A stretch of 32,000 bases of DNA from positions 1-32,000 of the forward strand of contig JAEOSH010000001.1 of assembly GCA_016840465.1 (NCBI GenBank). Direction: 5' to 3'. Each line of letters opens with the position of its first letter. Within the stretch, counting starts at the first letter, position 1. This stretch comes from Candidatus Baldrarchaeum yapensis (GTDB lineage: Archaea; Asgardarchaeota; Baldrarchaeia; Baldrarchaeales; Baldrarchaeaceae). The notes below the pieces were generated by a model, which saw only the letters and a list, made by a program, of their open reading frames with translations, made no database searches and was not told the DNA's origin. A program made the translations under genes and the position numbers. Shown piece after piece: positions 1 to 32,000 of the stretch.

Positions 1-19
1 AGATGTGTATAAGAGACAG
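1..19 (+). other. Nextera/Tn5 mosaic-end adapter (library artefact, not genomic)
   Basis: Exact AGATGTGTATAAGAGACAG at the first base of the window. Confidence 0.97.
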
Positions 20-171
20 CCTTATACAAACTACACTTTAAGTGTATGATGTAAGTAATGTAAAGTTAACGCTCCTAAATTGATTCGATTGTTTCAATGC
101 ATCGCTCGCATATTGTTTTAACCCTTTTTGTAAGTAATTTGCTGCTTGACGCCATTCATATGAGTCATATT

Positions 172-1170
172 TCAAAGAGATACCGATAGTCTTAATGCAT
201 TTTCCTTGCATGCCACAATGCAAGCGAGACAACGAATACACTCCCGACTTTTTATGTTCTCCCAGTGCTCTCGTAGAATGTTTATCCCCATTGGGCACAT
301 TTCCATGCAGTATCTCTCTTTACATGCTTCCTTTAAGCATAGTGCGATTCTTCTGCTCACTCGTATGACAGAGTTTCCCGATAACGCGCCTTGGAGTGCG
401 CCCATTGGGCAGAACCATCTGCACCATGCACGTGGTACGAAAAACGAGAGTACTATTACAAATACAAGTATTGATAAGCGAAGCCAAAAGAAGTAGGGCC
501 ATTTGATGATCTCACTTATTGTTTTAAGCGAGATTCGCCCTTCTAAAATTATTCTGGGAATTGCCGAAAAGAGAAAGACGGATGGATCTATTGCCGTATA
601 AATTCCTTGTGTTAACGGTTCAAATGCCTCCAATAGAGTGTGCCAATTAAGAATTCTCGCAAGAACGAAAATCGTAGTTATCAGTATTATTACACCGAGG
701 AGCCAGTACTTAACTTTCATGAGTGTATAATTTGTCCTATGTGAAACTTTGAGGTGATTTGGATTCAATGCGCCCACAATATCCTGAATGAAGCCAAAAG
801 GGCATACCCAGCCGCAAAATGCTCTTCCAAGAAGGACCGCCGTGACTACGACTACGCCCAGCGCTACTAACGGAAACCATAATTCAAATGCGTATCGCTG
901 AATCACATCAAATGCACCAGCGACGACAGTATTAGGGGCGCTGTAAGGATAACTTATTGGAAGAACGAGTGGGTGAGATCTCAAATAATTCTCAACATTA
1001 GTATAAATGTTGGCAAAAATGTCGCTGAGCGGAAACTCCATCTTCGTCGGAAACAATTCGAACTTTTCATTAAACAGAATTATGATCGGTAAATTTATTA
1101 GGATAAATGAGACTATCTGACAAATCCTCCTGAGCGAAATATATACAATCTTTTTTAATCGAGTTCTCAC
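172..1170 (-). CDS. Membrane-bound 4Fe-4S binding protein (NapH/MauN/RdxA-like polyferredoxin)
   Basis: Several hydrophobic helices; CGWVCPFG and CRWFCPMG motifs; C-terminal ferredoxin motifs CLKEACKERYCMEMCP and CIRCLACIVAC. GTG start. Confidence 0.9.
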   Translation of the reverse strand: MRTRLKKIVYISLRRICQIVSFILINLPIIILFNEKFELFPTKMEFPLSDIFANIYTNVENYLRSHPLVLPISYPYSAPNTVVAGAFDVIQRYAFELWFPLVALGVVVVTAVLLGRAFCGWVCPFGFIQDIVGALNPNHLKVSHRTNYTLMKVKYWLLGVIILITTIFVLARILNWHTLLEAFEPLTQGIYTAIDPSVFLFSAIPRIILEGRISLKTISEIIKWPYFFWLRLSILVFVIVLSFFVPRAWCRWFCPMGALQGALSGNSVIRVSRRIALCLKEACKERYCMEMCPMGINILREHWENIKSRECIRCLACIVACKENALRLSVSL

Positions 1171-1180
1171 AAGTAATCCC

Positions 1181-1321
1181 TCACGGAATTCCTATCATTG
1201 AAACCTCCGCTGGCTTGCCAATTATTTTTACCAATAATTCCAGATTCGCAAGAACTATGCCTAGAACTATTAATGAGACACCTATCATGAGCAGTGTTAG
1301 TATTGAGACGCTGTTGCGCAT
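1181..1321 (-). CDS. Small single-pass membrane protein (46 aa), probable partner of the 4Fe-4S protein
   Basis: ATG at 1321 gives MRNSVSILTLLMIGVSLIVLGIVLANLELLVKIIGKPAEVSMIGIP; one TM helix; ends 10 nt before the 4Fe-4S gene on the same strand. Confidence 0.65.
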   Translation of the reverse strand: MRNSVSILTLLMIGVSLIVLGIVLANLELLVKIIGKPAEVSMIGIP

Positions 1322-1419
1322 GAGTTTTACCTCGTCTGTGTTAATACGTTCATTGCAACTTCTGTAAGTGGAAAGGTTAAAATTCAGAGACCTCAAGATA
1401 GATGTTCAAATATAAAATT

Positions 1420-1475
1420 GCCGATGAAGAGTGCCTGCGTCGCTGACCTGTGATGATCCCACGCAGGGCTGAGGT
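1420..1475 (+). ncRNA. Archaeal box C/D guide sRNA (sRNA-1)
   Basis: Box C AUGAAGA (1424-1430), 12-nt guide GUGCCUGCGUCG, box D' CUGA (1443-1446), box C' GUGAUGA (1450-1456), 12-nt guide UCCCACGCAGGG, box D CUGA (1469-1472); short GCC/GGU terminal stem; intergenic, GC-rich patch. Confidence 0.85.
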
Positions 1476-2150
1476 GTGGGGGTATCGATGATGGAAAATC
1501 CCCATTCGGGTCAAAGAAATCCGCATGAGGAATATCATGAGGTTATCGCTGTTCCTACACGTGTTTGCCATCATATTATTGATGTGCTTTGCTATTCTAT
1601 AATTTCGGTTTTAACTGGTGAAATTTCTATTTGTGTGGAGAAGTTTGAAAATTCTTTGGTAATTATAAACGATTCGCAAGATATCTTACTTAAAATAGGG
1701 ATTTCTCGTAGTAATAATGATAAAGTGACAGTAAGTCTAATAGGCAATCTTCCGATCAGAAGCAATTCATTAAAAAAGGAGATTATAAGAAAAACGTCGG
1801 AGATTTTAGCAATTTTAGCGGGTATGAGAGATGATTTACGTACAGATGTAATAGAGTTAATGCACAGTGTGTGTTTTCTGGAAAACTGCGGTTTTTATAT
1901 TAGGAGACGTAATTTGCAGAGTGCGTACATATTTCTTAATAGGGCGCGAGAAAGCCTCCTTAATACAAAATTGTCTTCAGAACCGATAAACGAGATAGTA
2001 TTGAAATCATTCCGCCTATTAAGCATCATATACAGACTTTTAGGGAAAGAGAGTATATCTCCGAGTCTCCTAGAGCGTATGTTTACAATAGTGTCCACAT
2101 GGAAAAACACGCTTATATTCACACTTGATGGACTGATGCATAAAGCGTGA
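1476..2150 (+). CDS. Hypothetical protein, mostly helical C-terminal half; true start uncertain (possibly GTG 1584)
   Basis: 224-codon ORF heading a tightly packed + strand run. The N-terminal ~35 codons look atypical and overlap a structured GC-rich patch. Confidence 0.6.
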   Translation: MGVSMMENPHSGQRNPHEEYHEVIAVPTRVCHHIIDVLCYSIISVLTGEISICVEKFENSLVIINDSQDILLKIGISRSNNDKVTVSLIGNLPIRSNSLKKEIIRKTSEILAILAGMRDDLRTDVIELMHSVCFLENCGFYIRRRNLQSAYIFLNRARESLLNTKLSSEPINEIVLKSFRLLSIIYRLLGKESISPSLLERMFTIVSTWKNTLIFTLDGLMHKA

Positions 2151-2165
2151 CGGGGCGTGTTACTG

Positions 2166-2396
2166 ATGGGGAAGGTAAAGAAGGGCGTTACGTGTGGAGT
2201 TGCCGGATGCGAAAACATAGCTGAGAGATCAATTTCTGTAGAGAAAATAAAGGGTATCATCGATGATATAGGGCTTAAATTCTCTCAAAGTGATGCACGC
2301 AGAGTTTACCTTTGCGAAAAGCACTATAAAGACGTGAAGAAGATTCTTAAGAAGAAGAAACTAACGGAAAAGTGGAGATTGGGACTGCCGTTTTAG
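2166..2396 (+). CDS. Small basic putative zinc-binding protein (C-x4-C ... C-x2-H), conserved archaeal type
   Basis: MGKVKKGVTCGVAGC...RRVYLCEKHYK...EKWR; Lys-rich; abuts the next gene with no gap. Confidence 0.8.
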   Translation: MGKVKKGVTCGVAGCENIAERSISVEKIKGIIDDIGLKFSQSDARRVYLCEKHYKDVKKILKKKKLTEKWRLGLPF

Positions 2397-3347
2397 GTGA
2401 ACCGTTTGCGCAAGAAAACTGCTGTCATTGGTTGTGGGTGGTTTGGATCTGCGCATTGTCGGGTTTACAGTAGCATTTCAGATCTTGTTGCTGTTTGCGA
2501 CGTCGATGACAAGAAAGCAAAGAAATTGTCAGAAGAATACAGGGCAAACTGGTATACAGATCCGGTGGAAATGTTTGAGAAGGAAAACGTAGATGCTGTA
2601 AGCGTTGTTGTGCCTCCGGAACACATACCGAGAGTTACTAAGGTAGCGGCGGAATATGGTGTCGACGTTCTAATGGAGAAACCGCTAGGAACAAGATTAG
2701 ATGATGTGAAGAATCTCATGAAGTATACAAAGAAAGTAAGAATTATGCCCGGATTTATAGAGTTATTTAATCCCATGCTAGACGTACTTGTTGAAAATTT
2801 AGAAAATATTGGAGATACGTTGATAGTTAGCACCAAACGCATAGGGCTCATGCCCCGCAGACATTGGCAAATTGGAGTAATATTAGATCTCGCATTTCAT
2901 GATCTATACGTATTAGACAGGCTCTTTGGCGATGTTCGGGGGTTTCACGTCACGGCCAGCTATATTCATGACGACAAATTCGAAGACTATGCGATCATAA
3001 TTTTAGAATTTAAGAATGGAATCAAAGGGTTGATTGAGGCAAACTGGCTTACCCCATTTAAAGAGAGGAAAATAAGAGTCTACGGCTCAAAGGGAACATT
3101 AGAAGGAGATTTTATAACTCAGGAAATTAGATTATTACTTGGACTTGAAAAAAACTTAAAGTTCTTCAACAGAGAGATTTCCTACAAACCTATTAGAACA
3201 ATAGAACCTTTGAAGATCGAACTGGAGAAGTTTCTCTACGAAGAGGAGGATATTGTGACGTTGGAGGATGGCATACGCATTCTCGAGCTGGCGTTGAACA
3301 TTTGTAAGAAAGCATATGAGACTAAAAAGGCAATGCCAGAAACATAA
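2397..3347 (+). CDS. Gfo/Idh/MocA family NAD(P)-dependent oxidoreductase
   Basis: Rossmann motif AVIGCGWFG, EKP motif, DLAFHD region, C-terminal beta-sheet domain (IEANWLTPFKERKIRVYGSKG). Confidence 0.92.
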   Translation: MNRLRKKTAVIGCGWFGSAHCRVYSSISDLVAVCDVDDKKAKKLSEEYRANWYTDPVEMFEKENVDAVSVVVPPEHIPRVTKVAAEYGVDVLMEKPLGTRLDDVKNLMKYTKKVRIMPGFIELFNPMLDVLVENLENIGDTLIVSTKRIGLMPRRHWQIGVILDLAFHDLYVLDRLFGDVRGFHVTASYIHDDKFEDYAIIILEFKNGIKGLIEANWLTPFKERKIRVYGSKGTLEGDFITQEIRLLLGLEKNLKFFNREISYKPIRTIEPLKIELEKFLYEEEDIVTLEDGIRILELALNICKKAYETKKAMPET

Positions 3348-3353
3348 TAATGG

Positions 3354-3611
3354 GTGTACATGAGCGCGTTGCTGGCAATCCTACTGATAACTCTGGTATG
3401 GACACTTGATGCGATCGCGATCGCTTTGGCAAATGATGCAGGATCCCTATTTGTGGCTTCAATGCCCGTACTGGTTACGTTGCCAGTGATATTAATATTA
3501 CTGGATAACATCGAGAATCCGCTTGTACTTGGAATAATAAAACTGTCCATTGCCGTCATTTCGTTACTAATATTTGTAAAGTTGATTCAGTTAACGGTTT
3601 TCCCCGAGTAG
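3354..3611 (+). CDS. Small membrane protein (85 aa, about 3 TM helices), unknown function
   Basis: Almost entirely hydrophobic ORF 6 nt after the oxidoreductase; its 3' end overlaps the convergent gene by 25 nt. Confidence 0.6.
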   Translation: MYMSALLAILLITLVWTLDAIAIALANDAGSLFVASMPVLVTLPVILILLDNIENPLVLGIIKLSIAVISLLIFVKLIQLTVFPE

Positions 3612-4690
3612 TTTTTTACCTTAAGTGTCTGTTCGTAGTACCTAGGACCATATGTTAGTACTATTTGGAAGAATTCTCCCTTATCTGGAGGCTTGACTTC
3701 TTCTAGCCAGCCGGATATGAAAACCTCCTCATCCTTATATGCTTGTAATCTAAACTCCTCAACATAGGAAACTACACGAATTATATCATCGGTTTTAGGC
3801 CCCTTCATTATCGTTACGTCTTCAATTTCATATACCGATGGGAAAAACATCGAATCTGTATCATCACGAACTTTCGCGAGGCATTCAATCCATCCAACCT
3901 TGCGTACACGGGTGCCAGGTGTATAAAGTGGTGAAATTTCATCCCATTTCTTAACAGGTTCAAATTCTACCTTGACAAATCTACCGAGTTTCTCACTTCG
4001 CGCATCATATATGCAATAGATCAATTTTCTGGCACCATGACTTATAAACTCATCAAATGATATGTTTTTAAACCGCCACACCTTTTCGCTCATTGTCAAC
4101 CTCCAATGTACAAATTCATTTAACCATCTTGTGTTGTTCTCCTTAAAGAGTTCGGAAAGTAGATTTCGGAGTTCTTCGGTTTCTCTTCTTCCGTAAATTA
4201 CCAAATCTATGTCGCTATAGTTAACGTGATAGAAATCATGAAGTAATGAACCAAATACCCCAAAATCTCTAATTTTCAATTTTGATCTCCCAGTTATTTC
4301 GTCTAAAATTTTAATTAGGAGTTCTACCAAGGGATCAACAACATCTGCTGTTTCTAAAATTCTTTTAAGCTTTTCGTCGGGATATCTGCATTCCACAATC
4401 ATATCATTTCTTATTCCAACAAGATAAGTGCCTAATACATCGAAATACACCTGATATTGCGGATATCTATTTAAGATGAATTTTAAGCCCTCATCTTGAT
4501 AAAACTTGTAATAAAGAATCTTGCATCCTGTTCGAGGGGCCCTCTTGTTGTTTGATTTATAAATCGTTGCGGGGGCGTACTCGGGATCGCAAATATATCC
4601 CGATTTCGGATGGTCATAGCCTAAAACTCTAAATATTATCCCTTCCTTGGATATTGGCGCATCTCTGTCACGAAGTTTTTTGCGTGACAA
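3587..4690 (-). CDS. Pol-beta-type nucleotidyltransferase, COG1665/AF1967-like (paralog 2)
   Basis: FGVFGSLLH...YSDIDLVIYG (GS + DxD); N-terminal RDRD..IIFRVLGYDHP; likely C-terminal OB-like region. TTG 4690 preferred over 4735. Confidence 0.85.
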   Translation of the reverse strand: MSRKKLRDRDAPISKEGIIFRVLGYDHPKSGYICDPEYAPATIYKSNNKRAPRTGCKILYYKFYQDEGLKFILNRYPQYQVYFDVLGTYLVGIRNDMIVECRYPDEKLKRILETADVVDPLVELLIKILDEITGRSKLKIRDFGVFGSLLHDFYHVNYSDIDLVIYGRRETEELRNLLSELFKENNTRWLNEFVHWRLTMSEKVWRFKNISFDEFISHGARKLIYCIYDARSEKLGRFVKVEFEPVKKWDEISPLYTPGTRVRKVGWIECLAKVRDDTDSMFFPSVYEIEDVTIMKGPKTDDIIRVVSYVEEFRLQAYKDEEVFISGWLEEVKPPDKGEFFQIVLTYGPRYYEQTLKVKNYSGKTVN

Positions 4691-5685
4691 ATATATTCCT
4701 CTCCAATTCCGCTCCCTATTACTATTCTCCACCACTCATCACCAGTGCTGGTGTTATATACTTTCTCGAGCATGCCAACTCCGTAAATGATATCGCCCTC
4801 CCTTGCATACCCTCTGTATGCGCCTATCATTGAGACTAGTTCCTCCGGCTTCGCATCAACATCCGGTCTTATATCACACAATGAAATTTTATAAATGGCA
4901 GGCCTGAACACCGATTCCCGTGCGTCCTTAATCTTACATACAAACTTTACTGGATGTATGGCGTGATACAGCATTTTACCATATCGTTCCTTGATCTCTT
5001 CATATTTTCGTATCGCATTAACAACAAATTTTGTGTTTAAAAAGAGCCCTTTGTTCTTTCTATATAGATCTGTGTCATCTTCGAAAATTATCTTCAATTC
5101 TCCACTTCTATGGAGTTTTTCAAGTGCATTCCTTACCCTTCTGTAATTTTCCGCCCCATAAACGGCGATGTCAATGTCACTGCCCTTTCTGTGCATTCCA
5201 AGAAGTATTGAACCATGTATACCGAAATCTTCGATGTCAACCGAAGACTCCGTACTTAGAAGTTCTATTAACTGTAATGCTCGTCTTTCAAGATCGTCTT
5301 TCTCCCTTTTGCATATTAATCTCTTCAAACCTTCTTCCGGGACATATACGTACTTTATTAATTCTCTTGGGACCGCAATGAACAGTTTTCCACTGAAGAT
5401 GCAATGATATACATACTCTGGTAGTTTTTTCGTGAATGTGGAGAGTTCTTTTACATATACATCTGGTGAGAACAATTTTCTCGGTCGATACATGCTTATT
5501 CCCGAAAACTTCCAGTGAACACTTTTTAAGAATGATATGTCGAACATTCCCACAAGATTTTCGGGTATGTACTTGGGATATGCGATTACGCGGTTCGCGG
5601 GGTGAGAATATCCAAATACGTAAAAAATAATGTTGTCGCGAGATATTACAACATCACCGTCCCTAGGAATCCATTTTCCTCTCAT
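4636..5685 (-). CDS. Pol-beta-type nucleotidyltransferase, COG1665/AF1967-like (paralog 1)
   Basis: FGIHGSILLG...GSDIDIAVYG (GS + DxD); N-terminal RDGD..IIFYVFGYSHP; alignable by eye with 3587-4690. Confidence 0.87.
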   Translation of the reverse strand: MRGKWIPRDGDVVISRDNIIFYVFGYSHPANRVIAYPKYIPENLVGMFDISFLKSVHWKFSGISMYRPRKLFSPDVYVKELSTFTKKLPEYVYHCIFSGKLFIAVPRELIKYVYVPEEGLKRLICKREKDDLERRALQLIELLSTESSVDIEDFGIHGSILLGMHRKGSDIDIAVYGAENYRRVRNALEKLHRSGELKIIFEDDTDLYRKNKGLFLNTKFVVNAIRKYEEIKERYGKMLYHAIHPVKFVCKIKDARESVFRPAIYKISLCDIRPDVDAKPEELVSMIGAYRGYAREGDIIYGVGMLEKVYNTSTGDEWWRIVIGSGIGEEYICHAKNFVTEMRQYPRKG

Positions 5686-6380
5686 GGAGATAACACCAAT
5701 AACATCAGTGACAGTAAGATTATTGTCATCGATAGAATAACTAATAGGATGTTTATCGTTTTGATTTCTTCCCTAATTGCTAAAAATTCCTTCTGAATAC
5801 TCTCCTGTAATGCCTCTTCGCCCGTACCGTCAACAAATCTCTTACCTAAAATTTCCATTGCTGCATATGCAATAATCTTAAGCACATCTTCTGATGATAC
5901 CTCCCATAATATTTCGGCGGGTCTTTCATTTTCCAATCTGTAAACTTTAATATCACTCGTAAATACCTCACGATCTCTTACCCATCTGCTCGGATCTATC
6001 ACCAGGGCTATTGCCTTATCGTAAAGTTTCTGATAGATTCTTTGAGTATTCACGTCAATTTCACTCAGAAAATCAGCACCATACCCCGGGTGGCTATGCC
6101 ACCATCCGATGATTTTCTCTTCCGATGATTTTCTTTCAAGACTCTCAGCTATATTGGCTATTTTTACAGGATCTAAGAGAACATATGCCTTACTGGACGT
6201 TTCACAAACTTCTTCAGCGTCGGTTACAAATATTTCATCTTTGACCTCTTTACCTATAAGAATACCGCCTGTCTCATTACTATAAGCATTTACAGCGAAT
6301 ACGAATATTTTTAAAAATGCTATTGGCGAAATTTTTACAGAAGGCCTATTTTCCATCAAAATCTCCTCAATCATGTGCAT
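5682..6380 (-). CDS. MPN+/JAMM metalloprotease (Rpn11/CSN5-like) with C-terminal membrane anchor
   Basis: ETGGILIG (catalytic Glu); GWWHSHPGYGADFLSEIDVNTQ (HxH..S..D); ALVIDP; terminal hydrophobic helix INILLVILSMTIILLSLMLLVLSP. Confidence 0.88.
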   Translation of the reverse strand: MHMIEEILMENRPSVKISPIAFLKIFVFAVNAYSNETGGILIGKEVKDEIFVTDAEEVCETSSKAYVLLDPVKIANIAESLERKSSEEKIIGWWHSHPGYGADFLSEIDVNTQRIYQKLYDKAIALVIDPSRWVRDREVFTSDIKVYRLENERPAEILWEVSSEDVLKIIAYAAMEILGKRFVDGTGEEALQESIQKEFLAIREEIKTINILLVILSMTIILLSLMLLVLSP

Positions 6381-8118
6381 AATAGCATAGTATTTTGTCC
6401 TCAGATACTCTATCCACTCTTACAAAGCCAAATCTCTCAAACTGTATCACCTGATCTACGGTGAGGTGCTTGCATGCGTACTCGCCTACACCCTTTACTA
6501 GTGTACCGTCCGGCATTATTATCTCAACATCTATGCACTTATCGGGCAGAACCCATTGTATTATGGAGTAAGATTTTGATTTCGCAAAACCAACATCATA
6601 ACCTTGAAACTTCGATATTAAAATTCTTTTTTCCTTCACAAACTTCACGACCTCGAAGTTTAATAGCCCTTTTAACCTTGCACCTCCTTTTCCCATAATA
6701 CTTTCAATATCTTGCATCGGTATGACAAATTTCGCTATGCCACCAATCACCCTTACATTTATTGTGCGAGCGCCAAATTTCTTTACATTCGGATGATATG
6801 GAAGTTGTACACTTATAGTACTATCCGGAATTCCATGAACCTTGAGAAGAACGTAAGGCTCTCGTACAAAGAAATATCGAGGCGCTTCGGGATCGATTAA
6901 TCTACGATTATACGCATAAAGAGAAGAAGGATCAAACTCTACATCCGTTAAACTTAAACCTAAACTTAAGAGGTACTCTCTCAACGCCTCAGGCCTGATG
7001 CCTCTTTTTGCAAGTGACTGTAAACTCCATGTTCTAGGATCATCCCATCCTCGTAATATTTTCCTCTCTATTAACATCCTTGCTTTGCTCTTACTCAGAA
7101 CAGCTCCTTTGAATGATATTTTTCCGTAATGCACGAATTCTCGTATAGGCCACCCGAAAAACTTCCAAATTATTTGCTCCATTCTGTCCTCCTTTATTAA
7201 ATCCTTACCACGTAGTATATGAGTTATTCCGAGGAGATGATCGTCAATTGCCCACGAGAACTCCAGCAGAGGCCATACACGATATTTCATGCCAACTCTC
7301 GGGTGCTCTCGCTCCGATATTCTCATAATTACATGATCTCGTAGTGCCGGATCTTCCAGATCCATGCCGGATTTTATTCTAACAACAGCCTCGCCCTCAC
7401 CGTAGGTGCCATCCAGCATTTTATCCCAATGTTCTAAGTTTTCCTCCACGGATTGACTTCTATGAGGACAAGGAATACCGGTAATCTTGTACTTTGTTCG
7501 CCACTCTTCTGCATCACAAAGACAAACATACGCATGACCCCTTTTGAGAAGTTCCTCACAGTATTTGTAAAAGATCGGCAACCTATCAGACTTATATATT
7601 GTCTTGTGATATTTCACGCCAAGCCAATTGAGCCCCTCTTTTATCATCTCATACGCTTCCGGAACTATGCGCTTTTCCTCACTGCCTATAGTGTCGTCGT
7701 ATACTAGTAGTAATTTCCCTGAGTACATCTTGACGTACTCGTCATTTAACACTGCCATTCTGGCATTTCCTATATGTAAAGGGCCTGAAGGGAAAGGTGC
7801 AAGCCTCATAACAACTTTTCTCCATCTCTCAACGTTAGGTAATGGTGGTAGTTTCTTTTCCTCCTTCTTCCCTGCTTTCGGTACCTCTAGTGGTGATAGC
7901 TTTTCGAGCAGTTTCTTCTGTTCTTCTGATGACATCTCATTTACTTTTTTCACGATTTCTTCTGTTAACTTTGCAAGCTCTTTTGCCTCACTTTTCAACT
8001 CTGGAAAAGTTGCAAGCAATTTTCCCAGTACGGCCTTTGCTTTCGCTTTTCCACCATACTTTATGGCATTCATCAAAGCAAGACGCATTATGTTCTCTTC
8101 GACTTCCCTTTCCCGCAT
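6367..8118 (-). CDS. gltX: Glutamate--tRNA ligase (archaeal type, probably non-discriminating)
   Basis: RLAPFPSGPLHIGN (HIGH), Zn region CLC...CPHR, LSKSK (KMSKS), QFERFGF, archaeal N-terminal extension. Confidence 0.97.
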   Translation of the reverse strand: MREREVEENIMRLALMNAIKYGGKAKAKAVLGKLLATFPELKSEAKELAKLTEEIVKKVNEMSSEEQKKLLEKLSPLEVPKAGKKEEKKLPPLPNVERWRKVVMRLAPFPSGPLHIGNARMAVLNDEYVKMYSGKLLLVYDDTIGSEEKRIVPEAYEMIKEGLNWLGVKYHKTIYKSDRLPIFYKYCEELLKRGHAYVCLCDAEEWRTKYKITGIPCPHRSQSVEENLEHWDKMLDGTYGEGEAVVRIKSGMDLEDPALRDHVIMRISEREHPRVGMKYRVWPLLEFSWAIDDHLLGITHILRGKDLIKEDRMEQIIWKFFGWPIREFVHYGKISFKGAVLSKSKARMLIERKILRGWDDPRTWSLQSLAKRGIRPEALREYLLSLGLSLTDVEFDPSSLYAYNRRLIDPEAPRYFFVREPYVLLKVHGIPDSTISVQLPYHPNVKKFGARTINVRVIGGIAKFVIPMQDIESIMGKGGARLKGLLNFEVVKFVKEKRILISKFQGYDVGFAKSKSYSIIQWVLPDKCIDVEIIMPDGTLVKGVGEYACKHLTVDQVIQFERFGFVRVDRVSEDKILCYYAHD

Positions 8119-8131
8119 AGTTTTCCGCCCG

Positions 8132-9100
8132 TCAAATTACTTCCTCTAACGCCTCCTTTAACTCCTGCAGGGAATTGTATGAGCGATCAGGAATCTTATT
8201 AAGATATGTACTGACTGTTACATACTCACTTGGTGATTTAAAGAACTTACGCTTTCCGTAGTTATTAAGGAGCTCTCGCTTCGATATTGGAAAGGTCACA
8301 TCGGATAATCTTTCCAGCAATGCATCAACTCCCCATCTTTCGGGTGGCAATTTTTCTCCCTTGAGGAGTGATATGAAGCGCATTGCATCATCGTACATAT
8401 CTATATTGTTGAACAGCACGTAAATCGTATTATAATTGCCAAAAATCTCTTCTATTCTCTCTTTTAGGGAGATCAGATCGTCATTTGTATACTTATAATA
8501 ATACATGCGTTTTCCAAGGCCGTGTAATCTAGTATATGCTAAGCTTCCGGTCCATATAGGCTCATCGACGAGAATATCTGTGCAGTGAATAACATTATAT
8601 TCTCTGAGAATTTTTTCCACTTCAGGGATTACGCTTTCACCTTTCCATGCTTCTCCTCTCATTTCCCAAACCATTGTTATTCTCTTCTCACAAAATGTCG
8701 CGAAGAACTCCTTTGCCCTCTTCAAATTTTCGTCTGTTGGTTGAAAACTTTTAGGTGTTTGGAATAAGAGAATCTGTGCATGCAATGATCTACATATTTC
8801 CAAAATCCTTTCCATGAGTTCTATGGCCTCTTTTTTCAGTTCGAACCCGTAAGTGTGCGTGATATCCTGGTGCGCTTTCACAGCAAATTCGAATGCTGAA
8901 TTCATTGATGTGGCGGATTTCCACCATTTCTCACATGTCGAAGTTCTTGGTAGCTTATAGAAAGTCGAATTTACTTCCACTACCGGATATCTCTTTGCAT
9001 ACGCTTCTAGAACACTAAATTTACCCTTTTCCTCCTTGGGCACTCGAAAATAGGACCACCCACAACAACCAACCTTAATTCTCTTGCTCACAGATCTCAC
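8132..9100 (-). CDS. DUF72 (YecE-like) protein with a C-terminal DUF2795-like module
   Basis: VGCCGW, VEVNSTFY, FAVKA, LFQTP, WEMRG, YTRLHG, Y-x-Y-T, YVLFNN motifs; extra ~65 aa FPISKRELL...IPDRSYNSLQEL. Confidence 0.9.
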   Translation of the reverse strand: MRSVSKRIKVGCCGWSYFRVPKEEKGKFSVLEAYAKRYPVVEVNSTFYKLPRTSTCEKWWKSATSMNSAFEFAVKAHQDITHTYGFELKKEAIELMERILEICRSLHAQILLFQTPKSFQPTDENLKRAKEFFATFCEKRITMVWEMRGEAWKGESVIPEVEKILREYNVIHCTDILVDEPIWTGSLAYTRLHGLGKRMYYYKYTNDDLISLKERIEEIFGNYNTIYVLFNNIDMYDDAMRFISLLKGEKLPPERWGVDALLERLSDVTFPISKRELLNNYGKRKFFKSPSEYVTVSTYLNKIPDRSYNSLQELKEALEEVI

Positions 9101-9163
9101 CCAAGTTAGGTTAGTACTGGTATCAAGCGAAAAAAGTCACTCTAGGGATTAAGTTTTTGTAAT

Positions 9164-9190
9164 ACGATAAAACGATAAAAAAGAGGAAAT
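9164..9190 (-). terminator. Candidate U-rich terminator after the TIP49 gene
   Basis: On the minus strand reads TTTCCTCTTTTTTATCGTTTTATCGT, about 35 nt after the stop; includes an ACGATAAA x2 direct repeat (9164-9179 on +). Confidence 0.4.
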
Positions 9191-9223
9191 TACCAATATA
9201 TCGCAAATCAAGAACCTCTAAAA

Positions 9224-10585
9224 TTATGCCGCCTTTATGAATTTATCCTCGTACATTTTAAGGAATGTTGAGGCCTCACGTATGTCAGCAAAGAGCGTCC
9301 TTACTTTTTCAATGTCTTCCTCGGTAACCTCGTCTCTACCATTTTCCCGTGCATGTATGTATGCTGGCATTATTAGTAGAACTGCAAATCTGAGGCTGCT
9401 TTCTACGCCTATATCTGCGAGCTTTTCAAGTGCAGCCTTGGAAAGTTTGACTCCTTCAGCTTTGGCCCTAATCTTTAAGATCTCTATTACTTCGTCCCTA
9501 GTATATGGGCGCGTTCTTATTATCAAAAGCCTATCTAGGAAATCTAGAGGCATGCCCATCGGAGACTCATAGTCGGTACCTCTTATTCTCGCAAATCCTC
9601 TGTTTGTTGCGAGAATAACTATTGGTGCAAGTTCGCTTTCTAAGGCCCGCGTCAGAAATGAGAATGCTTCAAGATCTAACAAACTTGCTTCATCAATGAA
9701 CAGCACTCCGGGTATTATTTCGGCTCTTCCTTCTTCCACCCATTCCTTAACCATCTTATCGACTTCTTTTCTCACTTCTGGATCTATTTCCTTGTCTTCT
9801 CTCGCTCCAAAGAGTAATGATATAAATGATCCACTGCGTCTGGCGTGCATTTCATCTAGATCGTTAAGAGTTACCGTATAAACGAATTCCTTTTCCTTTA
9901 TTATGGGTCCTGCTGGCACCGGAACGTAATGCTCACCTTCTATCTCAAACGTTCGTTTTGCCGTTTGAGCCCTTCCCAGCCTTGTTACACGTCCCGTCTC
10001 CGCATCAATCATTATAACATCTCCCTCGGTGACTCCCTGATTTATGAGCTGAACTGCGACTACCTGTCCAACTTCAAATGTCTTTGTTTCATCGGTTGTA
10101 GATAGGGTCAGCCTTGCGGATTCTGGAATTCTCTGATAGGGGTTATAAGGATGATTGACCATCCTAACATCCAATTTGTCCACTCTTCCCTCGTATATTT
10201 TCCTTATGTCATGTATCCTTATGCCGATGGCTTTTCTCATTGCGCTCATCAGTATTTCCGTTTTCTTCCTCTCCTCACTATATATCTCGGATCCAGCGAT
10301 CATCACAAAAGGCACATCTTCACCAAGTTCCTTCGCAATCGCCATGGCGATAGCTGTTTTTCCGGTTCCAGGCGGTCCTGCAAGTAATACTGCCCGGCCG
10401 GCCATTTTACCCTCTCTTATCATTCTAACAATTATACCAGCCGCTTCTCTGGCTTCTATTTGCCCGACCATACCATCTGCTATCATTTCCGCTTTAAGAC
10501 CCTTTAGTCCCAAGCCCTTTACGTGAGAATGCGCCCCGACCCTTCGCCATTCTGCTCGTGATGTCACTTCTCTGATCTCCGCCAT
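9224..10585 (-). CDS. TIP49/RuvB-like AAA+ ATPase (RuvBL1/2 homolog)
   Basis: AHSHVKGLGL, Walker A GPPGTGKT, GSEIYS, Walker B FIDE, LATNRG, P-x-DFLDRLLII, SLRFA. Start ATG 10585 (MAEIREV) preferred over 10714. Confidence 0.95.
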   Translation of the reverse strand: MAEIREVTSRAEWRRVGAHSHVKGLGLKGLKAEMIADGMVGQIEAREAAGIIVRMIREGKMAGRAVLLAGPPGTGKTAIAMAIAKELGEDVPFVMIAGSEIYSEERKKTEILMSAMRKAIGIRIHDIRKIYEGRVDKLDVRMVNHPYNPYQRIPESARLTLSTTDETKTFEVGQVVAVQLINQGVTEGDVIMIDAETGRVTRLGRAQTAKRTFEIEGEHYVPVPAGPIIKEKEFVYTVTLNDLDEMHARRSGSFISLLFGAREDKEIDPEVRKEVDKMVKEWVEEGRAEIIPGVLFIDEASLLDLEAFSFLTRALESELAPIVILATNRGFARIRGTDYESPMGMPLDFLDRLLIIRTRPYTRDEVIEILKIRAKAEGVKLSKAALEKLADIGVESSLRFAVLLIMPAYIHARENGRDEVTEEDIEKVRTLFADIREASTFLKMYEDKFIKAA

Positions 10586-10859
10586 CCTCGAATTCCCCCT
10601 TTTCCCGATCTTAGTATCCATTGATCCATTGATGTCCTTTCCATAATAGACCAATTTAAAACTCACGTTATGTGAATAAATATTTACGTTACTTTTTGAC
10701 TCCTTTGACGTCATAGCACCTTCAGATACTTTCTTCTTAATATGTGATCAAAAGGTTTGTCTAAAGCCCTGCAGACGATATGGGCTCACTCTGGGCATTC
10801 TATATTTTTTGAGACTAGAATTTCCGAGATCCGTGTTTTCCTCATAACCAACATTAGCC

Positions 10860-10879
10860 CATGCCAATTATACGGCATG
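10860..10879. promoter_or_regulatory. Inverted repeat CATGCC-N8-GGCATG in the divergent TIP49/SPFH intergenic region
   Basis: Perfect 6-bp arms around an AATTATAC spacer containing a TATA-like TTATA. Confidence 0.3.
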
Positions 10880-10983
10880 TTTGCACCAATATTTTTGATG
10901 ATCCCTTATAGTAAACCGCAAATTAAAAATCAGATACTCATCATGATAGAGTGAGAGAGTAATGATACCATGAGGTATGACTA

Positions 10984-11937
10984 ATGTTGCAGGGGTTAAT
11001 ATTATCGCCAATGCTCTTACTAGTGATAATAATTGTGGCATTCATATTGATATTCATCTTGTCTGGAATACGAGTGCTTGCTGAGTATGAGAGGGCTGTA
11101 ATCTTCAGGCTTGGAAGAGCACTTCCTGGAGTTAAGGGACCCGGAATAATTTACGTGATACCGATAATAGATAAAATGGTAAAGGTGGATTTGCGGGAGC
11201 ATTTCTTTGAAATTCCACGCCAGCGCTGTATAACTAAGGATAATGCGCCCGTGGATGTCGACGTGTTAATTTACTACAAAGTAGTCGATGCAAGAGACTC
11301 TGTCATCAAGGTAAGAAACTTCAGAGATGCCGCTGTCGGTATTGCTCAAACGACTTTAAGAAGTGTGATTGGAGACATAGTCTTAGATGATGTATTGGCG
11401 AAAAGAGAATATATAAACCAAGTTCTCAGAGAAAAATTGGATGAAATAACAGGAAGATGGGGAGTAAAAATAACCCTCGTTGAAATAAGAGAGATAGAGC
11501 CGCCTGCTAAAGTTTCAGAGGCCATGATAAGACAGATGGAGAGTGAAAGGATAAGAAGAGCCATGGTCACAGAGGCGGATGGAAAGCGTGAGTCGGCAAT
11601 TAAGGTGGCGGAAGGAGAAAAACAAGCAGCGATATTAAAAGCTGAAGGTGAAAGACAAGCAGCAATATTAAAGGCAGAAGGCGAAAAAGAAGCAATGATA
11701 TTAAAAGCAGAAGGGTTTGCTATAGCGCTTGAGAAGATATTCAATGTAGCGAAGAACCTCGATGAAAAGACAATGGCACTCCAGTACCTCGAAACGTTAA
11801 AGGCCCTTGGATCAAGTCCATCGACAAAATTCATATTTCCGGTAGAGTTTCTAAGTCTGATAAGTCCATTAAGAGAGTTCCTTCAAAGTGCAACCCCAAC
11901 AGCGGAAAGTACAAGTAAGGGTTCATCAGGCGAATGA
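10984..11937 (+). CDS. SPFH/band-7 (stomatin, QmcA-like) membrane protein
   Basis: N-terminal TM helix; EYERAVIFRLGR, ITKDNAPVDVD, AQTTLRSVIG, WGVKITLVEIREI; hendecad coiled-coil repeats. Confidence 0.95.
   Translation: MLQGLILSPMLLLVIIIVAFILIFILSGIRVLAEYERAVIFRLGRALPGVKGPGIIYVIPIIDKMVKVDLREHFFEIPRQRCITKDNAPVDVDVLIYYKVVDARDSVIKVRNFRDAAVGIAQTTLRSVIGDIVLDDVLAKREYINQVLREKLDEITGRWGVKITLVEIREIEPPAKVSEAMIRQMESERIRRAMVTEADGKRESAIKVAEGEKQAAILKAEGERQAAILKAEGEKEAMILKAEGFAIALEKIFNVAKNLDEKTMALQYLETLKALGSSPSTKFIFPVEFLSLISPLREFLQSATPTAESTSKGSSGE
11575..11715 (+). repeat. In-frame 33-bp (11-aa) tandem repeats, AEGE(K/R)QAAILK
   Basis: Units start at 11575, 11608, 11641 and 11674, with a partial unit at 11707; synonymous divergence between copies. 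Confidence 0.85.
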
Positions 11938-11940
11938 CCA

Positions 11941-12264
11941 CTAGCCGGACTCTTCCAATTTTTTAATTATTTCTTCTAGCTTTTCTTTATCACTTGCGAT
12001 GGTTATATTTTGGAATGATGGAAGAGCGATTGCTATTTCTTCGATCAACAACATAAGTGCACGTTTAGCTGGAAGTTCTCTTGCTTCCAACTCTCCGTCC
12101 GAGAATGTGAAAGAGGCTTCTTTCCATGTTTCCCTTTGTTCATCAACTGGCCACAAAGCATAAACATAGTCGTCTGTCATTAAGATAAGAGATGGTGTTA
12201 CATTCCACGCCTCTCGCACAAACTCTATCATTTTTTTCGCGTTTTCTTTCTTCTTTTCACTCAT
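11941..12264 (-). CDS. Hypothetical protein (107 aa)
   Basis: Clean ATG ORF filling the gap between SPFH and rgy; globular, protein-like composition (AWNVTPSLILMTDDYVYALWP). Confidence 0.75.
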   Translation of the reverse strand: MSEKKKENAKKMIEFVREAWNVTPSLILMTDDYVYALWPVDEQRETWKEASFTFSDGELEARELPAKRALMLLIEEIAIALPSFQNITIASDKEKLEEIIKKLEESG

Positions 12265-12383
12265 ACCAATACTCTCCGTAACGTGATTATTTTCAGGGGA
12301 CGATATTATAGTGGTATGTCATACACCTTTATCCATATTGTTTTAAAGGTAATCAATGTAGGGAAAATGTCGAGGGAAATAAC

Positions 12384-15300
12384 TTGAGGGCATTATTCGA
12401 CAACGGATGCCCTAACTGTAACGGTAGGATTTCGGACGAACGACTTTTACTCGGCGTTCCATGTGAATCGTGCCTACCTGTGGAGATAGAATTCCTAAAG
12501 AAATTGAAGGAGAGCATGGATTCTCTTACTTTTAAGTTAAGAATTGCGGATATGCTGAGGGAACGCGGGGCACTTAAAGATTACGAAAAACTCGTCAATA
12601 TAGAGTTAGAATTAAGGAAATTTGAAAAATTCTTTGAGGCTGGAACTGGAAGCTTGCCGTGGAGCGCGCAACGTGAGTGGGCGAAGAGAGTATTTAAGGG
12701 CTTGAGTTTTGCAATAACAGCCCCGACGGGAGTGGGAAAAACTCTCTTCGGAATTTTGATGGCAGCGTATCTTGCAACGAAGGGGAAGAAGTCGTACATT
12801 ATACTCCCGACCACCGTTCTTGTAAAGCAAGTCTCAGAAAAACTCTCTCAAATTTGCGAAAAAGCAAACGCAGATATCAAAGTCCTTGCGTATCATGGAG
12901 CCTTAGATAGAAGTAGCAGAGAAACTGTCATAGAGGCAATAAGAGAGGGAGCATTTGATATTCTCGTTACAACATCTCAATTCTTAGCTATGAAGTTTGA
13001 TGAACTTCTTTCGAGCCTAAAGTTCGATTTTATCTTCGTAGATGACGTTGATGCCTTGTTAAAGTCTTCAAAGAACATAGATAGGGTTTTAATGCTTTTA
13101 GGTTTCCCACAGGACGTTATAGAGAAGGCATTGACGCTTATAAGGTTAAAGAAAAGACTTAATAGAGTAAAAAACGAGGAACTTGTAAAGTCGATCCGTG
13201 AGGAAATAAATACTCTCTCGTCTCAAATATCATCGGCAAAAGAGCAATTAAAACATGGAGTTTTGATAATTTCAAGCGCTACGGGAAAATCTCGTGGCGA
13301 TAGATCTCTCTTATTCAGAGAACTCCTTGGCTTCACAATGGGAACTGCAGAAGAGGGTTACAGGAACGTACAGGATCTCTATGTGCACAAGGGTGATAAA
13401 GATCTCTACGAATTTGTACTCTCTCTTGTGAAGAGGCTTGGAACTGGAGGATTAATCTTTGTACCTATAGACAGGGGAATAGAAGAGGCGGATGCGCTAG
13501 CGAATTACCTCAAAGAGCATGGCATCAAGGCCGAGGTTGTACATGCCGAGAAGAAAAAACTTGATGTCATAGAGATGTTCTCCAATGGGAAAGTAGACAT
13601 TCTTATTGGTGTTGCCACATATTATGGATTACTCGTTAGGGGGATCGACTTACCTCATCGAATACGCTATGCTATCTTCACTGGTGTGCCAAGATTCAAG
13701 TTTGCTCTCGATGTAACCACGGAAACGCATCCCATGAGAATTTACATAATTCTTAACGAATTGTACGAGTTACTCGACGAAAAGGATCGAGAGATCGCTG
13801 AAAAAATGTTACAGAACTTTAGGCAGTACTTGAATAAATTATCGCCCTCACAAATACAGGCAGCTAAGGAGGTACTAACAGAGAATAAGGAAGTTGATAG
13901 CCCGATAATAAACAATTTTGTTAATCTATGCAGGAATGCAGTGAGTTTTCTAAACAATATTTTGGCGAAAAAGGATATTCTGGAAAAAATAAAAAAGCAT
14001 CCATTCATAGCGTTGCAAGAGGCAGATGGCAGATATTTCATAATGGTTCCTGATGTGAGAACTTATATTCAAGCATCGGGTAGAACCTCAAGATTGTTTG
14101 CTGGAGGAGTAACAAGGGGAATTTCAGTTGTTATAGTAGATGACGAAAAATTATTCAGAGGCCTTGTACGGCAGTTGAGATGGAGATACGAGGAATCCGA
14201 GTGGACAAGCCTTTCAGAAGTCGATCTTGACAAACTACTGAGAGAAGTAGATAAAGATCGTGAACTGGTGATGAAGGTAAGGCGGGGGGAAATTTCAGCA
14301 AAGGTTAAGGATCTGGTCAAATCCGCATTGCTTGTTGTGGAATCTCCAACGAAGGCGTTTACGATTTCAAACTTCTTCGGCAAGCCGTCTAGGAGACGCA
14401 TACACGGAATTCCCGTTTACGAAGTCAACACGGGAGATTTCGCATTAAACGTGGTCGCAAGTGGAGGTCATGTGTTTGACCTTGTAATAGGGGAGGGATT
14501 TCACGGAGTGTTAACAGACGACTCCTTTATCCCCATTTATACGACGATAAAGAGATGTCTCAACTGCGGAGAACAATTTGTTGAAAATTACAATAATCAT
14601 TGTCCCAGGTGCGGATCCAAGAACATCAGGGATAGTTATAGAAACATTGAGGCGCTAAGAGAACTTGCATCGGAGGCAGAGCTTGTACTTATAGGTACTG
14701 ACCCCGATACCGAGGGTGAGAAAATCGGATGGGACATTGCGGTTCTTTTGACTCCTTACGCACGAGAAATTAAGAGGATAGAGTTTCATGAAATAACGAA
14801 AAGAGCTATCAGGGAGGCTTTTAACAATTTGAAAGATATTAACATTCACAGAGTATTAGCACAGATGATCAGACGAATAGAGGATAGATGGATAGGGTTC
14901 GAACTTAGCAGAAAATTGTGGGATGTCGGTCGTCGTAAGTGGTCATTCATACTGAGAAAGTATGGAAAGCCTGCTCATAGCTTATCGGCAGGACGCGTCC
15001 AGACGCCCGTTCTTGGATGGATAATAGAGAGATTTAAGGAGTTCAAGCGAAGTGTAAAGGACATTTACTATGTGAAGCTGTCCAACGGTGTAACAGTAGA
15101 GTTGACTGACATAAAGGGAGATCCTGAAGAGGTAATTTCACGCCTAAAAGAGTGCGATCTTAGGATAAAAGTTTTAGATGAGAAAATCGAAACTGTCAAT
15201 CCTTTACCACCATACTCGACTGATGAAATGCTCAGGGATGCCTCGAAGTTCTTGCGGTTCGGCGCAAGTGAAACCATGGAACTCGCACAGACGCTTTTTG

Positions 15301-16091
15301 AATCCGGTCTCATAACATATCATAGAACTGATAGTCACAGAGTTAGCGATGTTGGTATAAGGGTCGCACGAGAGTTCCTAATTAACGAGGTTGGAGAGGA
15401 GTTCTTCCAGCCACGCAAATGGGGCGAAGAAAAGGAAGGGGCTCATGAGTGCATCCGGCCTACACGCCCTATAGATGCAACGACTTTGCGCAGATTGATA
15501 GAAGAAGGAGTATTAAGGCTTGCAGAGGCTTTGACATGGAAGCATTACAAACTTTATGACCTCATATTCAGGAGATTCATGGCAAGTCAGATGAGGCCTG
15601 CTAAGGTAAAGACTCGAAAAATAATGTTAGAATTCGGCGAGTTCGCAAGTAAAGAGATATTGGGTCCTGCCGAAATCGTTGAGCATGGATTTGATATCAT
15701 GTATGAGATAAGACTCATACCAACGTTCAATGAAGAAGTACGCGTTGAGGAGGTCACTCATAGGAGGGCCCCGACAATCACCTTGTACACGCAGGGAGAT
15801 ATTGTTAAACTTATGAGAGAGCGAGGAATAGGACGGCCCTCTACCTACGCGACTATCATACAAACATTGCTGGAAAGAGGTTACGTTAGGGAAAGTAACG
15901 GTTTTCTAGTACCGACGGCTTTAGGATTCGCAGTATACCGGTATCTCAGCAAAAATTACAAGTCATTCATTTCGGAGGAAAGAACAAGAACTCTTGAAAG
16001 ATACATGAAGGAGGTCGAAGAGGGAACAAAGGATTATCTTGGTGTAATTAAGGAATTATACCGAGAAATCGAAGAATTTATCCACGAATAA
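12384..16091 (+). CDS. rgy: Reverse gyrase
   Basis: N-terminal Zn finger CPNC..C..C; helicase APTGVGKT, DDVD, QASGRTSR; TOPRIM VESPTKA and DPDTEGE; second Zn finger CLNC..CPRC; catalytic Tyr in LITYHRTD; GIGRPSTYA. Confidence 0.98.
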   Translation: MRALFDNGCPNCNGRISDERLLLGVPCESCLPVEIEFLKKLKESMDSLTFKLRIADMLRERGALKDYEKLVNIELELRKFEKFFEAGTGSLPWSAQREWAKRVFKGLSFAITAPTGVGKTLFGILMAAYLATKGKKSYIILPTTVLVKQVSEKLSQICEKANADIKVLAYHGALDRSSRETVIEAIREGAFDILVTTSQFLAMKFDELLSSLKFDFIFVDDVDALLKSSKNIDRVLMLLGFPQDVIEKALTLIRLKKRLNRVKNEELVKSIREEINTLSSQISSAKEQLKHGVLIISSATGKSRGDRSLLFRELLGFTMGTAEEGYRNVQDLYVHKGDKDLYEFVLSLVKRLGTGGLIFVPIDRGIEEADALANYLKEHGIKAEVVHAEKKKLDVIEMFSNGKVDILIGVATYYGLLVRGIDLPHRIRYAIFTGVPRFKFALDVTTETHPMRIYIILNELYELLDEKDREIAEKMLQNFRQYLNKLSPSQIQAAKEVLTENKEVDSPIINNFVNLCRNAVSFLNNILAKKDILEKIKKHPFIALQEADGRYFIMVPDVRTYIQASGRTSRLFAGGVTRGISVVIVDDEKLFRGLVRQLRWRYEESEWTSLSEVDLDKLLREVDKDRELVMKVRRGEISAKVKDLVKSALLVVESPTKAFTISNFFGKPSRRRIHGIPVYEVNTGDFALNVVASGGHVFDLVIGEGFHGVLTDDSFIPIYTTIKRCLNCGEQFVENYNNHCPRCGSKNIRDSYRNIEALRELASEAELVLIGTDPDTEGEKIGWDIAVLLTPYAREIKRIEFHEITKRAIREAFNNLKDINIHRVLAQMIRRIEDRWIGFELSRKLWDVGRRKWSFILRKYGKPAHSLSAGRVQTPVLGWIIERFKEFKRSVKDIYYVKLSNGVTVELTDIKGDPEEVISRLKECDLRIKVLDEKIETVNPLPPYSTDEMLRDASKFLRFGASETMELAQTLFESGLITYHRTDSHRVSDVGIRVAREFLINEVGEEFFQPRKWGEEKEGAHECIRPTRPIDATTLRRLIEEGVLRLAEALTWKHYKLYDLIFRRFMASQMRPAKVKTRKIMLEFGEFASKEILGPAEIVEHGFDIMYEIRLIPTFNEEVRVEEVTHRRAPTITLYTQGDIVKLMRERGIGRPSTYATIIQTLLERGYVRESNGFLVPTALGFAVYRYLSKNYKSFISEERTRTLERYMKEVEEGTKDYLGVIKELYREIEEFIHE

Positions 16092-16105
16092 ATATTTGTA
16101 ACCAT

Positions 16106-16687
16106 TTACAACCTCATCCAAGAGAAGACATAATATATCGGTTTTTTATTCAAGGTTACTGTTGCGATGACAAATTTTTTCCTAACGGTCGTTGCCAACC
16201 TACCCGCGCGCACGATTTCTATAGGGGAAATCCTTACATTGAAGGGTAATACATGAACAAGAAACGGGGCATGATCTATACCGGGTCCATGTTCGTATAC
16301 TGCGAAGTCGGCTCCAAATTTCATTCCGGGTCTGACAACATATCCCTTATCTCTAAGATCTCTATAAACGATATACTTCTCCTCAAGTTTTTCGTGTATA
16401 TCTTTAAATTTGTTTTTTAGTTCCTCAAATGATAACTCTTTTCCGTTTTCATCAATTATCTTTATTCTTCCCTTTTCGAGCAGATATAGGGCCTCGAGAA
16501 TTGAAAGTTCCAAAGGTTTTTCGAAAATTGGAGTCTTAGGCTTCCTTATCCCTATCGGCTTCCCATAAAACCCCTCTGCATATAATTTCGATCCCTTTTG
16601 TGGATCCCATACTATTATTCTTTCACCTACAACTTCAGCCACTATTTTTTCGTAATTACTTAACCTTTCTTTGCTCTCATTACTCAT
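16106..16687 (-). CDS. endA: tRNA-splicing endonuclease, catalytic subunit
   Basis: GFYGKPIGIRKPK loop; LELSILEALYL; VYRDLRDKGYVVRPGMKFGADFAVYEHGPGIDHAP; RLATTVRKK. Tyr-His-Lys triad present. Confidence 0.95.
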   Translation of the reverse strand: MSNESKERLSNYEKIVAEVVGERIIVWDPQKGSKLYAEGFYGKPIGIRKPKTPIFEKPLELSILEALYLLEKGRIKIIDENGKELSFEELKNKFKDIHEKLEEKYIVYRDLRDKGYVVRPGMKFGADFAVYEHGPGIDHAPFLVHVLPFNVRISPIEIVRAGRLATTVRKKFVIATVTLNKKPIYYVFSWMRL

Positions 16688-16703
16688 AACGCATACCCGG
16701 ATA

Positions 16704-17339
16704 TTAACCTCTTCTCGCTATCGCTATTATTCTGATAGCATCGGCGACGTGTTCAGAAATATCAGCAATTTCCTCAAGATGACGGAGGAAGTCTAGAAAC
16801 CTTAGAAGGGTTTTGGAGTCTATGTTTAATGTATATGCGAGGTTTCCAAGATTTCTATGTATCGTGTCAATAGACTTTTCTATTATGTCCACCTGCTCCG
16901 CGACCTTTATTGCCTTTTCCACATCAAATGGGAGTGCAAAAATTGCCTTTCTTAGAGTCTCAACTATTTCAACTATTTTATCGGATAATTCTTTTATTTG
17001 CGTCTTAACGTCATCATGAGGGTCCCAGTCTCTCAATGTAAGCAGACGAAAGGCTGTTGCATCAACATAGTCCGCAATCTCGTCAACCAGTAATGTCAAT
17101 CTCAGCATGTCCTCACGCTGCAGCATTGCAGTTGCTTTCGATACTTCATCTATAAGTGCCCTTTTTATGGAGTCCGCCTCTTCCTCTAATGAAGAAATTT
17201 TTCGAGAGTATTCCTCGAGCTTTTGCGTTTTACCACTAAGCCACTCATCTATCATCGCCGAGAGTTCCTTTACTGCCGATGTCACCTTCCTCATGTGATC
17301 TTGATATATGTCTAGTACCTTACGTTCCTCGTTACTCAT
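16704..17339 (-). CDS. DUF47 / PhoU-like phosphate transport regulator family protein (TIGR00153-like)
   Basis: LEEEADSIKR, REDMLRL...DEIADY and IEKSIDTIHR...LEEIADISEHVADAI helical repeats. ATG 17339 (MSNEER) preferred. Confidence 0.9.
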   Translation of the reverse strand: MSNEERKVLDIYQDHMRKVTSAVKELSAMIDEWLSGKTQKLEEYSRKISSLEEEADSIKRALIDEVSKATAMLQREDMLRLTLLVDEIADYVDATAFRLLTLRDWDPHDDVKTQIKELSDKIVEIVETLRKAIFALPFDVEKAIKVAEQVDIIEKSIDTIHRNLGNLAYTLNIDSKTLLRFLDFLRHLEEIADISEHVADAIRIIAIARRG

Positions 17340-17655
17340 AGTGTTCGGATAAAAGTAGCCACACATTTTTTGTCCCTCTAATGGTGCACGTGAAATTGTT
17401 CACTTGCCTTACCTTAAAAACTCAACCATAGGTAGCACTTCCGGCTTTCAACGATACTGTATCGATACCATGATCATGGGCGTTTTTAATCTGTGATTCT
17501 TTACATGACGCTTTCAGTGCCAGTAGACAGATGTATTTGCGTATTTGTCCTATTAACAGATTATCGATGACCAGGTGTGATATTTATCAAGGGAACACAA
17601 TACCTTTTTCACGTCTCAAAAAATATAAAGGAAATTTATCTTTCCTTGCGTAGAC

Positions 17656-17688
17656 ATATATAATTAGAGAAAGCACGCAATTCGGAGG
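17656..17688 (+). promoter_or_regulatory. TATA box and Shine-Dalgarno of the nitroreductase operon
   Basis: ATATATAA at 17656-17663 and GGAGG at 17684-17688, ahead of ATG 17696. Confidence 0.55.
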
Positions 17689-17695
17689 CGCCAAT

Positions 17696-18478
17696 ATGGA
17701 AGAAGTTCCTGAAATCGCGAAATGGACATGGAAAATAATAAAGGAAAGAAGAGCAATAAGAGATTTCATTAAAGACAAGCCTGTACCAGATGATTACTTA
17801 TACAGAATTATAGAGGCCGCATGCCAAGCACCAAGCCCAGAGAATTACCAGCCATGGAGGTTCATAATAATAAAGGACAAGGAGATGTTGCGCTTCATAA
17901 GGGACAAGGCGATCGGTGCATGTATAAGGATGTTCGGCGTAAAGGTTCCACGCACCGAGGCCATAAAGCGTTTCTGGTATATGGTAGAGGGAGAAGAGGA
18001 CGTTTTCTCGAAGTTCTATAGAATAGAAACGAGCCTGCACGTGATGGCGAATGGATGGAGAATGTGCTACTACTACGATGCTCCCGTGATGATAGCCGTT
18101 GTTGTTGACACAACAAATCTCGGAGAGCACGGATGGTACAGAATGCCCACTACAGGAGAGTGGCCTATAGGCTCTAAGCAACTGGATTTGACATTTGTAC
18201 AGGCCGGTCTTGCAGTACAGAATATGTGGCTAATGGCGCATGCGCTAGGTTTAGGGATGTGCGTACATAACTTCGAGACTGAAGAGGCGCAGGACGAGAC
18301 AGAGATTGCAGAAAGGCTTGGAATTCCATATCCGAGGTGGAGAATAGCAGTGCTGGCGTCAATTGGATGGCCGGCACGACCTAGAATACTCGGTCCGAAA
18401 CGATACACACCAGAACAGGTTACCTTCTCTGAAAGATTTGGAAATCCGTATAAATTTGAGAAAAAACCCACATGGTAG
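17696..18478 (+). CDS. Nitroreductase-family flavoprotein
   Basis: RRAIRDF, QAPSPENYQPWRFIII, AGLAVQNMWLMAHALGLGMC, IGWP; carries a central insertion of about 40-50 aa. Confidence 0.92.
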   Translation: MEEVPEIAKWTWKIIKERRAIRDFIKDKPVPDDYLYRIIEAACQAPSPENYQPWRFIIIKDKEMLRFIRDKAIGACIRMFGVKVPRTEAIKRFWYMVEGEEDVFSKFYRIETSLHVMANGWRMCYYYDAPVMIAVVVDTTNLGEHGWYRMPTTGEWPIGSKQLDLTFVQAGLAVQNMWLMAHALGLGMCVHNFETEEAQDETEIAERLGIPYPRWRIAVLASIGWPARPRILGPKRYTPEQVTFSERFGNPYKFEKKPTW

Positions 18479-18486
18479 GTGGTTCT

Positions 18487-19149
18487 ATGAGTGAGAAAAT
18501 AGATCCGAAGGAATTTCTCCAAAAATTATATGTTCAGGCATGGGATAGCATGAGGGTCCGCATAGGCGCACTCATTATGAACCAGGTTTGGAAAGAGACG
18601 CTATCATACGTCGCTCATGACATTGCACGAAAGTTTGTCAAAAAGGGAACAATAGAGGAAGCAGTCGAAATTATGAAGATGTTCGATGAGTTCCTAGGAA
18701 TAGAGAGCGAGATAGTAGAAAGCACAGATAAGAAAATAGTTATGAAAGTAACAAGGTGTCCATTCTTTGAAAATGTAAAAAATACGCTTTTTGAGTGGGA
18801 AATTCAATGTCAAGCAATATTCTGTGGAGCTATTGGCCTAGGAATTGCCAAGGCTGTTTCTCCAAATCTAAAATTCAAGGTTACAGAGTGGATGCATATA
18901 GGGCCAACGAAGAAAAGTGGAAGACGCCCACATTGCATAAGAGTGATCGAATGGACGGATAGGGCGTTAACGCTCGACGGTATGCGGTGCAAACACGAAA
19001 TCATTACCGATAGGACGCGTGGGGAGTGCGAGATTTACAAATGGTGCCCTTATGGATTAGGTTTTTATGCCCCTTCGGATTATCCACGAGAGGATTTAGA
19101 GGACTGCCCATATTACGAGCCTCGTGGTGAGACTCAAGAAGAGAAATAA
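18487..19149 (+). CDS. V4R / L-2-amino-thiazoline-4-carboxylate-hydrolase-like protein with an extra Cys-rich C-terminal module
   Basis: KIVMKVTRCPFFE...CQAIFC...HCIRVIEW pattern; tail RCKHE..GECEIYKWCP..DCPYYEP. ATG 18487 follows GGTGG. Confidence 0.7.
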   Translation: MSEKIDPKEFLQKLYVQAWDSMRVRIGALIMNQVWKETLSYVAHDIARKFVKKGTIEEAVEIMKMFDEFLGIESEIVESTDKKIVMKVTRCPFFENVKNTLFEWEIQCQAIFCGAIGLGIAKAVSPNLKFKVTEWMHIGPTKKSGRRPHCIRVIEWTDRALTLDGMRCKHEIITDRTRGECEIYKWCPYGLGFYAPSDYPREDLEDCPYYEPRGETQEEK

Positions 19150-19155
19150 GGAGGT

Positions 19156-20613
19156 ATGGAAGTGCCCGTCGACCCTAAGATCATAGAGGCGCTAGAAAGT
19201 ATAGTTGGGCCAGAGTACGTGACCACCGACGAGGTCATTCTCGCGTCCTATGTGAGCAAGGGGATCATGGGACTTGAAGCACAACGCGCGGACATAGTTG
19301 TCCGTCCCAAATATGTTGAAGAGGTAAGAAGAATACTGATGCTTGCAAACGAGCATAAGATTCCAGTTACACCAGTTGCTGGTGGTTTAAGTGGAGGATA
19401 TGCGTGTCCTACAGTAAAACCTGGTGGTATACTCTTAGATCTTTCCAGAATGAATAGAATCCTTGAAGTTGACACTGATGCACGATATGTGGTTGTTGAA
19501 CCTGGAGTTCGATGTGGACAAATCTGGAGGTTCTTTAGGGATAATTATCCCGAATGGGCGCCACCAATACCTGATGGAGCACCACCAGCCGCAACTGTTC
19601 TTGGAGATGCTCTTGAAAGAGGATTTTCCCTCGTAACCAGCAAATATGGTCCACAGGCGGATTTGGTGCTTGGACTAGAAGTTGTCCTGCCAACCGGTGA
19701 TATTCTAAGAACAGGATCTTGGGCATTACCAGGCGCAAAACCCTTCTACAGGTGGGGACTTGGACCTGACTTCACTGGACTCTTCCTTGGCTCACAAGGA
19801 ACCCTAGGTGTAGTCACAAAGATGGCGATAAAGATTGTGCCACATCCGGAGCATAAGGACATAGTTGCGCTTGCATTTGAAGACCCCGAGACTATGCAAA
19901 AGGTAACCCTCAGGATCCTGAAGAAAGAAGTTGGTGTTATGGTACAGGGAGGTAACTGGTGGCTTGTACCCACACGAATGGATCATGAGTCAAAGCTTCC
20001 ACATGATTATGAGTTCTGGAAGAAAAGAGGAGTCCCTAAGTACTTCATGAACTTCGAAATATGGGGTATAACGAAAGAGCATTTGGAACTCGAGAAGAAG
20101 ATTATAGATGAAGAGGTAAAGGCAGCAAAGAGCAAAGGAGAGGTTGTTGATTACTGGAAATTACATCCAAGACAGGTTGCTAGCAGACTTAAGAAGCCTA
20201 ACAAGATAGCGATTCCGTATGCCAAGTGGAGAGGGGCATTCCTCTTCATCACATGGTACCTCCCATGGAAGGGGCTTGCAGAGTTCATGAAGATATGTGA
20301 GCAGAAAATGGAAGAGTATGGCTTTGCGCCAGTTATTTGGGTGGCATCCATTGAACATGGAAGGGAATGCATCGGAATGCCCATTGTTTGCTTTAACAAC
20401 AGAGATCCAGATGATATCCAGAGAGTTATCGAGTTTAACAGAGAAACCACAGAGATCTTCCTAGATAAGGGATGGATAAACTACAGACCCGATGCGAAGA
20501 TTCATGCACCCGCCATGTACAGCAGAGCGCAGGGTTATTACTACTGGTTAAAGAAGATAAAGCAGTTATTCGATCCTAATGGCATTATGCATCCCGGAAG
20601 ATTGTGCCTCTAA
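19156..20613 (+). CDS. FAD-binding oxidoreductase of the VAO/PCMH (p-cresol methylhydroxylase-like) branch
   Basis: DLSRMNRILEVD, VEPGV, IPDG..TVLGDALERG, GLEVVLPTGDILRTG, FYRWGLGPDFTGLF, GWINYR, FDPNGIMHPG. GGAGG SD. Confidence 0.92.
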   Translation: MEVPVDPKIIEALESIVGPEYVTTDEVILASYVSKGIMGLEAQRADIVVRPKYVEEVRRILMLANEHKIPVTPVAGGLSGGYACPTVKPGGILLDLSRMNRILEVDTDARYVVVEPGVRCGQIWRFFRDNYPEWAPPIPDGAPPAATVLGDALERGFSLVTSKYGPQADLVLGLEVVLPTGDILRTGSWALPGAKPFYRWGLGPDFTGLFLGSQGTLGVVTKMAIKIVPHPEHKDIVALAFEDPETMQKVTLRILKKEVGVMVQGGNWWLVPTRMDHESKLPHDYEFWKKRGVPKYFMNFEIWGITKEHLELEKKIIDEEVKAAKSKGEVVDYWKLHPRQVASRLKKPNKIAIPYAKWRGAFLFITWYLPWKGLAEFMKICEQKMEEYGFAPVIWVASIEHGRECIGMPIVCFNNRDPDDIQRVIEFNRETTEIFLDKGWINYRPDAKIHAPAMYSRAQGYYYWLKKIKQLFDPNGIMHPGRLCL

Positions 20614-20645
20614 TTTTTTAACCTTATTTGGTGGAGGTATGCCGA

Positions 20646-21860
20646 ATGAGCGCGCTTGAGGAATTAAAGAAATATGAGGAGTATATTTACAGATGTATAC
20701 ACTGTAAAACGTGCCGAATGGCATATACTGACGACCCTGAGAAAATATATCCAGAAAACTGTCCCGCTGGTAAGAAGTTCGAATGGGAGGCGTTTTACAA
20801 CAGCGGTAAGATGTGGATACTGAAGGCGATACTCGAAGGAGAGCTTGATTGGAACGAGAGAGTGGCCGAGATTTTCTACCTATGCCCGACGTGTGGTAAC
20901 TGCCAGCAACAGTGCGAGAACGATATACCAACAGTTGAGATAATAGAGGCCGTCAGAGCCGTTTGTGTAGAGAAGGGGTTGGGACCACTACCACGTCAAA
21001 AAATGTTCGGCGAGTTGACCGCGAAATACCGCAACCCATATGGAGAACCTCATGAGAAGAGGCTAGACTGGTTGCCCTCTGACATAAGGAACTCTCTCCC
21101 CGAAAAGGCTGATGTATACTACTTCGTTGGGTGCACTGCTTCTTATAGAATTCAGAACGTTGCGCTGGCGACCGTCAGCGTTCTTAGAAAACTTGGTATA
21201 AACTTTACAATCTCGCCTGATGAGTGGTGCTGTAATTCTCCACTTCTCAGAACCGGTCAGTTGTCACTTGCAAAGGAATACATGCAACATAACATCGATG
21301 TCATAGAGAAAACTGGAGCAAGCGTTGTCATCACCTCCTGTGCGGGATGCTACAGAACATTAAAGGTCGATTTCCCGAGATTTGTTGGGAAATACGACTT
21401 TGAAGTGAAGCACAGTGTAGAGTTCATTTATGATCTGATCCAAGAAGGTAAACTCGATCCGAGCAAATTCAAGAAGATAAACCTAGTCGCCACATACCAC
21501 GATCCATGCCACTATGGAAGACACATTGTGTTAAGAATGGAGGATCGTAAGAAGAAGGAGGAGTTCTTTGAGGTTCCAAGGAAGATCATAGAGTACCTTG
21601 GTATAGAATTGCGTGAAATGAGAAGAATCAAGGCTGACTCATGGTGCTGTGGTGCTGGTGGTGGAGTCAAGGCGGGTGCTCCTGACTTTGCGCTGGAGAC
21701 CGCCATGGAAAGGATAAAGGAAGCGTTGGAAACGGGTGCACAGGCTCTCCTCTCGGCGTGTCCGTTCTGCTATAGGAACCTGACGGACGCCATAAAGGCG
21801 ATGAATGCAAAACTGGAGTTCTACGACTTGATAGAGTTGCTAGACAAGGCAATCCAGTAA
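20646..21860 (+). CDS. HdrD/GlpC-like Fe-S protein (2x[4Fe-4S] plus two CCG domains)
   Basis: CIHCKTC...CP and CPTCGNCQQQC; VGC..WCCNSP..CAGC; YHDPCH..WCCGAGGG..CPFC. ATG 20646 follows GGAGGT. Confidence 0.93.
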   Translation: MSALEELKKYEEYIYRCIHCKTCRMAYTDDPEKIYPENCPAGKKFEWEAFYNSGKMWILKAILEGELDWNERVAEIFYLCPTCGNCQQQCENDIPTVEIIEAVRAVCVEKGLGPLPRQKMFGELTAKYRNPYGEPHEKRLDWLPSDIRNSLPEKADVYYFVGCTASYRIQNVALATVSVLRKLGINFTISPDEWCCNSPLLRTGQLSLAKEYMQHNIDVIEKTGASVVITSCAGCYRTLKVDFPRFVGKYDFEVKHSVEFIYDLIQEGKLDPSKFKKINLVATYHDPCHYGRHIVLRMEDRKKKEEFFEVPRKIIEYLGIELREMRRIKADSWCCGAGGGVKAGAPDFALETAMERIKEALETGAQALLSACPFCYRNLTDAIKAMNAKLEFYDLIELLDKAIQ

Positions 21861-21867
21861 CTCCAAA

Positions 21868-21882
21868 TTTTTACATTTTTTT
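21868..21882 (+). terminator. U-rich terminator of the redox operon
   Basis: TTTTTACATTTTTTT directly after the stop, in the 24-nt gap before the convergent cooC gene. Confidence 0.6.
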
Positions 21883-21884
21883 AG

Positions 21885-22664
21885 TTAAACGGATAAGTAG
21901 GGCAGTAATGTTCGTTTTATTACTGATTTTGTTGCATCATACGCTTTGGAGTTTATAGGCACATCCAGAAGAGGTTTCCCCTCAAAGTTGTATTCTGCCA
22001 CTATCTCGTCATAAGGTATAATTCCTGCAAATGTTATGTTAGCCGACTGTGCTATTTTTTCAAATGCAGCTGTCAATTTACTCGATACCATATTTCCAAC
22101 AAGAAAGATTTTCTTGAATCGTGTTAGTAATTTTTCGGAAAGATCTTTGATCCTGAGCACTGTTTGCATGCTCATTTTTGACCCATCTGCAAGAATGTAA
22201 AGTATGTCTACATCTCTATCCGTCCTCCGGCTTATATGTTCGAGGCCCGCCGGCATGTCCATAAGTATTACGTCGTAGTTTTCTAATAACATCCCTACTA
22301 TTGTTGTGAGCAGGCTATTTACAAGACAATAACATCCCTCACGCTCAGTGACCCCCATGACTAATAAATCGAATCCTCGCCCCTCTTCGAGGATTTCAAA
22401 AATCTGTTTTTCTAAGTAAAGTTTTTTATCGAAATCAGGGGGCAAATCATATTTTGAGTCCTTCACTTCGTTAACAACATCTCCTACTGTTCTTTTGACA
22501 TCAATTCCAAGCACATCAGGCAAATTCGAATCGGGATCAGCATCTACTAATAATATGTCCAGATTGCTTGCAACGTCGAGGAGATATTTTAACGTTAATG
22601 CGGTAAATGTTGTTTTTCCAACGCCTCCCTTACCTGAGACTGAAACCACTACGGCTCTTTTCAT
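21885..22664 (-). CDS. cooC: CooC/AcsF-family nickel-insertion ATPase
   Basis: Deviant Walker A GKGGVGKTT, VDADP, signature GCYC, DMPAGLEH, P-x-D-x-x-V. Confidence 0.88.
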   Translation of the reverse strand: MKRAVVVSVSGKGGVGKTTFTALTLKYLLDVASNLDILLVDADPDSNLPDVLGIDVKRTVGDVVNEVKDSKYDLPPDFDKKLYLEKQIFEILEEGRGFDLLVMGVTEREGCYCLVNSLLTTIVGMLLENYDVILMDMPAGLEHISRRTDRDVDILYILADGSKMSMQTVLRIKDLSEKLLTRFKKIFLVGNMVSSKLTAAFEKIAQSANITFAGIIPYDEIVAEYNFEGKPLLDVPINSKAYDATKSVIKRTLLPYLSV

Positions 22665-22726
22665 AAAATTACACCCGATCTGATACTTGAGTGACCTGAA
22701 ACCTCGTGCGAGTATTAGAACTTAGG

Positions 22727-22735
22727 TTTATAAAA
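22727..22735 (-). promoter_or_regulatory. Probable TATA box of cooC
   Basis: TTTTATAAA on the minus strand about 65 nt upstream of ATG 22664; GGGTG SD-like motif before the ATG. Confidence 0.4.
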
Positions 22736-22740
22736 GGAAT

Positions 22741-23319
22741 CTATGTTGCCTCATCATCAAACTTACACTTTTCACGAAGCCGCCTCTGCACATTCATTGC
22801 TATGTAGATTCTCCTAAAGGCCTTAAGCAGATTTTTATCGGTGCATAATTTGAGTTTTTGCTCATAGGGCATCCTTAGGAACTCCTCTACTCGAGATCTA
22901 TCTACCGGATCTATACAAATATCTGACAGTGATAACACGTACTCTGCAAACTCAGAAAGCATCTGAACAGCAAATTCCGCATTTATCTTTTCAAGTCGGA
23001 ACCTTATTATCGAAATTTCATCTTTCTTCTCGAGTTTCTTAAAATGCGTCTTTAGTGCATTTAGAAGTTCCTCCACTGATGAAAAACCCTCTTTTTGAGC
23101 ATCCTCATCTCTCAATTCTGAGACAATTTTCTGCTCGACTTCTTGGATTCTACCTATACCTATTACCCCACCATCACTTCCTCGTGCATGTAACATGACA
23201 ACATCATTTGCTTTCAGTCCTTTGTTCGTTTTTCGAATGGTTGCCCGCTTAAGACCCAATAATATTTCAAGTGCATAATTTCGACTAAACCCTAAATGTT
23301 TAATCTTCTGCCTCCTCAT
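22741..23319 (-). CDS. ASCH-domain protein with C-terminal helical extension (ASCH-1)
   Basis: LGFSRNYALEILLGLKRATIR, GDVV-like NDVVML, EDAQKEGFSSVEEL..L; start overlaps the tmcA stop by 20 nt. Confidence 0.88.
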   Translation of the reverse strand: MRRQKIKHLGFSRNYALEILLGLKRATIRKTNKGLKANDVVMLHARGSDGGVIGIGRIQEVEQKIVSELRDEDAQKEGFSSVEELLNALKTHFKKLEKKDEISIIRFRLEKINAEFAVQMLSEFAEYVLSLSDICIDPVDRSRVEEFLRMPYEQKLKLCTDKNLLKAFRRIYIAMNVQRRLREKCKFDDEAT

Positions 23320-25795
23320 CTTCTCTACCTGCGGACTCTAAGAGTTCGCCACCTAGTTTTGAGTACCGTACGCCAAGTGTATCGAGAATGTGGGGCGGAG
23401 GAATATAATGTTTGAGGAAATTCCTAATTATGTGCTCTAACTCTATTATACACCATTTTACGCTCTTCTTTAGAGCGTCTGCGGTTTCGTCCCATGGTTT
23501 TGCTTGTAGTATCTTAAGTATTAGCAAGAACTTTTGCTTTCTATTAAGGGTGGGCCTCTTTGCTGATTCGTGAAGGAAATATCTTATCGTTATTTTCTTT
23601 ATTGCATCAACAACTGCATTATATGGTAGTATTTCCTCAGCAAAGCAGTTTAGCCTTTCCCATTGGGATCTAGTCAATTCCGGCGGCGGGACGGCATATG
23701 CATCAAAATCTTCGGAAAGATGTACTGGTTCAAGTAGACGAACTGCGACTTCCGGCTCCATGTCACGCAGTATATCGGCCAGCAGATCTATCATTTTCGC
23801 TCTAAACTCGCGATGCATTTCAAAAACTATTTCTTTCGCCTTTTTACTGAGCGGTTTTATCACGACCACACTGAACTCTCCACTGACTGGGTTGCGTTCA
23901 GGGGAAACGTATACAGGAAGAAATCCGTTCTTTTTCCAGAATTTCAACAGTGCATCGCTTGCACCGAATACCGATCCCACCCAGTCATATCCCGCTTCTT
24001 CAGCGTACTTGCATAACATTTCAAGAGCTTTACTTCCTAAGCCCCTATCCATGACTTGTGGGTGCGTTGCGATTCTGACAATCCTCAGTCCTTTCAATTT
24101 GCCGAATTCCGGTGTCCTATGATGTTCTATGACTATATCGGGGATTATATTGCCGGGTGGATCGTATCGCTCATAGTATATTTTATCTATGATCTCATCG
24201 GGGAGTGATCCCTCTTCAGCCACCTGAAGAGCATTTACAATCGCGTTTCTTGTTCCGGTTTTCAGCGCAAACGCTTTATGATGTGGAGCATCTGCTAATA
24301 ACGCAACATCGTTCGGTCTATTCCGATAATGTGCATACACGTAAATTCCAACAAATTGGCGCATTTCGTCCTGTCGCTGTCCCTTAACAAACCAAACATC
24401 CTTGTCAATACTTACCAGTCTCACATTCTTCGATTTTACGTCCTCGAGATCCTGTGATGTTAGATCGACCGGTTCTGCATCGAGAAGAAGTGTGTCAAAA
24501 AGCCATTTCTCAATAGGATCCTCCTCTGCGTATCTAATAGGCTCCTCTATCTTAAGGGTATGCAACTCTATGTCCTTCTTCTCACGCAATGCACCTAAGA
24601 ACCTGATCGAGAACCCCCTACCTGCTCCTTCGTACCCATGGGTTGTCGACGAGAATACTAGTAGTTTATATCTTTCTAAAAGTTTCCAGAGTACCGGAAC
24701 CGGTATCCCAGCCGCCTCATCAACCGCTATTATGTCTCCCTTTCTTCTCAAAGAGTACCAAGGCCTTGCATAAATTAGGGATCCCACCGAAGAATGTACT
24801 TCCTCAATATTATCCTCCCATTTGACGACATTATACTTATAGCCCAATATATCAAGCACGGTCATGTAAAACTTAAATAGTTGCTGGACATTTTCGGCTT
24901 CAGGCGCTGTTACTATTATCTGTAATCTTCTATCCCTATGAAGGTGAGCAATGGCGGCAAGTGCCATACCTAGAACCGCGGACTTCCCTCTTCCTCTATC
25001 AGCTGTTATTACAATAACCATTTTCTTTTTTGTCTTTTTGAGTAGATTTTCTAAAAGTTTAAGAGCTCTAACCTGGTCCTGAGTCGCAGCGAGTTTATAC
25101 ACTTCTTTCGGGAATTCAAAGGCTGACGGAAATTCGATGGGCCTCTTTTCCTGAGGTTTTTGGAAGAGTTCCCTATCTCCTTTTATAATTACTTCTTTAT
25201 CGGCGTCAAAAATGTAAATGCCTTCGTGTTCGAGAAGTTTTCTTATGAAACGGATAAGGAAGCGCGAAACAACATCGTTGATCGTGTAAGGGGGTGTGAC
25301 TAGCCGATGCTGGAAGTTTGTCCTGATATCTTTCCATTGAGAGAAACTTGGAGTCAGGAAAATCACTAACCCCCCTCCTCTCACCGTTTCAACAAGCCTC
25401 CCTATGTCATTTGGCTCCATGTTCTCCCAAAGATCAAGAATTATGAAGTCGTTTGTCGTCCCCATGAGTCTCGTTGTATTCATGAAAAGTTCAGAATCGA
25501 TTTCCACCCTTTTATCCGTATCTTTTAACGCCTTCGAAAGAAGCCCCCTGATGTAGTTATACGTGAGGTTAGATCTTTTTCCCTCGTCTAGCTTTGCTGC
25601 CATATAGCATCCTTTCAATTCTCTTTTTTCCGTCAATTTAGCAAGCAACGTTATTATCTTTGCTGTCAATTCAGCCTTTTTTTGGTAATCACTTCCAGAC
25701 ACGACAACCAGTCTTCTATGGTTTCTTCTAATCGCATTCTCTATTGCTATCGTCAGCATGCCTTCTACGGCTTTCTCAAAGAAGCCATCGAGCAT
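23300..25795 (-). CDS. tmcA: tRNA/RNA cytidine acetyltransferase TmcA (Nat10/Kre33 homolog)
   Basis: HRRLVVVSG, GRLVETVRGGG, TADRGRGKS, VDEAAGIP, STTHGYEGAGRGF, EEPIRYA, HYRNRPND, GNAT RIATHP..RGLGS. Confidence 0.96.
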   Translation of the reverse strand: MLDGFFEKAVEGMLTIAIENAIRRNHRRLVVVSGSDYQKKAELTAKIITLLAKLTEKRELKGCYMAAKLDEGKRSNLTYNYIRGLLSKALKDTDKRVEIDSELFMNTTRLMGTTNDFIILDLWENMEPNDIGRLVETVRGGGLVIFLTPSFSQWKDIRTNFQHRLVTPPYTINDVVSRFLIRFIRKLLEHEGIYIFDADKEVIIKGDRELFQKPQEKRPIEFPSAFEFPKEVYKLAATQDQVRALKLLENLLKKTKKKMVIVITADRGRGKSAVLGMALAAIAHLHRDRRLQIIVTAPEAENVQQLFKFYMTVLDILGYKYNVVKWEDNIEEVHSSVGSLIYARPWYSLRRKGDIIAVDEAAGIPVPVLWKLLERYKLLVFSSTTHGYEGAGRGFSIRFLGALREKKDIELHTLKIEEPIRYAEEDPIEKWLFDTLLLDAEPVDLTSQDLEDVKSKNVRLVSIDKDVWFVKGQRQDEMRQFVGIYVYAHYRNRPNDVALLADAPHHKAFALKTGTRNAIVNALQVAEEGSLPDEIIDKIYYERYDPPGNIIPDIVIEHHRTPEFGKLKGLRIVRIATHPQVMDRGLGSKALEMLCKYAEEAGYDWVGSVFGASDALLKFWKKNGFLPVYVSPERNPVSGEFSVVVIKPLSKKAKEIVFEMHREFRAKMIDLLADILRDMEPEVAVRLLEPVHLSEDFDAYAVPPPELTRSQWERLNCFAEEILPYNAVVDAIKKITIRYFLHESAKRPTLNRKQKFLLILKILQAKPWDETADALKKSVKWCIIELEHIIRNFLKHYIPPPHILDTLGVRYSKLGGELLESAGREDEEAED

Positions 25796-25898
25796 AACGA
25801 TACCTCGCTATGCTGATCGGAATGCCGCGCTTTGCCGCTTAATACAACCTAATTAAGTTACACAGAGGAATATAATAGCACCGTTAGGGGATTTGAAC

Positions 25899-26285
25899 TC
25901 ATACCGTGATTATATTTGCATCGAGATGCCTATACTTTTCGGGGTTTGCCGTAATTATATTTTTCGATTTCTCCAACGCGAATAGTGCAGCAACAATAGC
26001 CTCCTCCATCTCAAATCCCTGCGCCATGAAATTACGAGCCTCCAGAGCAATTCCCATGTCAACTGGCACTATATCAACTTGCAAATACGTCTTAAGTGCA
26101 GCGTCCATCACCGATAACATGTCCCATTTCCCCTCTTTGATCATTTTTGCACCGAAAACCAACAAAGTCACCGTCGAAACATAGAGTCTCATTCTTCCTT
26201 CTTTAACTGCAGACCATATTTCAAGAGCCCGTTTCTCCCCATTTGCTACTTTCTCCAGAAATGAGGAGTCCGCTATACCATCCAT
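25899..26285 (-). CDS. PIN-domain (VapC-like) protein with a degenerate active site
   Basis: IADSSF, LYVSTVTL, IVPVDMGIALEA, EEAIVAA, IITANPEKY pattern. ATG 26285, 11 nt after the GPN stop. Confidence 0.8.
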   Translation of the reverse strand: MDGIADSSFLEKVANGEKRALEIWSAVKEGRMRLYVSTVTLLVFGAKMIKEGKWDMLSVMDAALKTYLQVDIVPVDMGIALEARNFMAQGFEMEEAIVAALFALEKSKNIITANPEKYRHLDANIITV

Positions 26286-26296
26286 GTTTTTCACAC

Positions 26297-27076
26297 CTAC
26301 GTGAGATCTCCACATGTACAGAAAGCCTCGTGTATGAGATCATAAAGCTCAGGGAAGCCGATCATCTTCAATGCGGAAACTTTAACGATCCTGATTGCGC
26401 CGCTCATACTAGATATTGCATCTGTCAGCATTGCAGCCATATCGGATATGACGCCGTCTCCCTCTTTCATCAAAACTTCAGAGAGGTAGTCCACATCTAT
26501 AAGAAGTTTATCGATGTCGCTTCTTGAGCAAATGTCACTCTTGTTCAGAACTATTATCGTTGGAATTTCAAGTCTCAATGTTGCAGAGAGACCCATCAAC
26601 CTCGCCACTACGAGATCCGCTGCGCGCCGTGCAAATTTCGCATCTAGTATGAATACCGAAATTACTCTTCCCATCTGGCTTAGTCTCTTTATGACTTCTG
26701 GTCCTGACTCATGAAATATGAATACCTCCATTTGTCCAGGTGTGTCCACTACTACAATTTCGCCACTCACTCTTGCTATTTGGTTAATTATTTCATCGAT
26801 CTTCTCCAACATGAGTTCTGATGCTCTGATCATTGCGGCGTTTGGACCTATTTTTTCCCTGATCATTATGTCTCTGCATGTGAACATGCTCCTTATATCA
26901 AAGTCGGGTTTATAGGGCAAGTACTCACATCCGGGATCTAAATTTACATAGGTGACCTTATAATTGAACGCCTCCTCAAGCCATCTACCGAAGGATGCCG
27001 TGAGTGTTGATTTCCCAGATCCTGCCGGCCCGGTGAAAATTATGAAGAGTCTATTCGCATATTCATCCGTGTTCAT
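26297..27076 (-). CDS. GPN-loop GTPase (archaeal PAB0955/XAB1-like)
   Basis: GPAGSGKST, NLDPG, IGPNAAM (GPN), DTPGQME, LNKSD, VSA; C-terminal CTCGDLT. ATG 27076 follows GGAGG. Confidence 0.95.
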   Translation of the reverse strand: MNTDEYANRLFIIFTGPAGSGKSTLTASFGRWLEEAFNYKVTYVNLDPGCEYLPYKPDFDIRSMFTCRDIMIREKIGPNAAMIRASELMLEKIDEIINQIARVSGEIVVVDTPGQMEVFIFHESGPEVIKRLSQMGRVISVFILDAKFARRAADLVVARLMGLSATLRLEIPTIIVLNKSDICSRSDIDKLLIDVDYLSEVLMKEGDGVISDMAAMLTDAISSMSGAIRIVKVSALKMIGFPELYDLIHEAFCTCGDLT

Positions 27077-27148
27077 GGTGCCTCCCTCCATAACAATAAT
27101 TAAAAATACACCAATTTTTCTCCATTCTGATACTAACAGGTGATGATA

Positions 27149-27454
27149 ATGAGCGGTGCACACACTGGAGCTAGTAGTGAAGAGTTCAAGGTTGCACTCA
27201 GAGGAGTCATTGTGAATTACAGAAGAGGAAGACACACCCAGAAAAATACTCACGTACTAATCAAGGTGCCAGGAATCGATAGCAGTAAGGAGGCTGCAAG
27301 ACTAATAGGGCGAAGAGTCTTATGGATCTCCGAGAGCGGAAAGAGGATCAAGGGTAAAATTGTCGATATTCATGGGAACAATGGAGTGGTTCGGGCGCGT
27401 ATGGAAAAGGGGGTTCCCGGACAGGCTTTGGGAACAGAAATACTGATATTATAG
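27149..27454 (+). CDS. rpl35ae: 50S ribosomal protein L35Ae (eL33)
   Basis: GVIVNYRRGRHTQ, LIKVPGIDS, GRRVLW, GKIVDIHGNNGVVRARM..GVPGQALG; GGTGA SD before ATG 27149. Confidence 0.96.
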   Translation: MSGAHTGASSEEFKVALRGVIVNYRRGRHTQKNTHVLIKVPGIDSSKEAARLIGRRVLWISESGKRIKGKIVDIHGNNGVVRARMEKGVPGQALGTEILIL

Positions 27455-27522
27455 TTCATGTGTCAGGAGACCTTCGCCTCATCATCTTCTCAGGTCGGCT
27501 CTTCCTACATCATCCACATGAA
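27455..27522 (-). ncRNA. Archaeal box C/D guide sRNA (sRNA-2)
   Basis: Minus strand: UUCAUGUG-G-AUGAUGU-AGGAAGAGCCGAC-CUGA-GAAG-AUGAUGA-GGCGAAGGUCUC-CUGA-CACAUGAA. Perfect 8-bp terminal stem, all four boxes, 12-13-nt guides; D' guide complementary to the 23S sequence GUCGGCUCUUCC. Confidence 0.93.
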
Positions 27523-27531
27523 TTTTTCACG

Positions 27532-27548
27532 GAAAATAGGTTTAAATA
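27532..27548. promoter_or_regulatory. BRE/TATA element between sRNA-2 and the ASCH-2 operon, possibly bidirectional
   Basis: GAAAATAGG-TTTAAATA on +, 27 nt before GTG 27575; the same bases read TATTTAAA on -, about 19 nt before sRNA-2. Confidence 0.55.
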
Positions 27549-27574
27549 TTATGTGATACCGGGCGTGATGATCC

Positions 27575-27964
27575 GTGGTCAAAATTTTGGACTTCGACCC
27601 CATTTTTGTCAAGCAGATACTTGAGAAGAAAAAGACAACAACAATAAGGAAAGGTATTAAGGACTTCAAAGAGGGAGATAGGGTCTATATAATGTCTCAG
27701 GGGAAAATATTCGCTGAGGCGGAGATTACAAAGGTGGAGGTTAAACAACTGTTCAAACTGACAGACGAGGATGCAAAAAGAGACGGTTTTTTGAACGTTG
27801 AAGAACTGATAAATGGTTTAAAGAAATACTATGAATCTGTAAAGCCTGATGATGTTTTTACGATAATACATTTCAACATCATTGCCACGTTTCTCAGCCC
27901 CGAGGAGGTACTTCAAACAAATGATGAAGAGAAGGAAAAACGTAACACTAGTAATAGCGAATAA
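27575..27964 (+). CDS. ASCH-domain protein (ASCH-2)
   Basis: LDFDPIFVKQILEKKKTTTIRKG, GDRVYI, LTDEDAKRDGF..EELINGLKKYY. Confidence 0.92.
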   Translation: MVKILDFDPIFVKQILEKKKTTTIRKGIKDFKEGDRVYIMSQGKIFAEAEITKVEVKQLFKLTDEDAKRDGFLNVEELINGLKKYYESVKPDDVFTIIHFNIIATFLSPEEVLQTNDEEKEKRNTSNSE

Positions 27965-28043
27965 AAGGCTTCAAATTCCTTCTAAATTTGTTCTTTCGAT
28001 TCTGCATTGCAGGAATAATGATTACATATTTTTTGTCCATAAA

Positions 28044-28565
28044 ATGATAGTGCTACTTACGAGTAGTATCAGGGTGCGTGTTTTGGATTGCAATAGAATG
28101 TTGCGTGAACTTTTAATTCGAAGAAACATCACTGACTTGGGACTTGAAGAGAGTATTGTTTATGCCAATCTGACGATTTCTAGAATATTGAGCGAAGAGA
28201 AATTATTCAGAGAACTGGAAAGGGTCATGAGCCAAAGACAGAGCGCTGAAGAGGTTCTCTTCATACTCCACTTCAGCACATTAATAGAGAGGCTTCATAA
28301 GAAACTTAAAGAGGCGGAGAAAATAATCAAGGACTTCTTCAACATAATTCCTTTAATGGTTTCTGACACAAGACCTATTGTCCTCGTTGAGAAAATGTTC
28401 GAGGGATTCTACCCGATGCAATGCATTACGAGAAGAGAACTTGAAGAGGTTTCTGATGTAAAGGTTAAATTTCTGCCATATAGAATATTGGAAGTGAACG
28501 GATTTAGGACGGACTACGACAACGCTGGTGAAACAATTGCCCTATGTAGACTTGAGGATAATTAA
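28044..28565 (+). CDS. Hypothetical protein (about 173 aa)
   Basis: Open frame between ASCH-2 and pyrC with protein-like composition. ATG 28044 preferred because 27882 overlaps ASCH-2. Confidence 0.65.
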   Translation: MIVLLTSSIRVRVLDCNRMLRELLIRRNITDLGLEESIVYANLTISRILSEEKLFRELERVMSQRQSAEEVLFILHFSTLIERLHKKLKEAEKIIKDFFNIIPLMVSDTRPIVLVEKMFEGFYPMQCITRRELEEVSDVKVKFLPYRILEVNGFRTDYDNAGETIALCRLEDN

Positions 28566-29877
28566 TGCTCATATTCTGATCGGCGATAAAATAGTCGACG
28601 GAGGAGTCTCGATAAACGGCGGAAAAATAGCGAAAGTTGGAAAGGAACCAAATCTTCAACCTGCAGAGATCACGTTGGACGCTGAAGGTATGCTTCTTCT
28701 TCCCGGCGCTATAGATGCTCATGTTCATCTTCGGGACTTCGAACTTTCCTACAAGGAGGATATCATATCCGGTACGTGTGCAGCCGCACATGGAGGAGTT
28801 ACCACGGTCTTAGATATGCCAAACACAAAGCCTCCACTGACAACGCCGGGGAGGGTGCGTAAACGTATAGACCTTATAAAGAGGAAAGCTCTTGTCAACG
28901 TAGGAATATTTGCAGGCTTCCCTAGGGATTTATCTTCGATTCATGAGTTTGCGACGATGGGAGTCGTTGGAATAAAAGTTTATCTAAATCATCCATTAGA
29001 AGGAGAAGACATTGGAAATCTTGAAGTTATTAAGGCCTTATTTTCACATGCCGCGTTATGTGGGATTCTCATTGCAGTACACCCCGAAGATTTCATAATT
29101 CTTGAGAAGAACAGCGAGAAATATAGTGATATAAGCGACGATCTGGAAAGATTTTTATTAGTACATAGTAAAGACGCAGAGATATCAGCGATCAAGAAAT
29201 GTGTGAAAATATGCGCCAAGACAGGAGTTCATCTTCACTTTTGCCATGTTTCTAGCGCTGAGGGGATTACTGAAATAAAGCGAGTTAAAGACAAAATAAG
29301 GGTAAGCGCTGAGGTCACCCCTCATCACCTGTTTTTAAACAAAAAGGCCTACGAAAAATGGGGAGCTATTGCAAAGACAGTTCCACCTCTCCGTGATAAA
29401 AGAGATAACATCGAGTTACTAAGGGCTATCGCCTCCAAAATAGCAGATATAATTGCAAGTGATCATGCCCCTCATACACTTGAGGAGAAAAACTTGCCAT
29501 TTGAAGAGGCGGCTGCGGGGATTCCTTCACTCGACATATTTTATCCACTAATTCTAACGTATTGCGAAAAACTCGGTCTATCATATGTTAAGGTCATAGA
29601 TTCCGTGACTCGACGGCCCGCGAAGATATTTGGCCTTTCGAACAAGGGCATCATAGGAAGTGGGTATGATGCGGACATAGTATTACTTGATAAAAATGCG
29701 GAGCGTAGGGTCAGACCGGAAAATTTCTTCTCTAAGGCGAAATATTCTCCATTTGAAGGCAGTATCTTGCGATGGATTCCAAAGGTCACAATTGTCAACG
29801 GCAAAATAGTTTTTGAAGGTGAAGATATCGTAGGATCTCCTGGTACGGGGGCGTATTGTAGGTGTTATAGGCAATGA
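28528..29877 (+). CDS. pyrC: Dihydroorotase (class I, multifunctional-complex type)
   Basis: PGAIDAHVHLRD (HxH plus substrate Arg), DMPNT, GIKVY, HPED, HFCHVS, EVTPHHL, PPLR, SDHAPH, GIP, DADIV. Confidence 0.88.
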   Translation: MKQLPYVDLRIINAHILIGDKIVDGGVSINGGKIAKVGKEPNLQPAEITLDAEGMLLLPGAIDAHVHLRDFELSYKEDIISGTCAAAHGGVTTVLDMPNTKPPLTTPGRVRKRIDLIKRKALVNVGIFAGFPRDLSSIHEFATMGVVGIKVYLNHPLEGEDIGNLEVIKALFSHAALCGILIAVHPEDFIILEKNSEKYSDISDDLERFLLVHSKDAEISAIKKCVKICAKTGVHLHFCHVSSAEGITEIKRVKDKIRVSAEVTPHHLFLNKKAYEKWGAIAKTVPPLRDKRDNIELLRAIASKIADIIASDHAPHTLEEKNLPFEEAAAGIPSLDIFYPLILTYCEKLGLSYVKVIDSVTRRPAKIFGLSNKGIIGSGYDADIVLLDKNAERRVRPENFFSKAKYSPFEGSILRWIPKVTIVNGKIVFEGEDIVGSPGTGAYCRCYRQ

Positions 29878-30386
29878 AATTTATCTGTGATAGTATGCTT
29901 GGCAGGCTTGCGCGCTGGCTTCGTTTGCTAGGTTGCGATGTAATATATGCCGGTACTGAGATTGATGATGACAAAATCCTGCAGATAGCAAAGAATGAGG
30001 GGAGAGTTATCCTAACCTCCGATGCTGAGTTGCATAGTAGAGCTCAGAAACTCGGTATACAATCTATTTTGTTGAGGAATTATGGCTTTGTCAATTTATT
30101 AGCCGAGGTTCTCGCGAGGTTCGAAATACCACCCGTTGTGGACCCCAATTGTTCTAGGTGTCCTTATTGTAACGGGGTTGTGGTGTACTTAAGGCGCGAG
30201 GACGTCAGTAAAATGCCTGATGTTCTAGACGTCTTAAGTCCTAACATTATAGAGGCGCATGAGGAGTTCTGGCGTTGTACTAAATGTGGGAAAATTTATT
30301 GGAAAGGGAGGATGTGGAGAAACATAAATAGAATACTTGAAAAAGTTAAAGAGGAAATGATGCGTATTAAGAAAAAGACCTCGTAG
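29874..30386 (+). CDS. Mut7-C RNase domain protein (PIN-like fold plus Zn ribbon; DUF82)
   Basis: KFICDSMLGRLARWLRLLGCD, GRVILTSD, SRCPYCNG, WRCTKCGKIYWKG; ATGA overlap with pyrC. Confidence 0.93.
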   Translation: MKFICDSMLGRLARWLRLLGCDVIYAGTEIDDDKILQIAKNEGRVILTSDAELHSRAQKLGIQSILLRNYGFVNLLAEVLARFEIPPVVDPNCSRCPYCNGVVVYLRREDVSKMPDVLDVLSPNIIEAHEEFWRCTKCGKIYWKGRMWRNINRILEKVKEEMMRIKKKTS

Positions 30387-30398
30387 AGGCGTTTCGTC

Positions 30399-31046
30399 AT
30401 GTTCATGTATAGTGATGAGGAAGGCGCGTACTTGGTCAAACTTGCGCGTAGGTCTATGGAGACCTACGTTGTAGAAAGAAGGAGAATAGACACGCCAAAG
30501 GACGCTCCTGAGAAATTATGGAAGAAAGCGGGAGCGTTCGTCACATTAAACAAAATCGTTGAACAAAGACCAAAGATAAGAACGGAACTTAGAGGATGTA
30601 TAGGAAGACCTTATCCCTTGCAACCACTAATAGAGGCGGTAATAGATTCTGCAATAGATTCCGCCGTTAACGATCCGAGGTTTCCGCCAGTAAGGCCAGA
30701 TGAGCTAGATGATATACTTGTGGAGGTGAGTGTTCTAACACCACCTGAGCTGATAAAGGTGTCAGATCCGAAGGAGTATCCTAAAAAGATAAAGATCGGA
30801 AGAGATGGACTCATTGTCGAGGGTGTGTATGAGGGTTATGTTTTAAGAGGACTATTATTACCTCAGGTTCCAGTAGAGTGGAATTGGGACGAGGAAACAT
30901 TTCTAAGCGAGTGTTGCTTGAAAGCCGGTTTACCACCAGACAGTTGGTTGACGCGCAATGTAAAGATTTACAAATTCCAAGCAGAGATTTTTGAAGAAGA
31001 AGAGCCGCGGGGGAAAGTGATAAGAAAGATCCTAGAGGAGCATTAA
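30399..31046 (+). CDS. AMMECR1-domain protein (TIGR00296/AmmeA-like)
   Basis: GAFVTL, LRGCIG, A..DPRFPPV, VEVSVLT, IGRDGLIV, GLLLPQV..EWNW, CLKAG, FQAEIF. Confidence 0.95.
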   Translation: MFMYSDEEGAYLVKLARRSMETYVVERRRIDTPKDAPEKLWKKAGAFVTLNKIVEQRPKIRTELRGCIGRPYPLQPLIEAVIDSAIDSAVNDPRFPPVRPDELDDILVEVSVLTPPELIKVSDPKEYPKKIKIGRDGLIVEGVYEGYVLRGLLLPQVPVEWNWDEETFLSECCLKAGLPPDSWLTRNVKIYKFQAEIFEEEEPRGKVIRKILEEH

Positions 31047-31050
31047 AGAA

Positions 31051-32000
31051 TTACGATTGGCTTTCTTCCAATATTTCCGAATCTCCAGGAACAGTTCGCT
31101 GCAAGTCCTCTATTGTTACGTACTTTGATGCTAGTTTTCTTTCCTCTTCCGGTAGCTTGTTCAATAACTTTCTTAGCAACATCCTGCAAATATCGTTTTT
31201 AGGAATTTTTCCGGGTATTAAAGTTATCCAGATATTTGTCTTTCTAGTAATTGCGGAAGGTGGACCATAAATTAGCATCCAAAATCCTTGATCCTTTACT
31301 AAACCCAGTGACAATTTCAGCGGAACATTACTGATGTAATTTCTCTTTCCTCTTACCATCACCGCCCCATGCTTTAAGTATTGGCCTGATGGCGGAGATA
31401 GTGATACCTGCTCTGCGTTTACCCAGTAAGCATCGATACTTCCGAATCCGATCTTCCATGCCTTAGAATATGATACAGCAAATTGTGCTGCCTCTAGGAT
31501 AGTACTTTCTGGAAGCTTTCTTCCACCCGTCTTTACTATTACGTGTGGTGCTCCCTCTATGTCCGCATGAACAAATATGTCCCCTTTTTCTAAGTATTTC
31601 CTGACAAGAGCTTCATTTTGCTTTGCGTCACGACCCGCAATTACTATAAATCCGTCAGAACTTTCAAACCATCTAAACTTCTCAAACCACTTCTTTGGAC
31701 GTGCTTTAATGATCTTCTCTTCTGCAATTTTCACCTCCAACTCTGCTTTCGTTTCCAATTGATTTAATTTCTCTTTAATTTCACTCATCGACTTCTTTAA
31801 TCCCTCGATTTTTTCAGAAAGTTTTTTCGCTTTCTCATAATATACTGATGCATTTTCGGGTACGGATTTTCTGATATCAATGGACACGTTTTCCCCATCC
31901 AGTACCAGTATAATCTTTGCCTCCTGAGGTCTTACGTCCTTTATGATAAGTGCGTCGGAGATTCCTCGCTTCTTTCCTTCCTCTATTCTTGAAATTATTT
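31051..32000 (-). CDS. rqcH: NFACT / Rqc2-NEMF-RqcH ribosome quality-control protein, C-terminal part (5' end outside the window)
   Basis: ENASVYYEKAKK, WFEKFRWF.SSDGFIVIAGRDAKQNEALVRKYL, HADIEGAP, YSKAW, SPPSGQYL..G. The frame stays open from 31887 to the window end (IISRIEEGKKRG...). Confidence 0.93.
   Translation of the reverse strand, partial: IISRIEEGKKRGISDALIIKDVRPQEAKIILVLDGENVSIDIRKSVPENASVYYEKAKKLSEKIEGLKKSMSEIKEKLNQLETKAELEVKIAEEKIIKARPKKWFEKFRWFESSDGFIVIAGRDAKQNEALVRKYLEKGDIFVHADIEGAPHVIVKTGGRKLPESTILEAAQFAVSYSKAWKIGFGSIDAYWVNAEQVSLSPPSGQYLKHGAVMVRGKRNYISNVPLKLSLGLVKDQGFWMLIYGPPSAITRKTNIWITLIPGKIPKNDICRMLLRKLLNKLPEEERKLASKYVTIEDLQRTVPGDSEILEESQS

Follow-up and report, generated by a model that had tools for sequence, protein, structure and literature searches.

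The 32,000-nucleotide stretch of Candidatus Baldrarchaeum yapensis DNA analyzed here (the window) contains, at positions 1420 to 1475 of the plus strand, what had been predicted to be a box C/D sRNA whose two guides are complementary to each other. The locus raises the question of whether it encodes a genuine guide RNA, which RNAs the two guides address, and what the complementarity between them means. Judged from its sequence, the locus is a genuine archaeal box C/D guide sRNA of canonical design, 56 nt long and with two 12-nt guides. A terminal stem of 3 bp joins GCC (1420 to 1422) to GGU (1473 to 1475). Enclosed by it are the C box AUGAAGA (1424 to 1430, assigned from the sequence and Rfam alignments), the D' guide (1431 to 1442, with C1438 at +5), the D' box CUGA (1443 to 1446), a 3-nt loop (1447 to 1449), the C' box GUGAUGA (1450 to 1456), the D guide (1457 to 1468, with C1464 at +5) and the D box CUGA (1469 to 1472), the C box forming a K-turn with D and the C' box a K-loop with D'. 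This coordinate check bears out the box order and the exact 12-nt spacers of the original prediction. The order C, D', C', D with tandem G·A cores is that of archaeal C/D sRNAs, and the one departure of the C box from RUGAUGA puts an A-U pair where the C and D boxes would otherwise form U·U. Indeed, the two spacers of 12 nt, the 56-nt length and the 3-bp stem all agree with the archaeal norm of spacers of about 12 nt, a length of 50 to 60 nt and a short terminal stem (PMC7229835).

Searches of Rfam gave sub-threshold matches to many archaeal C/D families exactly over 1420 to 1475, the best with E values of 2e-5 to 5e-4; no family reached its gathering threshold (bit scores of 28 to 30 against thresholds of 40 to 45), and no Rfam family covers the D guide. 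Four-box matches with at most one mismatch occur five times in the host genome and not once in each of three shuffled genomes. The host genome itself (2.27 Mb, 96% complete and the sole representative of its family in the collection used) encodes fibrillarin, Nop5 and L7Ae.

The D guide was originally said to be complementary to the junction of variable arm and T stem in tRNA-Leu, and the host genes confirm it. Four of the five host tRNA-Leu genes (GAG, UAG, CAG and UAA) read CCUGCGUGGG at the site, and the guide forms ten contiguous Watson-Crick pairs with it from +2 to +11 (1458 to 1467). The guide therefore has at least nine contiguous Watson-Crick pairs to a stable RNA, position +5 included, and ten pairs is the length that the enzyme accommodates (PMC7229835). 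At +5, C1464 faces the G before C48, which is nt 59 of the 88-nt tRNA-Leu(GAG). The fifth species, tRNA-Leu(CAA), has an A at the target position and escapes the guide; the computed duplex energies are -21.0 kcal/mol with the four true targets and -14.3 kcal/mol with Leu(CAA). The host 16S and 23S rRNAs contain no comparable site for the D guide. This search included the recovered parts of the 16S, whose gap was closed with a 5' end from contig C78 and a middle part from an assembly identical over both overlaps; in those parts, no good match exists for either guide. Matches of either guide to mRNAs are at chance level at genome scale. On its own, the D guide match is only mildly significant (P 0.058 against shuffles), so the case for tRNA-Leu targeting rests on conservation.

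A BLAST-type DNA search of 60 relatives gave chance hits only, the exact box-guide-box pattern is absent from 399 other genomes of the phylum, and a relaxed pattern rises above background only in two genomes of a sister family. Same-species assemblies are identical across the sRNA and thus give no covariation. Outside the phylum, a C'-guide-D unit with this D guide is present in Caldisphaera, Thermogladius, Desulfurococcales, Nezhaarchaeales and others, and of 121 Thermoprotei genomes, 63 have the guide after a C' box, against 0 hits in controls. As an unbiased test, 53 sRNAs were chosen by their other guide only. The D guide is present in all 53; 41 read CCCGCGCAGG, ten carry changes that still pair with the tRNA, and in two the edge position (+2) is mismatched. 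All ten positions pair, by Watson-Crick or G·U pairs, in 51 of the 53, and the C at +5 is invariant. The tRNA-Leu target motif was unchanged in 20 of 22 genomes checked and, because it never varies, no two-sided compensatory change is available; a covariation of the A/G change in the guide with U50/C50 of the tRNA was rejected, the tRNA being invariant and the change a wobble. Some further hits were set aside: one exact guide (in G009) has no boxes and is part of a coding sequence, and pattern hits in Poseidoniales and bacteria have no upstream C and D' boxes. An uncultured archaeon (L039:2462-2570) carries a C'-guide-D half directly after a tRNA gene, again with no upstream C or D' box, which is possibly a permuted or tRNA-linked half sRNA.

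Both the +5 rule and this conservation across distant archaea support the methylation site that was originally predicted, the G before C48. The pairing is well supported, and the D guide most likely directs 2'-O-methylation of this G in four tRNA-Leu species. By the established mechanism, L7Ae would bind the C/D K-turn and the C'/D' K-loop and Nop5-fibrillarin would assemble; the D guide would pair with unfolded (precursor) tRNA-Leu across the junction of variable arm and T stem, and fibrillarin would 2'-O-methylate the G before C48 in Leu(GAG, UAG, CAG, UAA).

Closer relatives show what has changed beside this guide. In the sister family, a longer sRNA lies in synteny beside the same small membrane ORF and a zinc-finger-like gene. 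Its D guide is retained, with one U·G wobble to tRNA-Leu, and its D' guide pairs with U8 to C16 of tRNA-Leu, aiming at G10 in five of six copies; by predicted pairing it is a dual tRNA-Leu guide. These copies (L063:2495-2575, L064, L066, L070, L071 and L129) have an intact internal C'/D' motif with a long loop, degenerate terminal C and D boxes, and a D guide that is invariant among them. The D' partners found beside this D guide are of a tRNA-Glu type, a tRNA-Leu G10 type and the present one. By these comparisons the D guide is the ancient, conserved half of the sRNA and the D' guide a half that was replaced more than once, because the sister orthologue keeps the former with a different version of the latter.

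The D guide might instead bind tRNA-Leu as a folding chaperone, leaving the G unmethylated or not stoichiometrically methylated. A C/D-guided methylation at G47 of tRNA-Leu(UAA) was predicted in Pyrococcus furiosus and went undetected by mass spectrometry of partial coverage (PMC7668247), and the sister-family orthologue retains the D guide without a recognizable D box; it may be a guide that binds its target but does not methylate it, which would invert the pattern known from eukaryotes. That the P. furiosus coverage was partial counts against a chaperone, as do the invariant distance to an intact D box and the invariant +5 C in Thermoprotei, and we regard this explanation as unlikely.

In contrast to the D guide, which matches four tRNA-Leu in the search of host tRNAs and rRNAs, the D' guide finds the perfect target proposed for it in no host rRNA or tRNA. 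That such a target lies hidden in the missing 5' half of the 16S is ruled out by the recovered sequence. Across the complete 16S, 23S and tRNA set, no D' site reaches nine contiguous Watson-Crick pairs, the best having eight, in 23S. The best matches are 23S G88 (10 bp with one G·U), tRNA-Ser(UGA) G26 and a 16S site (10 bp with two G·U), and the first variable-arm loop G of all five tRNA-Leu (9 bp with one or two G·U); by shuffling, a match as strong as the best one anywhere in stable RNA has P 0.34. Searches of 251 Thermoproteota and 40 Asgard genomes did not find the guide. By these results, the D' guide is a replacement specific to this lineage, and each of its matches includes wobble pairs. 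One orphan guide is usual for tRNA-targeting sRNAs (80% in Pyrobaculum); that the D' guide is such an orphan seems rather unlikely to us, and that it targets 16S extremely so.

Three targets remain to be weighed. In one version of the explanation that we favor, the sRNA is a dual guide for a single tRNA, with D' on the loop G at nt 51 of Leu-GAG and D on nt 59, eight bases apart, the two sites being used one after the other with melting of the variable arm. The D' guide pairs over 9 bp (+2 to +10, with one or two G·U) with all five tRNA-Leu, a fit with P 0.013 by shuffling and 0.006 for random guides, and its G at +6 accommodates GUAG as well as GCAG loops. Under a relaxed rule for second guides (within 100 nt, at most one mismatch and a combined score of at least 32; PMC6009581), the pair scores 36 to 37, with overlapping sites and rival targets that score equally. 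The sister-family orthologue is likewise dual for tRNA-Leu, its D' guide aimed at G10. However, the duplexes (-15.4 to -17.4 kcal/mol) are weaker than that with 23S (-19.2 kcal/mol), those of the two guides overlap by one base and cannot coexist, dual guides for the same tRNA are rare (4 of 32 families), and the fit and the self-complement are not independent features (P 0.042 given the 7-bp complement). We entertain this version as a tentative possibility, with more doubt than belief. That the D' guide addresses tRNA G26 (towards m2,2Gm26), in tRNA-Ser and more weakly in Leu(GAG), Glu and Asp, has a precedent in Methanopyrus kandleri C/D sRNA 27 (Su et al. 2013, PMC3695527; Dennis et al. 2015). 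In this sR27, the ten bases directly before the D' box are identical to those of the present D' guide and stand in register with them; its target was published as a prediction on tRNA-Gly position 27, and M. kandleri tRNA-Gly and tRNA-Arg read GGACG(26)CGGGCCU. Host Ser(UGA) gives ten pairs, two of them G·U, U at +3 and +7 suits mixed A/G targets, and m2,2Gm26 has been observed in thermophilic archaea. No host tRNA, however, contains a perfect site of the M. kandleri type, 58% of shuffled guides attain a score of at least 18, and a search of 291 other genomes did not find the guide, so that the identity with sR27 may be convergent; the probability that we give to G26 is fairly low. A target at 23S rRNA G88 (host numbering, domain I) would make the RNA a mixed tRNA/rRNA guide. 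It is the best single match (10 bp, one G·U, -19.2 kcal/mol) and remained so after the 16S gap was closed, but its 8 contiguous Watson-Crick pairs fall short of the 9 bp usually required, as good a score somewhere is reached by 34% of shuffled guides, and no such guide occurs in 489 published sRNAs searched or in 251 Thermoproteota. We hold the probability of a 23S target to be low.

Other observations touch on the same RNAs. A second host C/D sRNA, L135 (C58:7132-7182, minus strand), is aimed at tRNA-Leu by predicted pairing: its D' guide forms 9 bp with all five tRNA-Leu and points to the U immediately 5' of the G addressed by the sRNA at 1420 to 1475, with a perfect match to Leu(CAA), the species that escapes the latter sRNA. 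The D guide of L135 matches the D arm over 8 bp (G13). In IHOsR408, the D' guide and its register are those of L135. The tRNA-Leu(CAA) genes of the sister family (L076-L078, G002-G004) contain two or three introns, one of which, inside the variable loop, would split the D' candidate site. A related assembly (L187:670-1441) has a 16S intron encoding a LAGLIDADG-like protein that is absent from the host 16S.

The complementarity between the guides is real: CCUGCGU at 1434 to 1440, in the D' guide, is the exact reverse complement of ACGCAGG at 1461 to 1467, in the D guide, just as first described. Its probability is about 0.01 with both guides shuffled, about 0.03 being expected over 15 host sRNAs, and it occurs in 1 of 18 host sRNAs, the other 17 candidates having at most 4 bp. 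The original prediction that the free RNA can close into a helix holds when the boxes are kept unpaired, the guide-guide helix then having a probability above 0.9 at temperatures up to 70 C; for the naked RNA, this probability is about 0.3 to 0.37, and shuffled sequences fold just as well (z 0.46). At -12.9 kcal/mol, the self-helix is much weaker than the D-target duplex at -21.0 kcal/mol, and therefore a true target can displace it. In homologues examined with other D' guides, the complement spans 2 to 5 bp only and the 7-bp pairing is absent.

The variable arm of tRNA-Leu is a near-palindrome, centered between the GG and the CC of GGCC and perfect over 12 nt in Leu(UAA). All D' candidate targets share the core GCGYRGG, a near reverse complement of the D target CCUGCG, and therefore a guide to any of them complements the D guide over five or six bases. 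Beyond the pairs dictated in this way there is U1440 only, a single transition; the seventh self-pair, U1440-A1461, is not explained by the tRNA-Leu and 23S sites because it weakens pairing to them. Among guides that fit the variable loop site of tRNA-Leu, three of five have a complement to the D guide of at least 6 bp. The guide-guide helix looks like a by-product, mostly dictated by the near-palindromic tRNA motif. The alternative first offered, that the guides target the two strands of one helix, finds no support: the only RNA that matches both is tRNA-Leu, whose sites are adjacent, overlap by one base and form the halves of a loopless palindrome.

Limited guide availability through self-pairing, also raised at the outset, is physically possible but conserved in no homologue examined. 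In its strongest form, the self-pairing would have been selected, the D' guide masking the D guide so that only perfect targets are admitted, as a filter on specificity or temperature. The singularity of the 7-bp complement among the 18 host sRNAs, its persistence to 70 C with the boxes blocked and the preference of U1440 for self over target all fit such a mask, as does the finding that Leu(CAA), at -14.3 kcal/mol, barely beats the self-helix whereas the four true targets win clearly. Against it stand the absence of the pairing from all homologues examined, the five or six of seven pairs that follow from any candidate target, and same-species assemblies without the sequence variation that covariation needs; moreover, Nop5 keeps the two guides apart in the assembled RNP. 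We consider a selected mask very unlikely. An extension in which the D' arm covers the D arm and also holds the neighboring half of the palindromic variable arm, giving a self-gated RNP that methylates two G residues eight bases apart, has in our estimation a very small chance of being correct; the literature searched holds no description of a self-gated guide of such a kind, and the self-complement would matter only if it were shown to gate activity. The best explanation overall, to which we give a probability of about 0.72, is a genuine C/D sRNA with a conserved D guide for tRNA-Leu, a lineage-specific D' guide and a by-product helix.

The sRNA is located between a divergent 46-aa ORF and a 220-aa ORF (1488 to 2150) that starts 13 nt after it. 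The spacer towards the 46-aa ORF (1322 to 1419, as read from the DNA) contains the TATA-like words TTAAAA (1377 to 1382) and TATAAAA (1411 to 1417); a sigma-70 promoter scan is uninformative for archaea. A Shine-Dalgarno-like GAGGUG (1471 to 1476, plus strand) overlaps the D box and precedes the ATG at 1488 by 11 nt, with a computed duplex energy of -12.1 kcal/mol with the host anti-SD. L7Ae bound to the transcript before processing could impede translation of the 220-aa ORF. This ORF has no Pfam match, and no homologue was found outside the host species; a 227-aa ORF at the same position in relatives has no detectable similarity to it. Elsewhere in the window, another C/D sRNA (27460 to 27513, minus strand) has a D' guide that pairs over 11 bp with host 23S nt 2732 and no strong target for its D guide. 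Positions 1 to 19, the contig start, are what we take to be a Nextera/Tn5 adapter end (AGATGTGTATAAGAGACAG) left untrimmed in the assembly.

Box order, spacing and size are common to this sRNA and generic archaeal C/D sRNAs such as Rfam snoPyro_CD, sR1 and sR5, although it scores below their gathering thresholds (40 to 45). The guide listed for tRNA-Leu(UAA) G47 of P. furiosus (Lowe snoRNAdb, in Wolff et al. 2020, PMC7668247) belongs to the same predicted site class, compared by description only, and the modification was undetected there. M. kandleri sRNA 27 resembles the present RNA in having a predicted tRNA target around G26, like one D' candidate here, but has a different D guide and, unlike our host, well-matching tRNA-Gly and tRNA-Arg sites in its own genome. 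In the Thermoprotei family, the other guide is, on our reading, complementary to the anticodon loop of tRNA-Glu(UUC) and places U34 at +5; it is highly conserved and has no Rfam family.

The closest known relatives are two members of that family, Sac-sR114 of Sulfolobus acidocaldarius and IHOsR306 of Ignicoccus hospitalis (also Iho-sR306). Sequencing showed both to be abundant RNAs (Dennis et al. 2015, PMC4644070); neither has an rRNA target, IHOsR306 being listed as such in Additional file 1, and the paper assigns no target to either. The D guide is thus already known from Sulfolobus and Ignicoccus, and the sRNA is largely ordinary. What the present locus adds is the extension of a guide conserved in about half of Thermoprotei to an Asgard-type lineage, a precise site, the G before C48 of tRNA-Leu, for a guide whose published members have no assigned target, and a case of one guide held fixed while its partner was swapped three times. 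The D' guide of Sac-sR114 and IHOsR306 is of the GCUCGAAAGG type, unrelated to that at 1420 to 1475, and the guide-guide complement is absent from them, unlike here. Judged by its guides, then, the 1420-1475 sRNA is not a full member of the family, its D' guide not being of the GCUCGAAAGG type, but shares one guide with it: the D guide conforms to CCC(G/A)CGCAGG at +2 to +11 and stands in the same register, reading CCCGCGCAGG in Sac-sR114 and IHOsR306 and CCCACGCAGG here, with G·U replacing A-U, and both kinds of sRNA have 12-nt spacers and a D guide that addresses no rRNA.

Follow-up and report, generated by a model that had tools for sequence, protein, structure and literature searches.

What does the gene of a putative ac4C deacetylase do directly behind, and even overlapping with, the gene of the enzyme that should make N4-acetylcytidine (ac4C)? 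The question is raised by a locus in Candidatus Baldrarchaeum yapensis, an archaeon that is uncultured. It touches upon a current dispute: two preprints of 2026 disagree on whether ac4C is erased from RNA or recycled after RNA decay. The window, i.e., the whole stretch of DNA analysed, comprises 32,000 nucleotides. The relevant features are the following:

23300 to 25795, minus strand: tmcA/Nat10, putative RNA cytidine N4-acetyltransferase, 831 amino acids (Pfam domains, motifs, single tblastn match)
22741 to 23319, minus strand: ASCH-1, predicted YqfB-type ac4C amidohydrolase domain plus an apparently eroded AAAD_HTH-like tail, 192 amino acids (PF04266, model, fold)
23300 to 23319, minus strand: overlap between the 3' end of tmcA and the start of ASCH-1, 20 nt (ORF coordinates)
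23233 to 23256, minus strand: ASCH octapeptide G22-x-K24-x-x-T27-x-R29, corresponding to Lys21, Thr24 and Arg26 of YqfB (sequence, profile alignment)
23089 to 23091, minus strand: Glu77, aligned to Glu74 of YqfB (profile alignment)
22744 to 22992, minus strand: C-terminal four-helix tail of ASCH-1, residues 110-192, 83 residues (hhalign, helix layout)
27575 to 27964, plus strand: ASCH-2, single-domain paralogue, 129 amino acids (PF04266, E 2.2e-17)

The genome of 2.27 Mb is 96% complete and contains four ASCH genes, ASCH-1 and ASCH-2 among them; a paralogue with an intact tail is found on contig C74. ASCH-2 is a context gene, divergent from tmcA and 1.8 kb away from the tmcA start. The window also encodes reverse gyrase, a marker of high-temperature life.

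According to the original prediction, the tmcA stop and the ASCH-1 start overlap by 20 nt on the same strand. This is correct. Independent gene calls of four other assemblies yield the same start, stop and overlap, and an assembly artefact could be rejected in view of these identical junctions. We also rejected the idea that the overlap is unusual in itself: by a crude ORF count, which overestimates overlaps, about 29% of same-strand neighbours in the genome overlap. The usual overlaps in translational coupling measure 1 or 4 nt (PMC10666635). Coupling of ASCH-1 to tmcA via the overlap of 20 nt, which departs from these lengths, is plausible. A scan for sigma-70 promoters and terminators gave counts near chance, the sigma-70 models not being suited to archaea.

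TmcA contains, in this order, the Pfam domains TmcA_N (residues 14-197), helicase (262-439), GNAT (481-600) and tRNA_bind_2 (661-795), all four models scoring above cut-off. The P-loop at 265, the DEAA motif at 359 and the acetyl-CoA glycine motif of the GNAT domain at 585 (571-588) are intact and largely invariant in the alignment. A single tblastn match indicates that the genome has no second copy of tmcA. By analogy to Nat10 of Thermococcus kodakarensis (TkNat10), we infer that the enzyme forms ac4C with ATP and acetyl-CoA. Thermococcus Nat10 writes ac4C at CCG sites and thereby supports growth at high temperature.

The ASCH domain of ASCH-1 covers residues 10-109 (PF04266, E 2.4e-13). Searching the PDB with the single sequence yielded nothing useful. 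E. coli YqfB was reached only by a profile of 12 relatives, for which it is the sole significant solved relative. When this profile is aligned with the YqfB chains, Lys24, Thr27, Arg29 and Glu77 of ASCH-1 match Lys21, Thr24, Arg26 and Glu74 of YqfB one to one, which confirms the claim that the ac4C-amidohydrolase residues are kept; the motifs KRATIR and DAQKEG, also part of that claim, are indeed present at residues 24-29 and 73-78. YqfB cannot do without Lys21, Thr24 and Arg26, and the penalty for losing Glu74 is 100- to 1000-fold (PMC6972931). The Lys, Thr and Arg of the octapeptide are invariant in the 12 relatives; at the position of Glu74, ASCH-1 has its Glu77 and most archaeal relatives have Asp. 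The superposition on YqfB that had been proposed leads to the same family: the ASCH-1 model (pLDDT 89.9) finds its best structural match in YqfB 9kyf (Z 15.2, rmsd 1.9 over 101 residues; next match 12.0), and the top three Foldseek matches are YqfB. Secondary pocket residues differ. Asp27, His70 and Tyr89 of YqfB are replaced by Lys30, Asp73 and Phe93, respectively, Asp at the His70 position being the norm in the archaeal set. The NCBIfam YqfB model NF003443, which represents the enterobacterial branch, does not match ASCH-1. By its sequence, ASCH-1 thus classifies as a Thr-type (YqfB-clade) ASCH protein, yet without the features of a YqfB in the strict sense (Asp27, His70, Tyr89, NF003443). 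Judging from assayed relatives, it very probably removes the acetyl group of ac4C to yield cytidine and acetate.

The assays were reported by Statkeviciute et al. (bioRxiv 10.64898/2026.02.27.708502). Each of the 19 ASCH proteins tested, nine of them archaeal, was able to deacetylate ac4C in E. coli tRNA in vitro; most also hydrolysed the ac4C nucleoside, as did the archaeal ones reported. With wheat tRNA, Afu2ASCH stripped ac4C in vitro even at a paired site, in the D-stem. The archaeal AAAD_HTH tail binds tRNA and is dispensable for catalysis. The authors caution that the deacetylase activity is perhaps a remnant in some ASCH members; gene neighbourhoods were outside the scope of their study. 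In the Archaeoglobus-type contig LDZQ01000580.1, a gene that matches both published primers of Afu2ASCH shares 14 nt with tmcA, which means that for a tmcA-linked ASCH, deacetylase activity has already been shown. As archaeal ac4C deacetylases have thus been characterised, the original prediction, which was not aware of a characterised archaeal ac4C eraser, needs correction on this point. Relier et al. (bioRxiv 10.64898/2026.08.01.741249), in turn, mention YqfB-clade ASCH genes in operons with tmcA in one sentence and a supplementary figure; archaea do not occur in their main text. The present locus fits this operon pattern: a YqfB-clade ASCH gene adjoins tmcA on the same strand, and the arrangement is conserved across genomes. 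Both the activity and the gene pairing are, therefore, already in print, and the pair described here is a further example.

The original prediction had passed over the tail of ASCH-1. By hhalign (probability 92%, E 5.9e-07, 60 columns), it is homologous to the tail of archaeal ASCH proteins with the canonical two domains. Its helices (114-130, 138-149, 152-158 and 162-191) have four counterparts in the canonical model. Of the six positions that are invariant in 18 canonical tails, a definition of this analysis that is distinct from the preprint's, ASCH-1 keeps one, the Ala. At the other five, Ser is changed to Tyr, Arg to Gln, Gly to Thr and one Arg to Leu, and one Arg is deleted. The net charge of the tail is 0 in ASCH-1, in part owing to its acidic end, and +5 to +10 in most canonical tails; it is a weak discriminator, as some of the latter range from -1 to +3 and the orthologous eroded tails from +6 to +8. 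No HTH protein is listed among the top 50 structural matches of the ASCH-1 model, which was folded at full length with the tail attached. A canonical tail modelled by itself resembled sigma-4, LysR and other HTH domains, but at no more than Z 4.4-6.7. We infer that the tail of ASCH-1 is an eroded AAAD_HTH domain that has lost tRNA binding.

How common is the arrangement? In 16 of 80 archaeal tmcA loci an ASCH gene lies directly downstream on the same strand, and in one it lies divergently upstream; by chance, 0.04-0.16 of the 80 would be expected according to a crude estimate. The remaining 63 loci show no close ASCH relative within 4 kb, whereby the search profile, built from Thr-type sequences, may miss distant Glu-type neighbours. 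ASCH is the most recurrent neighbour of tmcA across these loci. The linked gene spans Bathyarchaeia, Nezhaarchaeota, Geothermarchaeota, Aenigmatarchaeota, Micrarchaeota and Asgard archaea, whereas other frequent neighbours do not. In the various phyla the two genes consistently overlap or lie very close together, three different ASCH architectures occupy the slot after tmcA, and 14 of the 16 linked ASCH proteins are complete single domains without a tRNA-binding tail. On the FastTree TmcA tree, the linkage state changes nine times by gains or losses, seven of these changes being forced by starred branches. It is the repetition of the order tmcA-then-ASCH in other archaea, not the overlap alone, that lifts the pairing above chance. 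The adjacency survey proposed with the original prediction has thus had a positive outcome, and a restriction of the adjacency to this genome, which would have refuted that prediction, was rejected.

Surveys of two groups complete the picture. TmcA was found in 14 of 121 Bathyarchaeia genomes, with ASCH directly downstream in 12, divergent in one and missing in one (coordinates inspected by eye). Eight of the 14 already belonged to the set of 80 loci; the pair is present in five of the six new ones. ASCH also matched in 36 of the 107 Bathyarchaeia genomes in which no TmcA was found. The 41 genomes of the host phylum include ten with TmcA and eight with ASCH, all eight having TmcA, and ASCH matched in none of the 31 TmcA-less ones; these genomes are kin and not independent. 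Within the phylum, G000, G002, G003, G004 and G008 have the two genes side by side; in G001 a contig end interrupts the pair, and in G012, G013, G023 and G033 the genes do not adjoin. Eight of 50 tmcA-bearing MAGs, which are incomplete genomes, have no ASCH match at all, and in Thermococci and Thermoprotei the ASCH genes lie elsewhere than tmcA. In short, the pairing is above chance and widespread in archaea. It is not obligatory.

The history of the pair is complex. ASCH-1 groups with the tmcA-linked ASCH of G008, a genome from a different Asgard order, and with three orthologues of the same-order sister family that are not linked to tmcA (96/93; 91/91 with the catalytic domain alone), and these three share the eroded tail. 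The tmcA-linked ASCH of the same-order sister family has an intact tail of the tRNA-binding type; that ASCH-1 is an orthologue of the tmcA-linked ASCH in same-order genomes was rejected (AU p 0.0006 for the full length, 0.002 for the domain only). Likewise, the host TmcA is sister to that of G008 at 100/100, and a clade with the same-order enzymes was rejected (p 6e-05). That both genes group with G008, and not with the same-order pair, suggests that the tmcA-ASCH pair moves as a cassette. The simplest reading of these trees is that two different tmcA-ASCH cassettes occur within one order, the pair having been inherited or exchanged, in either direction, as a unit. The G008 ASCH forms a long branch, whose position changed in the larger tree of domains only, and the ASCH-1 branch is fairly long, too. 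The starred branches of the 111-column ASCH tree are compatible with one origin of all linked ASCH genes.

The original prediction of a co-expressed writer and ac4C deacetylase gains support from the YqfB residues, the YqfB fold and the adjacency across phyla. As to its purpose, we are inclined, if with reserve, to regard ASCH-1 as an enzyme that is co-expressed with TmcA and cleans up the ac4C made by the latter where this is free or exposed. TmcA would introduce ac4C into RNA, and ASCH-1, presumably made from the tmcA transcript, would hydrolyse the N4-acetyl amide by means of Lys24, Thr27, Arg29 and Glu77. It would mainly act on ac4C that is free, as nucleoside or nucleotide, or exposed in the products of RNA breakdown; such ac4C would be barred from cytidine salvage until deacetylated. 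Mature base-paired ac4C sites would largely be spared. Organised as a two-gene cassette, the writer would bring its disposal enzyme along to any cell that gains it. This reading is favoured because most linked partners are devoid of an RNA-binding tail, because the tail of ASCH-1 is eroded and because knock-outs elsewhere, i.e., of yqfB in E. coli and of EOLA1/2 in HeLa cells, leave RNA ac4C unchanged. In EOLA1/2-null cells, free ac4C builds up when export is blocked. Also, structured RNA is protected from EOLA1, which favours clean-up over the erasing of RNA marks. What speaks for salvage inside cells was obtained with E. coli and HeLa, not with archaea. Against clean-up speak the secondary pocket residues that differ from those of YqfB, the three other ASCH genes of the genome, which could perform salvage, and the 63 of 80 tmcA loci without a close ASCH relative nearby.

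The main alternative is that ASCH-1 acts as an eraser or proof-reader at the RNA level, stripping ac4C from intact tRNA, rRNA or mRNA; it would thereby trim off-target marks of TmcA at unstructured CCG sites or reset ac4C levels as the temperature falls. We consider this conceivable but rather unlikely. It would agree with the deacetylation of bulk tRNA by all 19 ASCH proteins in vitro and with the harmless removal of the HTH (bioRxiv 10.64898/2026.02.27.708502), with the preference of TkNat10 for unstructured CCG RNA (PMC12478401), a type of site open to EOLA1, and with the intact tRNA-binding tail of the ASCH partners in same-order relatives. The activity of the tmcA-linked Afu2ASCH on a paired tRNA site, together with the basic catalytic domain of ASCH-1 (pI 10.0; 9.4 for the whole protein), makes an action on intact RNA possible. 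Yet an eraser constantly co-expressed with the writer would create a futile cycle, unless regulated post-translationally; the conserved HTH residues are lost from the ASCH-1 tail, and the unchanged RNA ac4C in the knock-outs does not fit either.

The preserved spacing across phyla could also mean that ASCH-1 chiefly serves as a physical partner or as a reader; it would dock on TmcA, perhaps via its altered tail, and deliver substrate or hold the acetylated product, hydrolysis being minor. Short overlaps are over-represented in genes for subunits of complexes (PMC10666635), the tail retains its four-helix layout while losing nucleic-acid-type residues, and both genes share their history with the G008 pair. 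This idea nevertheless appears improbable: TkNat10 is fully active alone (PMC12478401), the position behind tmcA is taken by three ASCH architectures, the orthologues nearest to ASCH-1, which have the eroded tail too, are encoded apart from tmcA in genomes of the same order, and all four key catalytic residues are kept. Equally little credit is given to a leftover of gene order, in which ASCH-1 would have decayed or would have some other acylated nucleoside or nucleic acid as its substrate, its position having no present function. The ASCH genes in Bathyarchaeia without detected TmcA, the persistence of ASCH-1 orthologues apart from tmcA, the fairly long branch, the altered pocket tyrosine and the cautioned remnant activity (bioRxiv 10.64898/2026.02.27.708502) might be taken in its favour, but the adjacency recurs far above chance in unrelated lineages, and in the Asgard sample, its kinship notwithstanding, ASCH never occurs without TmcA. 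The boldest proposal, and the one to which we assign the smallest chance, sees in tmcA-ASCH a self-contained and transferable ac4C write-and-edit unit, in which the tail has turned from a tRNA-binding HTH into a dock for TmcA and the complex sets ac4C on intact RNA according to temperature. If true, archaea would thereby have their first ac4C eraser that is physiological and regulated, and this in a lineage close to eukaryotes.

The locus contains a well-supported writer-deacetylase pair of a kind already described, to which the eroded tail and the pattern of a cassette add little. Of practical use may be that tmcA-linked ASCH genes flag which of an archaeon's several paralogues to knock out. 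The host genome, further, offers a natural series of four ASCH paralogues with no, eroded or intact tail, the eroded one being tied to the writer.

Compared with what is known, the operon of Relier et al. (bioRxiv 10.64898/2026.08.01.741249) consists of the same two genes and led to the same inference, that the ASCH protein acts on ac4C made by TmcA; their main text contains neither an Asgard case nor counts nor tail variants. TkNat10 (PMC12478401) has the same domain set as the host TmcA, and Thermococcus homologues are 43-46% identical to it, but the recurrent gene after tmcA in Thermococci (nine loci) belongs to another family, where the host has ASCH. E. coli YqfB (PDB 9KYF, 9KYH, 1TE7; PMC6972931) has the fold and the Lys/Thr/Arg/Glu catalytic set in common with ASCH-1, though at about 20% identity and without a tail. 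Afu3ASCH and Pku4ASCH (ASCH plus AAAD_HTH) were represented by the stand-ins P0019 and L115, respectively, whose termini match the published primers. They resemble ASCH-1 in their two-domain layout of about 180-190 residues with homologous tails, and the Afu3-like P0019 is 46% identical to ASCH-1 over 109 residues of the catalytic domain. Their tail, however, is tRNA-binding and still has the conserved residues Ser-Ile-Arg, Gly and Arg, and the Pku4-like genes of Thermococcaceae, unlike ASCH-1, are not adjacent to tmcA. Afu2ASCH of Archaeoglobus fulgidus (O28749), finally, is a single domain of 103 residues, tailless and 29% identical to ASCH-1; like the latter, it has the Thr-type octapeptide and is encoded directly behind tmcA.

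Around the acetyltransferase gene tmcA and the overlapping ASCH-1, the neighbourhood in the window comprises:

25899-27253, minus strand: GPN-loop GTPase gene with an overlapping PIN-like gene, upstream of tmcA on the same strand
21885-22664, minus strand: CooC/MinD-like ATPase gene, 76 nt after ASCH-1

None of the three is among the recurrent tmcA neighbours at the 80 archaeal tmcA loci.

The ATG of ASCH-1 is the start called in every assembly. A strong Shine-Dalgarno-like run, AGGAGG, lies within its codons 1-3 (window 23305-23319, minus strand). It is situated 6 nt upstream of the ATT of Ile6, which is the position where the Afu3-like two-domain relatives start, and the tmcA stop follows shortly downstream of the same run.

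In the paralogue ASCH-2 (window 27575-27964, plus strand), the Gly of the ASCH octapeptide is missing. The two ASCH genes may have been kept in proximity despite rearrangement, since in two genomes of the sister family (L018, L023, L025) their orthologues are convergent and about 2.5-3 kb apart, with no tmcA in between.

The fourth ASCH gene of the genome resides on contig C83:

35555-36782 (= L004:621-1848), plus strand: ASCH gene and nitrilase-family gene

Its product, a protein of 115 aa, has a Ser-type octapeptide, and the gene begins 4 nt past the end of that for a nitrilase-family carbon-nitrogen hydrolase. The two represent a second amide-hydrolase pairing, possibly with a role in the breakdown of modified nucleosides.

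Elsewhere, the small genome of a Micrarchaeota MAG (G054) contains two separate tmcA-ASCH pairs (L102:3983-7510 and L130:441-3287), which reflect either a duplication or a mixed bin; each is followed by an AAA ATPase gene, Cdc6/Orc1-like by appearance. At G113:C5:40464-40643 (plus strand), the ASCH frame after tmcA is open for 73 residues only, being truncated, frameshifted or ended by the contig edge. The Asgard genome G008, of another order, has a Glu-type ASCH gene just upstream of tmcA, convergent with a proteasome alpha-subunit gene (L027:587-1752), so that ASCH genes flank this tmcA on both sides.

Other genes also recur beside tmcA. Thermofilaceae and relatives (L076, L071, L072, L078, L081, L082, L091) have immediately before it a TruD-like pseudouridine synthase gene, itself preceded by a peptidyl-tRNA hydrolase-like gene, both named by sequence appearance. 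In Thermococci (L036-L047, L077), the gene directly 3′ of tmcA recurrently encodes a protein of about 180 aa, and a relative of this protein is also encoded in the Baldrarchaeum genome, at a distance of 1.7 kb from the ASCH gene on contig C83; the thermococcal protein presumably resembles an NYN/PIN-fold ribonuclease.

Follow-up and report, generated by a model that had tools for sequence, protein, structure and literature searches.

The minus strand of the Candidatus Baldrarchaeum yapensis stretch analyzed here (the window, 32,000 nucleotides in its entirety) very probably carries, at 27522..27455, a genuine box C/D sRNA gene, which is predicted to direct 2'-O-methylation (Gm) of the 23S rRNA nucleotide equivalent to E. 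coli G2509 and whose second guide is an orphan. Direct reading of the minus strand showed that C, D', C' and D boxes follow one another within 68 nt in the canonical order and at canonical spacing (Table 1). The complete boxes and the 8-bp terminal stem that the initial annotation had described were borne out by this reading and by the reverse-complementary stem strands. The RNA class is well known, this sRNA would be an ordinary example of it, and the known mechanism is left unchanged.

Box architecture of the probable sRNA gene

Read 5' to 3', a single G separates the 5' strand of the terminal stem from the C box. The one deviation of the C box from the consensus is at base 7, a non-critical position that takes no part in the G-A, U-U and G-C contacts; the GA, U and G positions from which the K-turn is built are all kept. 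The spacer between the C and D' boxes is 13 nt in length, of which the last 12 nt constitute the D' guide, whereas the spacer between the C' and D boxes is 12 nt. The D' spacer exceeds by one nucleotide that of eight other C/D candidates of this genome. The terminal stem comprises eight perfect base pairs, seven of which are made in the minimum-free-energy fold (the outermost pair is missing), and the ends of the mature sRNA may lie a few nucleotides inside the bounds given by the stem. The locus has the sequence features by which archaeal box C/D sRNAs are recognized: C and D boxes, a D'/C' K-loop, spacers of ~12 nt, a terminal stem, at least one guide with nine or more continuous Watson-Crick pairs around N+5 to rRNA or tRNA and a host that encodes the core proteins.

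Table 1 Features of the sRNA locus (window coordinates)
Feature	Position	Strand	Basis or remark
rpl35ae	27140..27454	+	PF01247, 69 bits; convergent with the sRNA; stop codon TAG at 27452-27454
Box C/D sRNA gene, whole	27455..27522	-	Bounds set by the 8-bp terminal stem; RF00095 match 27460-27517; fold
Terminal stem, 5' strand	27515..27522	-	Exact reverse complement of 27455-27462
C box, AUGAUGU	27507..27513	-	6/7 versus RUGAUGA
D' guide, 12 nt	27494..27505	-	12/12 pairs with host 23S rRNA
D' box, CUGA	27490..27493	-	Sequence
C' box, AUGAUGA	27479..27485	-	4-nt loop after D', K-loop spacing
D guide, 12 nt	27467..27478	-	No credible target; orphan guide
D box, CUGA	27463..27466	-	Sequence
Terminal stem, 3' strand	27455..27462	-	Last base adjoins the rpl35ae stop codon
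TATA-like element, near-palindromic, A/T-rich	27541..27549	.	Sequence only

Class membership and host machinery

When the four boxes were written as a strict regular expression, three sites were found in the 2.27-Mb genome, none in the reversed genome and none in 20 block-shuffled genomes. In searches with RF00095 (snoPyro_CD, the generic archaeal/Pyrococcus C/D covariance model) all 58 model positions aligned end to end with the boxes in register (E = 2e-5 locally and 3.6e-5 genome-wide). The score of 33.2 bits was below the gathering score of 45 bits that sets membership of the family, but as the family was built on Pyrococcus sequences, this shortfall is weakly informative and says little on the class of the RNA. 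No Rfam family reached its threshold anywhere in the window, which is the reason that automatic annotation overlooks such genes. The locus ranked fourth among about eight credible RF00095 candidates genome-wide. About eight other C/D candidates are present in the genome, several of which have matches of 10-11 bp to host rRNA. The genome also encodes the proteins of a methylation RNP: the genes for fibrillarin (PF01269, 349 bits) and Nop5 (PF01798, 259 bits) are adjacent on contig C64 and there are two L7Ae-family genes, on contigs C67 and C94 (PF01248, 109 and 84 bits).

The lack of an orthologue in the nearest genomes (see below), the sub-threshold Rfam score and the orphan guide would each be compatible with a non-functional look-alike, either a chance motif or a dead and unexpressed sRNA gene. 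However, it is improbable that chance would produce the four intact boxes, the perfect stem or the unique 12/12 match to a known methylation hotspot, and very improbable that it would produce them together; a TATA-like element also stands at a suitable distance. Given this combination, we consider a look-alike highly improbable and retain the C/D sRNA identity originally proposed, which is supported by the boxes, the stem, the rarity of the four-box pattern and the local RF00095 E value.

Two further observations concern the plus strand of the window. A second box C/D sRNA candidate is found at 1420-1475 (RF00095 28.7 bits, E = 5e-4 genome-wide) and stops one base ahead of an ORF beginning at 1476. 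This candidate has two guides that are partly complementary to one another, and its best rRNA match consists of nine Watson-Crick pairs plus one G-U pair. A perfect C-box-like GUGAUGA at 27566-27572, right before the start codon of the ASCH-domain gene, is followed by neither a D box nor a second box pair and is most likely a coincidence.

The D' guide matches helix 90 of the host 23S rRNA

The D' guide forms 12 of 12 Watson-Crick pairs with the host 23S rRNA at G000:C59:3758-3769, which is equivalent to E. coli 2505-2516. The first G of the target is 2505, and the N+5 nucleotide is C59:3762, the equivalent of G2509; the numbering was checked against the E. coli line of the alignment of Dennis et al. 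2015 (PMC4644070), with A2451 as the anchor. Thus, the pairing with 2505-2516 and the methylation of 2509 proposed at the outset stood when they were read against the rRNA of the host itself. The 23S site is the sole perfect complement of the D' guide in the 2.27-Mb genome besides the antisense of the gene itself, and none of 300 shuffled D' guides reached 12 pairs (the best gave 10/12). The host rRNA operon lies on contig C59. As the non-rRNA part of this contig has the GC content of the genome (45.9%), the contig belongs to the bin. The rRNA is 65% GC and this fits, as expected, a heat-adapted organism. The same contig, which is outside the window, carries the RNase P RNA gene at G000:C59:4328-4690 (+; 199 bits), about 130 nt downstream of the 23S gene.

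From the 23S secondary structure we take positions 2505-2506 to belong to the central peptidyl-transferase loop and those from 2507 onward to form the 5' strand of helix 90, of which G2509 would be the third pair. This would put the predicted Gm in helix 90, at the foot of the peptidyl-transferase loop and next to the catalytic center of the ribosome. The initial annotation had placed the guided methylation in the peptidyl-transferase loop, a wording that is slightly loose: the duplex does cover 2505-2506 of the loop, whereas the G2509 that would be methylated is in helix 90.

Search for a target of the D guide

The D guide had been proposed to pair with 16S rRNA at the conserved GAGACC motif and to direct a Cm near E. 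coli 1112, on condition that the host 16S continued with UUCGCC, in which case one sRNA would serve both subunits. The host 16S reads CCCGCC after GAGACC. The resulting match is 10/12 and is composed of 6 bp, two adjacent central A/C mismatches and 4 bp; the six continuous pairs compare with a minimum of 9 bp that had been set beforehand. The position arithmetic was right (N+5 is C1112 on E. coli 16S), but the target itself is unsupported and, as the D guide fails on the host 16S, service to two subunits by this sRNA is unsupported as well.

There are grounds for giving the 16S site some weight. The six guide bases next to the D box pair with GAGACC (E. coli 1108-1113), which is universal in archaea, four more pairs are formed at 1116-1119 and the pair at N+5 is Watson-Crick. 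Moreover, the mismatched columns fall in a 16S stretch that is variable among Asgard archaea (CCCUUG, CCCGUG, CCCCUG), and the guide could lag behind a recent change of its target. Against this, 78 of 300 shuffled D guides (26%) also reached 10/12 somewhere in rRNA, and the two adjacent central mismatches leave six continuous pairs where the published target criterion asks for nine continuous Watson-Crick pairs around N+5 (PMC6009581). We therefore regard an additional Cm at 16S C1112 (C59:420), directed by the D guide, as most improbable.

An alternative published criterion for a second guide accepts a site no more than 100 nt away from the first target, provided that it has one mismatch at most and that the combined score is 32 or more (PMC6009581). 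The longest run of the D guide through N+5 was seven pairs. As to the dual-guide alternative, the 16S site (10/12) has two mismatches and is in the other rRNA, and the A-loop site, which lies 43 nt away from the D' target, also has two mismatches. No site with fewer than two mismatches was found in the host 23S or the partial 16S. Genome-wide, the D guide had 68 sites with at most one mismatch plus one G-U pair, where a rough count gave about 57 expected by chance. Among 24 tRNAs detected by ARAGORN the best match consisted of nine Watson-Crick pairs and one G-U pair with two mismatches, and no target was found in RNase P RNA or SRP RNA.

The host 16S gene is partial, its first ~700 nt being missing because the contig end cuts it at model position 706, and 5S rRNA was not found in the assembly. 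A target of the D guide could lie in the missing ~700 nt of the 16S 5' region or in 5S rRNA; no such target was found in the 16S 5' domain of eleven 16S genes or gene fragments from other Asgard families. By the published criteria the D guide is an orphan, and the sRNA would act as a single-guide sRNA. As 28% of the guides of Pyrobaculum are orphans (PMC6009581), an orphan D guide is ordinary.

Genomic setting and a possible antisense role

The sRNA ends on the base that directly follows the rpl35ae TAG on the opposite strand, as had been noted initially. The next plus-strand gene after rpl35ae encodes an ASCH-domain protein and starts at 27575. On the minus strand, the midpoint of the TATA-like element lies about 22 nt ahead of the sRNA 5' end; on the plus strand, the element ends 25 nt short of the ASCH start codon. 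Given the usual archaeal distance from TATA element to start, we infer that this element is a divergent promoter common to the sRNA and the ASCH gene and that the sRNA begins at 27522 or within a few bases downstream of it.

Downstream of the rpl35ae stop codon, the plus strand has its first run of five T residues at 27523-27527, past the entire sRNA antisense, and no run of three or more T residues intervenes between the stop codon and 27523. Hence, the rpl35ae transcript may run across the sRNA antisense. If transcription reaches 27523-27527, the rpl35ae 3' untranslated region would be fully complementary to the sRNA, and both guides have perfect complements in this presumed region. The sRNA could then be a cis-antisense partner of rpl35ae that affects the stability of the mRNA or methylates it, a role compatible with that of an rRNA guide. 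The convergent arrangement with zero spacing fits this proposal, and 3'-antisense placement of C/D sRNAs relative to protein genes has been documented in Pyrobaculum (PMC6009581). The argument is purely positional, however, and tight packing explains the position equally well; other sRNA candidates of this genome are also wedged in short spacers, in varied orientations. We consider the antisense role very unlikely and keep to the reading of the locus as a guide for 23S rRNA methylation.

Counterparts in other archaea and in eukaryotes

Helices 90-93 of domain V are a methylation hotspot (Dennis et al. 2015, PMC4644070). The supplement of that work contains predicted guides that act on the same nucleotide in the same register, the D' guide of Sac-sR7 and the D guides of MKAsR45, IHOsR165 and TtesR150, together with guides directed one base over, at C2510 (MKAsR7 and IHOsR473). 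The labels placed over this stretch of the published alignment include S7, K45, K7, I165 and I473 (PMC4644070); TtesR150 is unlabelled there (the Thermoproteus label is T50), and its assignment is our own parse of its sequence.

Like the sRNA described here, Sulfolobus acidocaldarius sR7 uses its D' guide, which ends ..AGAGCCGAA before the D' box, on the same 23S stretch with N+5 at G2509. It differs in its source (Thermoproteota), its degenerate D' box (UGGA), its unrelated D guide and its genomic context. Besides the boxes, the sequence common to the two RNAs was only the guide core that the target imposes, as judged by an unscored comparison by eye. Methanopyrus kandleri sR45, Ignicoccus hospitalis sR165 and Thermoproteus tenax sR150 are likewise complementary to 2506-2516 and place N+5 at 2509, but their guides are in the D position, and T. 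tenax has U instead of G at 2509. Human SNORD49A/B (U49) are also C/D snoRNAs aimed at the same helix-90 strand, but they are intron-encoded and their target is one nucleotide off, if 28S C4426 is the equivalent of E. coli C2510, as we take it to be by our own count from the A-loop positions. The assignment of C4426 to SNORD49A/B as a predicted target is published (PMC9622897).

Predicted guides for the same site in other Asgard archaea

A pattern made of the C-box core, the guide core and CUGA, directed at this rRNA stretch, matched in 10 of 400 Asgard genomes, and the reversed control gave no match. In family f19 (Njordarchaeota/Promethearchaeati) the guide core is in the D' position as in our sRNA, and three of the five matches have the AUGAUGU C box and the A that follows it; the f19 guide, however, lacks one base at the 3' end, which gives a spacer of 12 nt and moves N+5 to C2510. 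In family f16 the target is G2509 in the same register, but it is the D guide that would act on it, and the accompanying D' guide is for U2552 of the A-loop. The D' guides of these f16 sRNAs (L041:1501-1523, L042 and L043) make nine continuous pairs centered on U2552, 43 nt apart from the G2509 target of the D guide. This pairing was read against the 23S rRNAs of two other f16 genomes, as none was recovered from the three sRNA carriers. The f16 dual-guide sRNAs present a clear case of one sRNA that would span helices 90 and 92. The single match in family f30 (L035:2-23, genome G177) lies at the very start of its contig without a following C'/D pair and is probably a D-position guide whose sRNA is cut off by the contig end. 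The D guides are unrelated across the groups.

The f16 sRNAs, which are carried by three genomes, raise the question of whether the D guide of our sRNA is a decayed A-loop guide, or one that pairs without methylating, with an origin or function like that of the f16 sRNAs in which two neighbouring helices would be clamped during folding. In its 5' half, the D guide forms 6/6 pairs with the 3' side of the A-loop (E. coli 2554-2559), and in this register N+5 is on U2552 (C59:3805) as a G-U pair. Conserved guides having a non-Watson-Crick N+5 pair, and orphan guides derived by few substitutions, are documented (PMC6009581). The whole match, however, consists of eight Watson-Crick pairs, two G-U pairs and two mismatches, a level that was reached by 176 of 1000 shuffles (17.6%) within +/-100 nt of the D' target, and it breaks the rule of at most one mismatch (PMC6009581). 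In addition, the two guides stand in the opposite order to those of f16, and the loci show no synteny. An A-loop origin or function of the D guide is thus unlikely, and the preferred reading remains that of an orphan guide.

We searched for orthologues of the locus by several routes. With the 101-nt locus as the query, BLAST against 60 relatives yielded short chance matches and guides of the f19 and f16 types but nothing full-length, and no orthologue was found in four genomes of the same order (82-91% complete). The single relaxed-pattern match in those four genomes lacked a C box and was rejected as an sRNA. Exact-pattern scans of genome and metagenome contigs recovered Njord-type copies and none of the type of this locus. 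No rpl35ae, ASCH or GPN gene was present in the fetched flanks of the Asgard loci with homologous guides, and L35Ae, the ASCH protein, the GPN GTPase and the next ORF had no tblastn matches at any of these loci. No published catalogue of Asgard C/D sRNAs was found in the literature available for searching.

At L065:252, L068:1501, L074:569 and L075:1501, 23S genes of the f16 and f19 families read CUCCGCUGUCGG where the present genome and E. coli have CCUCGAUGUCGG. In the same-length alignment this gives C at 2503, C at 2500 and U at 2499 of the peptidyl-transferase central loop; A2503 is normally near-invariant. In the f16 genes among these, helix 89 is also strongly divergent.

Proposed mode of action and implications

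The box anatomy, the terminal stem, the unique perfect complementarity to 23S rRNA and the genes of the protein machinery are read directly from the genome. From these we infer transcription, RNP assembly and methylation of G2509 as follows. The sRNA would be expressed as a stand-alone gene from its own TATA-like promoter, shared divergently with the ASCH gene. L7Ae would bind the C/D K-turn and the C'/D' K-loop, and Nop5 and fibrillarin would join next. The D' guide would then pair over 12 bp with nascent 23S rRNA (E. coli 2505-2516), and fibrillarin would 2'-O-methylate G2509 in helix 90, the nucleotide opposite the fifth guide base counted upstream from the D' box. Counting against this scheme are the RF00095 score below threshold, the failure to find an orthologue, base 7 of the C box, the 13-nt D' spacer and the guide that has no target.

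More speculative functions can be envisaged. The sRNA might link what becomes of the rpl35ae mRNA to how much methylation RNP is present, through pairing with this mRNA or through its methylation, or the D guide might be a non-methylating folding chaperone for the A-loop; we think it very unlikely that either is the case. The reading that we favor, a guide for G2509, implies that the helix-90 site targeted in Sulfolobus, Methanopyrus, Ignicoccus and Thermoproteus is predicted to be targeted in at least three Asgard families as well, and that a change of one base in the length of the guide would suffice to shift the target between G2509 and C2510.
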